A stretch of 64,000 nt of DNA, from IMG/VR virus record IMGVR_UViG_3300046463_000247, positions 34,046 through 98,045 of that record; one strand, given 5' to 3'. The position numbers were made by a program, and so were the translations under genes. Positions 1-64,000 of the stretch are shown piece by piece. The number at the start of each line of letters is the position of its first letter. The first letter of the stretch is position 1. The notes beneath the pieces are model-generated. The model did no database searches. It saw only the letters and a program-made list of their open reading frames with translations, and was not told the DNA's origin. The DNA comes from a virus.

Positions 1-1473
1 CTTGATCGAGAGCCGCGCCGACGCGATGCTCGTGATGGTCTTCGCCACCCAGTTGATGCCATCGGTCGAGTACGCCGAAATGGTGCTGGAGTTGGTCTGA
101 ACTGCCGCGATCCACACGCCGTTACCGTAGGCGATGCAGGAGACCTGGCCCACGGGCAGCACGCCGGTCGAGACCATCTGCCAGTTTGCACCATCGGTCG
201 AGCTATACAGGTTGCCGCCGCTGTCACCCACCACGAACAGACCATTGCCGAAAGCGATCTTGCCCATCGTCAGGGACGACGCGGAGGTCGGCACCTTGGC
301 GAGCTTCCAAGTCACGCCGTCCGGCGAGTAGTACACCCCGTAGAGCGGTGCGCTGGTGCCGTAGGAGGCGACGTACACGCCATTGCCGTATGCAATGTCC
401 GTGGGGTAGCCCGCCGACGCGATGATCGAATCGTAGCGCGTGAAGTCGAGCGTCTGGGACACGCCGATACCCATCAGCACGTACACACCGGCTGCGTACA
501 GGCCAGTCACGCCATTTCCGCCGTCTAGGCGTCCCGTGGCGATAGAAACGGCTACCGGCGCGACCGTAGCATTGGCCTGATAGTAGAACGCCTGCCCGAT
601 CAATCCGAAGATCAGGCGACCGTTGACCAGCGCCGCACCCGTCAGCGATGTGGTCGGCGCATTCGATGCCATTGCCGTCCAGGTCAGCCCGCCATCGGTC
701 GAGTACGACGAGGTGTTCGCGCCAGCCACGCGGATATGTGCCGGGCCGGGCACACCGTTCATCGCGCCGAACAGCATGAGTCCGGTCGTGCTGCCGTTCG
801 TGGAGCCGTTGGGTGCGGTCTGCGAGGTCCAGGTGATGCCATCGGTCGAGCGGAACGCCGTCGTGCCGTTACCGCTTGCCGCGAACGCACCATTACCGAA
901 GCGGCAGGTGCCGTAGTTGGCGGACGGGAAGGCGCGTTGGGTCCACGTCACGAGGTCGGGGCTCGTGTAGTAGGCCGTGTTGACACTCCCGGCGAACATC
1001 AGGTACAGGCCGTTGCCGAAGTCAATCGAGCCAATCGCTGCCGCCGTCAGGTTCTGGTTAGCCTTCAGCGTCCAGTTGATGCCGTCCGTGGACGTGTACA
1101 CCGCGCCGGTCTTCGTGAGCGCGACGAACTGGTTATTCAGGTACTGCACGTCGCAGAAGTCCACGACGACGCCGGACAGCGCCGACTTGCTCCAGTTCAG
1201 GAAGTCGGTAGAGTAGGCGATCAGGCCGGACCTGCCCACGGCGACCGCGACGCCATTGCCATAGGCCGAGCCCGTAAAGATCGCACCGAACTGCCACGAC
1301 AGGCTCCAGTCGGAGAAGCCGTTGCGCTGGCCCATGCTGATCCCGAAGCGCGTCGGCACCACCGGGTCAGGCACCACGCGGTAGGCGGTGTCCGCCCCCG
1401 GCAGGTTGGCGAGCGCCGTGGCGACGCCGGTCGGGGCGAACGTCGAGAATGCTTCTGCCATCAGAATGGACAT
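1..1473 (-). CDS. Tail fibre / receptor-binding protein with beta-propeller (Asp-box-like SxDGxxW) repeats, 3'-truncated by the window edge
   Basis: Not in the ORF track because there is no stop in the window. Read manually from ATG at 1473 with AAGGAG SD: MSILMAEAF..., with repeated YSTDGxxW/TSTDGINW/YGNGV motifs; lies at the end of the tail cluster. Confidence 0.75.
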   Translation of the reverse strand, partial: MSILMAEAFSTFAPTGVATALANLPGADTAYRVVPDPVVPTRFGISMGQRNGFSDWSLSWQFGAIFTGSAYGNGVAVAVGRSGLIAYSTDFLNWSKSALSGVVVDFCDVQYLNNQFVALTKTGAVYTSTDGINWTLKANQNLTAAAIGSIDFGNGLYLMFAGSVNTAYYTSPDLVTWTQRAFPSANYGTCRFGNGAFAASGNGTTAFRSTDGITWTSQTAPNGSTNGSTTGLMLFGAMNGVPGPAHIRVAGANTSSYSTDGGLTWTAMASNAPTTSLTGAALVNGRLIFGLIGQAFYYQANATVAPVAVSIATGRLDGGNGVTGLYAAGVYVLMGIGVSQTLDFTRYDSIIASAGYPTDIAYGNGVYVASYGTSAPLYGVYYSPDGVTWKLAKVPTSASSLTMGKIAFGNGLFVVGDSGGNLYSSTDGANWQMVSTGVLPVGQVSCIAYGNGVWIAAVQTNSSTISAYSTDGINWVAKTITSIASARLSIK

Positions 1474-1482
1474 GGAGGCTCC

Positions 1483-2520
1483 TTAGCGCGCGGCGATGCC
1501 GAAAGTGGTGGACTCGACCTTGTTCCGGTCCCATGCCACCGCACCCGGGGCCTGTTCGAAAATGGCCTGCTGGAAGGCGTACGAGGTCGTCAGCGGAATA
1601 TCGACTTCCTGGGTAGTCGTATCCACGGTCATCACGAGGCCAATCGAGCGCGCGTCGAGGTCGCCCTTTTTCGCGTAGCTGACGAGGGCCACGGCGAACA
1701 CCTGGTTGTTGTCAGGTAGCACCGCGTTCGAGCGGAACAGGTCGGTCGTGCCCGCGACGTTGGTCTGGAGGAACACAGTCGGGTCGGCGGTGGCCGGACG
1801 CCCAGCAATCGTGTAGTGCGCCGGAGCGCCACCCTGACCTACCACGTTCCACGCGGCGGCAACGTCAGAGGTCGGGAAGCGCGTCGTGATCTGCACCGGG
1901 GACAGGCGGTCGTTGAGCCCGCCCGGCGAGTTGGAGCCGTCGATCAGGTAGAGGTCGTCAATCCACTGGGTCGTAGCGACGGTCGCAGCTTCAGACTGAC
2001 CCAGCGTAAGCACGTACGTCGTGTACGAGCCTGCGGGCAGGCCCACGGTGGCTTCGAGCGTGTCGTTCGCGAACAGCTTGATCTGGTTCAGCGTCTTGTC
2101 GATCACGATCTCGAAGTAGTACCACGCGTCGAGAATGAACACGTCCTGCGAGATCGCCGTGGCCTGTCCGGCGACCAGACTTAGCTTGCCGGTCGTCGTG
2201 TCCCACATCACGTCCACGAGGTTTTCGATCCGCGCCACGCGGGTGCGACCACCGCTGGTTTTCTGCGCGAAGCCGAAGACCACCTTGGGGTCGTTGGAGA
2301 CGAGGTTCGCCGAGAACGACGGGTTCACGGCACCGCCGTTGACGCCCATCGTCATCTTCATGGCGAGCGAGCCCGGTAGGCGACCGTCGTCCAGTGCAAA
2401 GGTCGTGCTGGAGAAGTTGCGCAGCGTGTAGCCAGCGGCTTGCAGCGCATTCGAGATATTGGTGACGGTATCGGCCTTCGTTCCGTAGTGGTCGAAGCCG
2501 TCCATGTTTTTAAGTGCCAT
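1483..2520 (-). CDS. Chi-like tail fibre/tip-associated protein (paralogue of 2549..3553)
   Basis: Starts MALKNMDGFDHY; shares WYYFE, P(V/M)QITTR(F/L)P, AVxLxxxAKK and FGxxxR motifs with its neighbour; tail context. Confidence 0.7.
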   Translation of the reverse strand: MALKNMDGFDHYGTKADTVTNISNALQAAGYTLRNFSSTTFALDDGRLPGSLAMKMTMGVNGGAVNPSFSANLVSNDPKVVFGFAQKTSGGRTRVARIENLVDVMWDTTTGKLSLVAGQATAISQDVFILDAWYYFEIVIDKTLNQIKLFANDTLEATVGLPAGSYTTYVLTLGQSEAATVATTQWIDDLYLIDGSNSPGGLNDRLSPVQITTRFPTSDVAAAWNVVGQGGAPAHYTIAGRPATADPTVFLQTNVAGTTDLFRSNAVLPDNNQVFAVALVSYAKKGDLDARSIGLVMTVDTTTQEVDIPLTTSYAFQQAIFEQAPGAVAWDRNKVESTTFGIAAR

Positions 2521-2548
2521 GCTTACCCCTGTGCAATTGATTGCAAAA

Positions 2549-3553
2549 TTACGGACGCACCACCACGCCGAACGGCAGGTTCTCTGCATCGTCCAGTGTC
2601 CAGTCCCCGCCGCCCGGAGCCTTGTCGTAGAAGGCGTAGTACATGGCCCAGTCCGTACTCAGGGTCGGTTGCACCACTTCCAGTTGCGCGCCGGGTCCGC
2701 CGAACACCATGCCCAGCTTGCGGTTGTCGATGTCAGTCTTCTTCGCCTGGGCGATCAGGCCCACGGCCAGCACCTGCGAGCCATCGGGCAGGGCAGCGGA
2801 CGACGAGAAGAGGTCCATCGCGCCGCTCACGCCAGACTGGATGTACTTGCTGCCGTCAGCGGGCAGGGAGTTCACCATCTTGTAGTGATCGCTGCCGGTG
2901 GACGGGCTCCATACCGGGGGCGCGCTGCCGCCCGAGATCACATAGTCCGCGTCAGGCAGGCGCGTCGTGATCTGCATCGGGTGCATGCGGCTGTTGATGC
3001 CCGAGGACGCGTCGCACGTGTAGAAGTCGGTGTAGCGCAGTTCGGTCGCCTTGGTCGCGTCGTACGCGCCGTTCGGAGCCAGCACCAGGTCATACGAGGT
3101 CTGCGCGGCAATCGCCGGATCGAGGTCAGCGGATACGTCTAGCGAGTCGTTGACGTAAATGTTCAGCTTCTTGTTCGCGCGGTCCACTTCCAGTTCGTAG
3201 TAGTACCAGACGTTGCGCGCTGGGATCGCCGTGCCGTTGACGCTGCCAACCGAGATTCCGGCGTGCCAGTCGAGTTTGACGCCCGCGATGCTCGCGATAG
3301 GCGCGCGCTCGGTGCCCTTGAACGCGAAGCCCACCCAGAACATGTTGGCGTTGGTGTTGATGGTGCGCCGCACGCCGGGCGCTGCCGCAGCCGTCGCCTG
3401 CTGGAAGGTGAGCGCGGTCGAGTTTGCGATGCGCCCCGGCTGAAGCGCGACGTTCGGCACCGGGTTGACCCAGCCCGCATTTGCCAGCGCAATCGCCAAA
3501 TTCGAAGCGGAGAGCCCATTGAACTGGGCAAAGCCATCCATGTGGAGAATCAT
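2549..3553 (-). CDS. Chi-like tail fibre/tip-associated protein
   Basis: MILHMDGF N-terminus; paralogous to 1483..2520; tail context. Confidence 0.7.
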   Translation of the reverse strand: MILHMDGFAQFNGLSASNLAIALANAGWVNPVPNVALQPGRIANSTALTFQQATAAAAPGVRRTINTNANMFWVGFAFKGTERAPIASIAGVKLDWHAGISVGSVNGTAIPARNVWYYYELEVDRANKKLNIYVNDSLDVSADLDPAIAAQTSYDLVLAPNGAYDATKATELRYTDFYTCDASSGINSRMHPMQITTRLPDADYVISGGSAPPVWSPSTGSDHYKMVNSLPADGSKYIQSGVSGAMDLFSSSAALPDGSQVLAVGLIAQAKKTDIDNRKLGMVFGGPGAQLEVVQPTLSTDWAMYYAFYDKAPGGGDWTLDDAENLPFGVVVRP

Positions 3554-3556
3554 CTG

Positions 3557-4291
3557 TTACCCCAGCAGCGTAAGCCGCAAATTGATGCCGATATTCTGAA
3601 AACTGTCCGGGATTTCGTTCGGACAAAGCAGGCTGAGTGCGTCACCCAATGCGAAGACCGTCGAGGTCGCCACGGAGAAGACGCCATTCACCCCATCCTT
3701 CGGGAAGGTGATCGTGCCGACCTTCACCAGCGCCCGCTCAATCGTGATGATCACGTCATCTTCTACGAGCGGTTGCATCAAAATTGCGGCCGATCCCTGC
3801 GCATTGGGCGGCAGTATAGCGGGTTGCAAGTTCGGAATAAACATAATCCGCTCGCCCGGATTCGGCTTAAACATGGCCGAACAGCCGTACTGGAGATAGT
3901 GATTCTGGGCGGGCGGGCCGGTCTGATCGACGGGCGCTCCGGTGCCTGCATCGAGCCACGCCTTGCCGTCGAACCACACCAGCTTGTCGTCCAGCGTCTT
4001 GACACGGAACTGCCACCCGTAGGACGGTTTGAAGAACTTCCACTGGCCTTCGATCTTCACCGCGACTTCGAGGTCATGGCCGGACCACGCCTGCACGGAG
4101 TTCGGCGCACAGATGAAGCGGTCCCCTTCGAGCGCGGTCTGCGGCGGCTGCGCGAGCGTGATCGACTGCACCGCGCCGTGTAGCAGGGTGTCGATCTTGA
4201 CCATGTTCTCGGTCATCGGCCCACCCCAACCGTTTTCCCCCGTGACCCAACCTTCGGACAAGCCTAGGTTGGGCGCTTTCTTTTCTGGCAT
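3557..4291 (-). CDS. DUF2793-domain tail protein
   Basis: PP...EGDRFI...AWSGHD..VAV...GQWKFFKP..GW motif typical of DUF2793; position after the tail tip. Confidence 0.7.
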   Translation of the reverse strand: MPEKKAPNLGLSEGWVTGENGWGGPMTENMVKIDTLLHGAVQSITLAQPPQTALEGDRFICAPNSVQAWSGHDLEVAVKIEGQWKFFKPSYGWQFRVKTLDDKLVWFDGKAWLDAGTGAPVDQTGPPAQNHYLQYGCSAMFKPNPGERIMFIPNLQPAILPPNAQGSAAILMQPLVEDDVIITIERALVKVGTITFPKDGVNGVFSVATSTVFALGDALSLLCPNEIPDSFQNIGINLRLTLLG

Positions 4292-7200
4292 TTAAGGCTC
4301 CGTTGGGTTTTCTACAAAAGGTTCGCCCTTATCCCACCCGCGCGACCAGTTCAGACCCCAGCCATACTCCTGCGGGGGCAGTCCACCGCCACCGTTACCG
4401 GAGCCCGGGTCACCGTCAGGTGGCGGGTTGTGCGGGTCAGCCGGGTTGTTCTCGTCGGGCGGCGTATTGCTCGTGCTGTCCGGGTTGTGCGGGTCCGGCG
4501 TGCCGGGGCTCGGGTTGCTGCCTGGCGGGCCGGGCGGCGGGTAGGGCGGCGGTGCGGTCGGGTACGACGGCCACGGCCCGCTCGAACTGGGCTCCTGACC
4601 AGGAGGCGTCTGGTACGGACCGACCACGAACACCCACATGTCGTACGGTTGCCAGCATTCGATGCCGTCGCGGATCGACTCCAGCCGCAGCAGCAACGCG
4701 TGGTTGTCGTCCAGATTGGGCTTGGGCGAGATCGCCATCCCGTTCTTGACCAGGTTGTCGTAGTCGATCTGGATCGCCGCGCGCCGGTCGTAGTAGGCCG
4801 CGTCGAACGCGTACTCCATGCTGTGCCCGGTCAGCCCGGCATAGGTGCGTAGCGTGATCAGCCCGGTCGGCCCCTGCGTCATCACGCGCACGCGGTAGGT
4901 CGTGCCGTTCTCTTCAGCCACGTCCGGGTCGGTGTGGCCGTAGGGCGTCATCTGCTGGGTAATGCGGTTGCGGCCCACCCAGGACAGCGTGATACCGCCG
5001 TCGCTGATGACTGCGCTGTCGAACCACGGGCGCGGACCCTGCGTGCCGTCCTTCATCGAGCGCTGGCCGCTCACCACCACCTGCGCGGGCGGGTAGGGGC
5101 GGGTCTGGCGCGCGCTCGCGATCACGAGGATGCGGGTGTCCGACTGGGGCACCGTCATACCGGGAAGGTCGGGCATGAACGCGAGGTACACCTTGTCCTC
5201 GAAGTAGTGCGCCTTGCCGTCGTCCGCCCAGTTGCAGATTGTCTGCCAGCGCCAGGCGAGCGTACCCGCGCCGTGGATCGCCGGGATCGTGTCGTAGCAG
5301 CCACGCTGAATGCCCACCACGCCGTGCGCGGGGTCCACCGACGTGATCACGACAAGCTCCAGCCCGAGGAACAGCATGTCGCCGACTGCCCAGCCGGTGC
5401 CCGCGAGGGTCGGGCAGTACATGAAGGCGTCCAGTTGCTTGATGTTCTGGCGTATCGGCACACCGTCCTGCCGGAACACCAGCGGGTAGCCTTCGACCTT
5501 GGCGACGCCGGTCGTGAACGGGTACGACGCGTCACTGGTGACGAACTGCTTGGTCCCGTCCGTGTAGGCCAGCTTGTAGCCGGGGCAGGGGTACTTGCGG
5601 TCGTTGATCGAGTTGGTGCCGATGTACGAGATACGCGGGTTAGCCAGCCGCAGCGTGTCCGCCGCGCCGGAGATCGACGCGAGCGGGGCGTAGGGAATCT
5701 CGTAGGCGATGGCCGTCTGGTTGTAGCGCAGCCCCGGTGAGCCGGGCACGGGTTGGCCGTCCCACAGCGAGGGGTCCACGAGGACGATGGCGGTGCGGTA
5801 GGGCTGGTAGCTCTCGTAGCCGTCCGGGCTCACGGTCGTCAGTTCGACCTGCACGACCTGCGGCGTGTGGTAGTCCACGCCATTCGGGCCGGGGTACTTC
5901 TCGCACAGCATCTTCTGGTCAAGCTGCGCCTGGTACGCCGAATAGAAGTAGAACGGGTCGGTGCCCTGGTAGTCTGCCAGTACGTCGTCGCCCGCCTTCA
6001 TGGTGAGCCGGTAGAAGCAGCCGGGCTCCAGATTGCAATCAGTTGCAAAATGGTCCACCACCGTCGTCGCCTGGGACAGCCGGTCACGGGGCTCCCACGT
6101 GAAGATCGTGTCGTAACCCTTCTGCACGTTCGCGCCGACAAACCACGGGTTATCGTTGATGCGGAACAGACCGGGCGGGTAGGGCCGGTGGCTGCGCGCT
6201 TCGATCAGTTCCGGCATGACGCCGGTCTCGTACACCTGCTGCTGATGCGCGATCAGGTCGGTATTGACGGTCTGGTCTTCGAGGTAGTTGCGCCCGTCAC
6301 TGCCCAGCGCGTTGCGCTCGAAGAACCACATGGTCGTGCCGCTCGCGTGCGACGCCGGGATCGTGTCGAGACAGCCGCGCTTGAGCTTGATCGAGCCGTG
6401 CGCGAAGTCGATGTCCACCACCTGCACGACTTCCGCATTACGCCCGTTACTGGCTTCCGAGAGCATCGCCAGCGCGCCCGGCTTCATGCCGCCCAGTGAC
6501 GTGCCGTCGCGGAAATAGACCTGCGTGTCGAATGGCTTGATGTCCTTGGGGATCAGCGCGCCGCTCTGGTTGTACGTCGGGGGCCAGCCGGTGACCGTCG
6601 CAGCCGGGGCGAACGTCGCGGTGGCCCGCTCCCGTAAAGTCTCACCTGAGCCCTGCACCGCTGTTGCCACGCCGTAGTCGGAGCCCGTGATGGTCTTCGG
6701 GTCGCGCAGCATCGCCGTGCCCACCTGATACGAGAGGTCAGCGCGTCCCGCCGCCAGAGCGCTGTAGTAGGCCCACTCGTAGATAAAACCTGCGGATAGT
6801 CGCGTCTGGTTGTCCGGGGCATCGGGCGGCACAATCAGGCCACCGTCATCCCACTGGGCGGGACTCGCCAATATCCGCATTAGCTGTTTTGCTTGCATCT
6901 GGTCCAGTGTGATCGTGAACGGCATGCTGTAGCCCTGCCAGGACTCCCAGCCGTCACGCACCGAATACAGCGCCACCCCGAGACCGTGGCTCGTGCCCGG
7001 CTCGGTGATGTTCGACCGGAACCAGTCGTACGGCAGTTCGAAGTGGTTGTCGGTCGTGGAGAACGACGCGAACTTGACCCCGTTCGAACCGTACAGGTCG
7101 ATCACGTACTGCACGCCCGCTTCCGGCCCGATGTCGCCCATCAGGTGATCAATCACCTTGTCATTCTGGCCGACCCGATCCCGGTGCGCCCACGTGAGGT

Positions 7201-7672
7201 TCAGGCCCGTGGTATCCCCGCTGCCACCGACAATCGCGCCCGCATAGAACGGGTTGCCGTTGATCTTCACGTTGCCCGGCGCGTACGGGCGCACAAACCG
7301 CGCGTCGAACGTGACACCGTAGACCGGCGATTCATCCATCGGGAGTTTGTTGCTCGTCGTGCGCGGCAGCACCTTCACGGCGATGCTTTCACCCTGGGCA
7401 TATTCCCGGCTGTCCGTGCCGATGTAGTCCTGGTAGAACCAGATTTGAGCGGAGCGGGTCCAGCGCTGGGGCACCGTGTCAAGGCACCCCCGCGCGATGG
7501 TGAGAATCCCCGTGTCGGGGTTCCACCCGTCCACCCGTACGATCTCAGCGTTGCGCGCCGCGCCGATCATGGCCGCGTGCCCCACTGCGATGTTTTCGGG
7601 GTTGGCGATACTCGACAGGCTGATCGTCGTATCCAGCCAGTAAATATCGCGGTTTAGAACGGCATTAGCCAC
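4292..7672 (-). CDS. Central tail tip/fibre protein, C-terminal part, with three tandem domain repeats and a Pro-rich tail
   Basis: Three copies of RGC(L/Y)DT(V/I)P...RPY(A/P)P...W..R.R...E(S/C)(W/Y)Q; PPPYPPPGPP linker; YGWGLNW C-terminus. Confidence 0.75.
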   Translation of the reverse strand: MANAVLNRDIYWLDTTISLSSIANPENIAVGHAAMIGAARNAEIVRVDGWNPDTGILTIARGCLDTVPQRWTRSAQIWFYQDYIGTDSREYAQGESIAVKVLPRTTSNKLPMDESPVYGVTFDARFVRPYAPGNVKINGNPFYAGAIVGGSGDTTGLNLTWAHRDRVGQNDKVIDHLMGDIGPEAGVQYVIDLYGSNGVKFASFSTTDNHFELPYDWFRSNITEPGTSHGLGVALYSVRDGWESWQGYSMPFTITLDQMQAKQLMRILASPAQWDDGGLIVPPDAPDNQTRLSAGFIYEWAYYSALAAGRADLSYQVGTAMLRDPKTITGSDYGVATAVQGSGETLRERATATFAPAATVTGWPPTYNQSGALIPKDIKPFDTQVYFRDGTSLGGMKPGALAMLSEASNGRNAEVVQVVDIDFAHGSIKLKRGCLDTIPASHASGTTMWFFERNALGSDGRNYLEDQTVNTDLIAHQQQVYETGVMPELIEARSHRPYPPGLFRINDNPWFVGANVQKGYDTIFTWEPRDRLSQATTVVDHFATDCNLEPGCFYRLTMKAGDDVLADYQGTDPFYFYSAYQAQLDQKMLCEKYPGPNGVDYHTPQVVQVELTTVSPDGYESYQPYRTAIVLVDPSLWDGQPVPGSPGLRYNQTAIAYEIPYAPLASISGAADTLRLANPRISYIGTNSINDRKYPCPGYKLAYTDGTKQFVTSDASYPFTTGVAKVEGYPLVFRQDGVPIRQNIKQLDAFMYCPTLAGTGWAVGDMLFLGLELVVITSVDPAHGVVGIQRGCYDTIPAIHGAGTLAWRWQTICNWADDGKAHYFEDKVYLAFMPDLPGMTVPQSDTRILVIASARQTRPYPPAQVVVSGQRSMKDGTQGPRPWFDSAVISDGGITLSWVGRNRITQQMTPYGHTDPDVAEENGTTYRVRVMTQGPTGLITLRTYAGLTGHSMEYAFDAAYYDRRAAIQIDYDNLVKNGMAISPKPNLDDNHALLLRLESIRDGIECWQPYDMWVFVVGPYQTPPGQEPSSSGPWPSYPTAPPPYPPPGPPGSNPSPGTPDPHNPDSTSNTPPDENNPADPHNPPPDGDPGSGNGGGGLPPQEYGWGLNWSRGWDKGEPFVENPTEP

Positions 7673-9188
7673 TTATCGTCCCATCCATCGTTGCTCGCGG
7701 AGCAAAGGCACCCTGCCCGCGTTCGGTGTAGCTGGTTTCTCCAGCCGCTTGTACTGCAATCTTGTAGTTCAGTGTGTTCGCAGACGGCGACAGCGCGGAC
7801 ACGCCGAGGTAGCACGAGGTGTCGCTGATCGTGTTGAACACGGCGGGTTGCAGGTTGTGTCGCAGGTCCGCATACGGCACCTCGAAGGCCATGAACTCTG
7901 CCGGTTTGGCGATAGGGTCAGGCGGTGACCAGTCCGGCTGCTGCGGCACCACGAAGGCGGTCTTCGGCATGCCAAACACGTCCTGCACGGCGGTGATCGT
8001 GATCGTGCCGTCCTGCACGGTGCCATCGTCAATCTTGCCAACGCGCAGGATCATTTCGCCGACGCCCCGGAACGGGTCGGCAATCCTGAAGACGCCCGCA
8101 GGCGGAATCTTCCAGCCACGGCGGTCGAGCTTGACGGTCAGCCGCTTCAGGCCCGGCGCGTTGGTGCGCAGGTCCCGCTGGGCCAGCCGGGTCGCCAGTT
8201 CGGCGGTTGGCACGCCTGCATAGGTCTTCTGGGTCGAGACGATCTGCCCGCCTGACTGCACCATTGCGAGGTTCTGCACGCGTACCTGGCGGTCGCTATC
8301 GGTGATCGGGTCGTGGTACGTGACGATGATCTCGTTCGCCCCGCCCGGAATGGTCGCGGTATTGAACTCGTCAATCGACAGCAGGCCCGAGTTGTAGTCG
8401 AACAGCGGCAGCGTCGCTGGGTCGTAGTCGTCTCGGATCAGCGCCAGCGTGATCTCGCCGGACGCGCGGTCGCCGTACAGCGCCCCGCCGCACATGTCGA
8501 GCACGGTCTGGATGAAGTTGCCGATGGAGTCGGAGCGGGTCCAGCGCATGCACAGTCCCAGACCCTCGTCGTACAGCTTGTCCGCGCAGTCGAGGAATGA
8601 CTGGTTGTTGATCAGCGACGCGGGCAGGCCCCGGCCCCACTCCTGGTTGGTCAGGCACTCATAGATGATGTGGGCGGGGTTCATCGCCATGATCTTGTTC
8701 AGGTCGAGGTGACCTTCCCACCCTGCCCCGCTCGTCGTCTTGCCCTTCTGGTCGAGCCAGATGATTGCCTTGGTGACGTTCCACGGCTCGTCGTTCATCC
8801 ACCCTTTCAGCGCGCGGCGCATACGGAACGCCCACGGCTTCGGGTACGGGTTCATCGCGCAGACTTCGCCGTCGAAGACGACCGTATAGACGCCACGGAA
8901 GGCGGGCAGCACCTTGCCGATCAGCCCTTGCAGCCAGCCGTTCACGCCCTGGGCCGCTTCGCCGCACATGACGGTCAGCTTGCCCTTGATGCCGCCCTCG
9001 CCGGAGTCGCCGCCGAACAGGTCGCCCTTGTCGATGTTGATGTCGCCGTTGTCGCGCAGCGAGCCGGTGAACAGCAGCTTGTCGCCGACCTTGATCTGGC
9101 AAACCTCGTCCAATGGACCTCGCGCCAGGCCCATGTGCATCGTCATGTAGTAACGATACCCAATTGTGGGATCAAACCCGCATGCCAT
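7665..9188 (-). CDS. Central tail tip protein (gpJ/Phage-tail_3-like), N-terminal part
   Basis: GYRYY...GLARGPLDE, LFGG..GEGG, PAFRG, MNPAHIIYECLTN.EWGRG motifs of Chi/D3112-type tail tips. Confidence 0.8.
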   Translation of the reverse strand: MACGFDPTIGYRYYMTMHMGLARGPLDEVCQIKVGDKLLFTGSLRDNGDINIDKGDLFGGDSGEGGIKGKLTVMCGEAAQGVNGWLQGLIGKVLPAFRGVYTVVFDGEVCAMNPYPKPWAFRMRRALKGWMNDEPWNVTKAIIWLDQKGKTTSGAGWEGHLDLNKIMAMNPAHIIYECLTNQEWGRGLPASLINNQSFLDCADKLYDEGLGLCMRWTRSDSIGNFIQTVLDMCGGALYGDRASGEITLALIRDDYDPATLPLFDYNSGLLSIDEFNTATIPGGANEIIVTYHDPITDSDRQVRVQNLAMVQSGGQIVSTQKTYAGVPTAELATRLAQRDLRTNAPGLKRLTVKLDRRGWKIPPAGVFRIADPFRGVGEMILRVGKIDDGTVQDGTITITAVQDVFGMPKTAFVVPQQPDWSPPDPIAKPAEFMAFEVPYADLRHNLQPAVFNTISDTSCYLGVSALSPSANTLNYKIAVQAAGETSYTERGQGAFAPRATMDGTISG

Positions 9189-9435
9189 CCTGTACTCCCT
9201 GTTCAGCGGCTGCGCGGGCCGTTGCAATCAATTGCAAAGCCAGCACGTCCTTCGTCTTGTCCAAAATCTCGGATGCCATCACGCCCCGCTGCACGAACTT
9301 CCGCCAGTCGAGCCCGCGCTGTTCCGCCCACTGCCTGCCGCCTGAGACACATACCTTCTGCCCGCCGATGCGCACCATGCGCATGTGCGTCGTGGTGACC
9401 AGCACGTCTTCGAGCCCATCCTGAGCCAGTGCCAT
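9172..9435 (-). CDS. Small Chi-like tail assembly protein
   Basis: C..G.R.W....GLDW..FV..G motif; conserved position before the tip gene. Confidence 0.65.
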   Translation of the reverse strand: MALAQDGLEDVLVTTTHMRMVRIGGQKVCVSGGRQWAEQRGLDWRKFVQRGVMASEILDKTKDVLALQLIATARAAAEQGVQDGMRV

Positions 9436-9447
9436 TGCGCCCTCCCC

Positions 9448-9687
9448 TTACTTCTTGCCGCCAGAAGACTTCACCTCGGACGTGCGGAAGTTGCCATACC
9501 ACAGCACCATCCAGTCCGCCGAGTTGCAGTCTCCGAAGACGACGCACTGCGGCGTGCCTTCCTGCGGCTGCGGCAGCGAGAAGTCCTGAAGCGAGGCGGG
9601 CTTGGGCTCGGCGGGCTTCGGCTGAAGTGCCACCGACAGCACCATGCACACGACCATAATCGCTAGGTAAATCAGGATAACTGGCAT
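9448..9687 (-). CDS. Small tail assembly protein
   Basis: Hydrophobic N-terminus then P...EG.P..VVFG...VLWYG...SGGKK motif. Confidence 0.7.
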   Translation of the reverse strand: MPVILIYLAIMVVCMVLSVALQPKPAEPKPASLQDFSLPQPQEGTPQCVVFGDCNSADWMVLWYGNFRTSEVKSSGGKK

Positions 9688-9699
9688 GTTCTTAGATCC

Positions 9700-11091
9700 T
9701 TAGAAAACCGGGTCGCCATCATACGGGCTTTTGCCGGGCAAGTACGGAACGCCGCCGTAGTTGTCGGCGTTATTGAACTTGTTCGCACAGGTCAGGATCG
9801 TGCGGTCACAGCCCGCGTACACCTGGATCACCTGCCCGCCCTCGAAGCCGTCACTGAAGCCCAGCAGCGAGAGCTTGGTGCCCTGGTGCCAGTCGATGCC
9901 GCGCCGCTCGGGGACGCCCTGGGCGATCTGCCATTCCACGAACCCGCCGTCAAACCAGCCGTCCGGCAGGCGACCGACTTCGGGGCAGTCAAGCTGGCCC
10001 TGGGCCGCGAGGCCGATGGTTGCGGTGATCTTGTAGGTCGCCTTGTTCACCTTGCATGAGTTCTGGTCGTACAGCACGTGCGGGCACATGCGCGACCAGC
10101 ACAGCCGCAGCCCGTTGGCTTGGAAGCTGGAGCCGATGTTCTCGCACGAGATAACCAGCGACCCGGGCGTCGGGCGGTCCGCGCTCGTGATCGTGCCGAC
10201 GTACACGGCAATCGGGGCCTCCACACTGCCCCACTGCCAGCGCCTTACGCGAATCCAGACGTTGCCGCTCGGTGGGGTGCCGACGAACAGCGCCGCGATC
10301 TCGGTGTCGGCCTGCATCGTGACCTTCAGCGTGTCCGCGCCTGGGCCGCTGATCTTGATCCCGTCGTCGCTGATCTGGACCCCCTTGTAGGTGATCCCAT
10401 AGGTGACGTTCGGGTCCGGCTGGGTCTGGACCGCCAGCGTGACTTCGGTGTACGCGTAGGGGTCACCAGACGGCGTAAAGAGGGTGGCGTCCTGGCCCGC
10501 GTACCGCTCGGTGCCATTGCCCTCGCCCACGCCCGGCACGCCCACGAGGATGTAGGAACTGCGGTACTGGATCGCGTCGAGTGTGCTGCCCCGCGCGCCG
10601 CAGCGAATGAGGGCCGCGCGCAGTCCCGGGGTAAGGTTGGACTGGGGCTCGTCGCCCGTCCAGATGATCACCGTCACACCTGAGTCCAGATGGTTCAGGT
10701 CCGTGCCGAGGCGGTCGGCTTCCGTCGCGCCGGGCGTACCGGTCTGCACGTTGTCGTAGGCGTCCACGAAGACGAACTCGCCGTTCGGGTCGATATAGCC
10801 CATGTGCCATGAGCGGTGCTTCCAGCCCGCGTACTTCGCGCCGGACTGCGGGTCGTACACGCCCATGGCGTCTGCGAACGCGTTGTTGCCACCGTTCCAC
10901 GAGAAGCCCGCCGACACAATGCGGAGATTGACCGTCTTCGGGGTCGGGCGCGGGGGTCCGCCAATCGTGATGTCGCGGTCCGCCTGCGCATAGAACCACG
11001 TCTTGCCGTAGCGCATGAATTCGTATAGCTGGACCTCATAGGACTGGTGATTCGAGGTTTCGCTTGTGGAGTACTGATAGCCGCCTGCCAT
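9700..11091 (-). CDS. BR0599/DUF2163-family (gpL-like) tail hub protein with an inserted ILEI/GG-like domain
   Basis: C-terminal CPHVLYD..C and GCDRT..TC..KFNN..NYGG.PYLP; ~180 aa insertion containing DEP..NL...RSSYILVG. Confidence 0.75.
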   Translation of the reverse strand: MAGGYQYSTSETSNHQSYEVQLYEFMRYGKTWFYAQADRDITIGGPPRPTPKTVNLRIVSAGFSWNGGNNAFADAMGVYDPQSGAKYAGWKHRSWHMGYIDPNGEFVFVDAYDNVQTGTPGATEADRLGTDLNHLDSGVTVIIWTGDEPQSNLTPGLRAALIRCGARGSTLDAIQYRSSYILVGVPGVGEGNGTERYAGQDATLFTPSGDPYAYTEVTLAVQTQPDPNVTYGITYKGVQISDDGIKISGPGADTLKVTMQADTEIAALFVGTPPSGNVWIRVRRWQWGSVEAPIAVYVGTITSADRPTPGSLVISCENIGSSFQANGLRLCWSRMCPHVLYDQNSCKVNKATYKITATIGLAAQGQLDCPEVGRLPDGWFDGGFVEWQIAQGVPERRGIDWHQGTKLSLLGFSDGFEGGQVIQVYAGCDRTILTCANKFNNADNYGGVPYLPGKSPYDGDPVF

Positions 11092-11099
11092 GGGTCGCC

Positions 11100-12497
11100 T
11101 TATGGGTTGGGGAACATCGCGGGCATCAGGTTCGTGTCCCACAACCGGTCTGGCTGCGGCCATTCGGCCACATCCCGGATCGGCCACGGGCCATCGTTAC
11201 TTGCTGCCTGCTGGTTGCGGTTCTCGAACGTTTCCTTGAACGTGAGCACCACATCAGCTACGCCGTTCACATCCGTAATGTGTTCGATCTCAATCTGGTC
11301 CTGATCCAGACGCACGAGAACCAGGAGGCAAATCTTGCGGATTTCCTCAATCTGGTAGTCCTTGTCGAGCGTCGAATCGAGGGTGAGCCATTCTACAGAT
11401 TCCTCGGCGCGCGAAGCAATGACGCGGCGGTAAACGGGCGGTTTTCCGACGAAAAAGATTGCGATGTAGGTCGAGGTGCCCTGGTCGAAACCGTACTGCG
11501 TGTAGCCACACTTCTTCACGCAGATAGCCCCGTCCACGCGCATGAGCGGCTTCTGGAGCACGAAGTCTTCGTTCCACGACGGCACGTAGAACGGGTGCCG
11601 CGAGCCGCGCACGCCGTGCAGGAACATCAGCATCGCGTAGTAGTCGGCGACGCCGTACAGGGTGTAGCGGAACTGCAAGCTGGCCCGGCCATAGCGCGCG
11701 GTCGTGTATTCGAACGGCAGCGCCACCTGCTGATCCAGCTTGTCGAGCAGGTAGGTGTAGCCGTTGGTCTGGTCCTCGCGTTCATTGGGCGGGATCGCCA
11801 TCACCTCGAAGACGTTCAGCGAGTTCTGGAGAATCGCGGGCGGCACCACGGTCGGCTCCATCAGCCTGAAGCGCAGTTGCGCCCTCGAAATGGTGGACGT
11901 GGTGCGGGTGATCTGCGGGTCGGTGTCGAGTCGTGCGACCTTGAGCGGGAACACGCGGGTGCCAGCAGGCCACGACCGGGCGTTCGGGCTGATCGTCCAC
12001 GGCCCGGGGATGTTGCCCTCGTAGCCGCCGATGCGCACGAGTTCGAAGTCCGTCAGGTAGTTGCCCAGAATCAGCATCATCGTGCCGGGCATCACGTCCG
12101 GCCACGCCCCCACCCCGACATTCATCGTCGTGCTGGCCGGTCGCAGCGACTCCACCAAGTTCAGCCCCTCGTGCCACATGGGCAGCAGCCAGTCAGATTC
12201 GTGCGCACGCTGAAGCGACAGGTCCATCGCCACGCGGTACTCGTCGTAGACCAGGTATTCGGCTTCGAGCATGCGACGCGGCGCAAGCCGTTTGGCGTTG
12301 CGCTGTTCGGCCCCGATGGGGTTGTCCAGGATGTCCGTCAGGAACTGGTACGTCTCGGTGACGCTGTTATCCCAGTTGGGCGGCACCAGCCATACCGGCA
12401 GGTTGGCGACCGCCGCGAACGACGGGATGGGCGGGATTTCCCCGCTCCACGCGTCCTGTGGGTAAGGCTGTACGTCACTCCATGTTTGCCACGTCAT
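11100..12497 (-). CDS. Distal tail / tail assembly protein
   Basis: PNW...VTE.Y.FLTDIL...GAEQR..R..PRR motif; immediately follows the tape measure gene. Confidence 0.65.
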   Translation of the reverse strand: MTWQTWSDVQPYPQDAWSGEIPPIPSFAAVANLPVWLVPPNWDNSVTETYQFLTDILDNPIGAEQRNAKRLAPRRMLEAEYLVYDEYRVAMDLSLQRAHESDWLLPMWHEGLNLVESLRPASTTMNVGVGAWPDVMPGTMMLILGNYLTDFELVRIGGYEGNIPGPWTISPNARSWPAGTRVFPLKVARLDTDPQITRTTSTISRAQLRFRLMEPTVVPPAILQNSLNVFEVMAIPPNEREDQTNGYTYLLDKLDQQVALPFEYTTARYGRASLQFRYTLYGVADYYAMLMFLHGVRGSRHPFYVPSWNEDFVLQKPLMRVDGAICVKKCGYTQYGFDQGTSTYIAIFFVGKPPVYRRVIASRAEESVEWLTLDSTLDKDYQIEEIRKICLLVLVRLDQDQIEIEHITDVNGVADVVLTFKETFENRNQQAASNDGPWPIRDVAEWPQPDRLWDTNLMPAMFPNP

Positions 12498-15400
12498 TAC
12501 TTGATCCCCAGCATGGTTTTCAGCGTCGGCACGTCGCGTTGCAGGTGCATGAATACGATGTCCTTGCCGTCAGAGCCCGACATCGCCTGCGGCACGCGCT
12601 TGCGCTCGTCCACCAGCACGAAGCGGGACCCGCCATCGCCCTTGCCACCCTTCGGTGCGCCGCCGCCCGCGTCCGTGCCTTTTGCAATTGATTGCAAACC
12701 GGAAGGCATGCCACCGTCCGCGAATTTGTTGATCGAAGACGACATGCGGTTCCTGATCGAGCCCGTCTGGCCGGAATTTAGCGCATAAAGCAGCGGCAGG
12801 TGTTCCTTCGTCGCCTTCTCGTTGACGATAAACTCGTTGTTCGCGACCATCGCCGGGATGCTGTCCGACCGGCCCGTTCCGGGTCCGCTAATCAGGCCGT
12901 GGTTGAGCCGCTTGAAGTCGTCCATGCCGAAGCCGTCCGCGAACTTGCGCACCGGCACGACGCCGCGACGACCCTGTGACGGCAGGCCACCATCGGCGAG
13001 CATCATCATCGCCATCATCGCCATCTGGCCGATCATCTGCCCCCACTGCGCGCCCTGCTTGCCGCCAATTGCCCCACCAATCGCGCCCCCGGCCATGCCG
13101 CCCATCGAGCCCGCCATACCGCCGCCACCGCCAGCCCCACCGTCCGAAAACATGCTGTTGATGCTGTCGAACATCCCGCCCAAGCTGTCCTGCGTCTGGC
13201 CCAGCACACCGCTCAGGCCGGTCGTCAGCGCGTTGCCCATCGAGTCAATCCCGAACCCGCCGTTCGACGCGGTGTTGCCGAGGTCGGTGAACGTCGTATT
13301 CAGGCCGGTTTCGAGGCTGCTCTGGAACGTCGAGAAGCCGTCACCGCCGCCCAGCCCGAACAGCGCGGAGCCGCCCGTGGAGGTCGAGCTATCGAGGTTG
13401 CCGCCGCCCGCGTCGAAGCCGTAGTCATTGCTCGCGGTGTTCCCCATGTTGAACAGGGAGCCAAGGCCCATCGCAGCCCCGCCACGCTTGCCGAAGTTGC
13501 CCATGAGGGTGTTGACAGCCCCCATCAGTCCCGGACCGCCCTGCGTGCTGCCGTTGGTCGTGAAGGTCTGCTTGGTCGCGTCCGCCGAGCGCACCCACAT
13601 CGCGTTGCTCGCGTCCTCACCCAGTTGCCTGCCGCTCTTGCCGCCCAGCCCTTCAGCCAGCTTGTCGAAGATCGAATTGCCCTCGCCGCCCGTCTGATCC
13701 ACGATCCACGAGGTGATCTTCTGCGACAGGTCCTTGGCGATAACCTGGTTGATCGAGTTGACGAAGCTCAGCGCCGCGCCCCGGAAAGCCTCACCAATCG
13801 ACTTCGAGTGCGACATCACGTCGTAGATGCCCTGCGTCAGCGCCTCGGAGAAGTTCGTGCGGATCGAATCGCCCAGCGTGTGGTAGGCCGACGCAAGCTG
13901 GAGAATCTGGTTCTGGTACGAAGCGGCCTTGGTGCGCGCGTCGTCGTACTCCTTCTCCATGCCCAGCGCCTTGTACTGCTCGGCCTGCTCCTGCTCAACC
14001 GCCATCAGCTTGCGGACGTTCTCGATCTCGGCGGTGATCAGTGCGTTGTCGGCGTTGGCGGCACTGATGTCCGTCAGCGCGCCGCGCGAGTTCGCGAGCG
14101 CCACCTGGGCGCGGGCGTTCTCCAGCAGGGTCGCTTGCAGGTTGCCCTGGCGCGTCGTGGCGTCGTTCAGTTGCTGCATCGCCAGCACGTCGGCCTTGCG
14201 TGCGTATTCGGCGTCCAGCAGTTCCTTCGCGCCCTTCACGCTGTCCAGCTTCTTGTGCAGGTCCTCGTACTGCTGCGCGAGCGCGGCCTGAGACCCGGCC
14301 AGCTTCTGGTCGGTCTCCTGCATCGCCTGGAACTTGACGTTGGCGACTTCCTTGTCCAGCGCTTCCTGCTCCTGCGCGCGGGCAATCGCTTCACGCGACT
14401 CGTCGGCTGCGGCCTGGGCGTTGATCTGCTTGATATGGTCGCGCTGCGCCTGAATCTGGTTGTCGATGCCGACGCGCTCGCTGCCGGTCTTGGCCGCACC
14501 CTTGTCGATCTGGAGCGCCTTGATCTGCGCATTCGCCACCGCGACTTCCTGCGCGGCGTTCGCCTTGATCACCTCGGCACGCTTGTTGTAATACGTGTCG
14601 AGGTTCACCAGACCCTGCTGGTAGCCATACTGGTCCGCATCGAGCGCCGCCTGGTTGGCGATCTTCGTCAGCGCGGCGGTGTTCTGCGCGGCCTCCACAA
14701 TCGCCTGCGCGCGAGCCTTGGCAATCGCCCGGCCTTCGTTCAGTGCGGACTCGCCGCCCGCCTTCAGTGCGGCCTGCGCTTCCTTCTCGTGCTGCTTGGC
14801 CTGCCCCATCGCGCCATTCAGCGACGACGTGATGTCCACGCCCGCCGTCTGGGCCATCGCCTTCAGGGCCTCGCCAGCCGCCTGGAATTTCTTCAGTTCC
14901 TCTGGCGACGACACGGTGTCGGCCAGCTTCTCGAACTCCAGCAGCATCGCGTTCAGCAGCGTCTTCGACTGGGCCGAGCCGTCCTTGACGAACGCCTGCG
15001 CGGAGACAATCACGTCCGCCGCCTCGGAGAACTTCTGGGCGATGCCGGTGGTGGCCTGCGACACGTCGATGCCTGCCGCCTGCGCGGCCTCAGCGAAGTT
15101 CTGCCATGCCTTGCTGGCCTCAACCATCGCCTTGGTCTGCGCAGCGGAGCCATCCAGAATCACCTGAATCTGCTTGCGCTGGGCGTCCGACAGGTCGGCG
15201 TTCATCAGGGAGTCGCGCTGCTCCTTGATCGAAGCGTTGGTGTCCTTGATCTGCTTCTGGAGGTCAGCCTGTTGCTGCTTGAGCGTCAGCACGTCCGACG
15301 CCGCCGACGAGCGCGCCTGCGGGGTGGCCTTCTCGTCGTTGGCGATCAGGTTCTTGTCGCTGATCTGGCGCGCGAGGTCCAGGTTCTGCTTCTGCTGGGC

Positions 15401-16996
15401 GGCGAGGTCGGTGTACTTCTGCTTCAGCGTGTCAATCGCCTTCTGCACGTCGCCCGTGGACTTAGCGGTCTTGTCCGCGCCATCGGACGACGACAGCCAC
15501 GCACCCAGCGCCACCGCGCCGAGCGCCGTGAGGGCCGTCACGATCAGGCCGATAGGACCGGCGAGCGCACCCATCGCCACCTCGGTCACGATAGCGCCCG
15601 TGCGCAGCGCCTTGAGCACCGTCACCGCGCCGCTGATGCCTTCCACGAAGAGCGGCAGGAGCGACGTGATCTTCGAAATGATCGTCAGGCCCGCGTACGC
15701 GATAGCCACGTCGCGCAGCACCGTCCCGGTCTCCACCAGCACGTCCTTGTGGTCCTTGAACCACTGGATAGCCTGAACGATCAGCGCAGAGGTCTGGTGG
15801 ATCGCGTCGGCGAGCCCACGGAAAGACTGGTCGGTGCGGTCGGCAGCGGTGCCGAACAGGTCAGCGTTCTTGCCGGTCGTCTGGAACGAGGCGGCGAGGT
15901 CGTTGAGCGACGACAGGATGTCGATTGCGCCCTTCACCAGTTCCGAGTAGACCGGCAGCAGTTCCTGGCCGAGCGAGTTCTTGAGCGTCTCGATATAGCG
16001 CGGCAGGGACGTAAGCTGCTTGCCCACGTCACCCATCGACGCTTCATAGGTGCCCTGAATTGTGACGGCCTGCGCGAGCACCGCATTGGCGAATGCCTGC
16101 TTCTGCTGGTTGGCGTCGAGCGCGTGACCCACCACTTCCGTGGCGTGCTGGATCGCGGACTGGCGGTCGATCACAATGCCCATCCACCGCAGACCCACCG
16201 TGTCCATCTGGTTGATGTTCGTGATCAGGCGCGAGAACGTCTCGGACGAGTTCCACCCGGCGATCACGGCCAGGTCCTGCGACGCGCGGGCGAGCGGCGC
16301 GGCGAGGTTGATGTTCAGTCCGGCAGAGATAAGCTGGGCCAGCGACTCGCGCGAGGCCGCAGCCGTGATGCCCATCTTCTGCACTTCCTTGTCGGCAGCG
16401 GTGATCTGCTGCGACGTGTAGCCCGCGTTCTTGCCCACCGTGTCCAGCACGGTTGCCAGCACCTGCGTGCGCGCAGCGGTGTCGGCGAGGTCCTTCAGGA
16501 ACGAAATGGCTTCAAAGGCGAGGAAGCCCCCGGCTGCGAACTTAAGCGCCTTCGTCAGGCCCTCCACGGACCCAATGAGTACGTCCACGCCTTCCTTCGA
16601 CTTGCGCGCGTCGTCGCCCGGCTTCCGCAGACCGCCGCCCTGCCCCGCCTCATTGGCGTTCTTCGCGAGGTCTGCCAGCGCCTTCGACGCCGTGCCCACA
16701 TCGGTGATCAGCGCGCGGGTCGCGTCGTCCAGTTCGCCGAACGCGGTGGCCGTGCCCTTGCCTGCCGTGGCTGCGGTGGCATTGAGTTCCTTCATCGCCG
16801 CGCCGACCGCCTTCGTGTCGGTGGCGAGGTTGTTCGCTTCCTTGGCAGCAGTAACGAACTGGGCGGCAGCAGAACCAAGGTCTGAACTCGTCAGCGCGGC
16901 GAGTACCGACTTGAGGTCGTTCTGAATCTGCTGGAGCGCGCCAGCGGTCTCGTTCGCTACGGAGATTAGAATCTTCAGTTCTGCTTGACCGGCCAT
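12497..16996 (-). CDS. Tape measure protein
   Basis: 1499 aa Ala/Gln-rich helical protein; C-terminal FADGG / GPGTGRSDSIPA...EFIVN; follows tail chaperones. Confidence 0.92.
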   Translation of the reverse strand: MAGQAELKILISVANETAGALQQIQNDLKSVLAALTSSDLGSAAAQFVTAAKEANNLATDTKAVGAAMKELNATAATAGKGTATAFGELDDATRALITDVGTASKALADLAKNANEAGQGGGLRKPGDDARKSKEGVDVLIGSVEGLTKALKFAAGGFLAFEAISFLKDLADTAARTQVLATVLDTVGKNAGYTSQQITAADKEVQKMGITAAASRESLAQLISAGLNINLAAPLARASQDLAVIAGWNSSETFSRLITNINQMDTVGLRWMGIVIDRQSAIQHATEVVGHALDANQQKQAFANAVLAQAVTIQGTYEASMGDVGKQLTSLPRYIETLKNSLGQELLPVYSELVKGAIDILSSLNDLAASFQTTGKNADLFGTAADRTDQSFRGLADAIHQTSALIVQAIQWFKDHKDVLVETGTVLRDVAIAYAGLTIISKITSLLPLFVEGISGAVTVLKALRTGAIVTEVAMGALAGPIGLIVTALTALGAVALGAWLSSSDGADKTAKSTGDVQKAIDTLKQKYTDLAAQQKQNLDLARQISDKNLIANDEKATPQARSSAASDVLTLKQQQADLQKQIKDTNASIKEQRDSLMNADLSDAQRKQIQVILDGSAAQTKAMVEASKAWQNFAEAAQAAGIDVSQATTGIAQKFSEAADVIVSAQAFVKDGSAQSKTLLNAMLLEFEKLADTVSSPEELKKFQAAGEALKAMAQTAGVDITSSLNGAMGQAKQHEKEAQAALKAGGESALNEGRAIAKARAQAIVEAAQNTAALTKIANQAALDADQYGYQQGLVNLDTYYNKRAEVIKANAAQEVAVANAQIKALQIDKGAAKTGSERVGIDNQIQAQRDHIKQINAQAAADESREAIARAQEQEALDKEVANVKFQAMQETDQKLAGSQAALAQQYEDLHKKLDSVKGAKELLDAEYARKADVLAMQQLNDATTRQGNLQATLLENARAQVALANSRGALTDISAANADNALITAEIENVRKLMAVEQEQAEQYKALGMEKEYDDARTKAASYQNQILQLASAYHTLGDSIRTNFSEALTQGIYDVMSHSKSIGEAFRGAALSFVNSINQVIAKDLSQKITSWIVDQTGGEGNSIFDKLAEGLGGKSGRQLGEDASNAMWVRSADATKQTFTTNGSTQGGPGLMGAVNTLMGNFGKRGGAAMGLGSLFNMGNTASNDYGFDAGGGNLDSSTSTGGSALFGLGGGDGFSTFQSSLETGLNTTFTDLGNTASNGGFGIDSMGNALTTGLSGVLGQTQDSLGGMFDSINSMFSDGGAGGGGGMAGSMGGMAGGAIGGAIGGKQGAQWGQMIGQMAMMAMMMLADGGLPSQGRRGVVPVRKFADGFGMDDFKRLNHGLISGPGTGRSDSIPAMVANNEFIVNEKATKEHLPLLYALNSGQTGSIRNRMSSSINKFADGGMPSGLQSIAKGTDAGGGAPKGGKGDGGSRFVLVDERKRVPQAMSGSDGKDIVFMHLQRDVPTLKTMLGIK

Positions 16997-16997
16997 G

Positions 16998-17378
16998 TTA
17001 TTCCTTCAGTAATTCATTCAGGGTTTTCACGAAATCCTTGCCTTCCTGCGTGTGCGCCACCGACCGGTCTATCGTCGCCTGGGTCGCCATCCACGCCTTG
17101 CGGCGCGCGAACGCGGCTTTCACGAGGTGATCAATCGTGCGCAGCGAGTAGCCCCAGATGTCCTGCAACCGGTGCCCCTCACTGGCAAGGAATTCAACAC
17201 TTTCGACCCATGAGTCCGACAGTTCCTCTACGCGGAGAGCAACGGCTCGGTCGATGGCGTCAACGGTGCTGCTTCCTGAGTTGCTGCCTGCGGCTGCTGC
17301 TCGATCCTGGCGCTGGCGTTCTTGCCAAGCTGCCGCAGCGCCGCCGTCGCCTCGGACAACAACTCTTGGAGCTTTTTT
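16998..17378 (-). CDS. Tail assembly chaperone frameshift extension (gpT-like part of gpGT)
   Basis: Open -1 frame entered at the A_AAA_AAG slippery site; ends 2 nt before the tape measure start. Confidence 0.7.
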   Translation of the reverse strand, partial: KKAPRVVVRGDGGAAAAWQERQRQDRAAAAGSNSGSSTVDAIDRAVALRVEELSDSWVESVEFLASEGHRLQDIWGYSLRTIDHLVKAAFARRKAWMATQATIDRSVAHTQEGKDFVKTLNELLKE

Positions 17379-17704
17379 GCGTCGGGCACCGACAGCTTGT
17401 AAATCTTCTGGATTGCAATCAATTGCACGGTGCCGGGCAGGCGCTTGATCACGTCGAGATCGTCTTCCGCGTCGGTTCCCATCTTGATCACCTGTGCGAT
17501 GAAGTCCGGCGCGGCCAGCAGGAACTGCGTGTAGTTCGGCTCCTTCTTCTGCGCTTCGGCGTACAGCGAGACGAACGCGTGCTGGTGGTTCATCATCAGT
17601 TCGACAATCTGCAACAGGGACAGTGGGTGCAGGTCGAGCGGGACGCCGGGTGCAACTTCGACCGTCTCGGGTTTGGCGAGCAGGTCGGCAATCTTGATAC
17701 CCAT
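17228..17704 (-). CDS. Tail assembly chaperone (gpG-like)
   Basis: Between the tail tube and tape measure genes; strong SD; contains the slippery heptamer. Confidence 0.8.
   Translation of the reverse strand: MGIKIADLLAKPETVEVAPGVPLDLHPLSLLQIVELMMNHQHAFVSLYAEAQKKEPNYTQFLLAAPDFIAQVIKMGTDAEDDLDVIKRLPGTVQLIAIQKIYKLSVPDAKKLQELLSEATAALRQLGKNASARIEQQPQAATQEAAPLTPSTEPLLSA
17372..17378 (-). other. -1 programmed ribosomal frameshift site A AAA AAG
   Basis: Codons GCA AAA AAG in the gpG frame; a -1 shift reads KKAPRV... into the ORF ending at 16998. Confidence 0.75.
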
Positions 17705-17737
17705 GAGGTTTCACTCCTTGAACTGGGTCTATAAATG

Positions 17738-17762
17738 AAAAAGGGCGGGCCTAAGCCCACCC
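17738..17762 (-). terminator. Rho-independent terminator after the tail tube gene
   Basis: GGGTGGGC-TTAG-GCCCGCCC-TTTTT on the minus strand. Confidence 0.7.
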
Positions 17763-17801
17763 GGATACTACGCTTCCTAACGGGAAACTACAGCTTTTCG
17801 C

Positions 17802-18836
17802 TTACGCTTGAGCCAGCAGCTTGCGCACCGTGAAGAAGCGCGAGCCCACCGCGCGCATCGGGTCCGACAGCACCGAACCTTCGAGCGTGATCTGGCCGAA
17901 CGTATCGCTGATCAGCGACAGTTCCTTCAGCGGGTCCGTCGAGAACTTGAAGATTTCCACGACGACCGGGCTGTTGCCTTCGGCGGTGTTGAGACCTTCG
18001 AAGCGCAGATAGACTTCTGCCTGAGCCTGCGTCAGCGAATCGGTCAGCGTCTGGTCCACGAAGTCGTAGTCCACCGTCAGTTCCATGCCGTCGAACACGG
18101 CCTTCGGCGTGGCCGTCGCGGTGATGACCTTGCCCGTGGTGTCGAGTCCGATGGTCAGGTCCGCACCCGTGGACGACAGCACCGTGAACGTCTTGTTGTT
18201 CAGCACCGCAGCGTCCGCGCCGTCGAAGCCGTAGAACGACGCCTGGTCACCCGTGCTCAACGTGTTCGGCACCGTGATCTTGGTCGTGGCACCGACCGTG
18301 ACGCCCGTCACCGCGACGCCCAGCGTGTCCAGCGGCGTGATTGAACCGTCGTTGATCTTGATCGAGCCCGCGTCGAGATTGACCGCGTAGTCGTACGGCG
18401 TCGCGTCGTCCGTGTAGGGCGTCAGCGGGTTTGCGCCCTGGTTCACGATGACGTTCGACACGCCAATGTTCGCCAGTGCGGAGATCGCGCCCGTGTAGCC
18501 GATGATCGGCTCTGCCGTGACCTTGCCGCCGACGAGCGTCTTGGACTCGCCGCGCATTGCGACAGCCATGTTCTCCGGCGACCAGTTTTCCAGCGTGGCC
18601 GACAGGGTAACCTTGGTGTCGGTCGAGAGACGCTTGTCCGTCGCGCGCTGGCCCGAGTGCGATTCCTTGTGCTCGACCACGGTCGTCGCGACGCTGATCT
18701 TCAGGTCCGGCACGTTGCCGACTGCCCGCAGACCACGCGGCTTGCCCGTGACGGCATCGCGGACGCCCAGCATCAGGACGCCCTGACCCGAGTAGTAATG
18801 GTCCTTCGTGTCCCACTTACGATTTACTTCGCTCAT
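17802..18836 (-). CDS. Major tail tube protein (with a probable internal accessory beta domain)
   Basis: YYSGQG...VGNVPDL.I...EHKESHSG.R..D motif; LRFEGLN; position before chaperones. Confidence 0.85.
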   Translation of the reverse strand: MSEVNRKWDTKDHYYSGQGVLMLGVRDAVTGKPRGLRAVGNVPDLKISVATTVVEHKESHSGQRATDKRLSTDTKVTLSATLENWSPENMAVAMRGESKTLVGGKVTAEPIIGYTGAISALANIGVSNVIVNQGANPLTPYTDDATPYDYAVNLDAGSIKINDGSITPLDTLGVAVTGVTVGATTKITVPNTLSTGDQASFYGFDGADAAVLNNKTFTVLSSTGADLTIGLDTTGKVITATATPKAVFDGMELTVDYDFVDQTLTDSLTQAQAEVYLRFEGLNTAEGNSPVVVEIFKFSTDPLKELSLISDTFGQITLEGSVLSDPMRAVGSRFFTVRKLLAQA

Positions 18837-18907
18837 AAAAGCTCTCCTTTTCCCGGGAAATGTTACGAGCCGAAGTGTATCGGCCCGGGGTGCACCTAAC
18901 AAAAGAA

Positions 18908-19342
18908 TCAGACCAGTTGAACCGGCACGGACCACCGTTGCAGGTACAGGAGCACCGTGTCTTTCTTAGCCGCCTGGGCTTCCACCAGGAACTTCCAGTG
19001 CGCCGCCACCGGGGAGCGGCCCTCGCGCATCGCGGCGCGTACGTCGTCCAGCAGGGCAATCGCGGACGCCTTGTTGTTGTGCCCGGCAAGCTGTTCGATC
19101 TTCGTCATGATCACGAGACCGAACACCGCTTCGCACGAGATACCGCGCTGCTCCTTCGTGTCCACCGACCGCATGCCCTCGTACAGGTAGCAGACCTGCG
19201 GAAACGACGTGCCCTTGATCTTGTTCAGCGCTTCGTCGTCATCGAGCACGAACAGCACGCGCCCCTTCAGAATTGCAATTGATTGCAAACGGGCGTCGAT
19301 GTCGTCCAGGCACTTCTGGACCAGGTTCTCATTCACTCTCAT
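18908..19342 (-). CDS. Putative tail terminator
   Basis: 144 aa, upstream of the tail tube; pattern resembles Mu gp37-like terminators. Confidence 0.55.
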   Translation of the reverse strand: MRVNENLVQKCLDDIDARLQSIAILKGRVLFVLDDDEALNKIKGTSFPQVCYLYEGMRSVDTKEQRGISCEAVFGLVIMTKIEQLAGHNNKASAIALLDDVRAAMREGRSPVAAHWKFLVEAQAAKKDTVLLYLQRWSVPVQLV

Positions 19343-19779
19343 GTCAAAGCCTTCAGGATTCGCATCATTACGAGTTGTTCGGCAAGGTTTATGTCGTCCC
19401 GCCCGATGCCCAGAAACTCGCGCTGCGGGGTCCGGCCCGTACCGAAGTTATGGTAGGGGCCATAGGGCACGTTGGAGCCGATCTCGCGCGCATTCGGGCC
19501 TGCTGCGAACAGTTGCAGCGAACGGAACAGATTGCCGGTGTCGTAGAGCGTGCCGCCGCCCCGGCCTGTCTTCGCGCGGGTGAGCGCGGCGAGGCTGGGT
19601 TTCCACGGCTGGTTGCTTGAATCGACCTGCTGGAGAAAGCGGGTGCGGATACGGTTGAAGATCAGCGCGCCCGCCTCGTCGGCGATCAGCGTCGGGTTGA
19701 TCGCGGTATTGAGCGCGGCGATCCGGGCCTCGACTTCAGGCAGGCCCTGTACCCGGATATTCAGCAGCGGGCCTGCCAT
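19339..19779 (-). CDS. Phage virion morphogenesis / tail completion protein
   Basis: RF....P W.P...L.DTG.L..S...IGSNVPY...HNFG...PQREFLGI motif. Confidence 0.8.
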   Translation of the reverse strand: MAGPLLNIRVQGLPEVEARIAALNTAINPTLIADEAGALIFNRIRTRFLQQVDSSNQPWKPSLAALTRAKTGRGGGTLYDTGNLFRSLQLFAAGPNAREIGSNVPYGPYHNFGTGRTPQREFLGIGRDDINLAEQLVMMRILKALT

Positions 19780-19780
19780 G

Positions 19781-20677
19781 TCACATTACCGGACGCAGAC
19801 AGAAGCCCAGCGAGTCGCGCGTGTACGGTGCTGCCACCGCGAGCGCATGCTGGCCGCTGGCCTGGTAGTTCTTGATCGTGCCGCTCTGCTCGGCCTGCGA
19901 CAGCCCTGCGGCCATCACGGCGGGTACATAGCCCAGCACTGCCTCCACCAGCCAGTCCGGCGCGAGGTCGGTCGTCTGGGGCACGGGCGTCGGTTCTGCA
20001 ATTGATTGCAGCGGCGTGTCGGACGTGCTGATCAGCCGGTCGTACGGGTAGGCGCTGTCACCGAACAGCGTCACGCCAGGCGAGCCGCCCGCATTGTCGC
20101 CCGTGGTGCCCACCAGACCTGTGTCCTGATCGCCGGTAGGCGGCGTGCCACCCGCCCCCGTACCGCTGCCATCATCCGTAGTGGGAGGCGGCGAATCGGT
20201 CGGAGGCGGGTCGCCAGAAGGGTCGCCCGACGGGTCAGGTTGCGGTGTCGGCTCGGGGATCGGTTCGAAGCCCGCGTTGAACGTCACGCGGATAAAGCGC
20301 TCGTTGTACTTCTTGCGCGGGATCGAAACGACGCCTTTCACATAGTCGATATGGAAGTCCAGCACGGGCACGGGGATCGTGCACCGGTTGTAGTCCGAAC
20401 CCCAATACACTGCCTCGCTGCCCGGCTTGAGCAGACCAGAACGAAGCCGGAGCCGGTAGAGACCGGCAGGCTGAACCCCGCTGAAGCTGTCGGAGTCCAG
20501 GTAAAACACGTCTTCAAAGTCTTTCGACTGAAGCGTTGAGTCAATCAGCGTGCCGATGCGGAGTTGGGCGGCGTCGATGGCGTTCGTGATTGCTTCGTCC
20601 ACCTCGGGCGCTGCAAGCTCTGAAGAGATTTGCATCCGCGTGCGCACCTGCGCGACCGTCACAATACGTGCTGTCAT
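19781..20677 (-). CDS. Head-tail adaptor with a low-complexity P/D/G/T insertion
   Basis: VT...VR.RM N-terminus, YVKGVV, IRVTFNAGF, PDWL.EA motifs of adaptors; neck position. Confidence 0.6.
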   Translation of the reverse strand: MTARIVTVAQVRTRMQISSELAAPEVDEAITNAIDAAQLRIGTLIDSTLQSKDFEDVFYLDSDSFSGVQPAGLYRLRLRSGLLKPGSEAVYWGSDYNRCTIPVPVLDFHIDYVKGVVSIPRKKYNERFIRVTFNAGFEPIPEPTPQPDPSGDPSGDPPPTDSPPPTTDDGSGTGAGGTPPTGDQDTGLVGTTGDNAGGSPGVTLFGDSAYPYDRLISTSDTPLQSIAEPTPVPQTTDLAPDWLVEAVLGYVPAVMAAGLSQAEQSGTIKNYQASGQHALAVAAPYTRDSLGFCLRPVM

Positions 20678-20694
20678 GTCTGCCGCCCTCGTCC

Positions 20695-21093
20695 TTAGAC
20701 TGCTTCGCCTTCGTCCATGATCTCGATGCCCTTCTTCGCGGCACCCTCCACAGCGGTCTGGTCGTCCGCGTCGGTCACTTCCGGTGCCGGGGGCACTTCA
20801 GCGGTGACGACTTCGACCGGGCCGTTGACCTTCGCCTCGACGGCTTCCTGCGTCGGCAGGGCTACCTTGGTCGGCGTCGCCCACTCGCGGTCGCCGTTGC
20901 TGTCCACGCGGCCCAGCAGGTCGAGCGCGGTGGCCTGGTCGAACGCGTAGCGCACGCCAGCGGTGTACAGCTTGTTGCCCAGGTTCAGGCGCTTGGCCCG
21001 CGCGAGCACCAGTTCGATGCGAGCCGGGGCTGCTGCCTGTGCCTCTTCCTGCTTGCCCTTTGCGGCGTCTTCATTCTTCACGGTTACACCCAT
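20695..21093 (-). CDS. Hypothetical head-associated protein
   Basis: 132 aa ORF directly after the capsid gene, with its own candidate promoter. Confidence 0.55.
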   Translation of the reverse strand: MGVTVKNEDAAKGKQEEAQAAAPARIELVLARAKRLNLGNKLYTAGVRYAFDQATALDLLGRVDSNGDREWATPTKVALPTQEAVEAKVNGPVEVVTAEVPPAPEVTDADDQTAVEGAAKKGIEIMDEGEAV

Positions 21094-21157
21094 TTTTCAC
21101 CTCTCAAACGTGGATTGGAAAGCGCGGCGAATATATGCCGCTGTGCAATTGATTGCA

Positions 21158-21195
21158 AGAAAAAAGAAGGGCGGGTCCCTTGCGAGAGCCGCCCC
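21158..21195 (-). terminator. Rho-independent terminator after the major capsid gene
   Basis: GGGCGG...GCAA...CCGCCC followed by TTCTTTTTTC on the minus strand. Confidence 0.7.
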
Positions 21196-21215
21196 AAGTA
21201 CTACCCGACTACGGT

Positions 21216-22157
21216 TTAACCCGAAATGTTACGGGTGCGCACGATAGCTTCGTGCTCTTCAATTTCGAACGCGACGCGGGCCGTGAGCACGATGATGAAC
21301 ACGCGCTTGCTGATGTCCTTGTCGTACTCGATGCTGATGTCGCGCTGGATACCGAAGATCAGGTTCGACGGGTCCGTGAACAGGCCATCCGTGGACGGCA
21401 TCATCGACGCGCCGACGATCTGCGAGCCATGCGCGTACAGCGGCGTGAGCGCCTGCACTTGCTGGTCACCGAACGGGGTCTGGCGGTCACCGAAGCGGTC
21501 GCGCAGTTCCGTCTCGTTGTCCACCGACACGAAGTGCTTCAGGGCTGCGCGGTTGCGCAGATACTTGTCCGGCATGGTCTTCACGACGCGCTTGATCACC
21601 GGACGGTCGAACGTCGAGCCGCCTGCGTCCACGATGTTCTGGTCCGCACCCTTGAGCCAGCCATCCGTCAGCTTCAGGTACGTGTCAGCCGAGTTCGTGT
21701 CACCCAGCAGGCCGAGTTCTTCGAGGTCGAGCGCCGCGCGCTGGGCCATCAGTGCGACGATGGTCGAGTGCAGGCCACCCGGCGACGAGAACGCACCGGC
21801 TTCGACGTTGCCGCCTTCAATGTTGTCTTCCAGCACGTCGTACGGCAGGTGCACTTCGGCGATCACTTCGTCCGTGTTCAGCACGATCTGTTCGAGCGAC
21901 GGCTTGATGCGGTCCACGTCTGCTAGGGCCGTTGCCGACACTGCCGGACGCAGCATGCGCTGGCCGATACCGATCTTCGGAATCTTGCGCTGCGGGCCGG
22001 TCATCGTGACGACGCGCGAGCTTTGCAGGATCGTCGGCGTGTCCATCAGCTTGCGGATGAAGGTCGCAGCCTGTTCCGGGTTCAGCTTACCGGCAGTTGC
22101 GAGGTCCGCCAGCGTCATGTCGGCCTTGCGGATGATTTCTTGATTGCTCATACCCAT
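21216..22157 (-). CDS. Major capsid protein (HK97 fold)
   Basis: G.LNPEQA..FI, LEDNIEG, DLEEL...GD, DGWLK, T.PSNLIFG motifs; follows scaffold; strong codon bias. Confidence 0.88.
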   Translation of the reverse strand: MGMSNQEIIRKADMTLADLATAGKLNPEQAATFIRKLMDTPTILQSSRVVTMTGPQRKIPKIGIGQRMLRPAVSATALADVDRIKPSLEQIVLNTDEVIAEVHLPYDVLEDNIEGGNVEAGAFSSPGGLHSTIVALMAQRAALDLEELGLLGDTNSADTYLKLTDGWLKGADQNIVDAGGSTFDRPVIKRVVKTMPDKYLRNRAALKHFVSVDNETELRDRFGDRQTPFGDQQVQALTPLYAHGSQIVGASMMPSTDGLFTDPSNLIFGIQRDISIEYDKDISKRVFIIVLTARVAFEIEEHEAIVRTRNISG

Positions 22158-22225
22158 GATTCTTACCCCTTAGAATGGTCCAAAACTGTTTGAGTTGCCT
22201 ACTTGCCCAGCACCATCAGCCGCGT

Positions 22226-23527
22226 TTAGCGCTTGTGGAACGCGGAGTCGAAGCCATTCCAGAATCGGTCTGTATCGGCTTCGCTCTTTCGTACCGCTTC
22301 CTGCGCACCTTCTTCAGCAGCCGGGGCGTCACCGGGCGTAGCGCCTGCAACCACCGCCGACTTCACAGCAGAGGCAGCGTTATCCGCCTTGCTTGCCACC
22401 TGCTTGACCTGGCCTTCAAGCTCACCGTGCTTTTGGGTCAGGGTTTCGAGACCTTCCTTGATCGGGGCAATCGCCTTCGCGATGCTCGATTCAATCGACG
22501 CCAGCAAGCCAGCGTGGGCCTCTGCCTGCGGTGCCACAGCCGGGTCAGCCTGAACCGGAGCGCCCGCAGCCGGAGCGGCACCCTCAGCAGCGCCCGTGTC
22601 GGTTGCGCCAGCGGCAGCGGTATTCGCGCCTTCCGTCTGGGCTTCCGTACCGGCAGCAGCCTGGGTAGCCGACGTGTCTGCGGTGCCCGGGGCATCCGTC
22701 TGTTCACCTTCGGACTTCTTTGCCTTCTTCGCGGCGTTGGCCTTCGACCACTTCGTCTTGTCGTCCTTCGACATGGCGTCCCAGTCTGCTTTCGTGCCAC
22801 CGCCCGCGATGTAGTCGGCCTGATCGTCGTCGCCGTCACCGTCCGGGTCCTTGGCCGAAGCCTTCGACTTGGACTTGTCGGCCTTGATCGCTTCACCGAT
22901 TTCCTTTTCCAGCTTCCATGCGACGCTCGGCACCGCCTTTACCAGCGTCGTGACGTACGTCTCGAACTTCTGCACCGCGTCGGAGATTGCCGTTTCGGCA
23001 GCAGCCTGGTCTTCCGAGGCGTAGCAGGCGTTGCGGACCGTGGTGCCCAGCGCGTCGGTGGCGGTGCTCACGCCCGAGTAGAAGCTGCACGCGGCCAGCA
23101 CTTCGTTGAAGTCCTTCGAGCTATCGAGACCTGACGACCACAGTTGCATGCCCTTGACCACCAGGCAGACTTCCTCGCTCAGGCGGACCAGCTTGAACTG
23201 GCCTTCTGCCGGGACTTCCTTCGACAGCATGACGGTGCCGTCTTCGTTCTTCTGAACGGTGGACAGGTCACCCAGACCCAGTTCCGCGAGCTTCGCGGTC
23301 GTGGCTTCACCCGGCTCGGCGTCGAACACCACGCCAGCGATAGTCGGAGCTTCCGGCTTCTTTTCGCCCTTGAATACGTGGCGCAGATTCGACAGGTCGA
23401 TCATCGGTTCTTCCTTTTCGGATTTGGTGATACGGATCGGGATTCGGTTGGCGGCACGACGCACCAGACTGATCTGTCGAACGTCTGCGTTCTTCATTTC
23501 CTGCATCGTCGTTTTTTCTTGAGCCAT
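22226..23527 (-). CDS. Capsid scaffolding-like protein
   Basis: N-terminal ISLVRRAAN motif; long Ala/Lys/Glu-rich coiled coil; between protease and capsid genes. Confidence 0.6.
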   Translation of the reverse strand: MAQEKTTMQEMKNADVRQISLVRRAANRIPIRITKSEKEEPMIDLSNLRHVFKGEKKPEAPTIAGVVFDAEPGEATTAKLAELGLGDLSTVQKNEDGTVMLSKEVPAEGQFKLVRLSEEVCLVVKGMQLWSSGLDSSKDFNEVLAACSFYSGVSTATDALGTTVRNACYASEDQAAAETAISDAVQKFETYVTTLVKAVPSVAWKLEKEIGEAIKADKSKSKASAKDPDGDGDDDQADYIAGGGTKADWDAMSKDDKTKWSKANAAKKAKKSEGEQTDAPGTADTSATQAAAGTEAQTEGANTAAAGATDTGAAEGAAPAAGAPVQADPAVAPQAEAHAGLLASIESSIAKAIAPIKEGLETLTQKHGELEGQVKQVASKADNAASAVKSAVVAGATPGDAPAAEEGAQEAVRKSEADTDRFWNGFDSAFHKR

Positions 23528-23582
23528 TGCCGCCTCTGAAAATGTGAGCGGATTTTACGGTAGCGTTTTCGTACCTAACAAA

Positions 23583-24209
23583 TCATTCCGGTACGATTTC
23601 AATGGAATCGACAGCAGAGAAGCGGTGACGGTGCGCGGTATCGCCCGCTTCCTCGGTGATCGTGCCCGCGAGGATCACGTGCACATGCCCTTCCACCATG
23701 TCCGTGCGCCCGCCGAGGAACTTGCCATCGTCGTCATAGGCGACGTAAAACTTGTGCTCGTGCTCGACGCCGGATTCACTCTTGGTCGTCATGCCGGAGA
23801 CAATCGGCGGAATGTTCAGCGTCACCTCGCGCTCTTCGCGCACCACCAGCGCCTCCATCGACAGCCCGTTGATTTCACCCTTCTTCACCATGTCCCACAG
23901 GTCGTCGTCCGGGATGTGGATGCCCACCACCCACGCGCCTTCGATGAAGTCGGGGTCTCCCTTGCGCGCGATGAACGACTCCACCACCGCGCACGAGGTG
24001 TTCTTGTTGTCGTGGAAAACATCGACGCAGTGCATGTCCCCCTTCTTCGCGAAGCGGTGCGCCATTGCCTCGATCTCGTCGGCGACCATGAATTCGCCGT
24101 CCGCATCGGGTCGGTTCGGGGCGTACACGGTGGAGAAGATCAGGCGCTTTTCCGGCTCGGCGTTCTCGTCCTTGACGACGAGTTCGTGGACTTGCGGCAC
24201 TTCAGGCAT
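23583..24209 (-). CDS. XkdF-like prohead serine protease
   Basis: VYAPN..DADGE...EIE..AH.F...VD..H...VVESFIA...GAWV...W..VKKGEING.S. Confidence 0.8.
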   Translation of the reverse strand: MPEVPQVHELVVKDENAEPEKRLIFSTVYAPNRPDADGEFMVADEIEAMAHRFAKKGDMHCVDVFHDNKNTSCAVVESFIARKGDPDFIEGAWVVGIHIPDDDLWDMVKKGEINGLSMEALVVREEREVTLNIPPIVSGMTTKSESGVEHEHKFYVAYDDDGKFLGGRTDMVEGHVHVILAGTITEEAGDTAHRHRFSAVDSIEIVPE

Positions 24210-24255
24210 GACTAGACTCCGTGCAATTGATTGCAGCGGAATCTAGCAGAGAGGA

Positions 24256-24414
24256 TCACTTCGGAACAACGATTTGCTTCGCTTTATCGGCGTCAAAGCT
24301 GAGTTTCGCGGCCAGTGCGCGGGTGGCGTCCGGGTCAGGCGGGGGCACGAGCTTCAGCAGCACCTCGTCGGCTACGTCGTCCTTGCCGTTCTTCGCTCGA
24401 AAAGTGGGCTTCAC
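24256..24414 (-). CDS. Small hypothetical protein (52 aa), translationally coupled to MuF
   Basis: GTG start overlapping the MuF stop (GTGA), AAGGAG SD; MKPTFRAKNGKDDVADEVLLKL...; below the ORF-track cutoff. Confidence 0.55.
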   Translation of the reverse strand: MKPTFRAKNGKDDVADEVLLKLVPPPDPDATRALAAKLSFDADKAKQIVVPK

Positions 24415-26039
24415 AGAATCTCCTTGTACTGCTTGACCGCCGCCTTATCGGACAGGTCCAGCGTCAGTTCGAGGTCCACGCCGTCCAGCAGAAGCTGGTA
24501 CAACGGTCGCCCGTCGATCTCGATGGCAAGCGTCATCAGGTCCGCGAGGCCGCGCACGCTCGACTGGTTCAGCACCGCCTCCACGAACGCAAGCTGCACC
24601 TGGTTCAGCTTTCCTGCAATTGATTGCAACCGGCCACCCGGCTCCATGCCGTCCAGAATCTGAGCACGCAGCCCGTACCAGTCCGACAGTGACGGCGCGT
24701 AGCCCATCGTCGTGTAGGCGGCAATCGACGCGGCGCTGGTCGCGCTGACGACGATCTGGTTGAGCCCGCCTGACTGCGCGACGTGCAGGATGCCCGCCTC
24801 TACGCGCTTGAAGAAAGGCAGGATCGTGTCCGGCGCGAGCTTCTGGAACTCGATGTATGACTTGTAGAGCGTGCCGCTGTACGGGTCGATCACGATGGAG
24901 GCACCGACCGTGCCGTCGCCGAGCTTGTGCTTGGTCGTGACGGTGATGTCGCCGCCCGGCGCGATCTTGATCGGCGTCTTGTTGATCAGCGACCCTTCGA
25001 GGATGTCGAGCGGCTGCACTCCGGCCACCTCAGCGACGACCGCGACCGGCGACAGCGGCAGGTACGCATTCCAGTGATCCAGTTGCGCGGTGTCCACCTT
25101 CACGCCCAGTTCGGTGAAGGCGTCGGCGTCCACGTGCTGCTTCGGAATCACCTGCTCTTCTGCCGTGACGACCGGCGCTTGCAGCTTTGGGGCCTGCCCG
25201 GTGCGGATCAGGATGGTCCGGCAGTTCGGGTGAAACGGCGGGATCATCAGCCCTTCCTCGGTCAGTTGCGCCGCCGACATGTCGCGGTAACGCCCCATTG
25301 AGGTCTTGTCCTGCTTCGGCCATGGCTGGGCCGCTTTTACCGCGTCCGGTGTATCGAGCGACAGGATGTGGACGATGGATGCCCGCGCGTCGGCGACGCG
25401 GAAGCGCTTGCCATTGATCGCGCGACAAAACTCGGACGTGCGTCCGTCCATGACGGCGGATAGCTCGTACTCTTCGATGCCCAGCAGTTCGGCTTCTGCG
25501 GTGAAGCCCCACGTAGCCAGACGGCTACTATGGAGCGACGAAGCCAGCTTGATCGTGTCATTCCCTTCCTCTGCGAACGAAACGAAGTCCTTGACGAAGC
25601 GTTCGGCCTTCTTGACGGTGCTGTTGGCCTCGACCCAGTTTGCAATTGATTGCAACGCGGCCTTCACGACGGCCTGCGAGCCGTTGTACTTCAAGCCCTG
25701 CGTGAAGTTGTCGGCGACGGTGTTCAGCAGCGTGTCGAACTTGCCGACCCCGACAAAGGTCTTGCTCGCGTCGTGCGCGGCGTTCCCGGCCCCATAGACG
25801 GCCATCGCCCGCAGCAGGTACTTGATGTACTCGCGGTTTTTCGTCGCCACCGGGGTCATGTCGATAGCGTGCGCTTCGGTGTAGGCCCCGGCGAGGTCGT
25901 TGGCCTTCAGCCTGGCCGCGATAGCCTGGTAGTACGACGCTGCCAGCGGTTGCCACGTGCGGCGCAGCCGTTGGGTAAGCGCCGTCTCCAGCGCCAGATA
26001 GGTTCGGAAGTCCTGTGCCATCAGTGGACGTGGTTGCAC
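24411..26039 (-). CDS. MuF / SPP1 gp7-like head morphogenesis protein with a C-terminal extension
   Basis: AVMDGRTSEFC...NGK and PPFHPNCRT motifs; follows the portal gene. Confidence 0.8.
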   Translation of the reverse strand: MQPRPLMAQDFRTYLALETALTQRLRRTWQPLAASYYQAIAARLKANDLAGAYTEAHAIDMTPVATKNREYIKYLLRAMAVYGAGNAAHDASKTFVGVGKFDTLLNTVADNFTQGLKYNGSQAVVKAALQSIANWVEANSTVKKAERFVKDFVSFAEEGNDTIKLASSLHSSRLATWGFTAEAELLGIEEYELSAVMDGRTSEFCRAINGKRFRVADARASIVHILSLDTPDAVKAAQPWPKQDKTSMGRYRDMSAAQLTEEGLMIPPFHPNCRTILIRTGQAPKLQAPVVTAEEQVIPKQHVDADAFTELGVKVDTAQLDHWNAYLPLSPVAVVAEVAGVQPLDILEGSLINKTPIKIAPGGDITVTTKHKLGDGTVGASIVIDPYSGTLYKSYIEFQKLAPDTILPFFKRVEAGILHVAQSGGLNQIVVSATSAASIAAYTTMGYAPSLSDWYGLRAQILDGMEPGGRLQSIAGKLNQVQLAFVEAVLNQSSVRGLADLMTLAIEIDGRPLYQLLLDGVDLELTLDLSDKAAVKQYKEIL

Positions 26040-27937
26040 TCTGCGAGGTGGATCAGGTCCGGCGTGCTGCCGCCGAACGACAGCGCGGCGACCATCGAGT
26101 AGAACGCGTGCTTTTCGTCCCCCTCTAGGTCGTCCACCTCGGCCAGCACCTCAGACTTCTCGGCGTCCGACAGTTCGTGCTTCAGCGCAATGGTGCCGCG
26201 CACGCCCGCGTAGTCCATCGCCAGTTGCAGCAGTTCACCGCCGCCCTTCTTGGCCTTGCCAGGGGCTTTGCCCGCCGTGGTAGTAGCGGTGGCCGTGTCC
26301 TTGCCGTTCGCGGGCGCGGTGGGCTTGCCAGAGGCTTTCGCCGGGGTCGCCGCCTTGGCCTGGGCCGCAGCGGTGGCCTTGCCCTCGGTCGGGGTCGGCT
26401 TGCCGGGGGCCTGGTTGGGCGTGACCGGGTTCTGGCCCGGCACCATCGCCTCGGTGATCGTCACGCGGTCCGGCGCGGCGTTCGGGTCGTACTTCAGGTT
26501 CGTGCCGCTGATCTGGTTCACTTCCTTCACGAAAGTCGCGCCGTCCGACAGGTCCTTGGCGAGCGTAAGGCCCTTGATCTGGCTGTCCACGTTCTTCAGC
26601 GTGATCCCGTTCGACTTCATCAGAATGTCGGTGCAGCCCAGCGCTTTCATGATCGTGGAATTCATCGTCGCGTCGAACTCCGCACGCTCCGGCTGGAACA
26701 CCTGCTCTTCGGCGACCATGTAGGCGACCACAGCGGTGGCGTAGTTGTAGTCGGCAGCACGGCCCGTGAAGAGCGGCGGCAGGCGGAAGCCCGTGCGCAC
26801 GTGATCCTCAGCGGCCTTATCGTAGTTGGCGAACATGTTGTCGCCACCGGCCTGCGAGCCGAAGCGCTCGACCTTGACCTGCACCGACCCGGCGCTATCG
26901 AGCGTGCCCGACGTGGACTGGGCCTCAACCACGACTGCGCGGTTCTTGCTCTTGTTCTTGCCGGACAGGTAGTTCCGAAGCTGGTCGCTGGTCGAGCCCG
27001 CGAGCGAGCCACCCTGCACGAAGATGATTGCAGGCGGCAGGCCACCCGAATCGAAGAACTCCAGGTTCTGCTCTTCGGCCTTGCGCGAGCCGACCACAGA
27101 CGGAAGCTGGTTGATCCAGCGCGGCGTGAAGTAGCTCGATTCCACGTCCGGGTTGACGCCGAACATGATCACTTCGGTTGCGCGGTCCTGCGGCTGGACG
27201 GGCGCGGTATTGCTTTCCCACTCGCCGGTCTTCTTGTTCAACTGGCGGCTCGCCCCGAACTCGCGGTAGTAGGTCTGGTTCTTCGAGTAGCGCGTCATGT
27301 AGCGCCGTTCGCGGTCCAGCATCGTGATCGGAACATCGACGCCGTTGCGCTCGACCGACCGGGTGACCTCGACCGGCTCGTCCAGCTTCACAAGGCGCGT
27401 GTGCACCGCCGACAGATGCCGCAGCGCGACGACCTCGCCTTCGAGGTTGCGCAGCACTTCGAGGAACGAGTAGCCGACGCTCTCGATCTCGCGGCGCAGC
27501 AACCGGCGAATCTGCTGGAAGGTCTTGCCCGGAAAAGGCTCGTTGAAGAACGACTTGGCGATCTTGAGTTGCTTCGCGTCTGGTTGCTTGGTTTCATCCT
27601 TGGCGACGAACTCATGGCCGGTCGAATCGACGTTGACTTCCATCGCCTCGATGCACTGGTTCAGGATGTTGTTGCGCGTCGCCAGGCCCATCAGCACCTT
27701 CGGCTGGAAGGGCGGGCGCAGCACGACGGCGGACGAACTGCTCGCCGTGAAGTACAGACCCGCGAACTCGTCCTCCGGCGCATAGGCGCTATCGGCCAGC
27801 ACCATATAGGTGTCGCCGCCGATGACCTTCTGGATCGGAGTCAGTTTGGAACTGGGTTTGGGCTTCGAGGGCGTGCTGGTCGGGCGCGTCGGGTTGCCCG
27901 AGTCAGACGTGTCGATGCTGTTCGTTTTGCCTGCCAT
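26021..27937 (-). CDS. Portal protein
   Basis: GYSFLEVLRN, PRW, FFDSGGLP, FRLPP...G...DYN.ATA, EQVFQPER motifs; first head gene. Confidence 0.85.
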   Translation of the reverse strand: MAGKTNSIDTSDSGNPTRPTSTPSKPKPSSKLTPIQKVIGGDTYMVLADSAYAPEDEFAGLYFTASSSSAVVLRPPFQPKVLMGLATRNNILNQCIEAMEVNVDSTGHEFVAKDETKQPDAKQLKIAKSFFNEPFPGKTFQQIRRLLRREIESVGYSFLEVLRNLEGEVVALRHLSAVHTRLVKLDEPVEVTRSVERNGVDVPITMLDRERRYMTRYSKNQTYYREFGASRQLNKKTGEWESNTAPVQPQDRATEVIMFGVNPDVESSYFTPRWINQLPSVVGSRKAEEQNLEFFDSGGLPPAIIFVQGGSLAGSTSDQLRNYLSGKNKSKNRAVVVEAQSTSGTLDSAGSVQVKVERFGSQAGGDNMFANYDKAAEDHVRTGFRLPPLFTGRAADYNYATAVVAYMVAEEQVFQPERAEFDATMNSTIMKALGCTDILMKSNGITLKNVDSQIKGLTLAKDLSDGATFVKEVNQISGTNLKYDPNAAPDRVTITEAMVPGQNPVTPNQAPGKPTPTEGKATAAAQAKAATPAKASGKPTAPANGKDTATATTTAGKAPGKAKKGGGELLQLAMDYAGVRGTIALKHELSDAEKSEVLAEVDDLEGDEKHAFYSMVAALSFGGSTPDLIHLAECNHVH

Positions 27938-27996
27938 TTGCGCCTCTTTACGGAAGAATGGCGCATTCTACGGTAGCGGCTCGATGGCGAACAAGC

Positions 27997-28031
27997 AAAA
28001 AAGAGGGGCCACCCGGTACATGAGTGGCCCC
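27997..28031 (-). terminator. Rho-independent terminator after the DNA polymerase operon
   Basis: GGGGCCAC...GTGGCCCC-TCTTTTTT on the minus strand. Confidence 0.7.
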
Positions 28032-28152
28032 GAAGCATGCCGTGGGCGGGGAGCCCTGCCGCACAACCAACTGCATTTTGCAATCAATTGCACAACGGTA
28101 GAGATTCTACAGGCAGCGGCGGATTCTGCAAACAACCGAAAAGTTCTGGGAA

Positions 28153-30540
28153 TCAGACTTTCAGTTTCAGTTCCGCCATGTTTTTGCCCGCCTTCCCATC
28201 GGCAGTGAATTTAAGCTGCGGGTGCCAATTCACGGTTTCGAACGGAAGATTTTCCATCAGTTCGATCTCGCGCTTCGCGTAGAACTCCCAGTTGTCCTCG
28301 GGGATGTACGTGTACTTCGCGTCGTGCACCGCGCCGAATGCCGGGCAGGTCTTGGTCCAGCCGTTCTTGTGCGCGAGCGCGAACGTCCACAGCATCATGT
28401 CGGACAGCGTGGACTGGATCGGCGAGTTGATCGCCTGGCGTTCGGCCCCGCTGCGTACCATCCGGTTCGGCGAGTTGATCAGCGGCAGGTGGCGGATACG
28501 GCCCAGCGGCGAGCGCACCATGCCGGTCTTGCTGGCCTCACGCTTGTAGTTGCGGTGGTACACCGGCAGCATCTGGTACGTGTTGAAGAACTGGTTACGG
28601 AAGTCTTCCGCCTCTTCCATCTTCAGCGACACGCCATAGTTGGTCTCCGCGTACGCATGGAAGCCCTGCGCCGACATCCCGTAGATCAGACCGAAGTTGC
28701 CTGCCTTGCCAAGCTGGCGGGTTGCCTCGTACAGCGCCACCTCGTCGGGGTCGTCGCTGTTCTTCATCGCCATCATCCGCTCGTACGTGTAGCCCGCGAA
28801 GTTGCCGGACGTGATCGCGTGCAGGTCCTTGCCGTTGCGGTACGCGTCGATCATCGTGGGCTCGTCGGCCACACAGGCGATCACCTTCAGTTCGCCCTGC
28901 GAGTAGTCGTTCTCCAGGATCAGGTAGCCCTCGGGCGCGATGAAGCACTTGCGCAGCTTCTTCGCCCATTTGGTGTGCTTCGGGATCGTCTGGAAGGCGG
29001 GGTCCTTGCACGAGAGCCGCCCGGTCACGGTGCCGCCCTCGCCCTCGTCGCGGTTGCCCGCGAAGAAGTAATAGCTGGGGTGAAAGCGCCCGTCGCTGCG
29101 TATGTGCTTCTGGAACCCGTGCACGTAGGTCGAGAGGGTCTTGGCCGCGCTCGAATAGTCCGACAGCAGCGCAATGAACGGCGCGGCGCGCTCGTCCTTC
29201 TTGAACATCATCAGGTGCTCTTCTGCCGTCGAAGGCTTGCCGCTTTTCTCGGTCATCATCTTCGGCTTCAGATTCAGACCTTGGGGCGTGAACATGAAGT
29301 CGTTCAGCAGCGATGCCTTCGTGATGTTCAGCCCACCAGGCTTCGAATCGTCCCAGTGCTTCGCGACGAGGTGCCCGCCCAGGTGGCGCTTCGCCTCGAC
29401 AGTCAGCTTCGCCATTTCGGTCACGAGGTCCGCTTCCAGTTCCTTGTACGCGTCCATGTCCACCAGCACGCCACCCTGCTCGATGGCCTCGAACGAACGC
29501 GCGGCTGGGTGCAGGATGTTGACGTAGAAGCGGGTCAGCGCCTCGTCTTTCAGCAGTTCCTCCTTCATCACCTTGCGCACGCGCAGCCCCGCGTCGGTGT
29601 CGCCCCCGGCGTAGCCCAGCAGCCGGTCGTCAGGTGGTAGCTTGTCCATGCGCGACTTGTCCACGATCCGGTCGAACTCGTCGGAGTAGCCCCCCATCGT
29701 CGTGTAAATCTTCGCGTGGATGTCGAGCCCGTTGGAGCGGTTTTCGTCCAGCAGCGAGCCTACCAGTGTCGAGTCGAAGCGGAAGTTGCCGCAGTGCAGC
29801 CCACCCCACACCGCGAGCCAGTGCAGGTCGAACTTCAGGTTCGCACCGCCCATGCTGATCTTCGGGCTGTTCAGCAGTTCGCCCATCATCACGGCGTTGT
29901 CGAAGTTGCTGAACCACGCGATGCACTCGTCACGCGACTTGAAGTGGATCAGGTCGGAGCGGCCCACCTCGCACGAGAACTGGATCGTGACGATGTACGC
30001 GCCGGGGTGGCCGGGCTCCACTTCACCGGGCTTGGCATACGGATCGAGCCCGACCGTCTCCAGGTCGAGCACGCATTCGACGGGTCTGCCGGTCTCCGCA
30101 TACAGCGCGTCGATGCGCGTCAGCATGTCGTGGAAGTCGGTGACCCACCGGTAGTCGCCGGTCGCGGGCTCGTAGCGGCCTGTCTTCAGCACCCGCACCA
30201 CGCTCGATGTGTCGCACAGCACGTCGATGAACTTCGCGTAGTCGATCTCGCCGATGCCGGACGAGTAGGTGAACATCAGCGGCGCGGCGATGCCTTGGAA
30301 CTGGTGCACGCGGGAGCGCTGCGAGGTCAGCGAGCGGTTCTTTGGCAGCAGGCCCGAGCGTTGGAACAGGTCGAGCGTCTTGGTGCCCATGCACAGGATG
30401 GCGCGGGTCCCCTCGTACGCTGGCAGGCGGCTTACGTCGCTGTCCAGCAGCACGGGGAGATCGGAGTGGTGCCGGAGCACCGGGGACAGGTGCGATATGG
30501 TCTGGTGGTTGACCGTATCGCCCCAGAGTACGAGAGACAT
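28153..30540 (-). CDS. DNA polymerase family A with 3'-5' exonuclease and a degenerate N-terminal UDG-like region
   Basis: Exo I LDLET; TVTGRLS; motif A DYSQGELK; motif B RQLGKAGNFGLIYG; motif C VHD. Confidence 0.93.
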   Translation of the reverse strand: MSLVLWGDTVNHQTISHLSPVLRHHSDLPVLLDSDVSRLPAYEGTRAILCMGTKTLDLFQRSGLLPKNRSLTSQRSRVHQFQGIAAPLMFTYSSGIGEIDYAKFIDVLCDTSSVVRVLKTGRYEPATGDYRWVTDFHDMLTRIDALYAETGRPVECVLDLETVGLDPYAKPGEVEPGHPGAYIVTIQFSCEVGRSDLIHFKSRDECIAWFSNFDNAVMMGELLNSPKISMGGANLKFDLHWLAVWGGLHCGNFRFDSTLVGSLLDENRSNGLDIHAKIYTTMGGYSDEFDRIVDKSRMDKLPPDDRLLGYAGGDTDAGLRVRKVMKEELLKDEALTRFYVNILHPAARSFEAIEQGGVLVDMDAYKELEADLVTEMAKLTVEAKRHLGGHLVAKHWDDSKPGGLNITKASLLNDFMFTPQGLNLKPKMMTEKSGKPSTAEEHLMMFKKDERAAPFIALLSDYSSAAKTLSTYVHGFQKHIRSDGRFHPSYYFFAGNRDEGEGGTVTGRLSCKDPAFQTIPKHTKWAKKLRKCFIAPEGYLILENDYSQGELKVIACVADEPTMIDAYRNGKDLHAITSGNFAGYTYERMMAMKNSDDPDEVALYEATRQLGKAGNFGLIYGMSAQGFHAYAETNYGVSLKMEEAEDFRNQFFNTYQMLPVYHRNYKREASKTGMVRSPLGRIRHLPLINSPNRMVRSGAERQAINSPIQSTLSDMMLWTFALAHKNGWTKTCPAFGAVHDAKYTYIPEDNWEFYAKREIELMENLPFETVNWHPQLKFTADGKAGKNMAELKLKV

Positions 30541-30935
30541 TACTTACGTTTCCAGTCGTCGCTTGTGTATTCGTAGGAGCAGACAATGCCCTTGTCGAGT
30601 GCCGCGAGGGTCTTGTCCGCATCACCCCGTGCAACGAATTCCAGTGTCGAGAGCGACAGGCCACACAGGTTTCCGTTGAGGACGTGGCAGGTCAGGGCCT
30701 TGCCCAGGTTCTCGGAGACGAAGTATAGCCACAAATCTTTCCGCACTTTCATGAAAGCGGACGATTTTTCCTTGGATACCTGGTCAGTGATCAGGGACAC
30801 GTCCACCGGGAAGCGGAACGGGCCGATTTCCAGCACGCGGGACTTCAGACCGCGCCAGCTATTGTTGCCCTGGTGATCGAGCGGGATTTCGGCAGCGTCA
30901 ACGATGGTCAGCAGGGATAGAACTTCGATGCTCAC
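30540..30935 (-). CDS. Hypothetical protein
   Basis: Coupled ORF upstream of pol. Confidence 0.55.
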   Translation of the reverse strand: MSIEVLSLLTIVDAAEIPLDHQGNNSWRGLKSRVLEIGPFRFPVDVSLITDQVSKEKSSAFMKVRKDLWLYFVSENLGKALTCHVLNGNLCGLSLSTLEFVARGDADKTLAALDKGIVCSYEYTSDDWKRK

Positions 30936-31192
30936 AGGGCCTCCAGCGACACAATGGTTTCGATCACTTCGACGGTGAATTCCCCCATCGACACACCCTG
31001 CCAGTACAGCCCAAGCCGGAACCACCGGTCGTCGGACGCCTCCAGCACCACCGCCTGCGCGTCCACCGGGTCGATGCCCGGCACCGGGCTCGCGATAGGC
31101 AGGCTCTGGCCGACCGGCGTCGCGCGCAGATTCGCCAGCAGCTTCTCAGCGTCCGGCGAAGTCGTTTTCATTTCGGTTACTTCGCGGCTCAT
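30932..31192 (-). CDS. Hypothetical protein
   Basis: Overlapping start/stop coupling with both neighbours. Confidence 0.55.
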   Translation of the reverse strand: MSREVTEMKTTSPDAEKLLANLRATPVGQSLPIASPVPGIDPVDAQAVVLEASDDRWFRLGLYWQGVSMGEFTVEVIETIVSLEAL

Positions 31193-32136
31193 TCGGTCAC
31201 CCCGATCTGTTTTACGTTCTTGATCTGTTCATCGAAGTCCACGCCCAGGCCCATCAGGAACGCGCCAATCACGCGGCCCACCGGCACGCCGTTGGTCTGG
31301 AAGTGGATTGAGTAGTGGCCCTGCGTGCTCGGGTTCATGCTCGCGGCCTTCAGCGCGTTGCGAATCTCGGCGTTGAACGGACCCTCGGCGCGGATGCTGA
31401 CGCTGGCCCCGTCTGCAATTGATTGCACGCGAGCGGCGAGCTTGACCCGCTCCGACAGCGCAATGCACAGGTACACGCTGTGCGCGTCGGTGCCCTTCAC
31501 CTTCTGGCCGATCTGCGTGGCGTCCTTCAGCGCAACCACCCCTGCGGGCATCACCGGAGCCTTCGGCTTGACACTGGGGTCCACCTTGAACGGCATCGCC
31601 TCGGCGTGCAGGTCAGCCGCCTGTTCAGCCGGGGGCACCTTCTTCGTCGGCTTCGGGGTCACCATGTTGCCGGACAGCGAGCCGGGGAAGTCCCCGCCAC
31701 TGGTGAACTGCACCTTCTTCGTCGGCTTGATCTTCTCGGCCTCGGCGAAAAACTGCTCTGCCGGGCTCGGGATTACCGTCTTGATCGCCTCCATCGCGTT
31801 CTCCGCGACGCTGCCGCCGTTCGCATCGAGAAAGCCCCACGCGTCCGCCAGCACCTGCTCGACCAGCGTCTTGCATGAGGCTTTCACCCCTGCGTCGGCG
31901 GTGCCCTTGATCAGCGAGACCGTCGAGGCGGGTAGCGTCACGCCGTACGTGAAGGGCATCCCGTTCTTCGCGGTGCCGCTCACGCCGATATTGAAAAACG
32001 CCTGGTTCACTTCGATGTGCTGGCTATTGGCCTCCAGCGCGTGAAACTCTACCAGCAGGTCCGGGTAGACCTTACCGAGAAACGACCCGTCACCGGGGGC
32101 CGATTTGGGCTGATTTATTTTGAGGTTTAGTGCCAC
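31189..32136 (-). CDS. Hypothetical protein (315 aa)
   Basis: First gene after the promoter at 32170-32197; phage-like codon usage. Confidence 0.65.
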   Translation of the reverse strand: MALNLKINQPKSAPGDGSFLGKVYPDLLVEFHALEANSQHIEVNQAFFNIGVSGTAKNGMPFTYGVTLPASTVSLIKGTADAGVKASCKTLVEQVLADAWGFLDANGGSVAENAMEAIKTVIPSPAEQFFAEAEKIKPTKKVQFTSGGDFPGSLSGNMVTPKPTKKVPPAEQAADLHAEAMPFKVDPSVKPKAPVMPAGVVALKDATQIGQKVKGTDAHSVYLCIALSERVKLAARVQSIADGASVSIRAEGPFNAEIRNALKAASMNPSTQGHYSIHFQTNGVPVGRVIGAFLMGLGVDFDEQIKNVKQIGVTE

Positions 32137-32193
32137 AGTGTCACTCCAAGACCTGTTTGACCTGACTGCATTCTAACACAATCAGCCGGATAG

Positions 32194-32982
32194 TCAAACA
32201 GTATCGTTGCGCATCGCGCGCTTGACCCAGATGTTCTTGCGGGATTGCATCGGGCGGATCGACGGCAGCTTGCGCGGGCCGCTGGCTTTCTTCTCCCGCG
32301 TGCCGACGCCCATCGAGCCCCAGCCGTCACCGTAGATCGGGTCGGCCTTGCCACCGCCGCCGTTACTGCTGACGCGCCCGGTCGTCGGGGCGTGGCTGTC
32401 GAAGTTATCGAAGGGGGCGCTACCGAACAGGTCGCTGCCATACAGGTTCGACGGCGACCACTTGCCGGTCGAATACGTGCGGCTCTTCGACCCGGCCACC
32501 GGCTTGACCCCGTAGTGCTTCTCCAGGAACTTGATCTGCGACTCCGACTCGACCGCCTTCTGGCAGTAGTGCTTGCGCACGTAGGTGATCGCATCGGTCT
32601 CGCCGGTCATGAAGGCGACCAGTGCGGCGAAGAACGTGCCCGTGCGGCCATGTCCGCCGATGCACCCGGCGTGGACCTTCTTGCCCGCCTTGATCTGCGC
32701 TGCCGTCCACTCGACCAGGTTGCGGAACTCCACCGCGTCCATCGGCGCGTGCATGTCGGTCACCGGGAAGTACACCTCGACCGGCCCCTTGTCCGCATGC
32801 CACGGCCAGCTTGCCGCCGTCAGCTTCATCCCGTGATCGAATCCGATGTACACGTCCGCATCGAAGACGGCAGGGCTCAGGCACGAGCCGCCATACACTT
32901 CCCAGTCGCCGACTTTCAGCGCCGGGTGATCGTGGTAGCACATCTTGTAGCCACCGTTGCTCTTGCCGTTCTTTGCTTTCAT
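32194..32982 (-). CDS. CX5R (PTP/dual-specificity) phosphatase 2
   Basis: VTDMHAP acid loop; VHAGCIGGHGRTG P-loop; AVE..SQ motif. Confidence 0.85.
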   Translation of the reverse strand: MKAKNGKSNGGYKMCYHDHPALKVGDWEVYGGSCLSPAVFDADVYIGFDHGMKLTAASWPWHADKGPVEVYFPVTDMHAPMDAVEFRNLVEWTAAQIKAGKKVHAGCIGGHGRTGTFFAALVAFMTGETDAITYVRKHYCQKAVESESQIKFLEKHYGVKPVAGSKSRTYSTGKWSPSNLYGSDLFGSAPFDNFDSHAPTTGRVSSNGGGGKADPIYGDGWGSMGVGTREKKASGPRKLPSIRPMQSRKNIWVKRAMRNDTV

Positions 32983-33011
32983 GCAATCGACTCCTTCGAT
33001 TGTTGCTGGTT

Positions 33012-34064
33012 TCAGGCCGTAGCCTTGGATTTGGTTTTGCCGCGTTCGAGGATCGCGACGGACTGCCCGGGGAACACCTGCCACTCACCCAGCACCTTCG
33101 TGAAGCCCGGGGGCAAGGTGACCTGCTTGCCCGGCTCGCCGTACTTCTCGGCCTGCATCTGCTTCTCGTGCGGGTACTTCTTCAGCGCGCCCAGCGCTTC
33201 GACCTTGTACCAGTCGCAGTACTGGCCGAATTCGTCAGGCCACTCGGTGCGTGCGGCCATCGCAAGCGCGTACAGGTCGGAGAACTTCTTCGCGAAACTG
33301 TGCGACTCGTACATGTCGATCAGCAGTTCGACGCACTGGCCGCTGCGCTGCACGTCGAGAATCTTGTAGATCAGTGCCGAGTAGTCGTCGTACAGCATGC
33401 CCTTGTTGAACATTGGGCCGTTATTGTGCGCGAGCGTCCACGCGGTGTCGATCATCACCTCCAGGCTCGTCTCGCCGTTCACGAAGCGCGAGAGCGTCTG
33501 TGCGATGTTGCCCCACGGCTTGCCGCCGTAGCCACCCGAGAAGTTGCCCTCGTTGAACAGGAACGTCAGCCCCTCGCAGTACGGGCCAAGCTGCATTTCG
33601 GGCGGGTTGTCGAGTAGCGCTTCCACCGCAGTGTGCGATCCGCCGCCCTTGATCAGCTTGTTAAACGCGTAGAAGGCGCTGCCGTACTTCTCTTTCGCCA
33701 GCTTCGGCGTGGCTTCGTCCTTCACGTGGCGCGACTCGCGGGTCGTGATCAGCAGCATGTAGTGGAACAGCCGCAGCCCCTGCGACGCGAGGGCCGAGGT
33801 GTAGGCTTCCATGACCTTGCGCGCCAGCGGCGTGAGGAACTGGTGTCGGGTGAAACGCTTCTGGACGACTGCCGCCAGGTGATTCAGCGCGTAGAAGCGC
33901 AGCGCGTCGGTGTCCGGCTCGGCGAGGCCACCGGGACCTCCGTTCTCCTTGTACGTTTTGCAATTGATTGCAACGCGGGAGACGAGGTAATGGCCGACGC
34001 CTTGCGGGTGCATCTGGGGAGCGCTGAGGTAGTACGCGAGGGTATTCTTGTCTTCGAATCGCAT
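33012..34064 (-). CDS. Conserved-looking hypothetical protein (350 aa) in the dikinase/phosphatase module
   Basis: Motifs TRESRH, GGYGGKPWGNIA, HNNGPMFNKG; has its own promoter and hairpin SD. Confidence 0.7.
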   Translation of the reverse strand: MRFEDKNTLAYYLSAPQMHPQGVGHYLVSRVAINCKTYKENGGPGGLAEPDTDALRFYALNHLAAVVQKRFTRHQFLTPLARKVMEAYTSALASQGLRLFHYMLLITTRESRHVKDEATPKLAKEKYGSAFYAFNKLIKGGGSHTAVEALLDNPPEMQLGPYCEGLTFLFNEGNFSGGYGGKPWGNIAQTLSRFVNGETSLEVMIDTAWTLAHNNGPMFNKGMLYDDYSALIYKILDVQRSGQCVELLIDMYESHSFAKKFSDLYALAMAARTEWPDEFGQYCDWYKVEALGALKKYPHEKQMQAEKYGEPGKQVTLPPGFTKVLGEWQVFPGQSVAILERGKTKSKATA

Positions 34065-34097
34065 GGCGGCTTCACTCCTTGAATGCCGATCTGATAC

Positions 34098-34589
34098 TTA
34101 GGATTCTACCACAAACGACCCGTTTGTCAAACATGTGCGAAATTGAAACAGCGCCTTGATCCGGGCTTTCCGCAGCATTTTCTTCACTTCAGCCGGGATC
34201 GGGTAATCCAGCACGAACTGGTACTGGTCATCCGTCTCGACCGCGTGCGGGTAGTAATGCTCGCGCACGTACTCGACCGGCATCTTCACGCCAAAAGCCT
34301 TCGCCAGGATCGACAGGAACAGCCCTGTGCGGCCCCGTCCCGCGTAGCAGCCCACATACACCTGCTGCCCGGCGAGGACCGCTGCGACCGCCTGCGTCAG
34401 CCCGGCATCGAGCAGGTCTTTCGACGGGACACTGAAGTCCTGCGTCGGAATGTCAATGTCGGCCTTTGCGCCGATTTCCTTCGCCATCTTGACGCCGACC
34501 ATGTTCGCCGGACGCGCCAGATACGGACCGCCTGCGACCGTGAAGTGCTTCAGACCCATGAGTACCGGGAGATTGAGGGTTCCGTTCAT
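34098..34589 (-). CDS. CX5R (PTP/dual-specificity) phosphatase 1
   Basis: IPTQDFSVP acid loop; VYVGCYAGRGRTG P-loop; AVET..Q motif. Confidence 0.85.
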   Translation of the reverse strand: MNGTLNLPVLMGLKHFTVAGGPYLARPANMVGVKMAKEIGAKADIDIPTQDFSVPSKDLLDAGLTQAVAAVLAGQQVYVGCYAGRGRTGLFLSILAKAFGVKMPVEYVREHYYPHAVETDDQYQFVLDYPIPAEVKKMLRKARIKALFQFRTCLTNGSFVVES

Positions 34590-34920
34590 GCTTGTGCAAC
34601 TCCTTTGCGTGTGGCCCGTAGACCGTTTTGATTTGACCAACATAGCCGCAGTGCTTGCAGCCTTCTCCTTCACAGTGCTCGCATTCGTCCCACGCGGTGA
34701 GACTGGTGCGGGCGCTCAACTGGCGTTCCGGGGGCGCGACGTGGGTCATGCTGTGCACCCGCGCGCCGTCCACTTCGAACAGCCAGTTATTGAACCTGCG
34801 GTTGCCGCGTTCGTGCGTGATCAGCGCGGCGCACCGGACCATCTGCTGCAATGCTTCGGGGGTGATACTCTCGGCAGCGCAGACACGCGCCACCTGGTCA
34901 GATTGTTCTAATGCGGACAT
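34453..34920 (-). CDS. Hypothetical protein with a DnaJ-type Zn finger
   Basis: CEHCEGEGCKHCG motif; the 3' end overlaps phosphatase 1. Confidence 0.55.
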   Translation of the reverse strand: MSALEQSDQVARVCAAESITPEALQQMVRCAALITHERGNRRFNNWLFEVDGARVHSMTHVAPPERQLSARTSLTAWDECEHCEGEGCKHCGYVGQIKTVYGPHAKELHKHERNPQSPGTHGSEALHGRRRSVSGASGEHGRRQDGEGNRRKGRH

Positions 34921-35155
34921 GGGTCGGGGCCTCGAAAGCCAGTCGGGGGCGCTGGCTCGCGTCGTGATGCCGAAGCCCGTAACTGACGAATGTTTCATCC
35001 ATGAGTTCGACCCGCGCCTGATCCGTGACCTCGTACGTGCGACCGTTGAATTCGACCGTCACCGAGTTGCCCCGCTGCACGGCCACCACGTTCAGCACGC
35101 CGTTCGTGCCCACCTGAATCTTCGTGCCGCGCGAAACGCCAATACTAAGTGCCAT
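34898..35155 (-). CDS. CsrA/RsmA-like small beta protein (apparent tandem duplication)
   Basis: By eye: N-half MALSIGVSRGTKIQVG..VLNVVAV.RGNSV resembles CsrA beta1-4, and C-terminal RLAFEAPTHVRIR resembles CsrA RIGVNAPKEVSVHR. Confidence 0.55.
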   Translation of the reverse strand: MALSIGVSRGTKIQVGTNGVLNVVAVQRGNSVTVEFNGRTYEVTDQARVELMDETFVSYGLRHHDASQRPRLAFEAPTHVRIRTI

Positions 35156-35579
35156 CGGGTTGCTCCATCAGGTCAGTACATTCATCTGTCAGTGCCCAGA
35201 CACTGCCACCGGGCAGGTTCTTGCGGGCGTGTACCCGGTACACCAGTTTCATGCCCATGAGTACGGTCAGGCAGGTCGATGCCTCGCTTACAGTGAAGCG
35301 CTCGCCTCTGGCTTGCAGCCGGGCGGCAACTTCCCCCGAGTTTGGCTCGTCCAGTTCGGCGAGCATTGCCAGCGTCTTGTACAGGCGGGAGCCGACCTTG
35401 GGGAGCCGTACCCGCGCCTTGTCCGACACTTTCTCGGGGATCACTATCTCCTGCAAGGTGGTTTCCATGACCTTGTTCAGTCCGCACAGACAGTGGAGTA
35501 CGAGGTCAGGACCATCCCATCGCTGGAAAGCCCCGCCAGAGCCGCACTTCGGACACTTCAATCGAGTCATATTCGCCAC
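35145..35579 (-). CDS. Zn-ribbon plus winged-helix putative transcription regulator
   Basis: CPKC...CLCG ribbon; SGEVAARL...TVSEASTCL..L..MKLV.R...GGSVWALT winged-HTH pattern. Confidence 0.6.
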   Translation of the reverse strand: MANMTRLKCPKCGSGGAFQRWDGPDLVLHCLCGLNKVMETTLQEIVIPEKVSDKARVRLPKVGSRLYKTLAMLAELDEPNSGEVAARLQARGERFTVSEASTCLTVLMGMKLVYRVHARKNLPGGSVWALTDECTDLMEQPDGT

Positions 35580-35614
35580 TACTTGCTGAAAGTGGCGGCG
35601 AATATAGCCGTAAA

Positions 35615-37570
35615 TCAGTCGTGGAGCAACTTCGAAACGACAACACTTTCACTCAGAAACGACAGCCCGTTAGGATTGAGCGTGCCGGGCGCGGCCATCA
35701 GGGACAGTCCGTCCTCTTTCTTCTTCCAGGCCATCACCTTCTGCACTGCCGCGCTGTCCTCGCCGGACCACATCAGCACGTTCGACGCGAGCACCAGTTG
35801 CTCCAAGGTCTCGGCCACGCTCAGGCGCGGCAGCTTGGTCTGGCACGTGGTGATGATGCACACGCGGTCCGGGTTCAGCGACACCGACTCCAGCAGGTGT
35901 ACGAGGGCCTGTTCGCGATCCGTCTCGACCGGCGCACCGAACGGCTGAAGGAAAGCGGCCTCGGCCTCTTCGAGCTTCAGCGTCGTGTCGATGTACAGGC
36001 AGGCGGTGGCGTCGTACATGCCCTTCACGAGCTTCGCGAGGCGGTTCTGCGGCCACGTCAGCTTGTCGGCAAGGCGCAGATAGCCCACCGTACCCGAGCC
36101 CGTCTCGTGGCTGATCGGCACCGCGTTCAGCGACTCGAACATCAGGCGGCGGAACTCAGCCAGCGTCGCGTCCTGCGAGCCCGGCACGACCGGCACTTCG
36201 GTCTTCCACACGCGCCCCGTCGCGCCGTCGATGCTCACGCTGCTGCCCTCGGGGAACTGGTTGATCGACACCGACAGGCCCACCACACACGGCTTGTTCA
36301 TCGAACGCGCCACTACTGCGGCGTGCGAGGTCGAGCCGCCCGTCATGGTCAGAATCCCGCGTGCCGCGTTCATTCCGGCGATGTCATCCGGGGTCGTTTC
36401 GCTGGTTACCAGGATACACGGCTTTTTGCAATCAATTGCAGCCTGTGCCGACCGCACGACTACGCCGGTCACGATGCCCGAACACGCGGCGATGCCGGTA
36501 AAGTCCGGTTTCGTGGTGAAAGACGGGTCGATCACGTCGAGCTTAGCGCGGTCGTAGTCGCTGGCCTTCACGCGCTCGAACATCTGCGGCAGCGTCAGCA
36601 TTGCCTCCTTGTGCATGTCCAGCGCGATCTTCACCGCAGCCTTCGCGCTGCGCTTGGCGTTGCGGGTTTGCAGGATGTACAGCTTGCCGTCCTCGACCGT
36701 GAATTCCACGTCCTGCACGTCACCCTTCAGCGATTCCAGCCGCAGCACGGTCTCGATCAGTTCATCGTAGACCGGGTGATTCCAGTCCTTCATCGCGGCG
36801 AGCTTCAGCGGCGTCTTGATGCCTGCCACCACGTCCTCACCCTGCGCATTCGGCAGAAACTCGCCGGTCACGACGTTCTCGCCGGAATCAGGGTTGCGGG
36901 TGAACAGTACGCCGGTTGCCGACTGGTCGTTGAGGTTGCCGAACACCATCGCCTGGATCACCACGGCGGTGCCCCAGTCGTCGGGGATATTGTTCATCTT
37001 GCGGTAGAAAACCGCGCGTTCGTTGTTCCAGGAGTTGAACACCGCCTCAATCGCCTCGGCGATCTGCTGGTCGGTGTCGGGGAACGCGGTGCCGGTCATG
37101 TACGAGTAGATCGACCGGTATTCGTCCGGCGTCGTGCAGTCCTCGAACTCGTGGCGGTCGATGCCCTTGACCACGTTGCCGAACATTTCGATCAGGCGGC
37201 ATTCGCTGTCGGTCACGCAGTGTGCGCCGAGCTTGCTGATCCAGACGTTGCGCGTCGCGCCGTCGATGCCGACGTTCAGCACCGTGTCCATCATGCCGGG
37301 CATCGAGACGCGGGCACCGGAGCGCACCGACACGAGCGGCATGTGGCCCATGTACTGCTTGAAAAATGCGCGGATGTCCGGCAGCGCCTTCTGGATTGCG
37401 GCGCGCACGTACTCGGGGTTCTTCATGTATTCGACGCACACTGTCGTCGGGATGATCAGCGCGGGCGGGACAGTGATGCCGTTCTGCTGCATCCACCACA
37501 GGCCGAAGCCCTTGCCACCCAGGCGCTCGGCGTTGAATTCGCCCTTGGAATAAACGGAAAAGAGTTCCAT
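35615..37570 (-). CDS. Pyruvate phosphate dikinase-like protein lacking the PEP/pyruvate-binding TIM barrel
   Basis: LGGKG, VSVRSGARVSMPGMMDT, QAMVFGN, NAQGEDVVAG, LYILQTR and the phospho-His motif TSHAAVVAR; the last ~190 aa lack PPDK barrel motifs. Confidence 0.9.
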   Translation of the reverse strand: MELFSVYSKGEFNAERLGGKGFGLWWMQQNGITVPPALIIPTTVCVEYMKNPEYVRAAIQKALPDIRAFFKQYMGHMPLVSVRSGARVSMPGMMDTVLNVGIDGATRNVWISKLGAHCVTDSECRLIEMFGNVVKGIDRHEFEDCTTPDEYRSIYSYMTGTAFPDTDQQIAEAIEAVFNSWNNERAVFYRKMNNIPDDWGTAVVIQAMVFGNLNDQSATGVLFTRNPDSGENVVTGEFLPNAQGEDVVAGIKTPLKLAAMKDWNHPVYDELIETVLRLESLKGDVQDVEFTVEDGKLYILQTRNAKRSAKAAVKIALDMHKEAMLTLPQMFERVKASDYDRAKLDVIDPSFTTKPDFTGIAACSGIVTGVVVRSAQAAIDCKKPCILVTSETTPDDIAGMNAARGILTMTGGSTSHAAVVARSMNKPCVVGLSVSINQFPEGSSVSIDGATGRVWKTEVPVVPGSQDATLAEFRRLMFESLNAVPISHETGSGTVGYLRLADKLTWPQNRLAKLVKGMYDATACLYIDTTLKLEEAEAAFLQPFGAPVETDREQALVHLLESVSLNPDRVCIITTCQTKLPRLSVAETLEQLVLASNVLMWSGEDSAAVQKVMAWKKKEDGLSLMAAPGTLNPNGLSFLSESVVVSKLLHD

Positions 37571-37661
37571 CTGGCTATTCACTCCTTGAATTGGCCGTTG
37601 AGTCATCAGAATAACACACCGGCCCGGATTGTCAAACAGTATTTCAGGCCGGTGCCGGTCG

Positions 37662-37949
37662 TCAGTACGGGGGCTGTAGCTGTTCGGGCGTCAGGTCTTC
37701 GTGGCCGGATGCGGGCTCGAACTCGGGCTTTACCGCGTCGGTCAGCTTCTTCCAGTAGGGCGTCCAGTTGCCGACCCGTCCGGTCCGCGAGTTGTCCCAG
37801 TCGCCACCGGGATTCTGCACTGGCTTGCCCTTGGCGGTCTGCACGCCGATGTACTGCCACACCTCTCCCAGCGGGCTCAGGCCGTACACCACGTCCTCGC
37901 CGTTGTCGTTGGTGGATGCGGTGATCTGCGAAAAACGGATGCCTGCCAT
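37662..37949 (-). CDS. Hypothetical protein
   Basis: 95 aa ORF after the ligase. Confidence 0.55.
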   Translation of the reverse strand: MAGIRFSQITASTNDNGEDVVYGLSPLGEVWQYIGVQTAKGKPVQNPGGDWDNSRTGRVGNWTPYWKKLTDAVKPEFEPASGHEDLTPEQLQPPY

Positions 37950-37952
37950 GCT

Positions 37953-38870
37953 TTAGCCCTCACTCATATCAAAACGTTCACGGAACATCTGGTGCGTCGG
38001 GAAACGCGGCTTGTCTTTCACGCCGACCGGGAAGTGGCGGAACTTGCTGATGCGGCCCAGCAGCTTCTGCGGGTTCTGGAACAGGTCGGTTGCCTCGGCC
38101 ACCGTCATGCGGCCCGGGCTGATCGTCACGACCTGATCCTTGAAGATGCCCGTCAGCACGCGGCCCGTCAGCGAACCAATCTGGCCGTTGGGCACCTGGT
38201 TGGCCTTGTGGCTGCTGCGCTCGGTGTGGCCCAGTTCGTTGGTCTTCGCCTCGTTCAGGTTCTTGCGGCCTTCCTCGAACCCGATGATCTCGGCCTCGTC
38301 GTCCGCGAAGGTCTTGATCCGCAGCACCTCGCACTTGGTCAGCGTCGAGCGGCCATGCTTGTAGAACGAATCCGGGCGACGCACGATGCTGCCCTCGTAG
38401 CCCACCTCCAGGTGCACCTTGTCCTGCTCTAGCACCTGTTCGAGGTTTTCCACGATGCCAAAGGGCATCGGCACCAATGCGAGGTCCCCCAGCCCGTTTA
38501 GACGGTTCAGCAGCGCTTCATACCGCGCCTCATAGCACAGGCCCATCGTCGCGGCGGTCAGGTAGTCGAACACGTACCATGTCAGCACGGGTGAACCCTC
38601 CTGCGTGCTCAGCGCGCTCGTCGTCGCACGGCACAGGTCTGTCGCCTGCGGGTTCGCACCGACGATCATTTCACCGTCCAGGCCGTGGTAGTCCGCCCCG
38701 CCGAAGCGCTTCTGCACGTACAGGTTGCCGGGCTTCTTCAGCGAGCGGCCCACCGCCACGCCGTCACGGTTGAGCGTGCGCACGCCGTCGATCTTGGGCT
38801 GCTGCCATGCGGGAAACTGGAGTTTTTCGAGCACCGCGTCTTCGGCGAGCATAGGCTTGAAGCTGGTCAT
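37953..38870 (-). CDS. ATP-dependent DNA ligase (minimal type)
   Basis: KPMLA, KIDGVR (motif I), LDGE, VFD, YEG, RIK, PRFP. Confidence 0.92.
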   Translation of the reverse strand: MTSFKPMLAEDAVLEKLQFPAWQQPKIDGVRTLNRDGVAVGRSLKKPGNLYVQKRFGGADYHGLDGEMIVGANPQATDLCRATTSALSTQEGSPVLTWYVFDYLTAATMGLCYEARYEALLNRLNGLGDLALVPMPFGIVENLEQVLEQDKVHLEVGYEGSIVRRPDSFYKHGRSTLTKCEVLRIKTFADDEAEIIGFEEGRKNLNEAKTNELGHTERSSHKANQVPNGQIGSLTGRVLTGIFKDQVVTISPGRMTVAEATDLFQNPQKLLGRISKFRHFPVGVKDKPRFPTHQMFRERFDMSEG

Positions 38871-38898
38871 GCTGAGGTCCTTTCTGGTTGGTATCGGG

Positions 38899-39228
38899 TC
38901 AGGCGTTTGCAATCAATTGCAGCCCGCACTCGGGCGCGTCGAGCCGCCGTGCGTTGTGCTGGTAGCAGTCGTAGGTCCAGCCGGTCAGCCAGCCCCGGCC
39001 CACCGTCAGCCGGTATTCGCGGGCCACCGCGACGTAAGGCGGGTCGTTCTCATAGTCGTGGCTCGGCACCGCCACCGGGCGCTCCAGGCCGTGCGCGATC
39101 AGCACCTCGTCGTCGGCGCGCATGGTGCGCAGCAGCCCCAGTGCGACACACACGTGCAGCTTGATCCGGTAGAAGCGGGAAACGGCCTGCTGGTGCCCTT
39201 GCGTGAGCAGCATCTTTTCGATTGTCAT
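38899..39228 (-). CDS. Hypothetical protein
   Basis: ORF in the operon upstream of the ligase. Confidence 0.5.
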   Translation of the reverse strand: MTIEKMLLTQGHQQAVSRFYRIKLHVCVALGLLRTMRADDEVLIAHGLERPVAVPSHDYENDPPYVAVAREYRLTVGRGWLTGWTYDCYQHNARRLDAPECGLQLIANA

Positions 39229-39242
39229 GGTTGGTCCCTCGA

Positions 39243-39509
39243 TTATCGGTAAAACGACGACCGGACTGCGCGATGGTCGCCCTGCCACTTCTGGCGTACG
39301 GGTGAAATGATGCGGGTGCCGACGATGATGAAGCCGTTGCGCCGCGCCGTGTCCACGATGTCGGCGAGCATCCAGCCCTGCCGCTGCATGGCCTCGGTCA
39401 GCAGCCGGTTGCGCTCGCGCTCGGTGAGCCCGCGCCGGTTATGCGGGGCGTCGCGGTCGGCGAGCAGCAGGTCCAGTTCATCCATGAAGCGTTGCTGTAC
39501 GGAACTCAT
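39243..39509 (-). CDS. Hypothetical protein
   Basis: 88 aa with SD. Confidence 0.5.
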   Translation of the reverse strand: MSSVQQRFMDELDLLLADRDAPHNRRGLTERERNRLLTEAMQRQGWMLADIVDTARRNGFIIVGTRIISPVRQKWQGDHRAVRSSFYR

Positions 39510-39552
39510 GTCGGTCTCCCGAAAGAGGCCCGGGCGGTGCCGGGCAGCGGGC

Positions 39553-39975
39553 TCAGGCGAGGGCTTTCTTCAGCGCTTCGGCGCGGTCAGCCTGGTAGAC
39601 CCAGAACACGTCCATGCCGCCGACCGTGATCCAGATTTTCTTGCCATCGACGCGCTCGCCGACTTCGCCGGTCACGTTCAGGGTGTCGATGTAGCGCTTG
39701 GCGCGGGTGACCCAGCCGCCTGCATCCACCGCGTGCTTGCGGCCTGCCTGCGGCGCGGGGGGCGTCAGGTCCAGCACCGTGACGAAGACCTTCTTGCCCT
39801 CGCCCTTCACGCGGGACGTGATGTGGAACTTCGCACCGGCTTCCAGCGCGCCGATCTCTTCGAGCGCGACGGAGAAGCGTTGCTTGCGGATCACCGGTTT
39901 CACCAGAGCCTTGAGGTCTTCGAGGCTGGCAACCGTGTGCAGTTCGTTGGCGATGGTAACTTGGAAGGCTTTCAT
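39553..39975 (-). CDS. Hypothetical protein
   Basis: First gene after the promoter at 40037-40064, with hairpin SD. Confidence 0.6.
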   Translation of the reverse strand: MKAFQVTIANELHTVASLEDLKALVKPVIRKQRFSVALEEIGALEAGAKFHITSRVKGEGKKVFVTVLDLTPPAPQAGRKHAVDAGGWVTRAKRYIDTLNVTGEVGERVDGKKIWITVGGMDVFWVYQADRAEALKKALA

Positions 39976-40164
39976 GTTCGTCACTCCTTGACGGGTTAGA
40001 AGGCGGTGTTTGTGTTCAGCAATCACCGTAAGAATGATTCTACCCCAACCCTGCGGATAGTCAAACACTCTTTGCAATTGATTGCAAACTCTTTTGTAAC
40101 AGCGGCGGATGTGAAAACGGGGACCGAAGCCCCCGTCTGTCCTGCTTCTGCCTGTGGGTCGGTG

Positions 40165-40512
40165 TCAGTGCACCGGCCTCGTCTGTGTCGCGGTGGTCCC
40201 CGGGATCACGTTTTCACCCGGGTACGGGACGGGCAAATCGTCCTGTATCGGGTGCCCTGCTACAGCGGACAACTGAAACGACCGCTGCCGTGCCCCGCTG
40301 TACTGCAACGGGGTCATTTCTGCCATCACCACCAGCATCGTCATGCACCAGTTCTGGAGCGCGTCCAGGTCGTCCTCGCTGACCGCGCCATCGCGGATCG
40401 CATTGAAGGTGCGGTTGATGTTGGGGCGGTATTCCTGCTCGACCGCATTCGCGAAGTCGAAGTTCTTGATCTTCAGCAGCTTCTCACGCACGTCCACGGG
40501 CTTACGCGCCAT
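40165..40512 (-). CDS. Hypothetical protein
   Basis: GGAG SD, start MARKPVDV. Confidence 0.5.
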   Translation of the reverse strand: MARKPVDVREKLLKIKNFDFANAVEQEYRPNINRTFNAIRDGAVSEDDLDALQNWCMTMLVVMAEMTPLQYSGARQRSFQLSAVAGHPIQDDLPVPYPGENVIPGTTATQTRPVH

Positions 40513-40774
40513 GATCTTCTCCGACCGTCGCGGGCGACACGACCTCCAGTTCATAGCGGCGCACCTTCGCGCCACCCTCGACATCGACCCAGCCGTAGAA
40601 CTCGGCGTTCGGGCGCGTGTAGATCGTCGGGGGCCACACGCCATCGAGCGGCACGTACAGCACCACGTCCGCGCCGTCTTCCTCGCGTTTCGCGTGACCG
40701 ATGATCTCGTAGGTGGTGCCCTTATAGTGCCGGGCGCGGAGGGACGGGTGATTCGTGGAATTGATCAGCAGCAT
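40502..40774 (-). CDS. DUF1653-family protein
   Basis: RHYKG..YEIIG.A...VVLY......YTRP..EF motif. Confidence 0.7.
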   Translation of the reverse strand: MLLINSTNHPSLRARHYKGTTYEIIGHAKREEDGADVVLYVPLDGVWPPTIYTRPNAEFYGWVDVEGGAKVRRYELEVVSPATVGEDHGA

Positions 40775-41204
40775 AGTCAGCGCGCAATTGTTCGACCGCA
40801 TGGATGCAGTCGTGGATTATCTCTACGCGAGCCACTGGAGTTTCGGCGCACACATAGCGGACCAGTCCGTCGAAGAACGTCCGTGCAGCCTCAACGGGTT
40901 CGGCGTCGCGGTAGGCCCAGAGGCTTTCCAGTACGACTTCCAGCGCCGAACCCGTGAGGGTCACGAACGGCACAAGTCCGATGTTCGAAGTTTCATCGGT
41001 CATGTACCAGACCGCCTTGCCCAGGTCCTTGTAGGCGGTGCCCTTCTCGTCGCGTCGGGTGACGTACTTGAAGGCATCGGCCATGTTCGACCCAAGCATG
41101 CGCTTGACTACAATGCACTCTACCCCAGACGGGTGACGGTTATAGTGCGCGGCGTGATTGATCCCTTCCGGGTCGATCATCATTCCTGTGGTGCTGTGGT
41201 CCAT
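40722..41204 (-). CDS. DUF3310 (SaV / T7 gp1.7-like) domain protein
   Basis: INH..HY...SGVECI...AFKYV.R...KG...KDL.KA.WY motif. Confidence 0.7.
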   Translation of the reverse strand: MDHSTTGMMIDPEGINHAAHYNRHPSGVECIVVKRMLGSNMADAFKYVTRRDEKGTAYKDLGKAVWYMTDETSNIGLVPFVTLTGSALEVVLESLWAYRDAEPVEAARTFFDGLVRYVCAETPVARVEIIHDCIHAVEQLRADYAADQFHESPVPPRPAL

Positions 41205-41812
41205 ACTCTGCACTCGTTTGCACAACCGTCGTCCGTCCATAGCCTGCTTCAGACTCCCGGCAACCTGGAAGCCATCACGTCGCGGCAAGCCAGCGCTACG
41301 TGTCGGTGCCCTGCATGCGTGCTACCCGTGAAGGTGCGCGCTCTCTTTGATTCGGTGATTCCTTCCGGCAGCGCTGCGCGGGCGACATCCTTCGCCACGG
41401 TCAGGTCGTGCGCCTTCAGGTCATAGACATGGATGGGCGGTTTCGGTTGAAATGGTTTTCCGCCCAATCTCGCAGCGACGGCACGCGTCACATTGAAACC
41501 GCCCATCCTTGCCCACGCCCGCCTTACGTTCCCTGCACCCGCAGCCGGGGTCTGCGCTGTGGAACACGCAGTAATTACCGGATTTGTGTGGGGCACCAGA
41601 CGGACTCGCATTTATTTCCAACCTTTCTAATCTGACGGCGATTATACAAGTCGCTAACGTTTCCGCAACAGATTTCGTAACATCTTATGCAACGGATTTG
41701 CTTGACGGCAGACGCTTAATTGTTGTAGTCAGGCCGACTATCGCGCCAGTTGTAACGGTGCCGATGCGGCTCGCATATTACGCAGACGAATTTTGCAATT
41801 GATTGCAAAGAT

Positions 41813-41995
41813 TCATAGCCAGTATGTGTATTTTCCGGGCTGCGAGTTCCACGAATGGATCAACCGGTGTGCGGACAGCAGCGGCATACCCCACTCGTCA
41901 AAGCGGTGGCCCGCTGCCTTGAAGTCCGCCTGCGTGAAGGGCACCACGACCGTCTCCAGTGTGGCATTGTCGCGTCGCTTGTAGACTGAAATCAT
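41813..41995 (-). CDS. Hypothetical protein (60 aa)
   Basis: Downstream of the promoter at 42017-42045. Confidence 0.5.
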   Translation of the reverse strand: MISVYKRRDNATLETVVVPFTQADFKAAGHRFDEWGMPLLSAHRLIHSWNSQPGKYTYWL

Positions 41996-42046
41996 CGTAT
42001 TCCCCGGTTCAACCGCAGAATACGGCGAGCCGGGGCACCTAACAAG

Positions 42047-42790
42047 TCACTCCACGTCGATCACGTCGTCCAGCGTGCCTTCCTTCTTGCCGCCCTTGAA
42101 GGTCAGCACCGGCATCTTGCCCTGGAGCGCGTTCAGTCCGACCTGCTGTACCGCGTGCGTCGCGTACGCGTTGATCTCGACCTTGGCGTGCTGCACGACC
42201 GTCTCCATGTACTCGCCGAACTGCTGCGCGACGAATTCGACGTTCGGCTTGACGTTGCGCGACGCGGTGGCGACCTTATCCAGCAGTTCCTTCTTCGCCT
42301 TGACCGACAGGTTCAGCCCTTCAATCGCCTCGCGCAGTTCGGCCAGCGCTTCCATCGAGCGCTCCATCCGCTCGGTCGCCTCGCCACCAAACTGCTCGGT
42401 GCGGCTCTTCGGGTCCGGCAGGCGCGGCGTGTGCTCGCCCTTGACGTGACACAGCGTGCACGGCACGCCGAAGCCGATGTTGAAGCTCGACACGAAGGTC
42501 GCCCACTGCGCCTCCGACATATCGACCTCGATCAGTTCGTTGCCGCCGTGATACCAGTCGTTTGCGAGTTCACGGGTCAGGCTGGAGCGGCGCACGGTGA
42601 GCCGGATAAACTGGTTGTGCTGGAAGTCGCTGCCGTACAGAATCTTTCCGCCGCTCACGCGAGACACGCCGATCATCGCGTAGGCCGGGTGGTGGTACGT
42701 CTTGCCCCCTTTCTTTCCGGCCAGCCCCTCGTCCGTCTCGGTCGGCTCTACCACCTGGCTCCAGATGGGTTTCTCTTTGTCGCTGCTCAT
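42047..42790 (-). CDS. Hypothetical phage protein (~247 aa)
   Basis: Start MSSDKEK with AAGGA SD after the promoter at 42823-42850. Confidence 0.65.
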   Translation of the reverse strand: MSSDKEKPIWSQVVEPTETDEGLAGKKGGKTYHHPAYAMIGVSRVSGGKILYGSDFQHNQFIRLTVRRSSLTRELANDWYHGGNELIEVDMSEAQWATFVSSFNIGFGVPCTLCHVKGEHTPRLPDPKSRTEQFGGEATERMERSMEALAELREAIEGLNLSVKAKKELLDKVATASRNVKPNVEFVAQQFGEYMETVVQHAKVEINAYATHAVQQVGLNALQGKMPVLTFKGGKKEGTLDDVIDVE

Positions 42791-42860
42791 GTTCCGGTCC
42801 TTGCTTGGGGATGTACCTGCACAGTATAACCCAGTCATACGGATTGTCAAACACGCGGGC

Positions 42861-42898
42861 AAAAAAAGACCCGAACCACTTCGAATATGGCTCGGGTC
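42861..42898 (-). terminator. Rho-independent terminator
   Basis: GACCCGAGCCA-loop-TGGTTCGGGTC-TTTTTTT on the minus strand. Confidence 0.8.
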
Positions 42899-43056
42899 GA
42901 AAGTCCGGTTGAGGGGTAAATGACAACCGGGGACCACCGGATGCCGCCGCGCGACCATTGTGCGCTTGCAGCAAATTCTGTTCAGTTCAGGGGACGGGTA
43001 CTCCGCATCGGCGATGTCGCCGGAATCAGACCGCACTCCTTGCAGGCCCTGTATGG
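42861..43056 (-). ncRNA. Candidate structured small RNA (~195 nt)
   Basis: Promoter TTTACA-16-TACACT (43062-43089), five consecutive hairpins, intrinsic terminator at 42861-42898, no credible ORF. Confidence 0.55.
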
Positions 43057-43141
43057 GCTACAGTGTAACACAAGCGACCGGGTTGTAAACACGAGGCGTC
43101 CGCCAATCGCCAGCGGGTGTGCGCCAGACCGCATATTGGCC

Positions 43142-43459
43142 CTATCGGACCGGGTTCGGGCGTGCGCTTTTGCAATCAATTGCAAGCCCGGCTTCCGCCG
43201 CGTCTTCCGCCGTCACCACCACCCGCGCCAGCCCCTGCCAGTTCGCCAGCCGCGTATTCAGGTTGCGGGCGGCTTCGACCAGCCGGGGCCGGTGGGTTTC
43301 GATCACGTCGCACTCGGCGGGCGTCGCGTAGTTCAGCAGCGTCGCGAGTACTTCGCGTTCCAGCGCCATGAAATCTACGACGATTACCTGCTGATCGAGC
43401 GTCAGGGACCGGGGCCGCAGGTCTGGTTTCCCTGGCAGGTGAATCGTCAGCTTGCCCAT
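43142..43459 (-). CDS. Hypothetical protein
   Basis: 105 aa with a purine-rich SD. Confidence 0.5.
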   Translation of the reverse strand: MGKLTIHLPGKPDLRPRSLTLDQQVIVVDFMALEREVLATLLNYATPAECDVIETHRPRLVEAARNLNTRLANWQGLARVVVTAEDAAEAGLAIDCKSARPNPVR

Positions 43460-43606
43460 GCAGCCCCTTCCCTTTCGTTCTAAGTGTCCGTTTATAAAGG
43501 ACTTTTACCTTGTTGCAGCACGGTAAGAATCCTATCATCAGCGGAATCACGGTCAAGGGTCGCCGGGAAATTCAGTGTCAGGACTTTGTAACAGGACGTT
43601 GCAGCG

Positions 43607-44095
43607 TCACAGCATCTGGGATTCTGCGGCCAGCTTCGCCGCGCGCTCCCGACCCAGCAGGTTCGCGAACTTCAGCTTTACGGCCAGCGGAATCTCGGGT
43701 AACGGTTGCCACAGCAGGCACTGGTAGTCCCAGTCGTCCGCGCCGACCGGTCGCCATCCCCACACGCGGTGAAACTCCATTTCGCCGACGTGCAGCTTCT
43801 TCGAAAAGTGCGAGTGGTAAATCCCCCACACAGCGACGCCCTTGCGGCGCGGTGAGCCATCGTGCTCGGGCTTCGCGGTCGCGGGGGTGCACCAGTGCCC
43901 GGTCGGCGGCACGGGGGCGCTGCCGGGCTGACTGCCAGTCTGACTGCCGGGCCGGAACAGGTCGGTGATCTGGTAGCCCTGCGCGGTGGCCTGCTGCCGC
44001 TCGGCGTCGGACAGGAACAGGCGGATGTCGGGGACCAGCCCCGGGCCTTCCAGCAGGTAGCCTGCCGGTTTGCTGGTGCGGAGATTAAGCGCCAT
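43607..44095 (-). CDS. Hypothetical protein with a DUF551-like WQPLP domain
   Basis: HVGE..FH...GWRPVG...W....WQPLP. Confidence 0.55.
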   Translation of the reverse strand: MALNLRTSKPAGYLLEGPGLVPDIRLFLSDAERQQATAQGYQITDLFRPGSQTGSQPGSAPVPPTGHWCTPATAKPEHDGSPRRKGVAVWGIYHSHFSKKLHVGEMEFHRVWGWRPVGADDWDYQCLLWQPLPEIPLAVKLKFANLLGRERAAKLAAESQML

Positions 44096-44477
44096 GCGGC
44101 TCCTTCGTCGTGGTGAGGTCGAGCAGGTCGGTCGGGTCGAACACGGGCAGCGGTTGCCAGGCGGTGACGGCCCAGGCCCAGCCCATCACGCCCACGGGTC
44201 GCCAGCCGTTGACCGGGTGATAGACGACCTCGCCCACGTGCACCTGCGCGCCGTCCATGACGGTCGAGCGATAGGCGGCGAGCACGCGCACCGGGTTCAG
44301 GCCATCCGTGTCGGGCAGGCACTCAGCCGGGTTGAGCCAGCCATGGGCGTAGAGCGCCACCACCGGCACGCCGTTCGCACGCGCGTAGCTGCGCGCTTCC
44401 TGGCTCATGTGGGCGGCGTAAATGGGAGCGCCTTCCGGCACGTGAATGCGGAAGGCGTCGGGTGTTCGGTCGATCAT
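44085..44477 (-). CDS. Hypothetical protein with a DUF551-like WQPLP domain (paralogue of 43607..44095)
   Basis: HVGE..YH...GWRPVG...W....WQPLP. Confidence 0.55.
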   Translation of the reverse strand: MIDRTPDAFRIHVPEGAPIYAAHMSQEARSYARANGVPVVALYAHGWLNPAECLPDTDGLNPVRVLAAYRSTVMDGAQVHVGEVVYHPVNGWRPVGVMGWAWAVTAWQPLPVFDPTDLLDLTTTKEPHGA

Positions 44478-44555
44478 GTAGCGAGCCCCTGTCGGTGGCG
44501 TGGCTACCCCTTACCGTTGCGCCCCCGATCACAGGCGGGCGCGGGTCCATATAGT

Positions 44556-45140
44556 TCAGCCAGCGTCTGATGCGCCGGGCATTGATTGCTGCGATTGCTG
44601 CGGGTGCTGCGGTGCTGCCGGGTGTGTCGTGACGGGGACCGCGACCCCCGCCAGTTGTTCGAGTTCGGCGATGCGCTCACGCGCGGCGGACAGTTCGAAC
44701 AGCGCGGACATGATGAACTTGCCGCCCACCTCCTGCGCGATGTCCGCGATCCACGGCTCGCCGTAGCGCAGCACCGGTATGGTGCCATTGGTGCCGAGGA
44801 TCGCCGTGTACTTGCCGTCCACTGTCAGCCGCGAATATTCGGTCACGCCGTCCGGCACGCCGGGTGTCATCGACACAGCAGCGGCGGCGGGGTCGAGGTT
44901 CACTTCCATCGGCTCGTCGTCGGGCGCATCGCTCGCGAGGATCGGCGGCAGTTCGAACACGGCGGCAATCGCACTCAGGCGGCACTGGCCGCTATCCCCG
45001 TCACCCAGTGGTGGCGTGTAGTGGATGCTGCCGTCCGCTGCCTGGTGCGTCACGGTGACGAGTTGCTGGGTCTGCCTGCTCTGGAGCACCGTGCCTTCGG
45101 GCACGCCTGTGCTGCTGGTGAGATCAATTATGTCTGCCAC
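44556..45140 (-). CDS. Hypothetical protein
   Basis: First gene after the promoter at 45165-45192, with hairpin SD. Confidence 0.6.
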   Translation of the reverse strand: MADIIDLTSSTGVPEGTVLQSRQTQQLVTVTHQAADGSIHYTPPLGDGDSGQCRLSAIAAVFELPPILASDAPDDEPMEVNLDPAAAAVSMTPGVPDGVTEYSRLTVDGKYTAILGTNGTIPVLRYGEPWIADIAQEVGGKFIMSALFELSAARERIAELEQLAGVAVPVTTHPAAPQHPQQSQQSMPGASDAG

Positions 45141-45574
45141 GTCGCACTCCTTGCGCTGGGGTAAATTCTACCTGCTGGGTTGGGATTGTCAAATACGATT
45201 CTGCTGCAATTGATTGCAGGCAGCGGGTTCGCTGACGGCGCTCGGAGCGGCCTCCGGCTCCGGCGCTTCGGCCTCGCCCTTCGCGCGTTGCGCGGCCATG
45301 GACGACTGGCTCCACGTATGGTCGTCGGGCAGCGCCGGTTGGCGGGTGGCGGACAGCAGCGTCTTCAGCAGCGTGGCGAGTCGGGTCAGCATCGGTGGTC
45401 TCTCTCAGGTGGTTGTGTGGTCGGGTTTACCCTCTACAGGACTTTCCCGGATTGTGCTTATCGTCTTACTGTGGTAGTGCGTGGCTGTGTCAGGACCCGG
45501 ACCTTACAGATAAATAACGGAGCGGGTGCTAACCAGTTTTATGTCAAATGGTATTGGCGGGTGTTTCCTTACAG

Positions 45575-45997
45575 TCACCCTTCTGTTTGCGGCGGTGCAA
45601 CAGCCGGGTCCGGGCCGTCGTCCGATCCTTTGGCCGCTTGCTTTACCACCGGACTCGTGATAGCGCTGCGCATGTTCTCCTGGTCCCAGCGCCCGCTCGT
45701 CCCCAGTGATGCGATGAACGCCTTCGCCTCGGCGAGCGTGTCGAAGCTGTGCGTCTCGGTGGGCGAGTAGTACTTGAAGCTGATCTCCACCTCGAAGCCG
45801 AAGTCGCCACCGCGCAGCAGATGGTCGTACTTGTCCACGACCGCACGGGCGCGCGAATACTTCTCGTCCAGCCGGGGCACCGCATCGTCCAGCAGCATGC
45901 GGATCACGTCGTGCTTCAGCTTCTCACGGGCCGTGTCGGCGATGCCCTGCTCGGATGTGGACAGGCCCGCGTACCACTCGTTGTAGTCCTGGCTCAT
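45575..45997 (-). CDS. Hypothetical protein
   Basis: GAGG SD, coupled to the upstream gene. Confidence 0.55.
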   Translation of the reverse strand: MSQDYNEWYAGLSTSEQGIADTAREKLKHDVIRMLLDDAVPRLDEKYSRARAVVDKYDHLLRGGDFGFEVEISFKYYSPTETHSFDTLAEAKAFIASLGTSGRWDQENMRSAITSPVVKQAAKGSDDGPDPAVAPPQTEG

Positions 45998-46539
45998 TGC
46001 GGCACCTCGCTCTGGATCGCCTGCTGGTAGTCGGCGCGCTTCAGTTCGGCTTCGAGCACGGCCTTGGCGTCCACGATGATCTGGAACGCCTCCGGGTCCT
46101 GACCCATCCCCTGAAGGATCGCGCCCGTGAGCGCCACCATGTTTTCGAGCGCCTGCCGCTTGGTGGGCAGAACCGCGCTCGGCTGTTTCTTGTCGGTCGT
46201 TACTGGCATGCTGGCCTCCACTGGTACGTTATAACGTTGCGTCCTTGGTGCTGGGCTGTATCGAAGATACTCAGTGCCCTTGCGGTAGAACACCACGCCG
46301 GGTTCACTTCTTACTGCGTCGTCAACCTTCCTGTTGCCAACCTCGCTGAATTCCCTGCGAAACCGGCTCAGAGGCATCCGAAAGCCGTGCGCCTCCAGTG
46401 CGCTCGCCGCTGCTGCCTGCGACGTTGCTGAGATCAGCACCGCTGTGAACCTGCGGGTGCCGTCCTGCGGTAGGTGCAGCATGCCGGAGTACACCATCAG
46501 TTTGTCGGCTGCTTCTGGCACGGTCTGCTCCTTTTGCAA
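45994..46539 (-). CDS. Hypothetical protein (start uncertain)
   Basis: ORF track; coupled to the downstream gene. Confidence 0.45.
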   Translation of the reverse strand: MQKEQTVPEAADKLMVYSGMLHLPQDGTRRFTAVLISATSQAAAASALEAHGFRMPLSRFRREFSEVGNRKVDDAVRSEPGVVFYRKGTEYLRYSPAPRTQRYNVPVEASMPVTTDKKQPSAVLPTKRQALENMVALTGAILQGMGQDPEAFQIIVDAKAVLEAELKRADYQQAIQSEVPQ

Positions 46540-46553
46540 TTGATTGCAGGTGG

Positions 46554-46829
46554 TTAGATGAAGCCCTTGGCGCGAAGGGCACTGACGGCGGTCTGTGCGT
46601 CCCCAGCCCCAAGGTGGATGAAGCCCTGGAACGCGCGGTCGGTGACCAGCACGCCGTCGAACTCGCCCTGGCTGTCGCGGTACACGAAGGTCGCGCTGCG
46701 TCGGATGTAGCTGCCGTCGATCAGGTGCTTTACCACCGCGTCGATGTCGTTCGTGACGCTCACCGCGCCGTTCTGGTCGAGCACGACCACGGTGTCGCCG
46801 ACGCGGGTGATCTGGATCGTCGCTCTCAT
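46554..46829 (-). CDS. Hypothetical protein
   Basis: SVTNDID.VV...VYRDS.G.FDG motif seen in small phage proteins. Confidence 0.55.
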   Translation of the reverse strand: MRATIQITRVGDTVVVLDQNGAVSVTNDIDAVVKHLIDGSYIRRSATFVYRDSQGEFDGVLVTDRAFQGFIHLGAGDAQTAVSALRAKGFI

Positions 46830-47128
46830 TCGTCGTCCTTGTATTCGCGCTTGGCGTTGGTCCGGTTATCCGGGTTCAGCGTGCCGTCGATGCGCTTCGC
46901 CTCAATCCACGAGGTCCACGGGTCCGGCTCGACCTTGAAGTAGAAGCCGTCGCGGTTCTGCACCAGCAGTCCCATTTCCAGCAGCTTGCCGAGAATCGCG
47001 CCAGCGGTGCGCCCGTGCGCGGTGGCAAGGGCTTCGAGGTCCATGCCCTGCGCCAGCCGTTCACGAAGCTCGCGCCGTTCTTCCAGCAGCCATGTCTTGC
47101 CCGCGTTGCGGGGCGGGGTCGTGCTCAC
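46826..47128 (-). CDS. Small Myb/HTH-like protein
   Basis: NAGKTW..EE...L....G.....A..HGRT.GAI..KL..MGL pattern. Confidence 0.55.
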   Translation of the reverse strand: MSTTPPRNAGKTWLLEERRELRERLAQGMDLEALATAHGRTAGAILGKLLEMGLLVQNRDGFYFKVEPDPWTSWIEAKRIDGTLNPDNRTNAKREYKDDE

Positions 47129-47451
47129 TCCAGGTCCTCCCACTTCACCACCTCGAACTGGGCGATGCCCTCGCCGTCCGTGTGGTGCCACCAGAAGCCG
47201 ATGCCGTCGATGCGCGCCTTCACGTCAGACGGCTCGATCAGGCTGAAGCCTTGCAGCATCGTCACGCCGCGCAGTGCCAGCTTCTCCAGCGCCTGTGTAC
47301 GGTACTGGAGCACCAGAGCATCCAGTTCGTCATGCGCGGCCTTCTGGGCGCTGTCTCGCAGCAGCCGGGCCGCATATACCACCTGGTCATGCAGTTCTTC
47401 GGCCTTGTGGATGTTGCGCCATTCAGTTTCGGCTTTCTGTTTGGGGTTCAT
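47125..47451 (-). CDS. Hypothetical protein
   Basis: First gene after the promoter at 47490-47518. Confidence 0.55.
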   Translation of the reverse strand: MNPKQKAETEWRNIHKAEELHDQVVYAARLLRDSAQKAAHDELDALVLQYRTQALEKLALRGVTMLQGFSLIEPSDVKARIDGIGFWWHHTDGEGIAQFEVVKWEDLE

Positions 47452-47730
47452 CGTTCGGTTGCCCTCTGGGTTGTGATTGTGTAAGGGTCATTGTGCCCTC
47501 ACTGTAAGGGATTGTCAAACGCTCTTTGCAATCAGTTGCAAAAAAGCCCCTTGCGGGGCCGGGTGTTGCGGTGGAGTGCGGGCGCGATCAGATACGCAGG
47601 AGTTTCGCCGGGTGCGCGGTCCGGTAGCTCGTGTCGGGGGTGTGCCGCTCGGGCGCGCGGGGTGCCTCGGCCTTCAGCAGACCGACCGCCAGCAGGAACC
47701 CGGCGACGAGGCCGATCAGGATTCCGCGCT

Positions 47731-48060
47731 TCACAGCACCGGCTCCCACAGCATCGAGCCGACCGGGCGGGCCATCATTTCGCGGGCCACCATCTTGTGC
47801 AGCGGCGCGCGGCGGTCGTCGCACTTGGCCGGGTCCTCGCAGCGGCCACCGTAGACGATCACGCCATCCGAGTTGAACAGCGCGAACTCGTGCGTCCAGT
47901 CGGTGTCGCTCGTGTAGCCCCGGATGAACTCGCGGCGTTCGGCCACCGGCATCTTCTCCAGTTCTTCCTTGGCCTTGTCGGACACGAACACGGTGCCCCA
48001 GCCGATCCGGTTGTGTGTCTTGGCGTGATCCGAGCGATCCATCGTGATTACCCACTTCAT
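47731..48060 (-). CDS. Hypothetical protein
   Basis: Hairpin SD after the promoter at 48096-48123. Confidence 0.55.
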   Translation of the reverse strand: MKWVITMDRSDHAKTHNRIGWGTVFVSDKAKEELEKMPVAERREFIRGYTSDTDWTHEFALFNSDGVIVYGGRCEDPAKCDDRRAPLHKMVAREMMARPVGSMLWEPVL

Positions 48061-48535
48061 TTCCGCACTCCTTGCGCAGTTATCTGATGCTTTTAATTCT
48101 AGCGCAAGCGTGCGGCGTGTCAAACAGACTTTGCAATTCTTTGCCGGTCTTTTGTAACACGGTGTTCTATTTCCGGGCTAGAACTTCACGAAGCCGGGAC
48201 GTTTTGCAATTGATTGCACGGGCATTCGGCGAGGCCGCGCCATTCGAAGCCGCCGAGCCAGCCGCAACTCCGAAGGTCCGTGCCGCCCGCTCGACCCACT
48301 TCCTTGGCCTTGCCGTTCTCGACCTCGATATAGGCGACGGTGCCCTCTTCGTTCGTCAGCCCGGCGCGCTCGTACTCGAACGGCGAGCCCTTCCAGTCCC
48401 GCTTGCGGACTTCGTACCAGCCGCTGCGTGCCGGAGGCTCACCGCTCACGTTGAACCACTGGGTGCGCGGTGCGGTGGCGAACGGCTCACGGATCGCGAG
48501 GATCGTCGGGTCGGTCTTCATCTTCATGGGCGTGC

Positions 48536-48718
48536 TCATTGTCGGTTCAGGTAGCGGGTCAGTCGGAGCAGCTTCGTGGCGGCGTACACCACGAGGCCAG
48601 CGAGGATCAGGTGCCACGGGTTGTGCGTCGTGACCAGCAGGTAGACCTCGCCGACGACCAGTGCGACCAGACCGGCCACCACCAGCAGGAACAGCGCGGC
48701 GTAGAGTTTGAAGATCAT
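48536..48718 (-). CDS. Small two-TM membrane protein
   Basis: Two hydrophobic segments in 60 aa. Confidence 0.5.
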   Translation of the reverse strand: MIFKLYAALFLLVVAGLVALVVGEVYLLVTTHNPWHLILAGLVVYAATKLLRLTRYLNRQ

Positions 48719-49020
48719 GCGACCACCTTGGCGTCGGGTGCGACCCAGCCGTGCTGCACGCGCAACTGGTGCAGCCGGGCCGCGTAGGCGAGCGTCGAGT
48801 CAGCGTTCATCGCAGCGCGGAGTTTCTTCAGCGCGCCGTCCAGCGTGTAGGTCGGGCTGATCACCGTCGCTAGGTCGTCGTCCGTGCACGTCACCGCGAT
48901 ACGCGTCCACTCGTCGGCCTGTTCCGGCTCGTTCATCGACGCGTAGTGCGTCGCCTGGCTGGCCGCATGCTGGCGGACTTCGGCCAGTAGCTCCATCTTC
49001 CAGTCGGGCATCTTTGCCAT
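48715..49020 (-). CDS. Hypothetical protein
   Basis: AGGAG SD, coupled to the next gene. Confidence 0.55.
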   Translation of the reverse strand: MAKMPDWKMELLAEVRQHAASQATHYASMNEPEQADEWTRIAVTCTDDDLATVISPTYTLDGALKKLRAAMNADSTLAYAARLHQLRVQHGWVAPDAKVVA

Positions 49021-49065
49021 TGCTAGGCTCCTGTGAAAACCGCCCCTTTCGGAGCGGCTGGCGGG

Positions 49066-49332
49066 TTAGTGGACGAGCTTCAGGACGAGGGCGGATATGA
49101 GGCCGGTCTGGATCACGCCGACCCCCACCATCGCGAGGATCATCTGCACCTTGGTCTCGGACAGCGCAGCGCGCAGGTCGGACGCTGTAACCAGCAGGTC
49201 CTGCTTGGTGGCGACCTGCCCTTCCAGCGCGCGGTTCACTGCGTTCGCGAGTGTTTCCGCATTGTGCTCACTGAGGGTGCCATCCGAGGTCAGGTCCTTG
49301 ATCAAAGCGTGTGTGTCGATAAATGCTGCCAC
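49066..49332 (-). CDS. DUF1640/CCDC90-like coiled-coil protein with a C-terminal TM anchor
   Basis: IDTHALIK.L..G.LSE..AE.L...VATKQDL...TM. Confidence 0.65.
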   Translation of the reverse strand: MAAFIDTHALIKDLTSDGTLSEHNAETLANAVNRALEGQVATKQDLLVTASDLRAALSETKVQMILAMVGVGVIQTGLISALVLKLVH

Positions 49333-49376
49333 TTCCCGCACTCCTTGCAGTAGGTTGTTTTGTTGACTACCCCTGT

Positions 49377-52300
49377 AGTATAGCACAATCGCTGGTTTAG
49401 TCAAACAATTGCAATTGATTGCAAAACCCGGTCAGCCCAGCTTCTCCCAGTCGCCCCGCGCGATTGCGGCCTTGCTGACGAACCACGCCATCAGCGCTTT
49501 CAGTTCCTCGAAGGTTGCAGCCGCCTCGATGCGCTCGCCCAGCACGTCGCGGGTGGCGTCGTCCCAGTAGTCCTGCGGGGTATCGTACGAATACTGGCGG
49601 GCGCGGTTCGCGATGCTGGCCTCCAGTTCAGCGAGGTCTAGTTCGTAGCTCATGCTGTACCTCTACCATACGCGGCGCTGAACTCGTGCATCAGCGTGAT
49701 CGCTACTATCTGGAATGCCGCCGACTCCGGTTTGCCTTCGAAGCGGCGGGCGTATTCGCCGTACAGCGGCTTGTCGGTGAGCACCAGCAGCAGTTCCAAC
49801 CAGGAGAGCCCGCCCCGCTCTGCGAGCCTGTCCACGGTCTGCCCGTGGTTTGCCAGCGCCTGCTTCTCGTGGCGCTTCACGAGGTCGTACGGCACTACCA
49901 GCGGCGAGTGGAAGTGCTGTTCCCGGCACCGTCGCACGCATGAGTCCAGTATCGGGAACGTCTTCATGCCGCCTCCAGCACGCGCTTGCCACCCTTGAAC
50001 GCGAACGCCACCGGCTTGGCAGGCGGGACAAACGGCTCAGCCAGTACGGTGCCGCCCTCGTCAGTCAGCACGCCAGGCTGGCCGAATGCGTTGACCATCT
50101 GCTGCGCCTCGATGTGCGCGTCCTCGATCATGCTGGCGTCGAGCTTCTGGATGCCGGGGCCGATCTTCAGGCGGAAAGGTTTCTTCATGGCCTCAGCCCC
50201 CCAATGCTGCTTGCGTAGAAGCCGTCCGAGTACTCCAGCACCCGGTTGCTCATAGTGTCGTCCGTCGTTTCCACCAGCAGCAGTTCGCCGTAGCGTCCGT
50301 CCGCCTGGGAGTACGCCTCCAGCACTATTCCATGCTTGCGGCATACCTCGGCCAGTTCGTCCACTGCGGCCTGTAGCTCTTCTTTCGTCTTCATGCTCAG
50401 TCACCCCACCGGCTCAGGTCTTCGTCCACCGCTTCTTCCGGCGTATCGTCTTCCTCGCGGTCTTCCCAGAGCGCCAGTGCAAAGTCGCGCGCCTGCGGGG
50501 TCGATACCCCTGCCCTGTCCACGTAGCGGGTCGTGGCCCGTGTAATCCATTCTTCCTTCGTCATCCTATGCCTCGAATTTATGGCCGACAGCGATGTCTT
50601 CGGCCTTCATCAGAGTATCGCACATGATCTCGGTCTCCGACTCCCGGCCCCATGAGTTGTACCGCACCTTCACCCACCAGTGCCCGTATTCGTAGCGGGG
50701 CTGGGCCAGCACGCGCACCACCACGCAGTCCACGAGGTTCATCCGCCGTTCTCCCGGTCGTCCTGCACCAGAATCTGAATCGCCGTCTCGCCACCCTGCA
50801 CAATGCGCTCTTCCAAGGTCTGCGTGGAGAAGCCCCGGTCGATCAGGGTCTGGTAGGCGTCACGCTCCAGCACCGCCTTCTCGGCTCGGCCTAGCGCGCG
50901 CTCGTACTCGCGCAGCGGGCGGGTCACCAGCAGGTCGGTGCGGAGATTGGCGGGCAGGTTCTTCAGCACCTCCATCGCGAGCGACGCCTGGCTGAGGTCC
51001 TTGTACTGACGCATGCGCGCGGCAATGCGGGCGAGTTCGTCGGCTGCGTGTTGCATGCCCGCTGCGATCTGGTCGATCACCTCGGCAGTCGGTTCGACGT
51101 TCAGTTGCTGGGTCATGGTGCCACCGCCTTGTAGCCACGGTCGTACACGATGCGCGCCACGACTGCGTACGTCTCGGCGTCCACGATGTTGGCGGTCTCG
51201 CACAGGTTGCGGCAGCGGTCCACCGCCTCGACCTTGGCTTCTTCGAGTTCGGTTGCGTGCATCGGGCGCACGACCCCGGATTGAAACGACAGGACCAGTA
51301 TCACGGTGCCTCCTGAAAGAACGACCAGCACGCCCAGCCGGGCGAGGTCTGCATGTTGATCTTGCGGCCCACGTCGGCCTTGCGGATATGGTACGTCGCG
51401 TGGCCGTGGCCCAGGTAGTTGGGCTTCTGCGCGCCGATGTCCGACTCTTCTATCTCGAACGTCTGTTCATCGAACGTGCCATCACCGCCCCACGCGTTCT
51501 TGCGCGTCACGCGCTTCTTCTCGGTGAGTGCTTTCATGCGAAAGGCCCCTCCACGTAAATTTCCTTGCGGATCGTGCCCGGGTAGCTCACCACCGTTGAC
51601 ACCAGCCGCAGGCACGTCCCCACGTCGATGTTGGCGGGCACCGGCTCGTTGCCACCGTACAGCACGTCGGTGATGTACTGCTCCGTGCGCCCGTCCTGCT
51701 TGAGGATCACGCGGGCCGCGTTGCATAGGGCGTCGCGGTCGTTCACGCGGACGAAAGTCTTGACCTCGTACAGGTTGCTCGCCATCACAGCGGCCCGAAG
51801 TCGTTGGTCGGCTCGCGCTCCATGCCCGAGTACTTGGTCCACAGCTTGTCGTTGAACGACTCGTAGCGGGCCACGTTGGCGATGAAGGTCGGGGTCGGGA
51901 AGGTGCTGTACGCGTCACGCGGGCGGAACACCTGCTCCAGCGTCTCCGGGTTGTTGCCGGTCAGGATCGCGATTTCCCGCAGGAAGCCCCCTGCCACACG
52001 GTTGTACTGGTAGCACGCTTCGGCCCACTCGCGCATCAGCTTCTCGCCGTCCATGTCCGGCCCGAACAGGTTCTGGAACGCAGTGTCCACCTGCTCATAC
52101 ACAGGATTCAGTAGCTTGGCGATCTCGAAGATGCGCTTGGCGTGGACGGTGATCGGTGCGGGCGTGCGGCCCGTCTGAGTGCCCTTGTCCATCGTGTAGG
52201 TCTTGGGATCGAATCGGTCGTCTGACTCAGGTGCCTTGGGCGTCATAGCCGCTACGTGGGCGCTTGCCGCCTCTTCTGCGGTCTTGCCCAGCCCGAAGTA

Positions 52301-52499
52301 ATACGTGGCAGCGTTCCAGTCTACCGTGCCCACCAGCGACGGCACAGCCTTCACCACGTGCTCTTCGAAGGCGGTCATCCACTCGGCCTGCTGCTCTGCT
52401 TTACTCTTCGCCATGTTCACTCCTTGAATGTGGCTGTTTTGAACTAAAGCCAGTATAGCACAATCGCTGGTTTAGTCAAACATTTGCAATTGATTGCAA
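49377..52499 (+). repeat. 48-bp direct repeat (47/48 identical) at 49377-49424 and 52452-52499
   Basis: AGTATAGCACAATCGCTGGTTTAGTCAAACA(A/T)TTGCAATTGATTGCAA, i.e. promoter plus palindrome. Confidence 0.9.
51785..52414 (-). CDS. Hypothetical protein; first of a coupled run of ~9 short ORFs extending to 49432
   Basis: Hairpin SD after the promoter at 52452-52479; downstream ORFs overlap by ATGA/GTGA. Confidence 0.6.
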   Translation of the reverse strand: MAKSKAEQQAEWMTAFEEHVVKAVPSLVGTVDWNAATYYFGLGKTAEEAASAHVAAMTPKAPESDDRFDPKTYTMDKGTQTGRTPAPITVHAKRIFEIAKLLNPVYEQVDTAFQNLFGPDMDGEKLMREWAEACYQYNRVAGGFLREIAILTGNNPETLEQVFRPRDAYSTFPTPTFIANVARYESFNDKLWTKYSGMEREPTNDFGPL

Positions 52500-53253
52500 C
52501 TCAGGTCCACGAGTGCATCACGGCGAAGTTGTCGAGCGCACGCAAGGCGGTGCGGGCCAGCGCCAGTTCACTGCCGATGCGCTTGTCGATCTCGGTCTGC
52601 ACGACGCCCTTGTCTGGCCCCTGCCTGCGGCGCACCACCGCCACGTCGGGCTGGTCGAGGAACGTGAGGGCGCGGGTTAGCTGATCACGAATGCGGTCGA
52701 TCTCGGCGCGCTGCTTGCGGGTCAGGGTTGCCATCGTTGCGCTCCAGTTGGACTACGCGCCCAGTCTAGCCCACCGCAGTGCGGCGGCGAGCGTCAAGGT
52801 CACTGCATGTTTCGCCAGCACCTTCAGGTCGTCTTCGATGTAGATGGTTTTCGGCATGAACGACCATGCGTCGATGCGGGCGTGGTAGTAGCGCAGCGCG
52901 CGGCTGTGCAGCCAGAAGTTCTTGTACACGTAGGGGAGTTCGCCACCCCAAGGGAGTGGTGTTTTCAGGCCGGGTGCGTAGGTGCGGACCTGGTAGCGCC
53001 ACGAATGGGCACCTGTGCGGTCGGATACGAGGGCGATCTCCGCGATGCCCCCGCTCCTGACCTGGACCAGCTTTCTGAGGCCGTTTTTCACTGCCGACTC
53101 CTTCGGGTTGTGTGGTTGCCTGAGACACAATTTAACACAACCCTGCGGTTAGTCAATCAGTGCGGTCGGTTTTTGCAATTGATTGCAACTTTTGTGGCGG
53201 ATTCCACGCGTACAGCCATGCGCGCCACCACAGCGTCGTGAGCGTCAGCAGGC

Positions 53254-53697
53254 TCATGCGCCGGTACTGCCGAAGCCAGCGGCACCACGGGCCGTGTCGT
53301 CCAGTTCATCGGCTTCCTGAAACTGCACGAACGGTACGGGCTCGACCATGGCCTGTGCGATGCGGTCGCCATGCTTGACCAGCAGAGTGCGGCCATACGG
53401 GCTGTCACAGGTCAGCTTCACCTTGACCTCGCCCCGGTAGTCGCTGTCGATGATGCCCACGCAGTTGGCGAGCCGCGTGTCCAGGTTGAAGCCATGCCCG
53501 CTGCGGCTGTATATCTTCATCACGTAGCCCTTCGGCACCGCGAACGCGAGTCCGGTATCCACGACCACCGGTCGGCCCTGCTCCACCAGCAGCACGTCGT
53601 CCGGCACGTACGCCTCCAGGTCGAAGCACGCGGCACCCTCGGTCGCGTAGGCGGGCAGGTTGACGTTCGGGTACAGCCTCTTCACTTTCACCAGCAT
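53254..53697 (-). CDS. dut: dUTPase (trimeric)
   Basis: AACFDL, RSG, GIIDSDYRGE, RIAQ, RGAAGFGSTG (motifs I-V). Confidence 0.95.
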   Translation of the reverse strand: MLVKVKRLYPNVNLPAYATEGAACFDLEAYVPDDVLLVEQGRPVVVDTGLAFAVPKGYVMKIYSRSGHGFNLDTRLANCVGIIDSDYRGEVKVKLTCDSPYGRTLLVKHGDRIAQAMVEPVPFVQFQEADELDDTARGAAGFGSTGA

Positions 53698-54642
53698 GTC
53701 TTGTCCTTTGCAATTGATTGCAGAATTCAGTCTTCGCCCACGATCACCAGCAGCACGGCCAGTAATGCGGCCAGCCACGGCATGTGAGCGGCGATGGCGG
53801 TCATCAGCGCGATAAACACGGGCACGACGACCATCACGTTCTCCCCTGTGCGCGGCAGGCGCGGCAGCGGGTCCCGCTGTATATCCACTTCCCGCATTTC
53901 CTCACCTTGCACTTCTTCACGTCGTAGCGGGGGCGTCCACCGCCTGTATGCCGCCGCCAGAACTCTTCGCGCCACGCCATCTGCGCCATCAGCCACGCCC
54001 ACATGAATCGGATCATGCCCCCTCCTGTGCGAATGCCTCCTGCCTGGCCTGCGTCTGCTGGTACATGCTCGCCTGCATCATGACCGCATGGAAGGGCTCG
54101 GCAGGTATCAGGTAGAACGACCTACCGGCGTAGGCCAACGGGACCGGCTGGGCGCGATCTGCGTGCTTTGCCAGGGCATCCATGGCGCGCTTGCGCTGCC
54201 ACGTGGCGAAGCCCCAGCCCACTACGAACGCGGCGGCTACGGCGAGGGCGATCATTTCAGCACCCCACCCACGATCCACACGATCATCGACACCAGCGAT
54301 GCGGAGCCGACCATAAAGACGCGGGCCACGCCCGTCCAGTCGTCGGACGGCCACAGCACGGACCACAGGTACAGCAGCACGGTCACCAGCAGCGGCACAT
54401 GCCACCATGCGAGGTCGAAAGCTATGTGCATGTCGATCCCTTATTTGACGTGTGCGCCGACCCACTCACCCGCCGCCCACGCGGCGACCGGCTGGCCGTC
54501 CCTGCCCCAGATGACCAGCACCCCGGCGTCGATCTGGAACGACATGCCCTGCACGGTCTCCCGCACCATCTTGCCGTCACGGCGCATCGTCACATCGAAT
54601 TCCGTTTCCTGCGTATTCGGTTTCTTGCTCATGGTCGGCCCC

Positions 54643-56097
54643 TTACTTGACGATGCACCAGCCCGCGAACTCGCCGAAGCGGAACACTTCGCGCGCACCC
54701 AGTTGCGTGAACAGCAGCATGTCGGGGCGAATCGGGCGCTGCGCACCTGCGAGGCTCAGTTCCTTCAGGATGATCTCGTCAGCCGGTACACCAGCGGCTA
54801 CCTTGCCTGCCAGCGTGAGGCGGTGCGTGACCGTGCCCAGATAGCCGTCGAACGTGTCTGTCTTGTCGAAGATCACTAGGCAACCACCCGGGTTGAGCTT
54901 GTCCACCATGCGCTTGAGCACGTCGCGCTGTTCCATCGGCGGCAGGAACATTAGCAGCAGGAAGCACACGCCGAAGTCATACGGCTGATACTCGAAGTCC
55001 CGCACGTCCGCCACTTCGAACTCGCCGACACCGCGCCACACGTTCGCCATTTCCTGACTGTTGTCGAGGCTCACCGCGCGCACGCCGCGTTTCTCGATCT
55101 CCTTCTTCAGGGCCAGCGTGATATTGCCGGTCGATGCGCCCATGTCGTACATGCGGCCACCCTGCGGCAGGTAGTGGCGACCGAAGTGCGCGACGAGGCC
55201 GGTTGCCATGTCGTACCACGGAAGCTGCTCGCGCACGTGCAGGTCGAAGTTATCGGCGATGCTCTGGTTGTGGAAGGACCAGTCCACGGGGATGTCCATG
55301 CCGCGCGTGCCCCGTGCGTCGCGGTCGTGTTCGTACTGCTGGGCGGGGGTCAGCTTCAGGGCGTCGGACATGGCGTTCTGGATGTTGTCGCCACCGTAGG
55401 CGGCGTAGGCGTCACCCGGTATGGGCTCACCGTGGGCTTCGCGGGGCATCGGTTGATACGGATGATCGGTCTTGTCTGCGGAGCCGTCTACGAGGTTGGC
55501 TTCCTGCTCGATGCGCGCGGTGTTGAACGCGGTGAAGTCGTCTACACCAGCGACGCCGCCCACCTCTGCCTGCTCTCTGCCGTCAAAGTCGGGATCACGA
55601 AAGGAACCCACACCCTCGGATGCGAAGGTCGCTCCGCTCTGGATGATCTTGTAGGCGGCACTGTTCGGGTCGGGCGTGAAGCGGGCGGCTGCACCCACGG
55701 CGGCGTCGATGTCGGCCTGCGTGACCGTCTTCACCTCTGGCGTGCCGGTGGCGATGGCCTTGTCGAGATCGGCCTTGCCTGCGGGTGCCGTCTTGGCGGG
55801 TGTGACCTTACCCTTGACGACTGTCGGGGCACGGCGTTCGGCGCGCGGCTCTTCGGGCAGGCGCTTGGCGGGCTTGGTCGGCACGTTGTAGTTGGTCTTG
55901 CTGGCGACAGCGGAGCGCGTCTTGGCCTTCTCCACTTCCACCCGGGCGGGGGCCAGCTTGCCCTCGTACTCAGGCGCGACCTGCTTCGTCACGTCTTTCG
56001 CCTTGAAGTCCCCGGAGGTGCCGAAGCCGGTCACCTGGCCGAACGGGGTACGTGCGTCAACGATAGGGCGTACGCAGCCCTTTATGCCGTTTGTCAT
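54643..56097 (-). CDS. CmoA-like class I SAM-dependent methyltransferase with a long N-terminal extension
   Basis: DWSF...IADNFD.HVREQLPWY...YDMGASTG, DNSQEM, LMFLP, LNPGG..VIFDK. Confidence 0.75.
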   Translation of the reverse strand: MTNGIKGCVRPIVDARTPFGQVTGFGTSGDFKAKDVTKQVAPEYEGKLAPARVEVEKAKTRSAVASKTNYNVPTKPAKRLPEEPRAERRAPTVVKGKVTPAKTAPAGKADLDKAIATGTPEVKTVTQADIDAAVGAAARFTPDPNSAAYKIIQSGATFASEGVGSFRDPDFDGREQAEVGGVAGVDDFTAFNTARIEQEANLVDGSADKTDHPYQPMPREAHGEPIPGDAYAAYGGDNIQNAMSDALKLTPAQQYEHDRDARGTRGMDIPVDWSFHNQSIADNFDLHVREQLPWYDMATGLVAHFGRHYLPQGGRMYDMGASTGNITLALKKEIEKRGVRAVSLDNSQEMANVWRGVGEFEVADVRDFEYQPYDFGVCFLLLMFLPPMEQRDVLKRMVDKLNPGGCLVIFDKTDTFDGYLGTVTHRLTLAGKVAAGVPADEIILKELSLAGAQRPIRPDMLLFTQLGAREVFRFGEFAGWCIVK

Positions 56098-56179
56098 TAT
56101 GTCTGGTCCTGAGTTTTTGCAATTGATTGCAAGACGCCGTACCCCTACGACGCCCTGTTTGCTGCTGAATCTGGCGGCT

Positions 56180-58048
56180 CTAGTCTCTCTTAACTTTGGC
56201 CGATTCCTGCGCGATTCTAACCGATTCTGGAACTCGCACAAGCGGAATGTTGAACGCGCCCCAGATTTCCCGGCGCATCGTCAGTCCGTACTGCACGCCG
56301 GTCATGGCGTCCGAACAGTCCTTGCTGCCATTTGGCGGGTGGTCGATCTTCTTTCGAATCACGTCCTTTTCCAGCGTCAGGAACTCCTTCTGGGCCACGG
56401 CGTGCGCCGGGTGCGAGATACGCCCGTCGAGGAAGGCGCTCTTCTCCATTTCGTACGGCAGCATCGACGTGTCCATCGAGATATAGCCGGTCGTGTAGCC
56501 CTTCTGGCGGAATATCTGCATCGAGTCTACGGACTGGAACGAGTCGAAGCTGATCCAGCGGATATTGATGCCGAATACATCTTTGAGCTTGTACACGAAG
56601 TCACGTATCAGGTGGAACTTGATCTCGTCCCCGGTCGGCGGCACGACCCGCAACGTGAAGTCGTAGTGGAAGTCCGGCATCACTTCTTCCACGTCGTTGG
56701 CGAGGGTCTGCTTGAAGCCCTTCACCGTGCCCATGCTGACGCCCGCCGCATCACCCGTGACACCCAGGTCGATGTGCACCCAGCGCGGCAGGTCGGGCCG
56801 ATAGATGTGCTTGCGGATCACCTTCAGCGGGCCGGTATCGGTGCCGACTGCGACGCCATCGAAGCAGTGCTGCTCCTTGTTCAGGATCGACGCGTGCGTG
56901 CCGAATCCCGCCACGACCTTCTCGTGGTTCAGGATGAACGGGAAGCGGGCCATGGTGGCGATACCGGCGATGTCGCGCAGCGCGCCAATGATGTCGCCGT
57001 CGAACTGGTTGCGGTGCTCGACCGGCACTTCGATCACCAGGTGGCGATGGTCGGCAGGCACCTCTTCCACGGTCTGTATGAGCTTGGGGCGGGTCACTTC
57101 GTCCCCGGCATAGACGAGGAAGCGTTCACCACTGTACGTGCCCGCTGGCTTGATTTCCCACACGCGCTTGTCGTACACGTAGATCGTCGGGTCGGTGGCT
57201 GCTGCCGCCTGAATCTGGTCGGTGAGCGCACCCGGGTAGTTCTTGGACGACACCATGCACAGGATGCCGGGCTGTCCGCCGTTGTTGACGAAGCGCGACT
57301 TGATACGGCGGCTGATGCTCTCGTAGATCACCTTGGCCTGATCGTACACCCCGCCCTGCCCGCCGTTGCCCTTCTTCGAGTTCTGCACCACCTCCATGAA
57401 GTCCACCTCGTCAATGATGCCGCCGATCACGTTCTGACCGATGGCCCCACCGTCGCTTGTCATCGGCTTCGCCTCAACCCGGTTCGGGAAAATCAGCGCC
57501 GACTTGATGTCCTTCTTGTACGGGTACACCGTGTTGAAGTAGTACGACTGCTCGATGATCGCCCGGAAGCGCGTGTAGTCCACGTCGGACGCGAGCGCCG
57601 CATTCATTGACTGGAAGATCACGAGGATTTCGGAGGTCGAGTCCAACTGGAACATCGAATGCGGGCTCTTGTAGCACGAGGTCAGGTATAGCTGGTACGC
57701 ATTCACGTAGAGCGCCGTGGTGGTCTTCGCCGAGCCAATGCCGCCCGTGAACACGCCCTGCGTCCAGCCATTCGTGAGCCGTCCGTTCTTCTCGTTGATG
57801 GCGATCAGTTCGTCCACCACAGCCGGGTACAGTTCGGATTTGGGGCGGGCCAGAAAGTGCTTGCTGAACAGGAATTCCTCCACGTGCACCGGGTACGTGT
57901 GGATGTTCAGGGCGTGGCGTAGCTGGTTGACGTTGCCGTCGTCGTACGCGCGCTCGATGCCTTCCAGCAGGAAGGTCCGCAACTCGGGGTTGTTCACGCA
58001 CGCAGCCGCCGCCTTGACCTTCTTGTAATCTAGGGTTTTGATGTCCAT
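56180..58048 (-). CDS. terL: Terminase large subunit
   Basis: Walker A TGGIGSAKT, Walker B IIDE, nuclease HIDLG..D and DH...GSKD.SDA. Confidence 0.9.
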   Translation of the reverse strand: MDIKTLDYKKVKAAAACVNNPELRTFLLEGIERAYDDGNVNQLRHALNIHTYPVHVEEFLFSKHFLARPKSELYPAVVDELIAINEKNGRLTNGWTQGVFTGGIGSAKTTTALYVNAYQLYLTSCYKSPHSMFQLDSTSEILVIFQSMNAALASDVDYTRFRAIIEQSYYFNTVYPYKKDIKSALIFPNRVEAKPMTSDGGAIGQNVIGGIIDEVDFMEVVQNSKKGNGGQGGVYDQAKVIYESISRRIKSRFVNNGGQPGILCMVSSKNYPGALTDQIQAAAATDPTIYVYDKRVWEIKPAGTYSGERFLVYAGDEVTRPKLIQTVEEVPADHRHLVIEVPVEHRNQFDGDIIGALRDIAGIATMARFPFILNHEKVVAGFGTHASILNKEQHCFDGVAVGTDTGPLKVIRKHIYRPDLPRWVHIDLGVTGDAAGVSMGTVKGFKQTLANDVEEVMPDFHYDFTLRVVPPTGDEIKFHLIRDFVYKLKDVFGINIRWISFDSFQSVDSMQIFRQKGYTTGYISMDTSMLPYEMEKSAFLDGRISHPAHAVAQKEFLTLEKDVIRKKIDHPPNGSKDCSDAMTGVQYGLTMRREIWGAFNIPLVRVPESVRIAQESAKVKRD

Positions 58049-58142
58049 TTCGTGAGTGCGTCGAGTAAGTCCGCGCGATTCTGCACGAACCCGACCCGGA
58101 AGTCACGCACTCACTTTTGCAATTGATTGCAACGGACGTTTC

Positions 58143-58361
58143 TTACTCGATCACCTCAATGTACACGGCCACGATGCGCAGCGAATCGAATCCGATGCCG
58201 TCGTTACTGGCTAACTTCAGGCCGTTCTGCACCGTCCCAACGGCGGTCTCTAACGTCTGGATGTCATTGACCCACGTCTTCCACTCTCGCTTGCCAGACC
58301 CCACCGGGTAGTGGCCTTCCACGGCGTAGTGGCTGGGTGTGGCGCTCTTGTCCAGGGGCAT
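58143..58361 (-). CDS. Hypothetical protein
   Basis: Hairpin SD. Confidence 0.55.
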   Translation of the reverse strand: MPLDKSATPSHYAVEGHYPVGSGKREWKTWVNDIQTLETAVGTVQNGLKLASNDGIGFDSLRIVAVYIEVIE

Positions 58362-58766
58362 GCTTCACTCCTTGAAGTCTTGGGTTGGCCCGCCGAAGCG
58401 GTTGTCATTCACATTGATCTTGCCGCGCCTCTAGGATCAGGCGCACGCATTCTGCTATGGCTTCGCCGCGCCGATACGTGCGCGGGCTTACGCCGACGAT
58501 GGACCACAGGTGCGTAAAGTCGTCACGCTCAACAAGAAATCTTCCTACCCGGAAGGTTGTGCGACGAACCCATTTACCACCTAGCTTGACGCGCACTGCG
58601 TTGTCCGTTGAGACCGTGATCGAGTTGATGCTGGCTAGGTCGATTGCGTCGCGCTCGTTCATCGTCATTCCCCTTCGTTGTTGGTAGGTGCCTTTTGACA
58701 CCGTACCCCTAGTTTAACCCAACGCGCCGGGATTGTCAAACACACTTTGCAATCAATTGCAAAATA

Positions 58767-59690
58767 TCACTGCCCCCGTGGTGGCACTTCGTCCACCGGC
58801 CCCGCGTCTTTCGTGGTGCGGGAATTTGCAATCAATTGCAAAAACTGATTCATGTCGTTCTCGTCGCTGTACGAACCCTGACGGCCCGTGTTGATCGCGG
58901 CAAACGGATCGGTCGGCGCGGCAATCTTGAACAGGCCCACGCGGGTCAGGAAGTTGTGCTTGGCGTCCTCAGCCCGCAACGCCACCTGCAATGCGGCGAC
59001 CTGCACCTTGCCCTCCCGCTTCTGGTCCATTGCCATCCGCAGCGACTGGGTGCGCACCTCGTCGTACAGGGCCATCGACATGCCGATGTAGGTCGGGTAG
59101 TCGAAGTTGCGCAGTTCCTCACGCATCGCGAATTGCAGCGCCATCCGGTCCTCGTGCACCTGCCGCACGGTCAGCGCCAAGTGGGCGGCGATGGTCTTCG
59201 TCGGCACGCCGTTCAGCATCAGTCGCAGCACCTGCTTGCGGCGGAACTCGATGTCCTCGGCAGTCGGCTTGTGGCGGCGTCCATCTGCGGCCAGCTTGAA
59301 CTCGCCTGCCCGTTGCGAACCCGTGCGCGGCACCTTCGCCTGATCCAGCAGGGCGTCCAGTTCCTCGGCGGTCTGCGGCACCTCGCGGCCCTTGGTGGTC
59401 GGCGCACCGTACGCCCCGCCATTCAGGTCGATACTCGCGTCGGGCAAAATCTCTTCCACCTTGAGGCTCGGGCGACCCACCCGCCCACGTTTCTTTTTCC
59501 CGTGCGAGGCCCCGGCAGGCTGCGACGGGCCAGCGACCGGGGATTTGACGGTGTTCGGTGGGGTACTGAAGTCCACGTCCTCTACTTGTGGGGAGTTGAA
59601 CGTCAGTGTGGGCAGGTCGTCTTCTTCGTCGGTTTCCTGTTTACGGTCAACGACTTGCGACGGTTGCTTGGTGAGGAAGTTGAGTGCCAT
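58767..59690 (-). CDS. Putative terminase small subunit / HTH DNA-binding protein
   Basis: RRKQVLRLML.G.....IAAHL.LTVRQV..D HTH; AT-hook-like KRGRVGRP; upstream of terL. Confidence 0.55.
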   Translation of the reverse strand: MALNFLTKQPSQVVDRKQETDEEDDLPTLTFNSPQVEDVDFSTPPNTVKSPVAGPSQPAGASHGKKKRGRVGRPSLKVEEILPDASIDLNGGAYGAPTTKGREVPQTAEELDALLDQAKVPRTGSQRAGEFKLAADGRRHKPTAEDIEFRRKQVLRLMLNGVPTKTIAAHLALTVRQVHEDRMALQFAMREELRNFDYPTYIGMSMALYDEVRTQSLRMAMDQKREGKVQVAALQVALRAEDAKHNFLTRVGLFKIAAPTDPFAAINTGRQGSYSDENDMNQFLQLIANSRTTKDAGPVDEVPPRGQ

Positions 59691-59955
59691 ACGCTCTATA
59701 CGGGTATCGGGTGGTGGCCTTCCCTCGATATGTAGCTTATCGCTATCTATAGCGGGGAATACCGTAAAGTTGGCGCATGGTATCGGTTGCTGGTTGATGG
59801 GTCAATCTATGGGTGTTTCCTCTCTATGTGTGTCTAGTGTATTTAGTTCTTTCGCCCGCAAAGTTGCCCACCCTCGAATTGCAATTGATTGCAGCCGACA
59901 ACAAAAAAAAAGCCCGCACGGGGCGGGCATGAAGTACTGCTGTTGCTACGTGGTT

Positions 59956-60447
59956 CTATGCGGCCAGCTTCCACTCGATCAGCGGTGTGTCGCCCTTCAC
60001 GTACAGCGGATGTCGCGGTGAGCCGTTGGCGGTTGTGCCCAGACACAGCACCTGCCGGTTGCGGCCCGTCTTCGTGAATATGTCGTACACCTGCTTCACG
60101 CGATCAGGGCGTGCATTCGTGCCCCATGCGAATACGACGGTTTCGAACTCCAGCGCCAGCTTGCGCAGGTAGTAGTCGTTCTCCGGTCCAACAGGATCGT
60201 GGTGCTCCCACAGGGCGGCAGGCTTGGTCGAGCGCAGCGCGTACAGATTCGCCACCACAATGCCGTTGCAGTCCCATGACTCGGCAAAGCGGCGGCAACG
60301 CCTGATCGTGTGGTCGTCCAGTACGGCGTCCGCCTTGCTCGGGTTGAGCATGATGAACAGCGCCGTGCCCTTGTACGGGTTTCTCTGCGTGGCCGGGCGG
60401 GTGAGCGTGTAGCGGTAGGTTCCGCAGTCACTGATGATCGCGGTCAT
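59956..60447 (-). CDS. DUF1643-family protein
   Basis: YRY.L.R...FIMLNPS.AD...DD.T..RC...NLYA.RST.P...AWG...PRHPLY. Confidence 0.85.
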   Translation of the reverse strand: MTAIISDCGTYRYTLTRPATQRNPYKGTALFIMLNPSKADAVLDDHTIRRCRRFAESWDCNGIVVANLYALRSTKPAALWEHHDPVGPENDYYLRKLALEFETVVFAWGTNARPDRVKQVYDIFTKTGRNRQVLCLGTTANGSPRHPLYVKGDTPLIEWKLAA

Positions 60448-61810
60448 GCGGGCACCTGTTCGAGTTGATGGGCTACCCGTAGGATTTCCCCGTGTGAGAC
60501 CGTGCGCAGCATTTCCGAGCGGCCACGCTTCACGTATTCGTCCACCGACATCTTGCGCCAGTCCGGGTGCGGTCGGTCGTTGCACAGCGTCCACGGCGCG
60601 TCGGGGCTCGCCCGGCGATGCACATAGACGCCCACCGAACGATGCAGGCCCAGCCCGAAGAATTCTTCCGCCGTGATCCTGACCTCGGAGCCGTCGTCCC
60701 GCTTGATGGTCTGCACTGCCTTTGCCATTTCAGTCCTCCAGTGCTTTCAGCACCTTCTTCAGTTCTTCTTTGCCGTATTCCGTCGCGTGTACCTGCTGCG
60801 TCGCGATGGTGTTCAGTTCTTCGATGATCGCGGTCAGGGTCTCCCTGTTATCACCCCGCATGCGCTTCACCAGGTCGCGCAGCTTGTCGAGCGGTTCTTG
60901 CAGGAAGTCTTCGCTGGGGAACTGGCCCATTGCCTCATGTACACAGGGCGCTGAGGCCACCGCCTCGCTCAGTAGTGGCGCAACATCCAGCAGTTCCTCG
61001 ATCCGGTCTGCGGGCAGGGTGCCGGTCAGACTGTAGACCTCTTCGTCGGACAGGCACGAGGTGGCTTGCGGGTTGAACCGGGTCAGCGTGCCACTCGTAG
61101 CGGGTTTGGTGATCGTGAGCATTCGGGTCAGTGTTCGTCGCAGTAGAAGTCCACAGCCAGCGCGTACTGCGGGTCCAGGATGCGGATGATGGTGCCGAAG
61201 TCATCCGTGGTTTGGCGTGCCCACCAGAGCGCGCTGAAGTACAGGTCGCTTGGCATCACCGGCTCTTCGGGAATGCCCAACCGCCACGGTTGCGGTCGAA
61301 GTAGTAGGCGGTTATTGCGTCGTCTTTCACGTGAGCGTTCAACGCGCGGGCGGCGTCCTTGTGGTTGTTCAGGTACAGCCAGTTGATGCAGTCGTCCGTG
61401 TTCTTGAACTCGCGCAAGTCCTTGCCGTCTTCGTCGGACAGCAGCACACCTGCCGTGCCGTCCCACGCGTGCCAGTTCTGGAAGATGAAGGGTTTCATAC
61501 CGACCCCCGTCCCAGCGTCACGCACTTCTCACGCATCGTGCACGCGCCACCCTCACACGACTCACACGGTGCGCAGTCCTTGTCGAGCGGCTTGCCGTTG
61601 AAGCCCTGCATGTACATGACGTGCTGCGCGCCGGTCTTGCCGATGCTCGTGGGTGCCCAGCCGTAGGCGCGGTGCTTCTGGCCCATGCCATAGCACTGCT
61701 CGTCGGTCGGGCAGGTATCGAGTTGGTGCTGAAGTTCAGCGAAGTTGATTTCGGGCATTCGTAGCTCCTGCAATCAATTGCAAAAGCCCGCGCATGGCGG
61801 GCCGGGTTCG

Positions 61811-62107
61811 TTACATGAGTCCGAGTTCGCGGGCTTCGTTGAACAGGCGGAATTGGTCGCGGGTGCGGTTGGTCGCCTGGAGTTCGGTCGCGCCGTTCGC
61901 CATCAGTTCGGCGATCACCTCAGCGCGGAATTCCGGGGAGGTGTAGTACTCGGCGTCCGACTGGCGCGTCACAGCGTCTTCCTTGGCAGCAATCTTCTGA
62001 ATCTCGCGCTCCGAAAACACGTTGGTGCGACCCGTCCGGTAAATCGGCTTGAGGTCGTGGCGGCGGATGATGGCGAGTTCTTCTTTGGAGAGGGCTACCA
62101 GGGACAT
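61811..62107 (-). CDS. Hypothetical protein
   Basis: First gene after the TTGACA-16-TATAAT promoter, with hairpin SD. Confidence 0.6.
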   Translation of the reverse strand: MSLVALSKEELAIIRRHDLKPIYRTGRTNVFSEREIQKIAAKEDAVTRQSDAEYYTSPEFRAEVIAELMANGATELQATNRTRDQFRLFNEARELGLM

Positions 62108-62415
62108 TTGCGACTCCTTCGCATGTGTTGGTTAAGTCAGTGAGAGAATTATAACCCACCCAGCCGGATTGTCAAACATTCTTTTCAGAAAGGCGGGCCG
62201 AACTGCATCGCGTGGACGATGGCCTGACGCGGCGTCGGCTCGCGCTTGAAGTTGTTGCCGCCCACCCACGGCTCGGCCTCGCTATACTGGGTCTGGGTGT
62301 GGAACACGGCGTAGCCCTCGTGTGCGTGGTCCACGTACGCTTCGTTGGCGATCAGCCACCCCAGCATTTCGGTGTCGGTTCTGGTCTTCATGTCGGTTTG
62401 CAATTGATTGCAACG

Positions 62416-63081
62416 TCAGGCGGCGAGCGCCTGCGCTTTAAGGTGAGGTGCATTGTGCAGGAATACGGCCTGTGCGAACCCCATTGGCGTCGCGCTGCGG
62501 ATGTTGCCACGCTCTTTCGACGGCGGGGCCTTGTGGATGCGGTCGTCAGGTACGCCCAGCGACAGGTCCTCGCACTTGGGCGGCATCACGAAGTCGCCAA
62601 TCGGCCAGATTTGCGTGTTCTTCGTGTAGTTGTCCTCCGCACAGTAGCCCGTGTAGTGGTGCGGGTGGAACGAGTGCTTGGCCTTGCCGAACACGCGCGA
62701 CAGCACGCTTACCGGATTCTCCACCAGCCCGGCTGCGCCGCTCAGTTCGGCGATCATGCGGCACTGCTCGGCCACCGCGACGGCCTTCGCCTGGAACATC
62801 GGGTCGAGTGAGCGCTTGTGCTCGAACCACCGCGCGCCGGAGACGGCCATGTCCGTGCAGGGCGGGAAGCCTGCGACGAACACCACGTTTTCTTCGCGGA
62901 TGATCCGGCCCAGTTCGCGCACGCAGCCCAGTATCGTGTACGGGTAGCGCCGGATGTTGCCGCTGATCGAGAACACCCCGTGCTGCCGGTCCACCAGCAC
63001 TGCGCGGTAGCCCGCCTTTACCCAAGGTTCCACGAAGTTGCCCGTGAGGTCGCACAGGCTGATAATCGTACCCCTATCCAT
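62416..63081 (-). CDS. Small phage DNA cytosine methyltransferase (Dcm-like)
   Basis: ISLCD.TG (motif I), FPPCT (motif IV), ENP (motif VI), YTK.T, RSATP.GFA. Confidence 0.75.
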   Translation of the reverse strand: MDRGTIISLCDLTGNFVEPWVKAGYRAVLVDRQHGVFSISGNIRRYPYTILGCVRELGRIIREENVVFVAGFPPCTDMAVSGARWFEHKRSLDPMFQAKAVAVAEQCRMIAELSGAAGLVENPVSVLSRVFGKAKHSFHPHHYTGYCAEDNYTKNTQIWPIGDFVMPPKCEDLSLGVPDDRIHKAPPSKERGNIRSATPMGFAQAVFLHNAPHLKAQALAA

Positions 63082-63163
63082 TGCCGGTCCTTTTGGTCCA
63101 TTTTTGTTGTCGGCATTCTAGCTGGCGGCGGTTTCCCTGTCTCGCCTTTTGCAATCAATTGCA

Positions 63164-63952
63164 CTAGCGCGGCTTCTTTTCCAGCGTCTGCGCGTCCACT
63201 AACGGGAACAGCCTGTCCACCTCGTTGGGCGAATCCGGTAGGTAGGCGTCGGCCACGCCCTTGCCCCGGTTCGAATGCACGCTGGCAGCGGGCTTGCCGG
63301 TGAGCGTGTTATGCCAGTTATGCAGAAGCGCGGCGGTGGTCACCAAGTGATGCCGGGCCTTGGCACCGTCGCCCTCGCCCGATTTGCAGGCCGCAAGCGC
63401 CTTGCCCGCCAGATAGCCGACCACCCAGAACCACTGATGCCAGTCGTAGCGCGCATCGGTGTCGTCCACGCCGTGTAGCTGGCGCTGGTACTCTGCCTCA
63501 ATCGACACGCCCTTCAGGAAGTCGTCGGACTCCGGGGAGTGGATGATCGAGTGCAGGCGTGCGACTTCCATTTCAGCGTCATGCGTGGCCTTTTCGACCC
63601 CATGCGCTTCGACATACTGCCCGCCGTCGCGGTGGATGCGGGCCAGCAGGTTCAGCAGCAGTGCGCGCGGGCTCGGGTGCGGCGACACATACCCGCTGTG
63701 CTTGTCCGCGTCGTAGTCCAGCAGGAACGGTTCCTTGTCCAGTTCACCAATCATCCAGCGCATGCGGTCCGCCTCGTAGCGAACGCGGTCCTCGTACTCC
63801 GACATCGCCAGCGTGATCCCTCGCGACACGTCGCCGTTGTGCAGGATCGCCGTCCAGTTTGTCTTGCCGTTGCTCTCCGGCATCGTGCCGTACCAGACGG
63901 TCAGCTTTAGCGCTGCCACCTTTTCGGTGGTGAGAGCGGAGCGGGCTTGCAT
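63164..63952 (-). CDS. Hypothetical protein (possible all-alpha C-terminal domain)
   Basis: 262 aa ORF; function not recognised. Confidence 0.55.
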   Translation of the reverse strand: MQARSALTTEKVAALKLTVWYGTMPESNGKTNWTAILHNGDVSRGITLAMSEYEDRVRYEADRMRWMIGELDKEPFLLDYDADKHSGYVSPHPSPRALLLNLLARIHRDGGQYVEAHGVEKATHDAEMEVARLHSIIHSPESDDFLKGVSIEAEYQRQLHGVDDTDARYDWHQWFWVVGYLAGKALAACKSGEGDGAKARHHLVTTAALLHNWHNTLTGKPAASVHSNRGKGVADAYLPDSPNEVDRLFPLVDAQTLEKKPR

Positions 63953-64000
63953 AATTCCAGCTTCCCAGCCCTTGCGGAACGTGAATTGATCCGCGTGTTC

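Follow-up and report, generated by a model that had tools for sequence, protein, structure and literature searches.

A divergent, expanded CsrA descendant in a conserved phage gene module: a putative single-chain reader of Shine-Dalgarno hairpins

The window analyzed here is a 64,000-nucleotide stretch of a viral genome (IMG/VR record IMGVR_UViG_3300046463_000247, positions 34,046 to 98,045), and all coordinates below are those of the window. On its minus strand lies a short CsrA-like gene, part of a probable operon of which a PPDK-like dikinase gene is the first member. The open reading frame, described in an initial annotation made from the letters alone, is real, with an ATG start, a TGA stop and a GGAG Shine-Dalgarno (SD) sequence. 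The gene and its immediate surroundings are arranged as follows.

35145..35579, minus strand: upstream gene, 144 aa, with an N-terminal Zn-ribbon and a winged-helix-like C-terminal part (domains assigned by eye; Pfam weak)
35163..35166, minus strand: GGAG SD of the CsrA-like gene, unstructured, 7 nt before the ATG (sequence reading)
34898..35155, minus strand: CsrA-like gene, 85 aa, ATG start and TGA stop (open reading frame, family, CsrA homology and AF2 model)
34453..34920, minus strand: downstream gene X, ATG at 34920, the start overlapping the final 7 codons of the CsrA-like gene

The upstream gene and the CsrA-like gene share 11 nt, and the SD of the latter falls within the 3' end of the former. 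The product begins with MALSIGV, ends with RLAFEAPTHVRIRTI and carries a net charge of only +2 (family median +1). Roughly half of the related loci contain the upstream gene, whose product is fused in frame to a CsrA-like domain in one metagenomic protein (P0006). Similarly, several phages have X and the CsrA-like domain fused. Conservation in X extends to about position 34606 and covers two helices, a beta region bearing the NRRF/Y..W.F motif and a zinc knuckle (CxxCxGxGCxxCG). Its AF2 model is mediocre (pLDDT 69.8), fold searches gave only Z-scores up to 4.8, and a word-based homologue search for X returned nothing. Prediction of a complex between the CsrA-like protein and X gave a weak median score of 0.38 versus 0.00 for the best control, scores of 0.60 or below being also those of 7 of 80 solved complexes and of both mismatched pairs that passed; across the runs contact agreement was at least 93% and partner pLDDT at least 85.

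Searches with the window protein alone in Pfam and PHROGs found nothing meaningful, CsrA being unmatched at E ≤ 1. No relative was recovered when the single pattern MALSIGV was scanned over 185,579 species genomes, and neither the protein nor an 11-sequence profile retrieved CsrA in PDB sequence searches. Their only hit, an Ig-like adhesin, is a repeat match and was judged spurious. In addition, a PF02599 search found no canonical CsrA in the phage's own genome. The family itself is large: a profile search of 1.84 billion representatives (clusters at 50% identity) collected at least 413 proteins at E ≤ 1e-3, of which 148 reached E ≤ 1e-10, nearly all of them matched at full length (85–100 aa). 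In a Pfam scan, PF02599 (CsrA) was matched at E ≤ 0.1 by 69 of 129 family members, with a best value of 2.7e-6, and the match always lay between the member's C-terminus and profile positions ~26–51, a stretch that leads from beta4 through the Ala-Pro turn and beta5 into the first part of the helix. These matches uphold the likeness to beta4-AP-beta5 that had been noticed by eye at the C-terminus. The gathering score of 27 bits was reached by no relative among the scanned members, the best attaining 25.1 bits over profile positions 31–51 only. A subset of members has retained the start of the CsrA helix (..ILREELY, ..INRRELYEQ) together with an N-terminal MALILGV. Sibling ESM Atlas clusters of 88–100 aa carry PF02599 on 27–91% of their members and have a similar predicted fold (TM 0.80–0.83), and a structural neighbour in BFVD bears the name 'Carbon storage regulator'.

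Profile-profile comparison (hhalign) against a 66-sequence CsrA alignment covered more of the chain. With residues 28–67 removed, the spliced family profile (residues 1–27 and 68–86) aligned to CsrA 1–43, strands 1–5, at a probability of 92.7%, an E-value of 4.4e-7 and a score of 32.0; the maximum score among 40 column shuffles was 12.9. Ten different splice boundaries gave E-values of 2.5e-7 to 2e-4, with control deletions at ~1e-3, and two unspliced family members matched CsrA at 5.4e-5. The N-terminal likeness to beta1-beta4 claimed earlier also held, just above the nulls: residues 2–37 align to CsrA 1–36 (P 0.0016) with a score of 16.5, which barely exceeds all 40 column-shuffled nulls (maximum 15.7). 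The C-half (residues 46–82) aligns to CsrA 10–43, i.e., beta2-beta5 (P 0.0015). Because of the Pfam matches on relatives and of both the spliced and the unspliced profile-profile matches, descent of the family from CsrA can be regarded as well supported.

Canonical CsrA, whose chain has 61 aa, is functional only as an interdigitated homodimer. The AF2 model of the window protein is a compact monomer (pLDDT 93, pTM 0.82) without helix, in which nine strands are all placed (residues 2–6, 12–15, 19–26, 31–36, 39–44, 49–52, 55–60, 71–75 and 82–84). Nine strands is the number of two CsrA chains minus one beta5, and in the model the link from beta4 to beta1' is a two-residue turn. Direct-coupling analysis was run on a filtered alignment, which is still noisy and in which column 28 is an artefact; earlier mean-field runs, dominated by gap and fragment artefacts, were discarded. 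The couplings included 3–82 (z 6.7), 1–80, 5–82, 2–75 and 4–73. The ladder of beta1 parallel to the last strand ranked 7 of 3530 (z 4.3) and that of beta1 antiparallel to the RLAFE strand 13 of 3530, and the expected beta2-beta5' coupling was absent (z 1.7). In CsrA, the RNA surface is built by parallel beta1 and beta5 of opposing monomers (PMC7652899); the couplings between beta1 and the last strand agree with this geometry, coevolution being unable to separate intra-chain from inter-chain contacts.

Foldseek of the model against the PDB gave nothing at E ≤ 1e-3. Chain-wise fold searches (VIA-align) against solved structures found generic beta-sandwiches only (Z ≤ 7.8), including CcsBA (Z 7.8), domain I of fusexin/class II fusion proteins (Z 6.5–7.4) and FHA structures (Z 5.1–5.5, 74–75 residues aligned, rmsd 2.8–2.9), the last being inside the stated background range. 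The 129 members together matched 29 Pfam families at E ≤ 0.1, and FHA, considered in view of the neighbouring phosphatases, is not one of the 25 that were listed. No CsrA chain was listed in the fold searches, which is not counter-evidence because one CsrA chain is only half of an interleaved dimer. An internal repeat was not detectable when the N-half was compared with the C-half (hhalign E 0.12), and an origin by insertion is therefore as likely as one by duplication. The initial annotation had proposed a fused pseudo-dimer with one RNA site; this is favoured by the nine-strand AF2 monomer, the C-half alignment, coevolution and conservation, but its two halves are not detectably similar. A CsrA pseudo-dimer contained in one chain, with a single predicted beta1/beta5' RNA edge, is indirectly supported.

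In the family alignment, conservation peaks at residues 1–7 and 71–84, i.e., at beta1 and beta4'-beta5'. The residues of CsrA compared here as RNA contacts are L2/L4 in beta1, A36-P37, V40/V42 and R44. In the family, the frequencies are 97% for L3, 96% for L/I5, 100% for A76, 95% for P77, 96% for I/V80, 98% for I82 and 99% for R/K84; the window protein keeps L3, I5, A76, P77, V80 and I82. An RNA-contacting Arg had been read near the end of the protein. For the family this stands, with Arg in 93% and Lys in 6% at the R44-equivalent position, but the window protein has Thr84 there, in place of the essential Arg of CsrA, with R81 and R83 nearby. R6/R7 of CsrA beta1 are replaced family-wide by Gly6-Val7.

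Hairpins that present AGGAG in the loop lie on the leaders of the neighbouring genes, and one further copy stands apart.

37577..37591, minus strand: SD hairpin ATTCA-AGGAG-TGAAT, leader of the PPDK-like dikinase
34596..34608, minus strand: SD hairpin GCAA-AGGAG-TTGC, leader of phosphatase 1
34071..34083, minus strand: SD hairpin TTCA-AGGAG-TGAA, leader of p350
32984..33002, minus strand: SD hairpin CAATCGA-AGGAG-TCGATTG, 7 bp, leader of phosphatase 2 (the hairpin named in the initial annotation)
about 43031..43045, minus strand: orphan AGGAG-loop hairpin lacking a usable start codon, in a short promoter-to-terminator unit (sRNA decoy candidate)

Across this genome, a stem of at least 3 bp directly flanks 21 of the 94 AGGAG occurrences, where ~1.5 would be expected under random pairing (1/4 per position). 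All 21 hairpins are on the coding strand and 20 of them precede start codons. The loops are five nucleotides long (AGGAG) and closed by A-U, as opposed to the canonical hexaloop, and the phage leaders carry one hairpin each. A search of Rfam over the whole window found no family, CsrB/RsmZ-type RNAs included.

The dikinase, two Cys-phosphatases and p350 (a 350-aa protein) form a module that occurs in Stenotrophomonas, Vibrio and many uncultured phages. The CsrA-like gene is carried by 74 of ~76 informative loci of this module and is in strict synteny with the dikinase, both phosphatases and p350 in every locus examined. Of 80 loci, 73 have a family member ~1 kb upstream of p350, and a divergent fused member in locus L212 can be added to these. 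The hairpins recur along with the gene. For instance, CAAGGAGTG occurs 87 times in 923 kb (13 family-bearing records) and 18 times in 2.55 Mb of 38 control phage contigs, beyond the one occurrence that selected each contig. GGA-loop hairpins of at least 3 bp are present in 43 of 51 distinct p350 leaders, more than in all 300 shuffles, the stems of the module-leader hairpins covary, and many p350-leader loops read C-ANGGAG-G, fitting the CANGGANG consensus. In the only lineage without the gene (L242/L244), a comparison made on this single lineage, p350 has a plain AGGAGG SD and no hairpin.

The 15-mer ATTCAAGGAGTGAAT was found in 41 IMG/VR contigs, which were reused as hairpin-density controls; the family is encoded only in the one already known, so that one copy of a hairpin does not by itself indicate the family. 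Since all family-bearing phages share one conserved module by common descent, the co-occurrence is not independent evidence. The earlier suggestion that the protein is the cognate of the AGGAG hairpins is supported by the co-occurrence of gene and hairpins only, host CsrA being an equally available binder.

It seems about evenly balanced whether the protein is a divergent, expanded, single-chain descendant of CsrA that reads the phage's SD hairpins as a translational regulator. According to this proposal, residues 1–37 would represent beta1-beta4 and, after a tight turn, residues 38–85 would represent beta1'-beta5', so that the chain may close the CsrA beta-sandwich upon itself. A single composite RNA edge would be formed by the N-terminal beta1 (MALSIGV) beside the C-terminal beta4'-AP-beta5' (RLAFEAP..I.I.R), and without a beta5 in the first repeat the second edge would be lost. 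The protein may bind short hairpins of phage leaders at the GGA-containing SD in their loops, with the dikinase, both phosphatases, p350 and ~16 other genes of this genome as the putative targets. One protein per hairpin would compete with the 30S subunit, and translation of the phage regulon would therefore be repressed or timed. The zinc-knuckle protein X probably acts together with it. A fuller version is distinctly unlikely as a whole, namely that a natural monomeric, single-site CsrA descendant runs a private phage translational circuit, with SD-hairpin operators (here A-U-closed AGGAG pentaloops) possibly orthogonal to host CsrA, X as a physically coupled partner and possibly titration by a one-hairpin decoy RNA, the circuit gating expression of the phospho-transfer module of dikinase and phosphatases.

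The same hairpins could instead be read by host CsrA, the phage protein being a CsrA-derived RNA binder with host targets that mimics or competes with host CsrA/RsmA on mRNAs or on CsrB/RsmZ-type sponges. We consider this rather unlikely. Canonical CsrA genes are frequent in phages (88 phage records, 382 IMG/VR stretches), and a role in manipulating host pathways, CRISPR-Cas among them, has been proposed for them (PMC8450108). The hairpins look like generic CsrA sites of high affinity (PMC7652899), so that host CsrA could bind them, and the hosts of known relatives (Stenotrophomonas, Vibrio and probably Burkholderia) have a CsrA/RsmA that might do so. Nevertheless, the gene is fixed in one phage module whose own leaders bear the hairpins, the lineage that lost it is also without the p350 hairpin, and the two-site bridging that CsrA performs on many of its host targets and sponges (PMC7652899) is impossible for a single-site protein. 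The strict synteny with dikinase, phosphatases and p350, the fusions seen in nature with X and with the winged-helix protein upstream, and the weak complex prediction with X would also suit a CsrA fold that was exapted into a subunit of the module with a protein-binding or regulatory role, perhaps together with X, and in which RNA binding is gone. The near-neutral charge, the loss of R6/R7 and, in the window member, of the R44-equivalent point the same way. This reading appears improbable all the same, as conservation peaks in just those elements from which CsrA builds its RNA surface, among them the surface Arg (Arg/Lys in 99% of members), for which no structural role is apparent, and CsrA-type hairpins lie on the module's own ribosome-binding sites.

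It is very unlikely that the protein is a CsrA with an insertion of three to four strands that still forms a homodimer or higher oligomer with two RNA sites, the AF2 monomer being misleading. The compact, confident model with all nine strands placed, a strand count equal to that of a CsrA dimer minus one strand, a two-residue beta4-to-beta1' turn such as self-closure needs, and a single hairpin per phage leader all argue against it, although the lack of detectable homology between the halves and the blindness of coevolution to intra-chain versus inter-chain contacts count in its favour. Close to refuted is the idea that the CsrA likeness is convergent or due to chance, in a small beta-sandwich of another lineage, e.g., FHA-like or viral domain-I-like. 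Solved-structure neighbours that are only generic sandwiches and a PDB sequence search without CsrA are in line with it. However, the Z-scores of these neighbours are at the stated background level, more than half of the members (69 of 129) match one specific Pfam family of 24,736, the profile-profile E-value of 4e-7 is robust to the splice boundary, and some members keep the CsrA helix start.

The preferred reading, a single-chain CsrA descendant that may read phage SD hairpins, invites comparison with known regulators. With CsrA/RsmA/RsmE (PF02599; e.g., E. coli CsrA and P. fluorescens RsmE-hcnA, PDB 2JPP) the family shares the beta1-beta3 and beta4-Ala-Pro-beta5 signature, the R44-equivalent in 99% of members and a predicted placement of beta1 beside the last strand. 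The putative targets are likewise CsrA-like, being GGA loops of 3–5 bp hairpins over the SD, many of which fit CANGGANG or the SELEX core CA-RGGA-UG. Whereas CsrA is a 61-aa homodimer, the family members are single chains of 85–100 aa with nine strands, mostly without the C-terminal helix, and with one predicted RNA edge rather than two; they are also without R6/R7, near-neutral in charge and below the Pfam gathering score, and the window member has Thr at R44. T4 RegA is a phage repressor of its own mRNA set that binds at ribosome-binding sites; its fold and recognition element are unrelated, and the analogy is functional only.

Canonical CsrA/RsmA genes of phages and plasmids (e.g., Pseudomonas phage F116 and Burkholderia phage DC1; Campa et al. 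2021, PMC8450108) are similarly phage-carried members of the CsrA family for which translational control is expected. They encode proteins of 55–70 aa that are 60–90% identical to bacterial CsrA, as against 85–100 aa here, and are thought to act on host pathways, not being tied to one gene module. The survey of Campa et al. (2021, PMC8450108) demanded 50% HMM coverage and would therefore miss the present family. Single-site binding has an engineered precedent: in Mercante et al. (2009), as summarized in PMC7652899, a heterodimeric CsrA with one surface inactivated by R44A binds one site and cannot bridge two. That protein is a two-chain laboratory construct, whereas here a natural single chain with its own single-hairpin leaders is predicted.

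CsrA is a textbook RNA-binding fold known only as an intertwined two-site homodimer, and two-site bridging is central to its mRNA repression and to its sequestration by sponge RNAs. If the preferred reading is true, the family would show the conversion of a domain-swapped dimer into a monomer, via duplication and fusion or via insertion, and would provide a minimal 1:1 reader of GGA hairpins that could serve to dissect CsrA recognition and be used as a small, orthogonal repressor of translation. It would also be a testable case of a phage that encodes a regulator plus operators on its own ribosome-binding sites, and would give a first functional handle on a conserved, unexplained module of PPDK-like dikinase, two Cys-phosphatases and p350. 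For this large, unstudied family the data point to a phage-owned translational switch with putative RNA binding.

For some members the CsrA label is already in annotation, where the expanded architecture, the module linkage and the hairpins were not analyzed. UniProt A0A6J5RUQ1 is named 'Carbon storage regulator', and ORF99 of Vibrio phage vB_VneS_J26 is annotated 'CsrA' beside a dikinase and a tyrosine phosphatase (PMC12038007), a gene neighbourhood as here, the likeness being drawn from annotation and neighbourhood alone. In Vibrio phage LV6, which is related to J26, the family member is fused to X. The N-domain of X weakly resembles RelE/ParE-type mRNA interferases.

The viral record from which the window is taken is 98,045 bp long and carries direct terminal repeats, and in the window, with a GC content of ~62%, nearly all genes lie on the minus strand. 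The sequence confirmed the ORF that the initial annotation had described:

34898..35155, minus strand: CsrA-like ORF, 85 aa, N-terminus MALSIGV, C-terminus RLAFEAPTHVRIRTI

The gene has a GGAG Shine-Dalgarno (SD) sequence 7 nt upstream and shares 11 nt with the upstream gene; on the other side, gene X (34453..34920, minus strand) starts 23 nt before the stop of the CsrA-like gene. Scans of the window's protein alone against Pfam and PHROGs gave no match. Using tblastn, 113-aa homologues were found in Stenotrophomonas phages DLP5, DLP3 and Summit, with a weaker match in Vibrio phage LV6. A search of 1.84 billion representative proteins with a profile built from three sequences retrieved 413 proteins at E<=1e-3 and 148 at E<=1e-10, nearly all of them 85-100 aa long and aligned end to end with the profile. 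Conservation is highest at residues 1-7 (M-A-L-S-L/I-G-V) and 71-84 (R-L-A-F-E-A-P-R-x-I-x-I-x-R), and further peaks occur at G10, I13, G16, V22, P52, V54 and G59. Profile positions 11-44 also matched 15 repeats of a 2477-aa metagenomic protein (P0011), and in the PDB the window's protein matched the Ig-like repeats of MpAFP region II; compositional or beta-strand pattern similarity, instead of homology, probably explains both.

It is very likely that this family descended from CsrA, a relationship proposed at the outset and now supported by Pfam matches of the relatives and by profile-profile comparison. In a Pfam scan, 69 of 129 aligned members matched PF02599 (CsrA; E<=0.1, best 2.7e-6) and no other Pfam family was matched by more than two. 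These matches place the C-termini of the members on profile positions ~26-51, comprising beta4, the Ala-Pro turn, beta5 and the helix start, and some members retain ..ILREELY or ..INRRELYEQ plus an N-terminal MALILGV. When the family was compared with a 66-sequence CsrA alignment, residues 2-37 aligned to CsrA 1-36 (P 0.0016) and residues 46-82 to CsrA 10-43 (P 0.0015), the half-profile score of 16.5 being barely above the maximum of the column-shuffled nulls (15.7). The family profile spliced by removal of residues 28-67 matched CsrA 1-43 with a probability of 92.7% and E 4.4e-7, scoring 32.0 versus a column-shuffled null maximum of 12.9. Ten splice boundaries gave E from 2.5e-7 to 2e-4, and the match was lost when either conserved end was deleted instead. 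Two helix-bearing members matched CsrA unspliced (E 5.4e-5). Neighbours in the ESM Atlas are clusters of 88-100 aa viral proteins with PF02599 on 27-91% of members, whose models resemble the CsrA-like protein at TM 0.80-0.83, and BFVD holds at least 12 viral proteins with the same predicted fold, one named 'Carbon storage regulator'.

CsrA consists of two five-stranded chains interdigitated into two five-stranded sheets, and each RNA surface is formed by parallel beta1 and beta5 from opposing monomers, with L4 and R44 being critical (PMC7652899). The AlphaFold2 model of the CsrA-like protein (129-sequence alignment; pLDDT 93, pTM 0.82) has nine strands and no helix, the number expected of a head-to-tail CsrA fusion whose first copy lacks beta5. 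In such a chain, with primes marking the second strand set, sheet I would comprise beta1/beta4'/beta3'/beta2' and sheet II beta1'/beta4/beta3/beta2/beta5', and a two-residue turn at 37-38 would connect beta4 to beta1', two strands that lie side by side in the CsrA dimer. Direct-coupling analysis of 150 sequences, although noisy, placed beta1 parallel to the last strand (pairs 3-82 with z 6.7, 1-80 and 5-82; rank 7 of 3530 ladders) and antiparallel to the RLAFE strand (pairs 2-75 and 4-73; ladder rank 13), and also recovered the local hairpins expected of the fold. Conservation is lower in the would-be second RNA site (residues ~38-50), which has an acidic sequence (T-D-x-E-R-x-E). Strand count, coupling and conservation thus lend indirect support to the single chain with one RNA site proposed initially, whereas the beta2/beta5' pairing expected of a pseudo-dimer was absent from the noisy coupling data and no similarity between the two halves was detectable, so that origins by duplication and by insertion look alike. 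Chain-wise structure searches returned only generic beta-sandwiches at background Z, an outcome to be expected when the only solved relatives of a fold are interleaved dimers. On balance, we favour a single-chain, single-site derivative of CsrA.

The gene belongs to a module whose order was the same in all 13 loci first collected: PPDK-like dikinase, (Zn-ribbon/winged-helix protein), CsrA-like protein, X, phosphatase 1, the 350-aa protein p350, phosphatase 2 and p315. p350 (33012-34064, minus strand; PHROG 20946) is a widespread, well-conserved phage protein, and an IMG/VR search with it yielded 80 loci (L177-L256), in 73 of which the family HMM matched ~1 kb upstream. A divergent member at L212:3778-4173 (IMG/VR 3300020045_002087; MSLVLTFRDG..., ...DAPGLPILRSKLYE) is nearer CsrA at both ends and continues directly into a DnaJ-like multi-CxxC zinc-finger tail and lacks the N-terminal domain of X; four of the six loci then remaining have upstream DNA too short to judge. 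L242 and L244 (IMG/VR 3300027844_001270 and 3300036814_000892) represent one lineage with dikinase, p350 and phosphatase 2 only, lacking the CsrA-like gene, X and phosphatase 1. In Vibrio phage LV6 (OP918262.1; L176:4001-4468), CsrA-like and X-like parts share one 155-aa ORF flanked by dikinase and tyrosine phosphatase; similar fusions occur in metagenomic proteins P0049, P0100 and P0138, and in P0006 the CsrA-like domain is fused to the upstream winged-helix protein. X combines two helices with a conserved NRRF/Y..W.F segment and a CxxCxGxGCxxCG zinc knuckle. Its predicted complex with the CsrA-like protein is weakly supported, at a score of 0.38 compared with 0.00 for the top-scoring control. 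In its low-confidence AlphaFold2 model (pLDDT 70), the N-terminal 63 residues gave weak structural matches (Z 2-4.8), mostly to RelE/ParE/MqsR/YoeB-type toxins, and this possible likeness is a lead only. The X ORF extends ~136 nt into the phosphatase-1 gene in a different frame.

Canonical CsrA genes in phages are well documented, and the survey concerned used a threshold of 50% HMM coverage (PMC8450108), which would exclude the present family. ORF99 of Vibrio phage J26, annotated as CsrA, adjoins a dikinase and a tyrosine phosphatase (PMC12038007), and 'carbon storage regulator' is among the database names of some relatives. No account of a monomeric or single-chain CsrA turned up in full-text literature searches; what is new is the proposed expanded single-chain architecture, together with the gene's constant position in the dikinase/phosphatase module.

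Of the 94 AGGAG pentamers in the phage genome, 21 sit between immediately adjacent complementary stretches of 3-7 bases, compared with ~1.5 expected by chance assuming random flank pairing (1/4 per position). All 21 hairpins fall on the coding strand, and a start codon follows 20 of them at a distance of 3-12 nt. An A-U pair closes every loop, usually in CA...UG. The form found in the window is the SELEX core CA-RGGA-UG plus one extra G. Four of the hairpins belong to the dikinase, phosphatase 1, p350 and phosphatase 2 genes, and the others mostly precede small unknown genes, one preceding a tail gene. A protein with one RNA site would fit the finding of one hairpin per leader. Among relatives, CAAGGAGTG occurred in 13/13 family-bearing records (87 occurrences in 923 kb, essentially all coding strand) versus 18 occurrences in 38 control phage contigs (2.55 Mb, excluding one selecting copy each), and the median density of hairpin SDs in module loci is 6.4 per 10 kb for the coding strand versus 0.9 for the opposite one. 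In most cases a separate TATACT-type promoter precedes the SD hairpin of p350 by ~30 nt. Of 51 distinct p350 leaders, 43 carry a GGA-loop hairpin of at least 3 bp and 32 one of at least 4 bp, which is above all 300 flank shuffles. The stems covary (TCA/TGA, TTCA/TGAA, CTCA/TGAG, CCCA/TGGG, CACC/GGTG, AAACC/GGTTT; GGC/GCC in LV6, whose dikinase and p350 leaders have GGC-AGGA-GCC tetraloop hairpins), and many loops read C-ANGGAG-G, consistent with the RsmE/CsrA consensus CANGGANG.

It is plausible that the CsrA-like protein binds the SD hairpins, although binding would be less likely for the window's member because its R44-equivalent residue is Thr. Host CsrA/RsmA could also recognize these hairpins. 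Gene and hairpin SDs do co-occur: CAAGGAGTG is denser in the family-bearing records than in controls, and in the gene-less L242/L244 no hairpin accompanies the promoter and plain AGGAGG SD of the p350 leader. Nevertheless, this gene-less comparison is a single lineage, and the association is confounded by common descent, since every carrier has the same module.

A short promoter-to-terminator unit at 42861-43089 (minus strand), with no Rfam match, contains an AGGAG-loop hairpin (~43031-43045) that no start codon follows. The unit has only one or two GGA motifs, in contrast to the many sites of CsrB/RsmZ sponges. In the start region of the dikinase (37560-37640, minus strand), a promoter-like TTGACA-N16-TATTCT site ends just before ATG 37606 and the hairpin SD at 37577-37591 is placed for an ATG at ~37570, so the dikinase probably starts at ~37570 (651 aa) and not at 37606.

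Follow-up and report, generated by a model that had tools for sequence, protein, structure and literature searches.

Does a 351-nt gap (43141-42791) in the early region of a phage genome hold a small RNA gene of its own, and on which messages would such an RNA act? The stretch analysed here (the window, 64,000 nt) was taken from a 98,045-bp IMG/VR record with a 60-bp terminal repeat and 62% GC. A crude gene call over the whole phage genome placed 103 of 116 genes on the minus strand, hereafter the coding strand, and the layout is siphovirus-like according to PHROG matches, among them DNA polymerase, portal, tail proteins and a capsid-type protein (phrog_1623). The genome is otherwise tightly packed, and the candidate sRNA unit (minus strand, 43089-42861) is located in an early region of small ORFans, between the following two genes:

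43142-43459, minus strand: upstream gene, 105 aa, of no family and unknown function (gene call and family search)
42047-42790, minus strand: downstream gene, 247 aa, phrog_6452, of unknown function (PHROG)

The nearest named relatives of the 247-aa protein (KVR21694.1, WK13_34720) and of a CsrA-like protein encoded elsewhere in the window (KVR21706.1, WK13_34780) share ~62% identity with their respective counterparts and are both encoded on one 98,836-bp contig of Burkholderia ubonensis, suggesting that the host of this phage is probably a Burkholderia. An identical 247-aa protein is encoded on 10 contigs, and scans of viral, genome and metagenome contigs and of plasmids returned only relatives of at most 55% identity. 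Homologs with 31-47% identity were seen on 356 plasmid records (277 predicted to be conjugative), among which are megaplasmids of Pseudomonas and Burkholderia and many plasmids of enterobacteria; the protein, of unknown function, is widespread on mobile elements.

Promoter, terminator and coding potential of the unit

The elements that delimit the unit are as follows:

43062-43089, minus strand: sigma-70-type promoter of the phage's own family, TTTACA, 16 nt, TACACT, with a TGn extended -10 (PWM and family alignment)
42862-43055, minus strand: predicted transcript of ~190-194 nt, with its start placed ~7 nt past the -10 box and its end in the T-run
42861-42898, minus strand: intrinsic terminator, 12-14 bp stem (42898-42868), 7-nt loop, T7
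42823-42850, minus strand: separate strong promoter of the 247-aa gene, TTGACA, 16 nt, TATACT, 11/12 (consensus match)
42982-43008, minus strand: 8-codon ORF, ATG to TGA, with no SD and no coding signal, sharing its frame with two codons past AGGAG, CTG at 6 nt and ATT at 9 nt

The original prediction had assigned the unit a promoter of the same family as others in this genome, and such a site was found, with its -35 box at 43089-43084, its -10 box at 43067-43062 and a TG preceding the latter. When scored with a PWM trained on 14 other strong family members, the tested site being left out, it reached 18.8 bits, which corresponds to rank 19 of 98,009 minus-strand positions, while no plus-strand site attained this value. 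Under an extended consensus the sigma-70-like family comprises 34 promoters on the coding strand and 7 on the other. Judging by the position of the -10 box, transcription would start at ~43055.

The site is nevertheless weaker than the 14 training promoters (18.8 vs 29-46 bits), and its -35 and -10 boxes match the consensus at 9 of 12 positions. Both observations are in keeping with an alternative in which the gap is a long 3' UTR that might be processed into a 3'-derived RNA, an origin described for ncRNA1 and ncRNA2 of phage PAK_P3 (PMC10914365). The genome-wide rank of the promoter, its extended -10 and the presence of an SD hairpin at the family-typical distance past it all speak against such a 3' UTR, which we regard as quite improbable. 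Elsewhere in the window, a gap at 47730-47545 gave the appearance of a long 3' UTR before a terminator at 47560 and was discarded, as it is filled by a ~47-codon ORF (47731-47590, minus strand) with a GTG start and a hydrophobic N-terminal stretch.

The strong terminator claimed for the unit is likewise present, and the coding strand of the 98-kb genome has only ~7 intrinsic terminators that rate as strong, this one included. Since the 247-aa gene has its own 11/12 promoter, the unit is predicted to be transcriptionally self-contained, and this promoter-terminator-promoter layout occurs in only this intergenic gap of the genome. The junction between terminator tail and downstream promoter (T-run, GCCCG.G.GT, TTGACAATCCG) recurs outside the window at genome 8104-8136, 91% identical over 33 nt, where it lies after an ordinary gene; apart from this junction, no second copy of the unit was found in the phage's own genome.

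A short terminated RNA ahead of further genes is also known from phage lambda, whose pR'-tR' '6S' transcript measures 194 nt and is terminated unless Q acts. The unit resembles lambda 6S in that it would yield a ~190-nt promoter-proximal RNA with a strong terminator upstream of further genes. It differs in that the downstream gene has a strong promoter right after the terminator and in that no antiterminator structure competing with the terminator was seen in the full-length fold. A lambda-type terminated leader awaiting antitermination was rejected on account of the 11/12 promoter directly past the terminator.

As regards coding potential, GC3 across the 351-nt gap varied between 0.52 and 0.62 in all six frames, compared to 0.78 and 0.88 in the flanking genes, and a PHROG search with the longest frame of the gap gave no match. 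The 8-codon ORF noted earlier is indeed present at 43008-42982, and the absence of a usable start codon after AGGAG was borne out, with no ATG, GTG or TTG within 15 nt. A small protein gene was rejected on these three grounds (no start codon close to AGGAG, flat GC3, no PHROG match), and the unit is non-coding. A less conventional variant would have the SD hairpin drive a 15-codon peptide from the CTG or ATT, or the 8-codon ATG ORF, with which both of these codons are in frame. Such starts are non-canonical, the ATG lacks an SD, coding bias is missing, and, given the base composition, a frame staying open for 15 codons would turn up by chance in about half of all cases; we therefore consider a micro-ORF highly improbable.

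Taken as a candidate, the unit would be a stand-alone early trans-acting sRNA of ~190 nt, which is the reading we favour, albeit tentatively and with somewhat less than even confidence. The family promoter, the lack of a coding signal, the strong terminator and the separate promoter of the next gene argue for the stand-alone part of this proposal; apart from the terminator, its fold proved no better than that of shuffled sequences, as detailed below. The sequence itself shows the anatomy, the lack of a coding signal, the quality of promoter and terminator, the predicted accessibility of the loop and its complementarity to several RBSs; production, accumulation and action in trans of the RNA are inferred.

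Predicted fold and complementarity of an open loop to ribosome-binding sites

The hairpins retained in the predicted RNA, and the candidate target sites located in the window, are:

43009-43022, minus strand: hairpin CGGCG-ACAU-CGCCG, nested in a longer irregular stem, pair probabilities 0.57-1.0
42942-42973, minus strand: robust central hairpin, present in MFE, centroid and MEA structures
42905-42930, minus strand: hairpin 4, 7-bp stem CCGGUUG/CAACCGG (p 0.8-0.96) with a 12-nt loop, UCAUUUACCCCU (42923-42912)
22163-22170, minus strand: candidate target site AGGGGUAA, RBS of the capsid-type gene (phrog_1623); pairing with the loop yields net -9.1 kcal/mol
2523-2530, minus strand: AGGGGUAA RBS of a phrog_2448 gene (345 aa), candidate target, net -9.4 kcal/mol
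3557-3563, minus strand: GGGGUAA RBS of the paralogous phrog_2448 gene (334 aa), net -7.1 kcal/mol

The whole unit folded at z = -2.99, a value owed to the terminator. Without it, the 156-nt body gave z = -0.61, with 53 of 200 shuffles folding equally well or better, so that the earlier description of a structured RNA is left without statistical support. Individual hairpins fared unequally. The first one proposed (GCCC/GGGC, 43058-43046) begins 4 nt past the -10 box, and is therefore likely to span the transcription start, so that the RNA would contain only part of it. The CGGCG/CGCCG hairpin (43022-43009) and the CCGGUUG/CAACCGG hairpin (42930-42905) were both recovered, and the central hairpin at 42973-42942 was absent from the original list.

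The loop of hairpin 4 was ~99% unpaired, with an opening energy of 0.0 kcal/mol. Its segment UUACCCCU (42919-42912) is, as had been claimed, the exact complement of AGGGGUAA at the capsid RBS (22163-22170) and at the gene starting at 2520 (2523-2530), and the same complement also occurs at two RBSs outside the window (genome 15345 and 5884). In fact, all six coding-strand copies of GGGGTAA in the whole genome are RBSs, each located 2-5 nt before an ATG. The genes concerned, according to PHROG assignments, encode the capsid-type protein, two phrog_2448 paralogs, a UvsX-like recombinase, a ParB-like protein and a 63-aa ORF.

Translation initiation regions (TIRs) were ranked by loop-only hybridisation with opening energies, which replaced a full-length RNAduplex ranking with accessibility that was noisy and in which the capsid message paired via a different part of the RNA. 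In the accessibility-corrected, loop-only ranking, the six GGGGUAA RBSs occupied ranks 2-7 of 119 TIRs (-7.1 to -9.6 kcal/mol net), and rank 1 was taken by a seventh RBS, GGGGUGAGUGAUG, at genome 13793. The seven together ranged from -11.5 to -7.1 kcal/mol net, which are modest energies, and all seven predicted duplexes span the stretch from SD to start codon.

The caution originally attached to the 8-nt match, that it might be due to chance, is justified for any single match, since a match of this length to some TIR was found in 11-15% of controls. It does not extend to the set: an accessible 8-mer matching at least three TIRs turned up just once in 400 dinucleotide shuffles refolded for accessibility, and among coding-strand 12-mers at a rate of 0.1%. 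A cruder duplex-energy test, with a 20-nt hairpin-4 probe against all TIRs, was not significant (P 0.04-0.16). By the shuffled and genomic controls, though not by the duplex-energy test, the multi-RBS complementarity of the open loop is probably more than a chance occurrence.

The proposal that the RNA would pair with late-gene RBSs is strengthened in one respect and needs to be qualified in another. A whole class of RBSs is matched and ranks near the top; this class, however, includes the UvsX-like and ParB-like genes and is not confined to late functions. The mixture of structural and DNA-metabolism genes among the targets provides no clean temporal logic.

A longer match was also seen outside the window. 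At genome 30311-30299, 7-19 nt before the ATG of a 152-aa gene starting at genome 30292, there is a 13-nt perfect complement to sRNA bases 120-132 (UGGUCCCCGGUUG). It uses the 5' arm of hairpin 4 and is thus poorly accessible, and it may be fortuitous, since three 13-mers were found in all.

The orphan SD hairpin and a CsrA-like protein

Three further entries bear on the 5' end of the unit:

43031-43045, minus strand: orphan SD hairpin with AGGAG loop, CUGCA-AGGAG-UGCGG, identical to the RBS hairpin at 49336-49350
62119, 58373, 49346, 45152, 39989, 34080 and 17719, minus strand: examples of SD-hairpin sites with an AGGAG loop
34898-35155, minus strand: 85-aa protein, putatively from a divergent CsrA-like family, that may bind AGGAG hairpins (family-level profile links)

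The coding strand carries 20 AAGGAGT sites closed by stems of at least 4 bp, 19 of which have a start codon 4-11 nt further on; the copy at 43045-43031, CTGCAAGGAGTGCGG, identical over 15 nt to 49350-49336, is the only one without. Stems within this set co-vary and are 4-7 bp long, AGGAG forms a 5-nt loop, and the consensus reads CA-AGGAG-UG. Three relatives have only 5-6 comparable SD hairpins each. The 15-mer SD hairpin pattern itself proved unspecific in IMG/VR, with at least 115 unrelated matches. The hairpin claimed for the unit is therefore sound as regards sequence, but less so as regards structure: it forms in nascent RNA of 28-60 nt and is outcompeted in the full-length fold, where its probability is 0.02-0.11.

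Promoter, spacing and SD hairpin of the unit align with five other early-gene 5' modules, which suggests that its 5' end is an early-gene cassette devoid of an ORF. The same alignment, in which the unit differs only by the missing start codon, is one argument for a relic, that is, the leftover promoter and SD hairpin of an early gene which has lost its ORF, fused to a terminator that shields the next promoter from the upstream early operon. A short RNA may then still exist, with no function in trans and with a merely coincidental loop match. The unexceptional fold of the body (z -0.61), the homologous terminator-promoter junction following an ordinary gene at genome 8104-8136 and the failure of Rfam, blastn and nhmmer searches to find a homolog of the unit are all consistent with such an origin. 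On the other hand, no frame retains any leftover codon bias, which argues against a recent pseudogene, the phage is otherwise tightly packed, and a fully accessible loop matching several RBSs is rare in controls (0.1-0.25%). We regard the combination of relic and insulator as a serious, if on the whole unlikely, alternative to an active sRNA.

The active sRNA that we favour had also been credited with titrating a CsrA-like protein, and here the evidence is divided. The 85-aa protein alone gave no CsrA match, and PF02599, the Pfam CsrA model, had no match in the six-frame translated genome. A profile built from the protein and two homologs, by contrast, retrieved 413 representatives (family members measure ~85-100 aa), and 22 of 74 aligned members matched PF02599 at E ≤0.01. 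Profile matches of the family in the PDB were CsrA chains only, both weak, and aligned at the N-terminal strand and the RLAFEAP..I.IxR motif. In a structure search of the ESM Atlas, the 85-aa protein matched CsrA-named clusters with TM 0.80-0.83. An AF2 model was poor in single-sequence mode (pLDDT 53), and all-beta with a pLDDT of 92.9 when 74 sequences were supplied. Foldseek comparison of this model to the PDB returned no CsrA and no match at E ≤0.001, a null result that is uninformative because CsrA is an intertwined dimer fold.

The phage's own copy has a threonine, T84, where 68 of 74 family members have arginine; in HMMER alignments this column corresponds to the Arg of the conserved HR motif of solved CsrA chains, which we take to be R44 of E. 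coli CsrA. By sequence, the family looks like a CsrA-type N-terminal strand and a C-terminal AP..I.IxR motif with a ~40-aa insertion between them. CsrA-family genes have been annotated earlier in Burkholderia phage CSP3 (orf23) (PMC10269572). A CsrA-like identity is thus supported by the profile evidence as a lead at the level of the family, with a caveat for the copy encoded here.

With 3 GGA triplets in 194 nt, compared to ~3.5 expected by composition, and a single canonical hairpin site, GGA is not enriched and the RNA does not qualify as a Csr/Rsm-type sponge; this candidate was rejected on these grounds and on the low probability of the hairpin in the full fold. The unit resembles CsrB/C and RsmX/Y/Z in its GGA hairpin loop, which is of the kind seen at regulated RBSs, and in that the genome encodes a putative CsrA-like protein. 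It is distinguished from them by having one canonical site instead of many, by its ordinary GGA content and by the lack of an Rfam match, and membership in these families was rejected.

A more modest version would have the AGGAG hairpin serve as a decoy for whichever factor recognises the 19 SD hairpins, the 85-aa protein being the candidate, thereby buffering or timing its repression. The identity of the hairpin to a real RBS hairpin, its status as the only orphan of 20 and the consensus with co-varying stems, which presumably resembles the CsrA SELEX site, are in its favour, as are the size of the protein family and its profile and structural links to CsrA (413 representatives, 22 of 74 matching PF02599, CsrA as the only PDB profile match, Atlas TM 0.80-0.83). 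Set against these are the single canonical site in an RNA whose GGA count is about what composition predicts, the hairpin probability of 0.02-0.11 in the full-length fold, and the protein itself, with no CsrA match of its own, a T84 in place of the common Arg and no CsrA among Foldseek results from the PDB. In addition, a single site would have to be carried by a very abundant RNA to outcompete 19 mRNA sites. A protein decoy is in our view rather improbable. As to the titration originally claimed, the CsrA link of the family lends it weak support, and the lack of a match for the phage's own protein, its T84 and the single site weigh against it.

Comparison with known RNAs and proposed mechanism

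At the gathering threshold, Rfam 15 gave no match across the whole window, and a permissive search (E ≤10) produced nothing real, with a best score of 20.0 bits compared to a gathering score of 49.5. A tRNA and tmRNA search was negative. In blastn against 50,697 phage records the neighbouring protein gene alone was matched, weakly. Seven related IMG/VR records, picked by a dispersed TTGCAA-N4-TTGCAA motif, were retrieved in full; in three, core genes match those of this phage at 40-60% amino-acid identity. The early region is not common to the seven, no early-region gene being shared, and the 247-aa gene is absent from them. In these records, whose early regions are unrelated, blastn found no copy of the unit DNA, and no analogous unit with an anti-SD loop or orphan SD hairpin was seen. 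An nhmmer search with the unit against 2.7 Mb of fetched loci gave no match at E ≤10.

The dispersed motif is itself conspicuous. It takes the 16-nt form TTGCAA-TCAA-TTGCAA and, as TTGCAA-N4-TTGCAA, has 24 copies in the genome compared to 0.001 expected (for instance at 49409-49424, 43170-43185 and 2531-2546 of the window), often 4-9 nt ahead of the -35 box in promoters of the family. Between 6 and 21 copies are present in each of the seven other IMG/VR records, which range from 38% to 61% GC. A conserved phage regulator that binds DNA probably uses it as its site.

Two Rfam families of Betaproteobacteria, RF02837 (anti-hemB) and RF02278 (toxic sRNA), gave weak cmscan alignments over hairpin and terminator. 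This combination is the general shape of Betaproteobacteria sRNA 3' ends, as in these Burkholderia-type families. Membership was rejected at 20.0 and 17.7 bits, respectively, compared to gathering scores of 49.5 and 50, the match being mostly terminator.

Trans-acting sRNAs of the Hfq type occlude RBSs by means of an accessible C/U-rich seed, and DicF is a prophage example. Like these, the unit has its own predicted promoter, a Rho-independent terminator with U-tail and a predicted length of ~200 nt; its accessible seed is rich in C and complements the stretch from SD to start codon in several mRNAs. Unlike them, it has no homology to any curated family, and its seed is placed in a 12-nt hairpin loop. 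No Hfq gene was found in the phage.

Very few sRNAs of non-temperate phages have a known function (PMC4933390, PMC10914365). The non-coding RNAs sRNA1 and sRNA2 of PAK_P3 were found by RNA-seq and Northern blot (PMC4933390, PMC10914365), and phage RNAs derived from 5' and 3' UTRs by ONT-cappable-seq (PMC10914365, PMC4933390). In PAK_P3, trans base-pairing was proposed from a short perfect match of 11 nt (PMC4933390, PMC10914365), and the PAK_P3 report of Putzeys et al. 2024 describes ncRNA1 and ncRNA2 as 3' UTR-derived (PMC10914365). The unit is comparable to the PAK_P3 RNAs as a short intergenic non-coding unit of a lytic-type phage for which trans pairing is proposed from short perfect matches. 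The PAK_P3 RNAs, however, appear to be processed from UTRs and have been seen as RNA, while the unit is known from sequence alone, comes with a promoter of its own and is located among early genes. From these comparisons, it is a phage-encoded sRNA candidate, which is a known kind of element, and a member of no described family.

Under the sRNA reading, host RNA polymerase would transcribe the unit early from the promoter at 43089-43062, and the terminator at 42898-42861 would end the RNA. The 3' module would be organised like that of a base-pairing sRNA, with a stable hairpin whose 12-nt C-rich loop stays open, then a short spacer containing U, and finally a U-tailed terminator. The loop UCAUUUACCCCU would pair across the SD-to-start-codon stretch of mRNAs with a GGGGU(A/G)A RBS, for which seven targets are predicted (the capsid-type gene, two phrog_2448 paralogs, the UvsX-like and ParB-like genes, the 63-aa ORF and one replication-module gene). 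Such pairing would hinder 30S binding, and translation of the targets may be delayed or damped for as long as the RNA is abundant. The 5' end, probably derived from an early-gene cassette of promoter and SD hairpin without its ORF, may still bind ribosomes or a factor recognising the 19 mRNA hairpins.

A more ambitious version joins both ends into a two-headed regulator within a phage Csr-like circuit, in which the 5' AGGAG hairpin would compete with the 19 mRNAs and the 3' loop would mask GGGGU(A/G)A RBSs. We give this combination little credence. If it were true, one early RNA would time two translational regulons, the second of which would contain capsid, tail-associated and recombination genes.

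The candidate is a sequence-only prediction from an uncultured phage, and it offers a concrete target set of seven RBSs with one common motif, in a genome that also holds 19 gene starts with the SD in a hairpin and a CsrA-like protein. Should it prove to be expressed and active, it would offer a tractable example of how a phage-encoded factor controls capsid and recombination genes post-transcriptionally.
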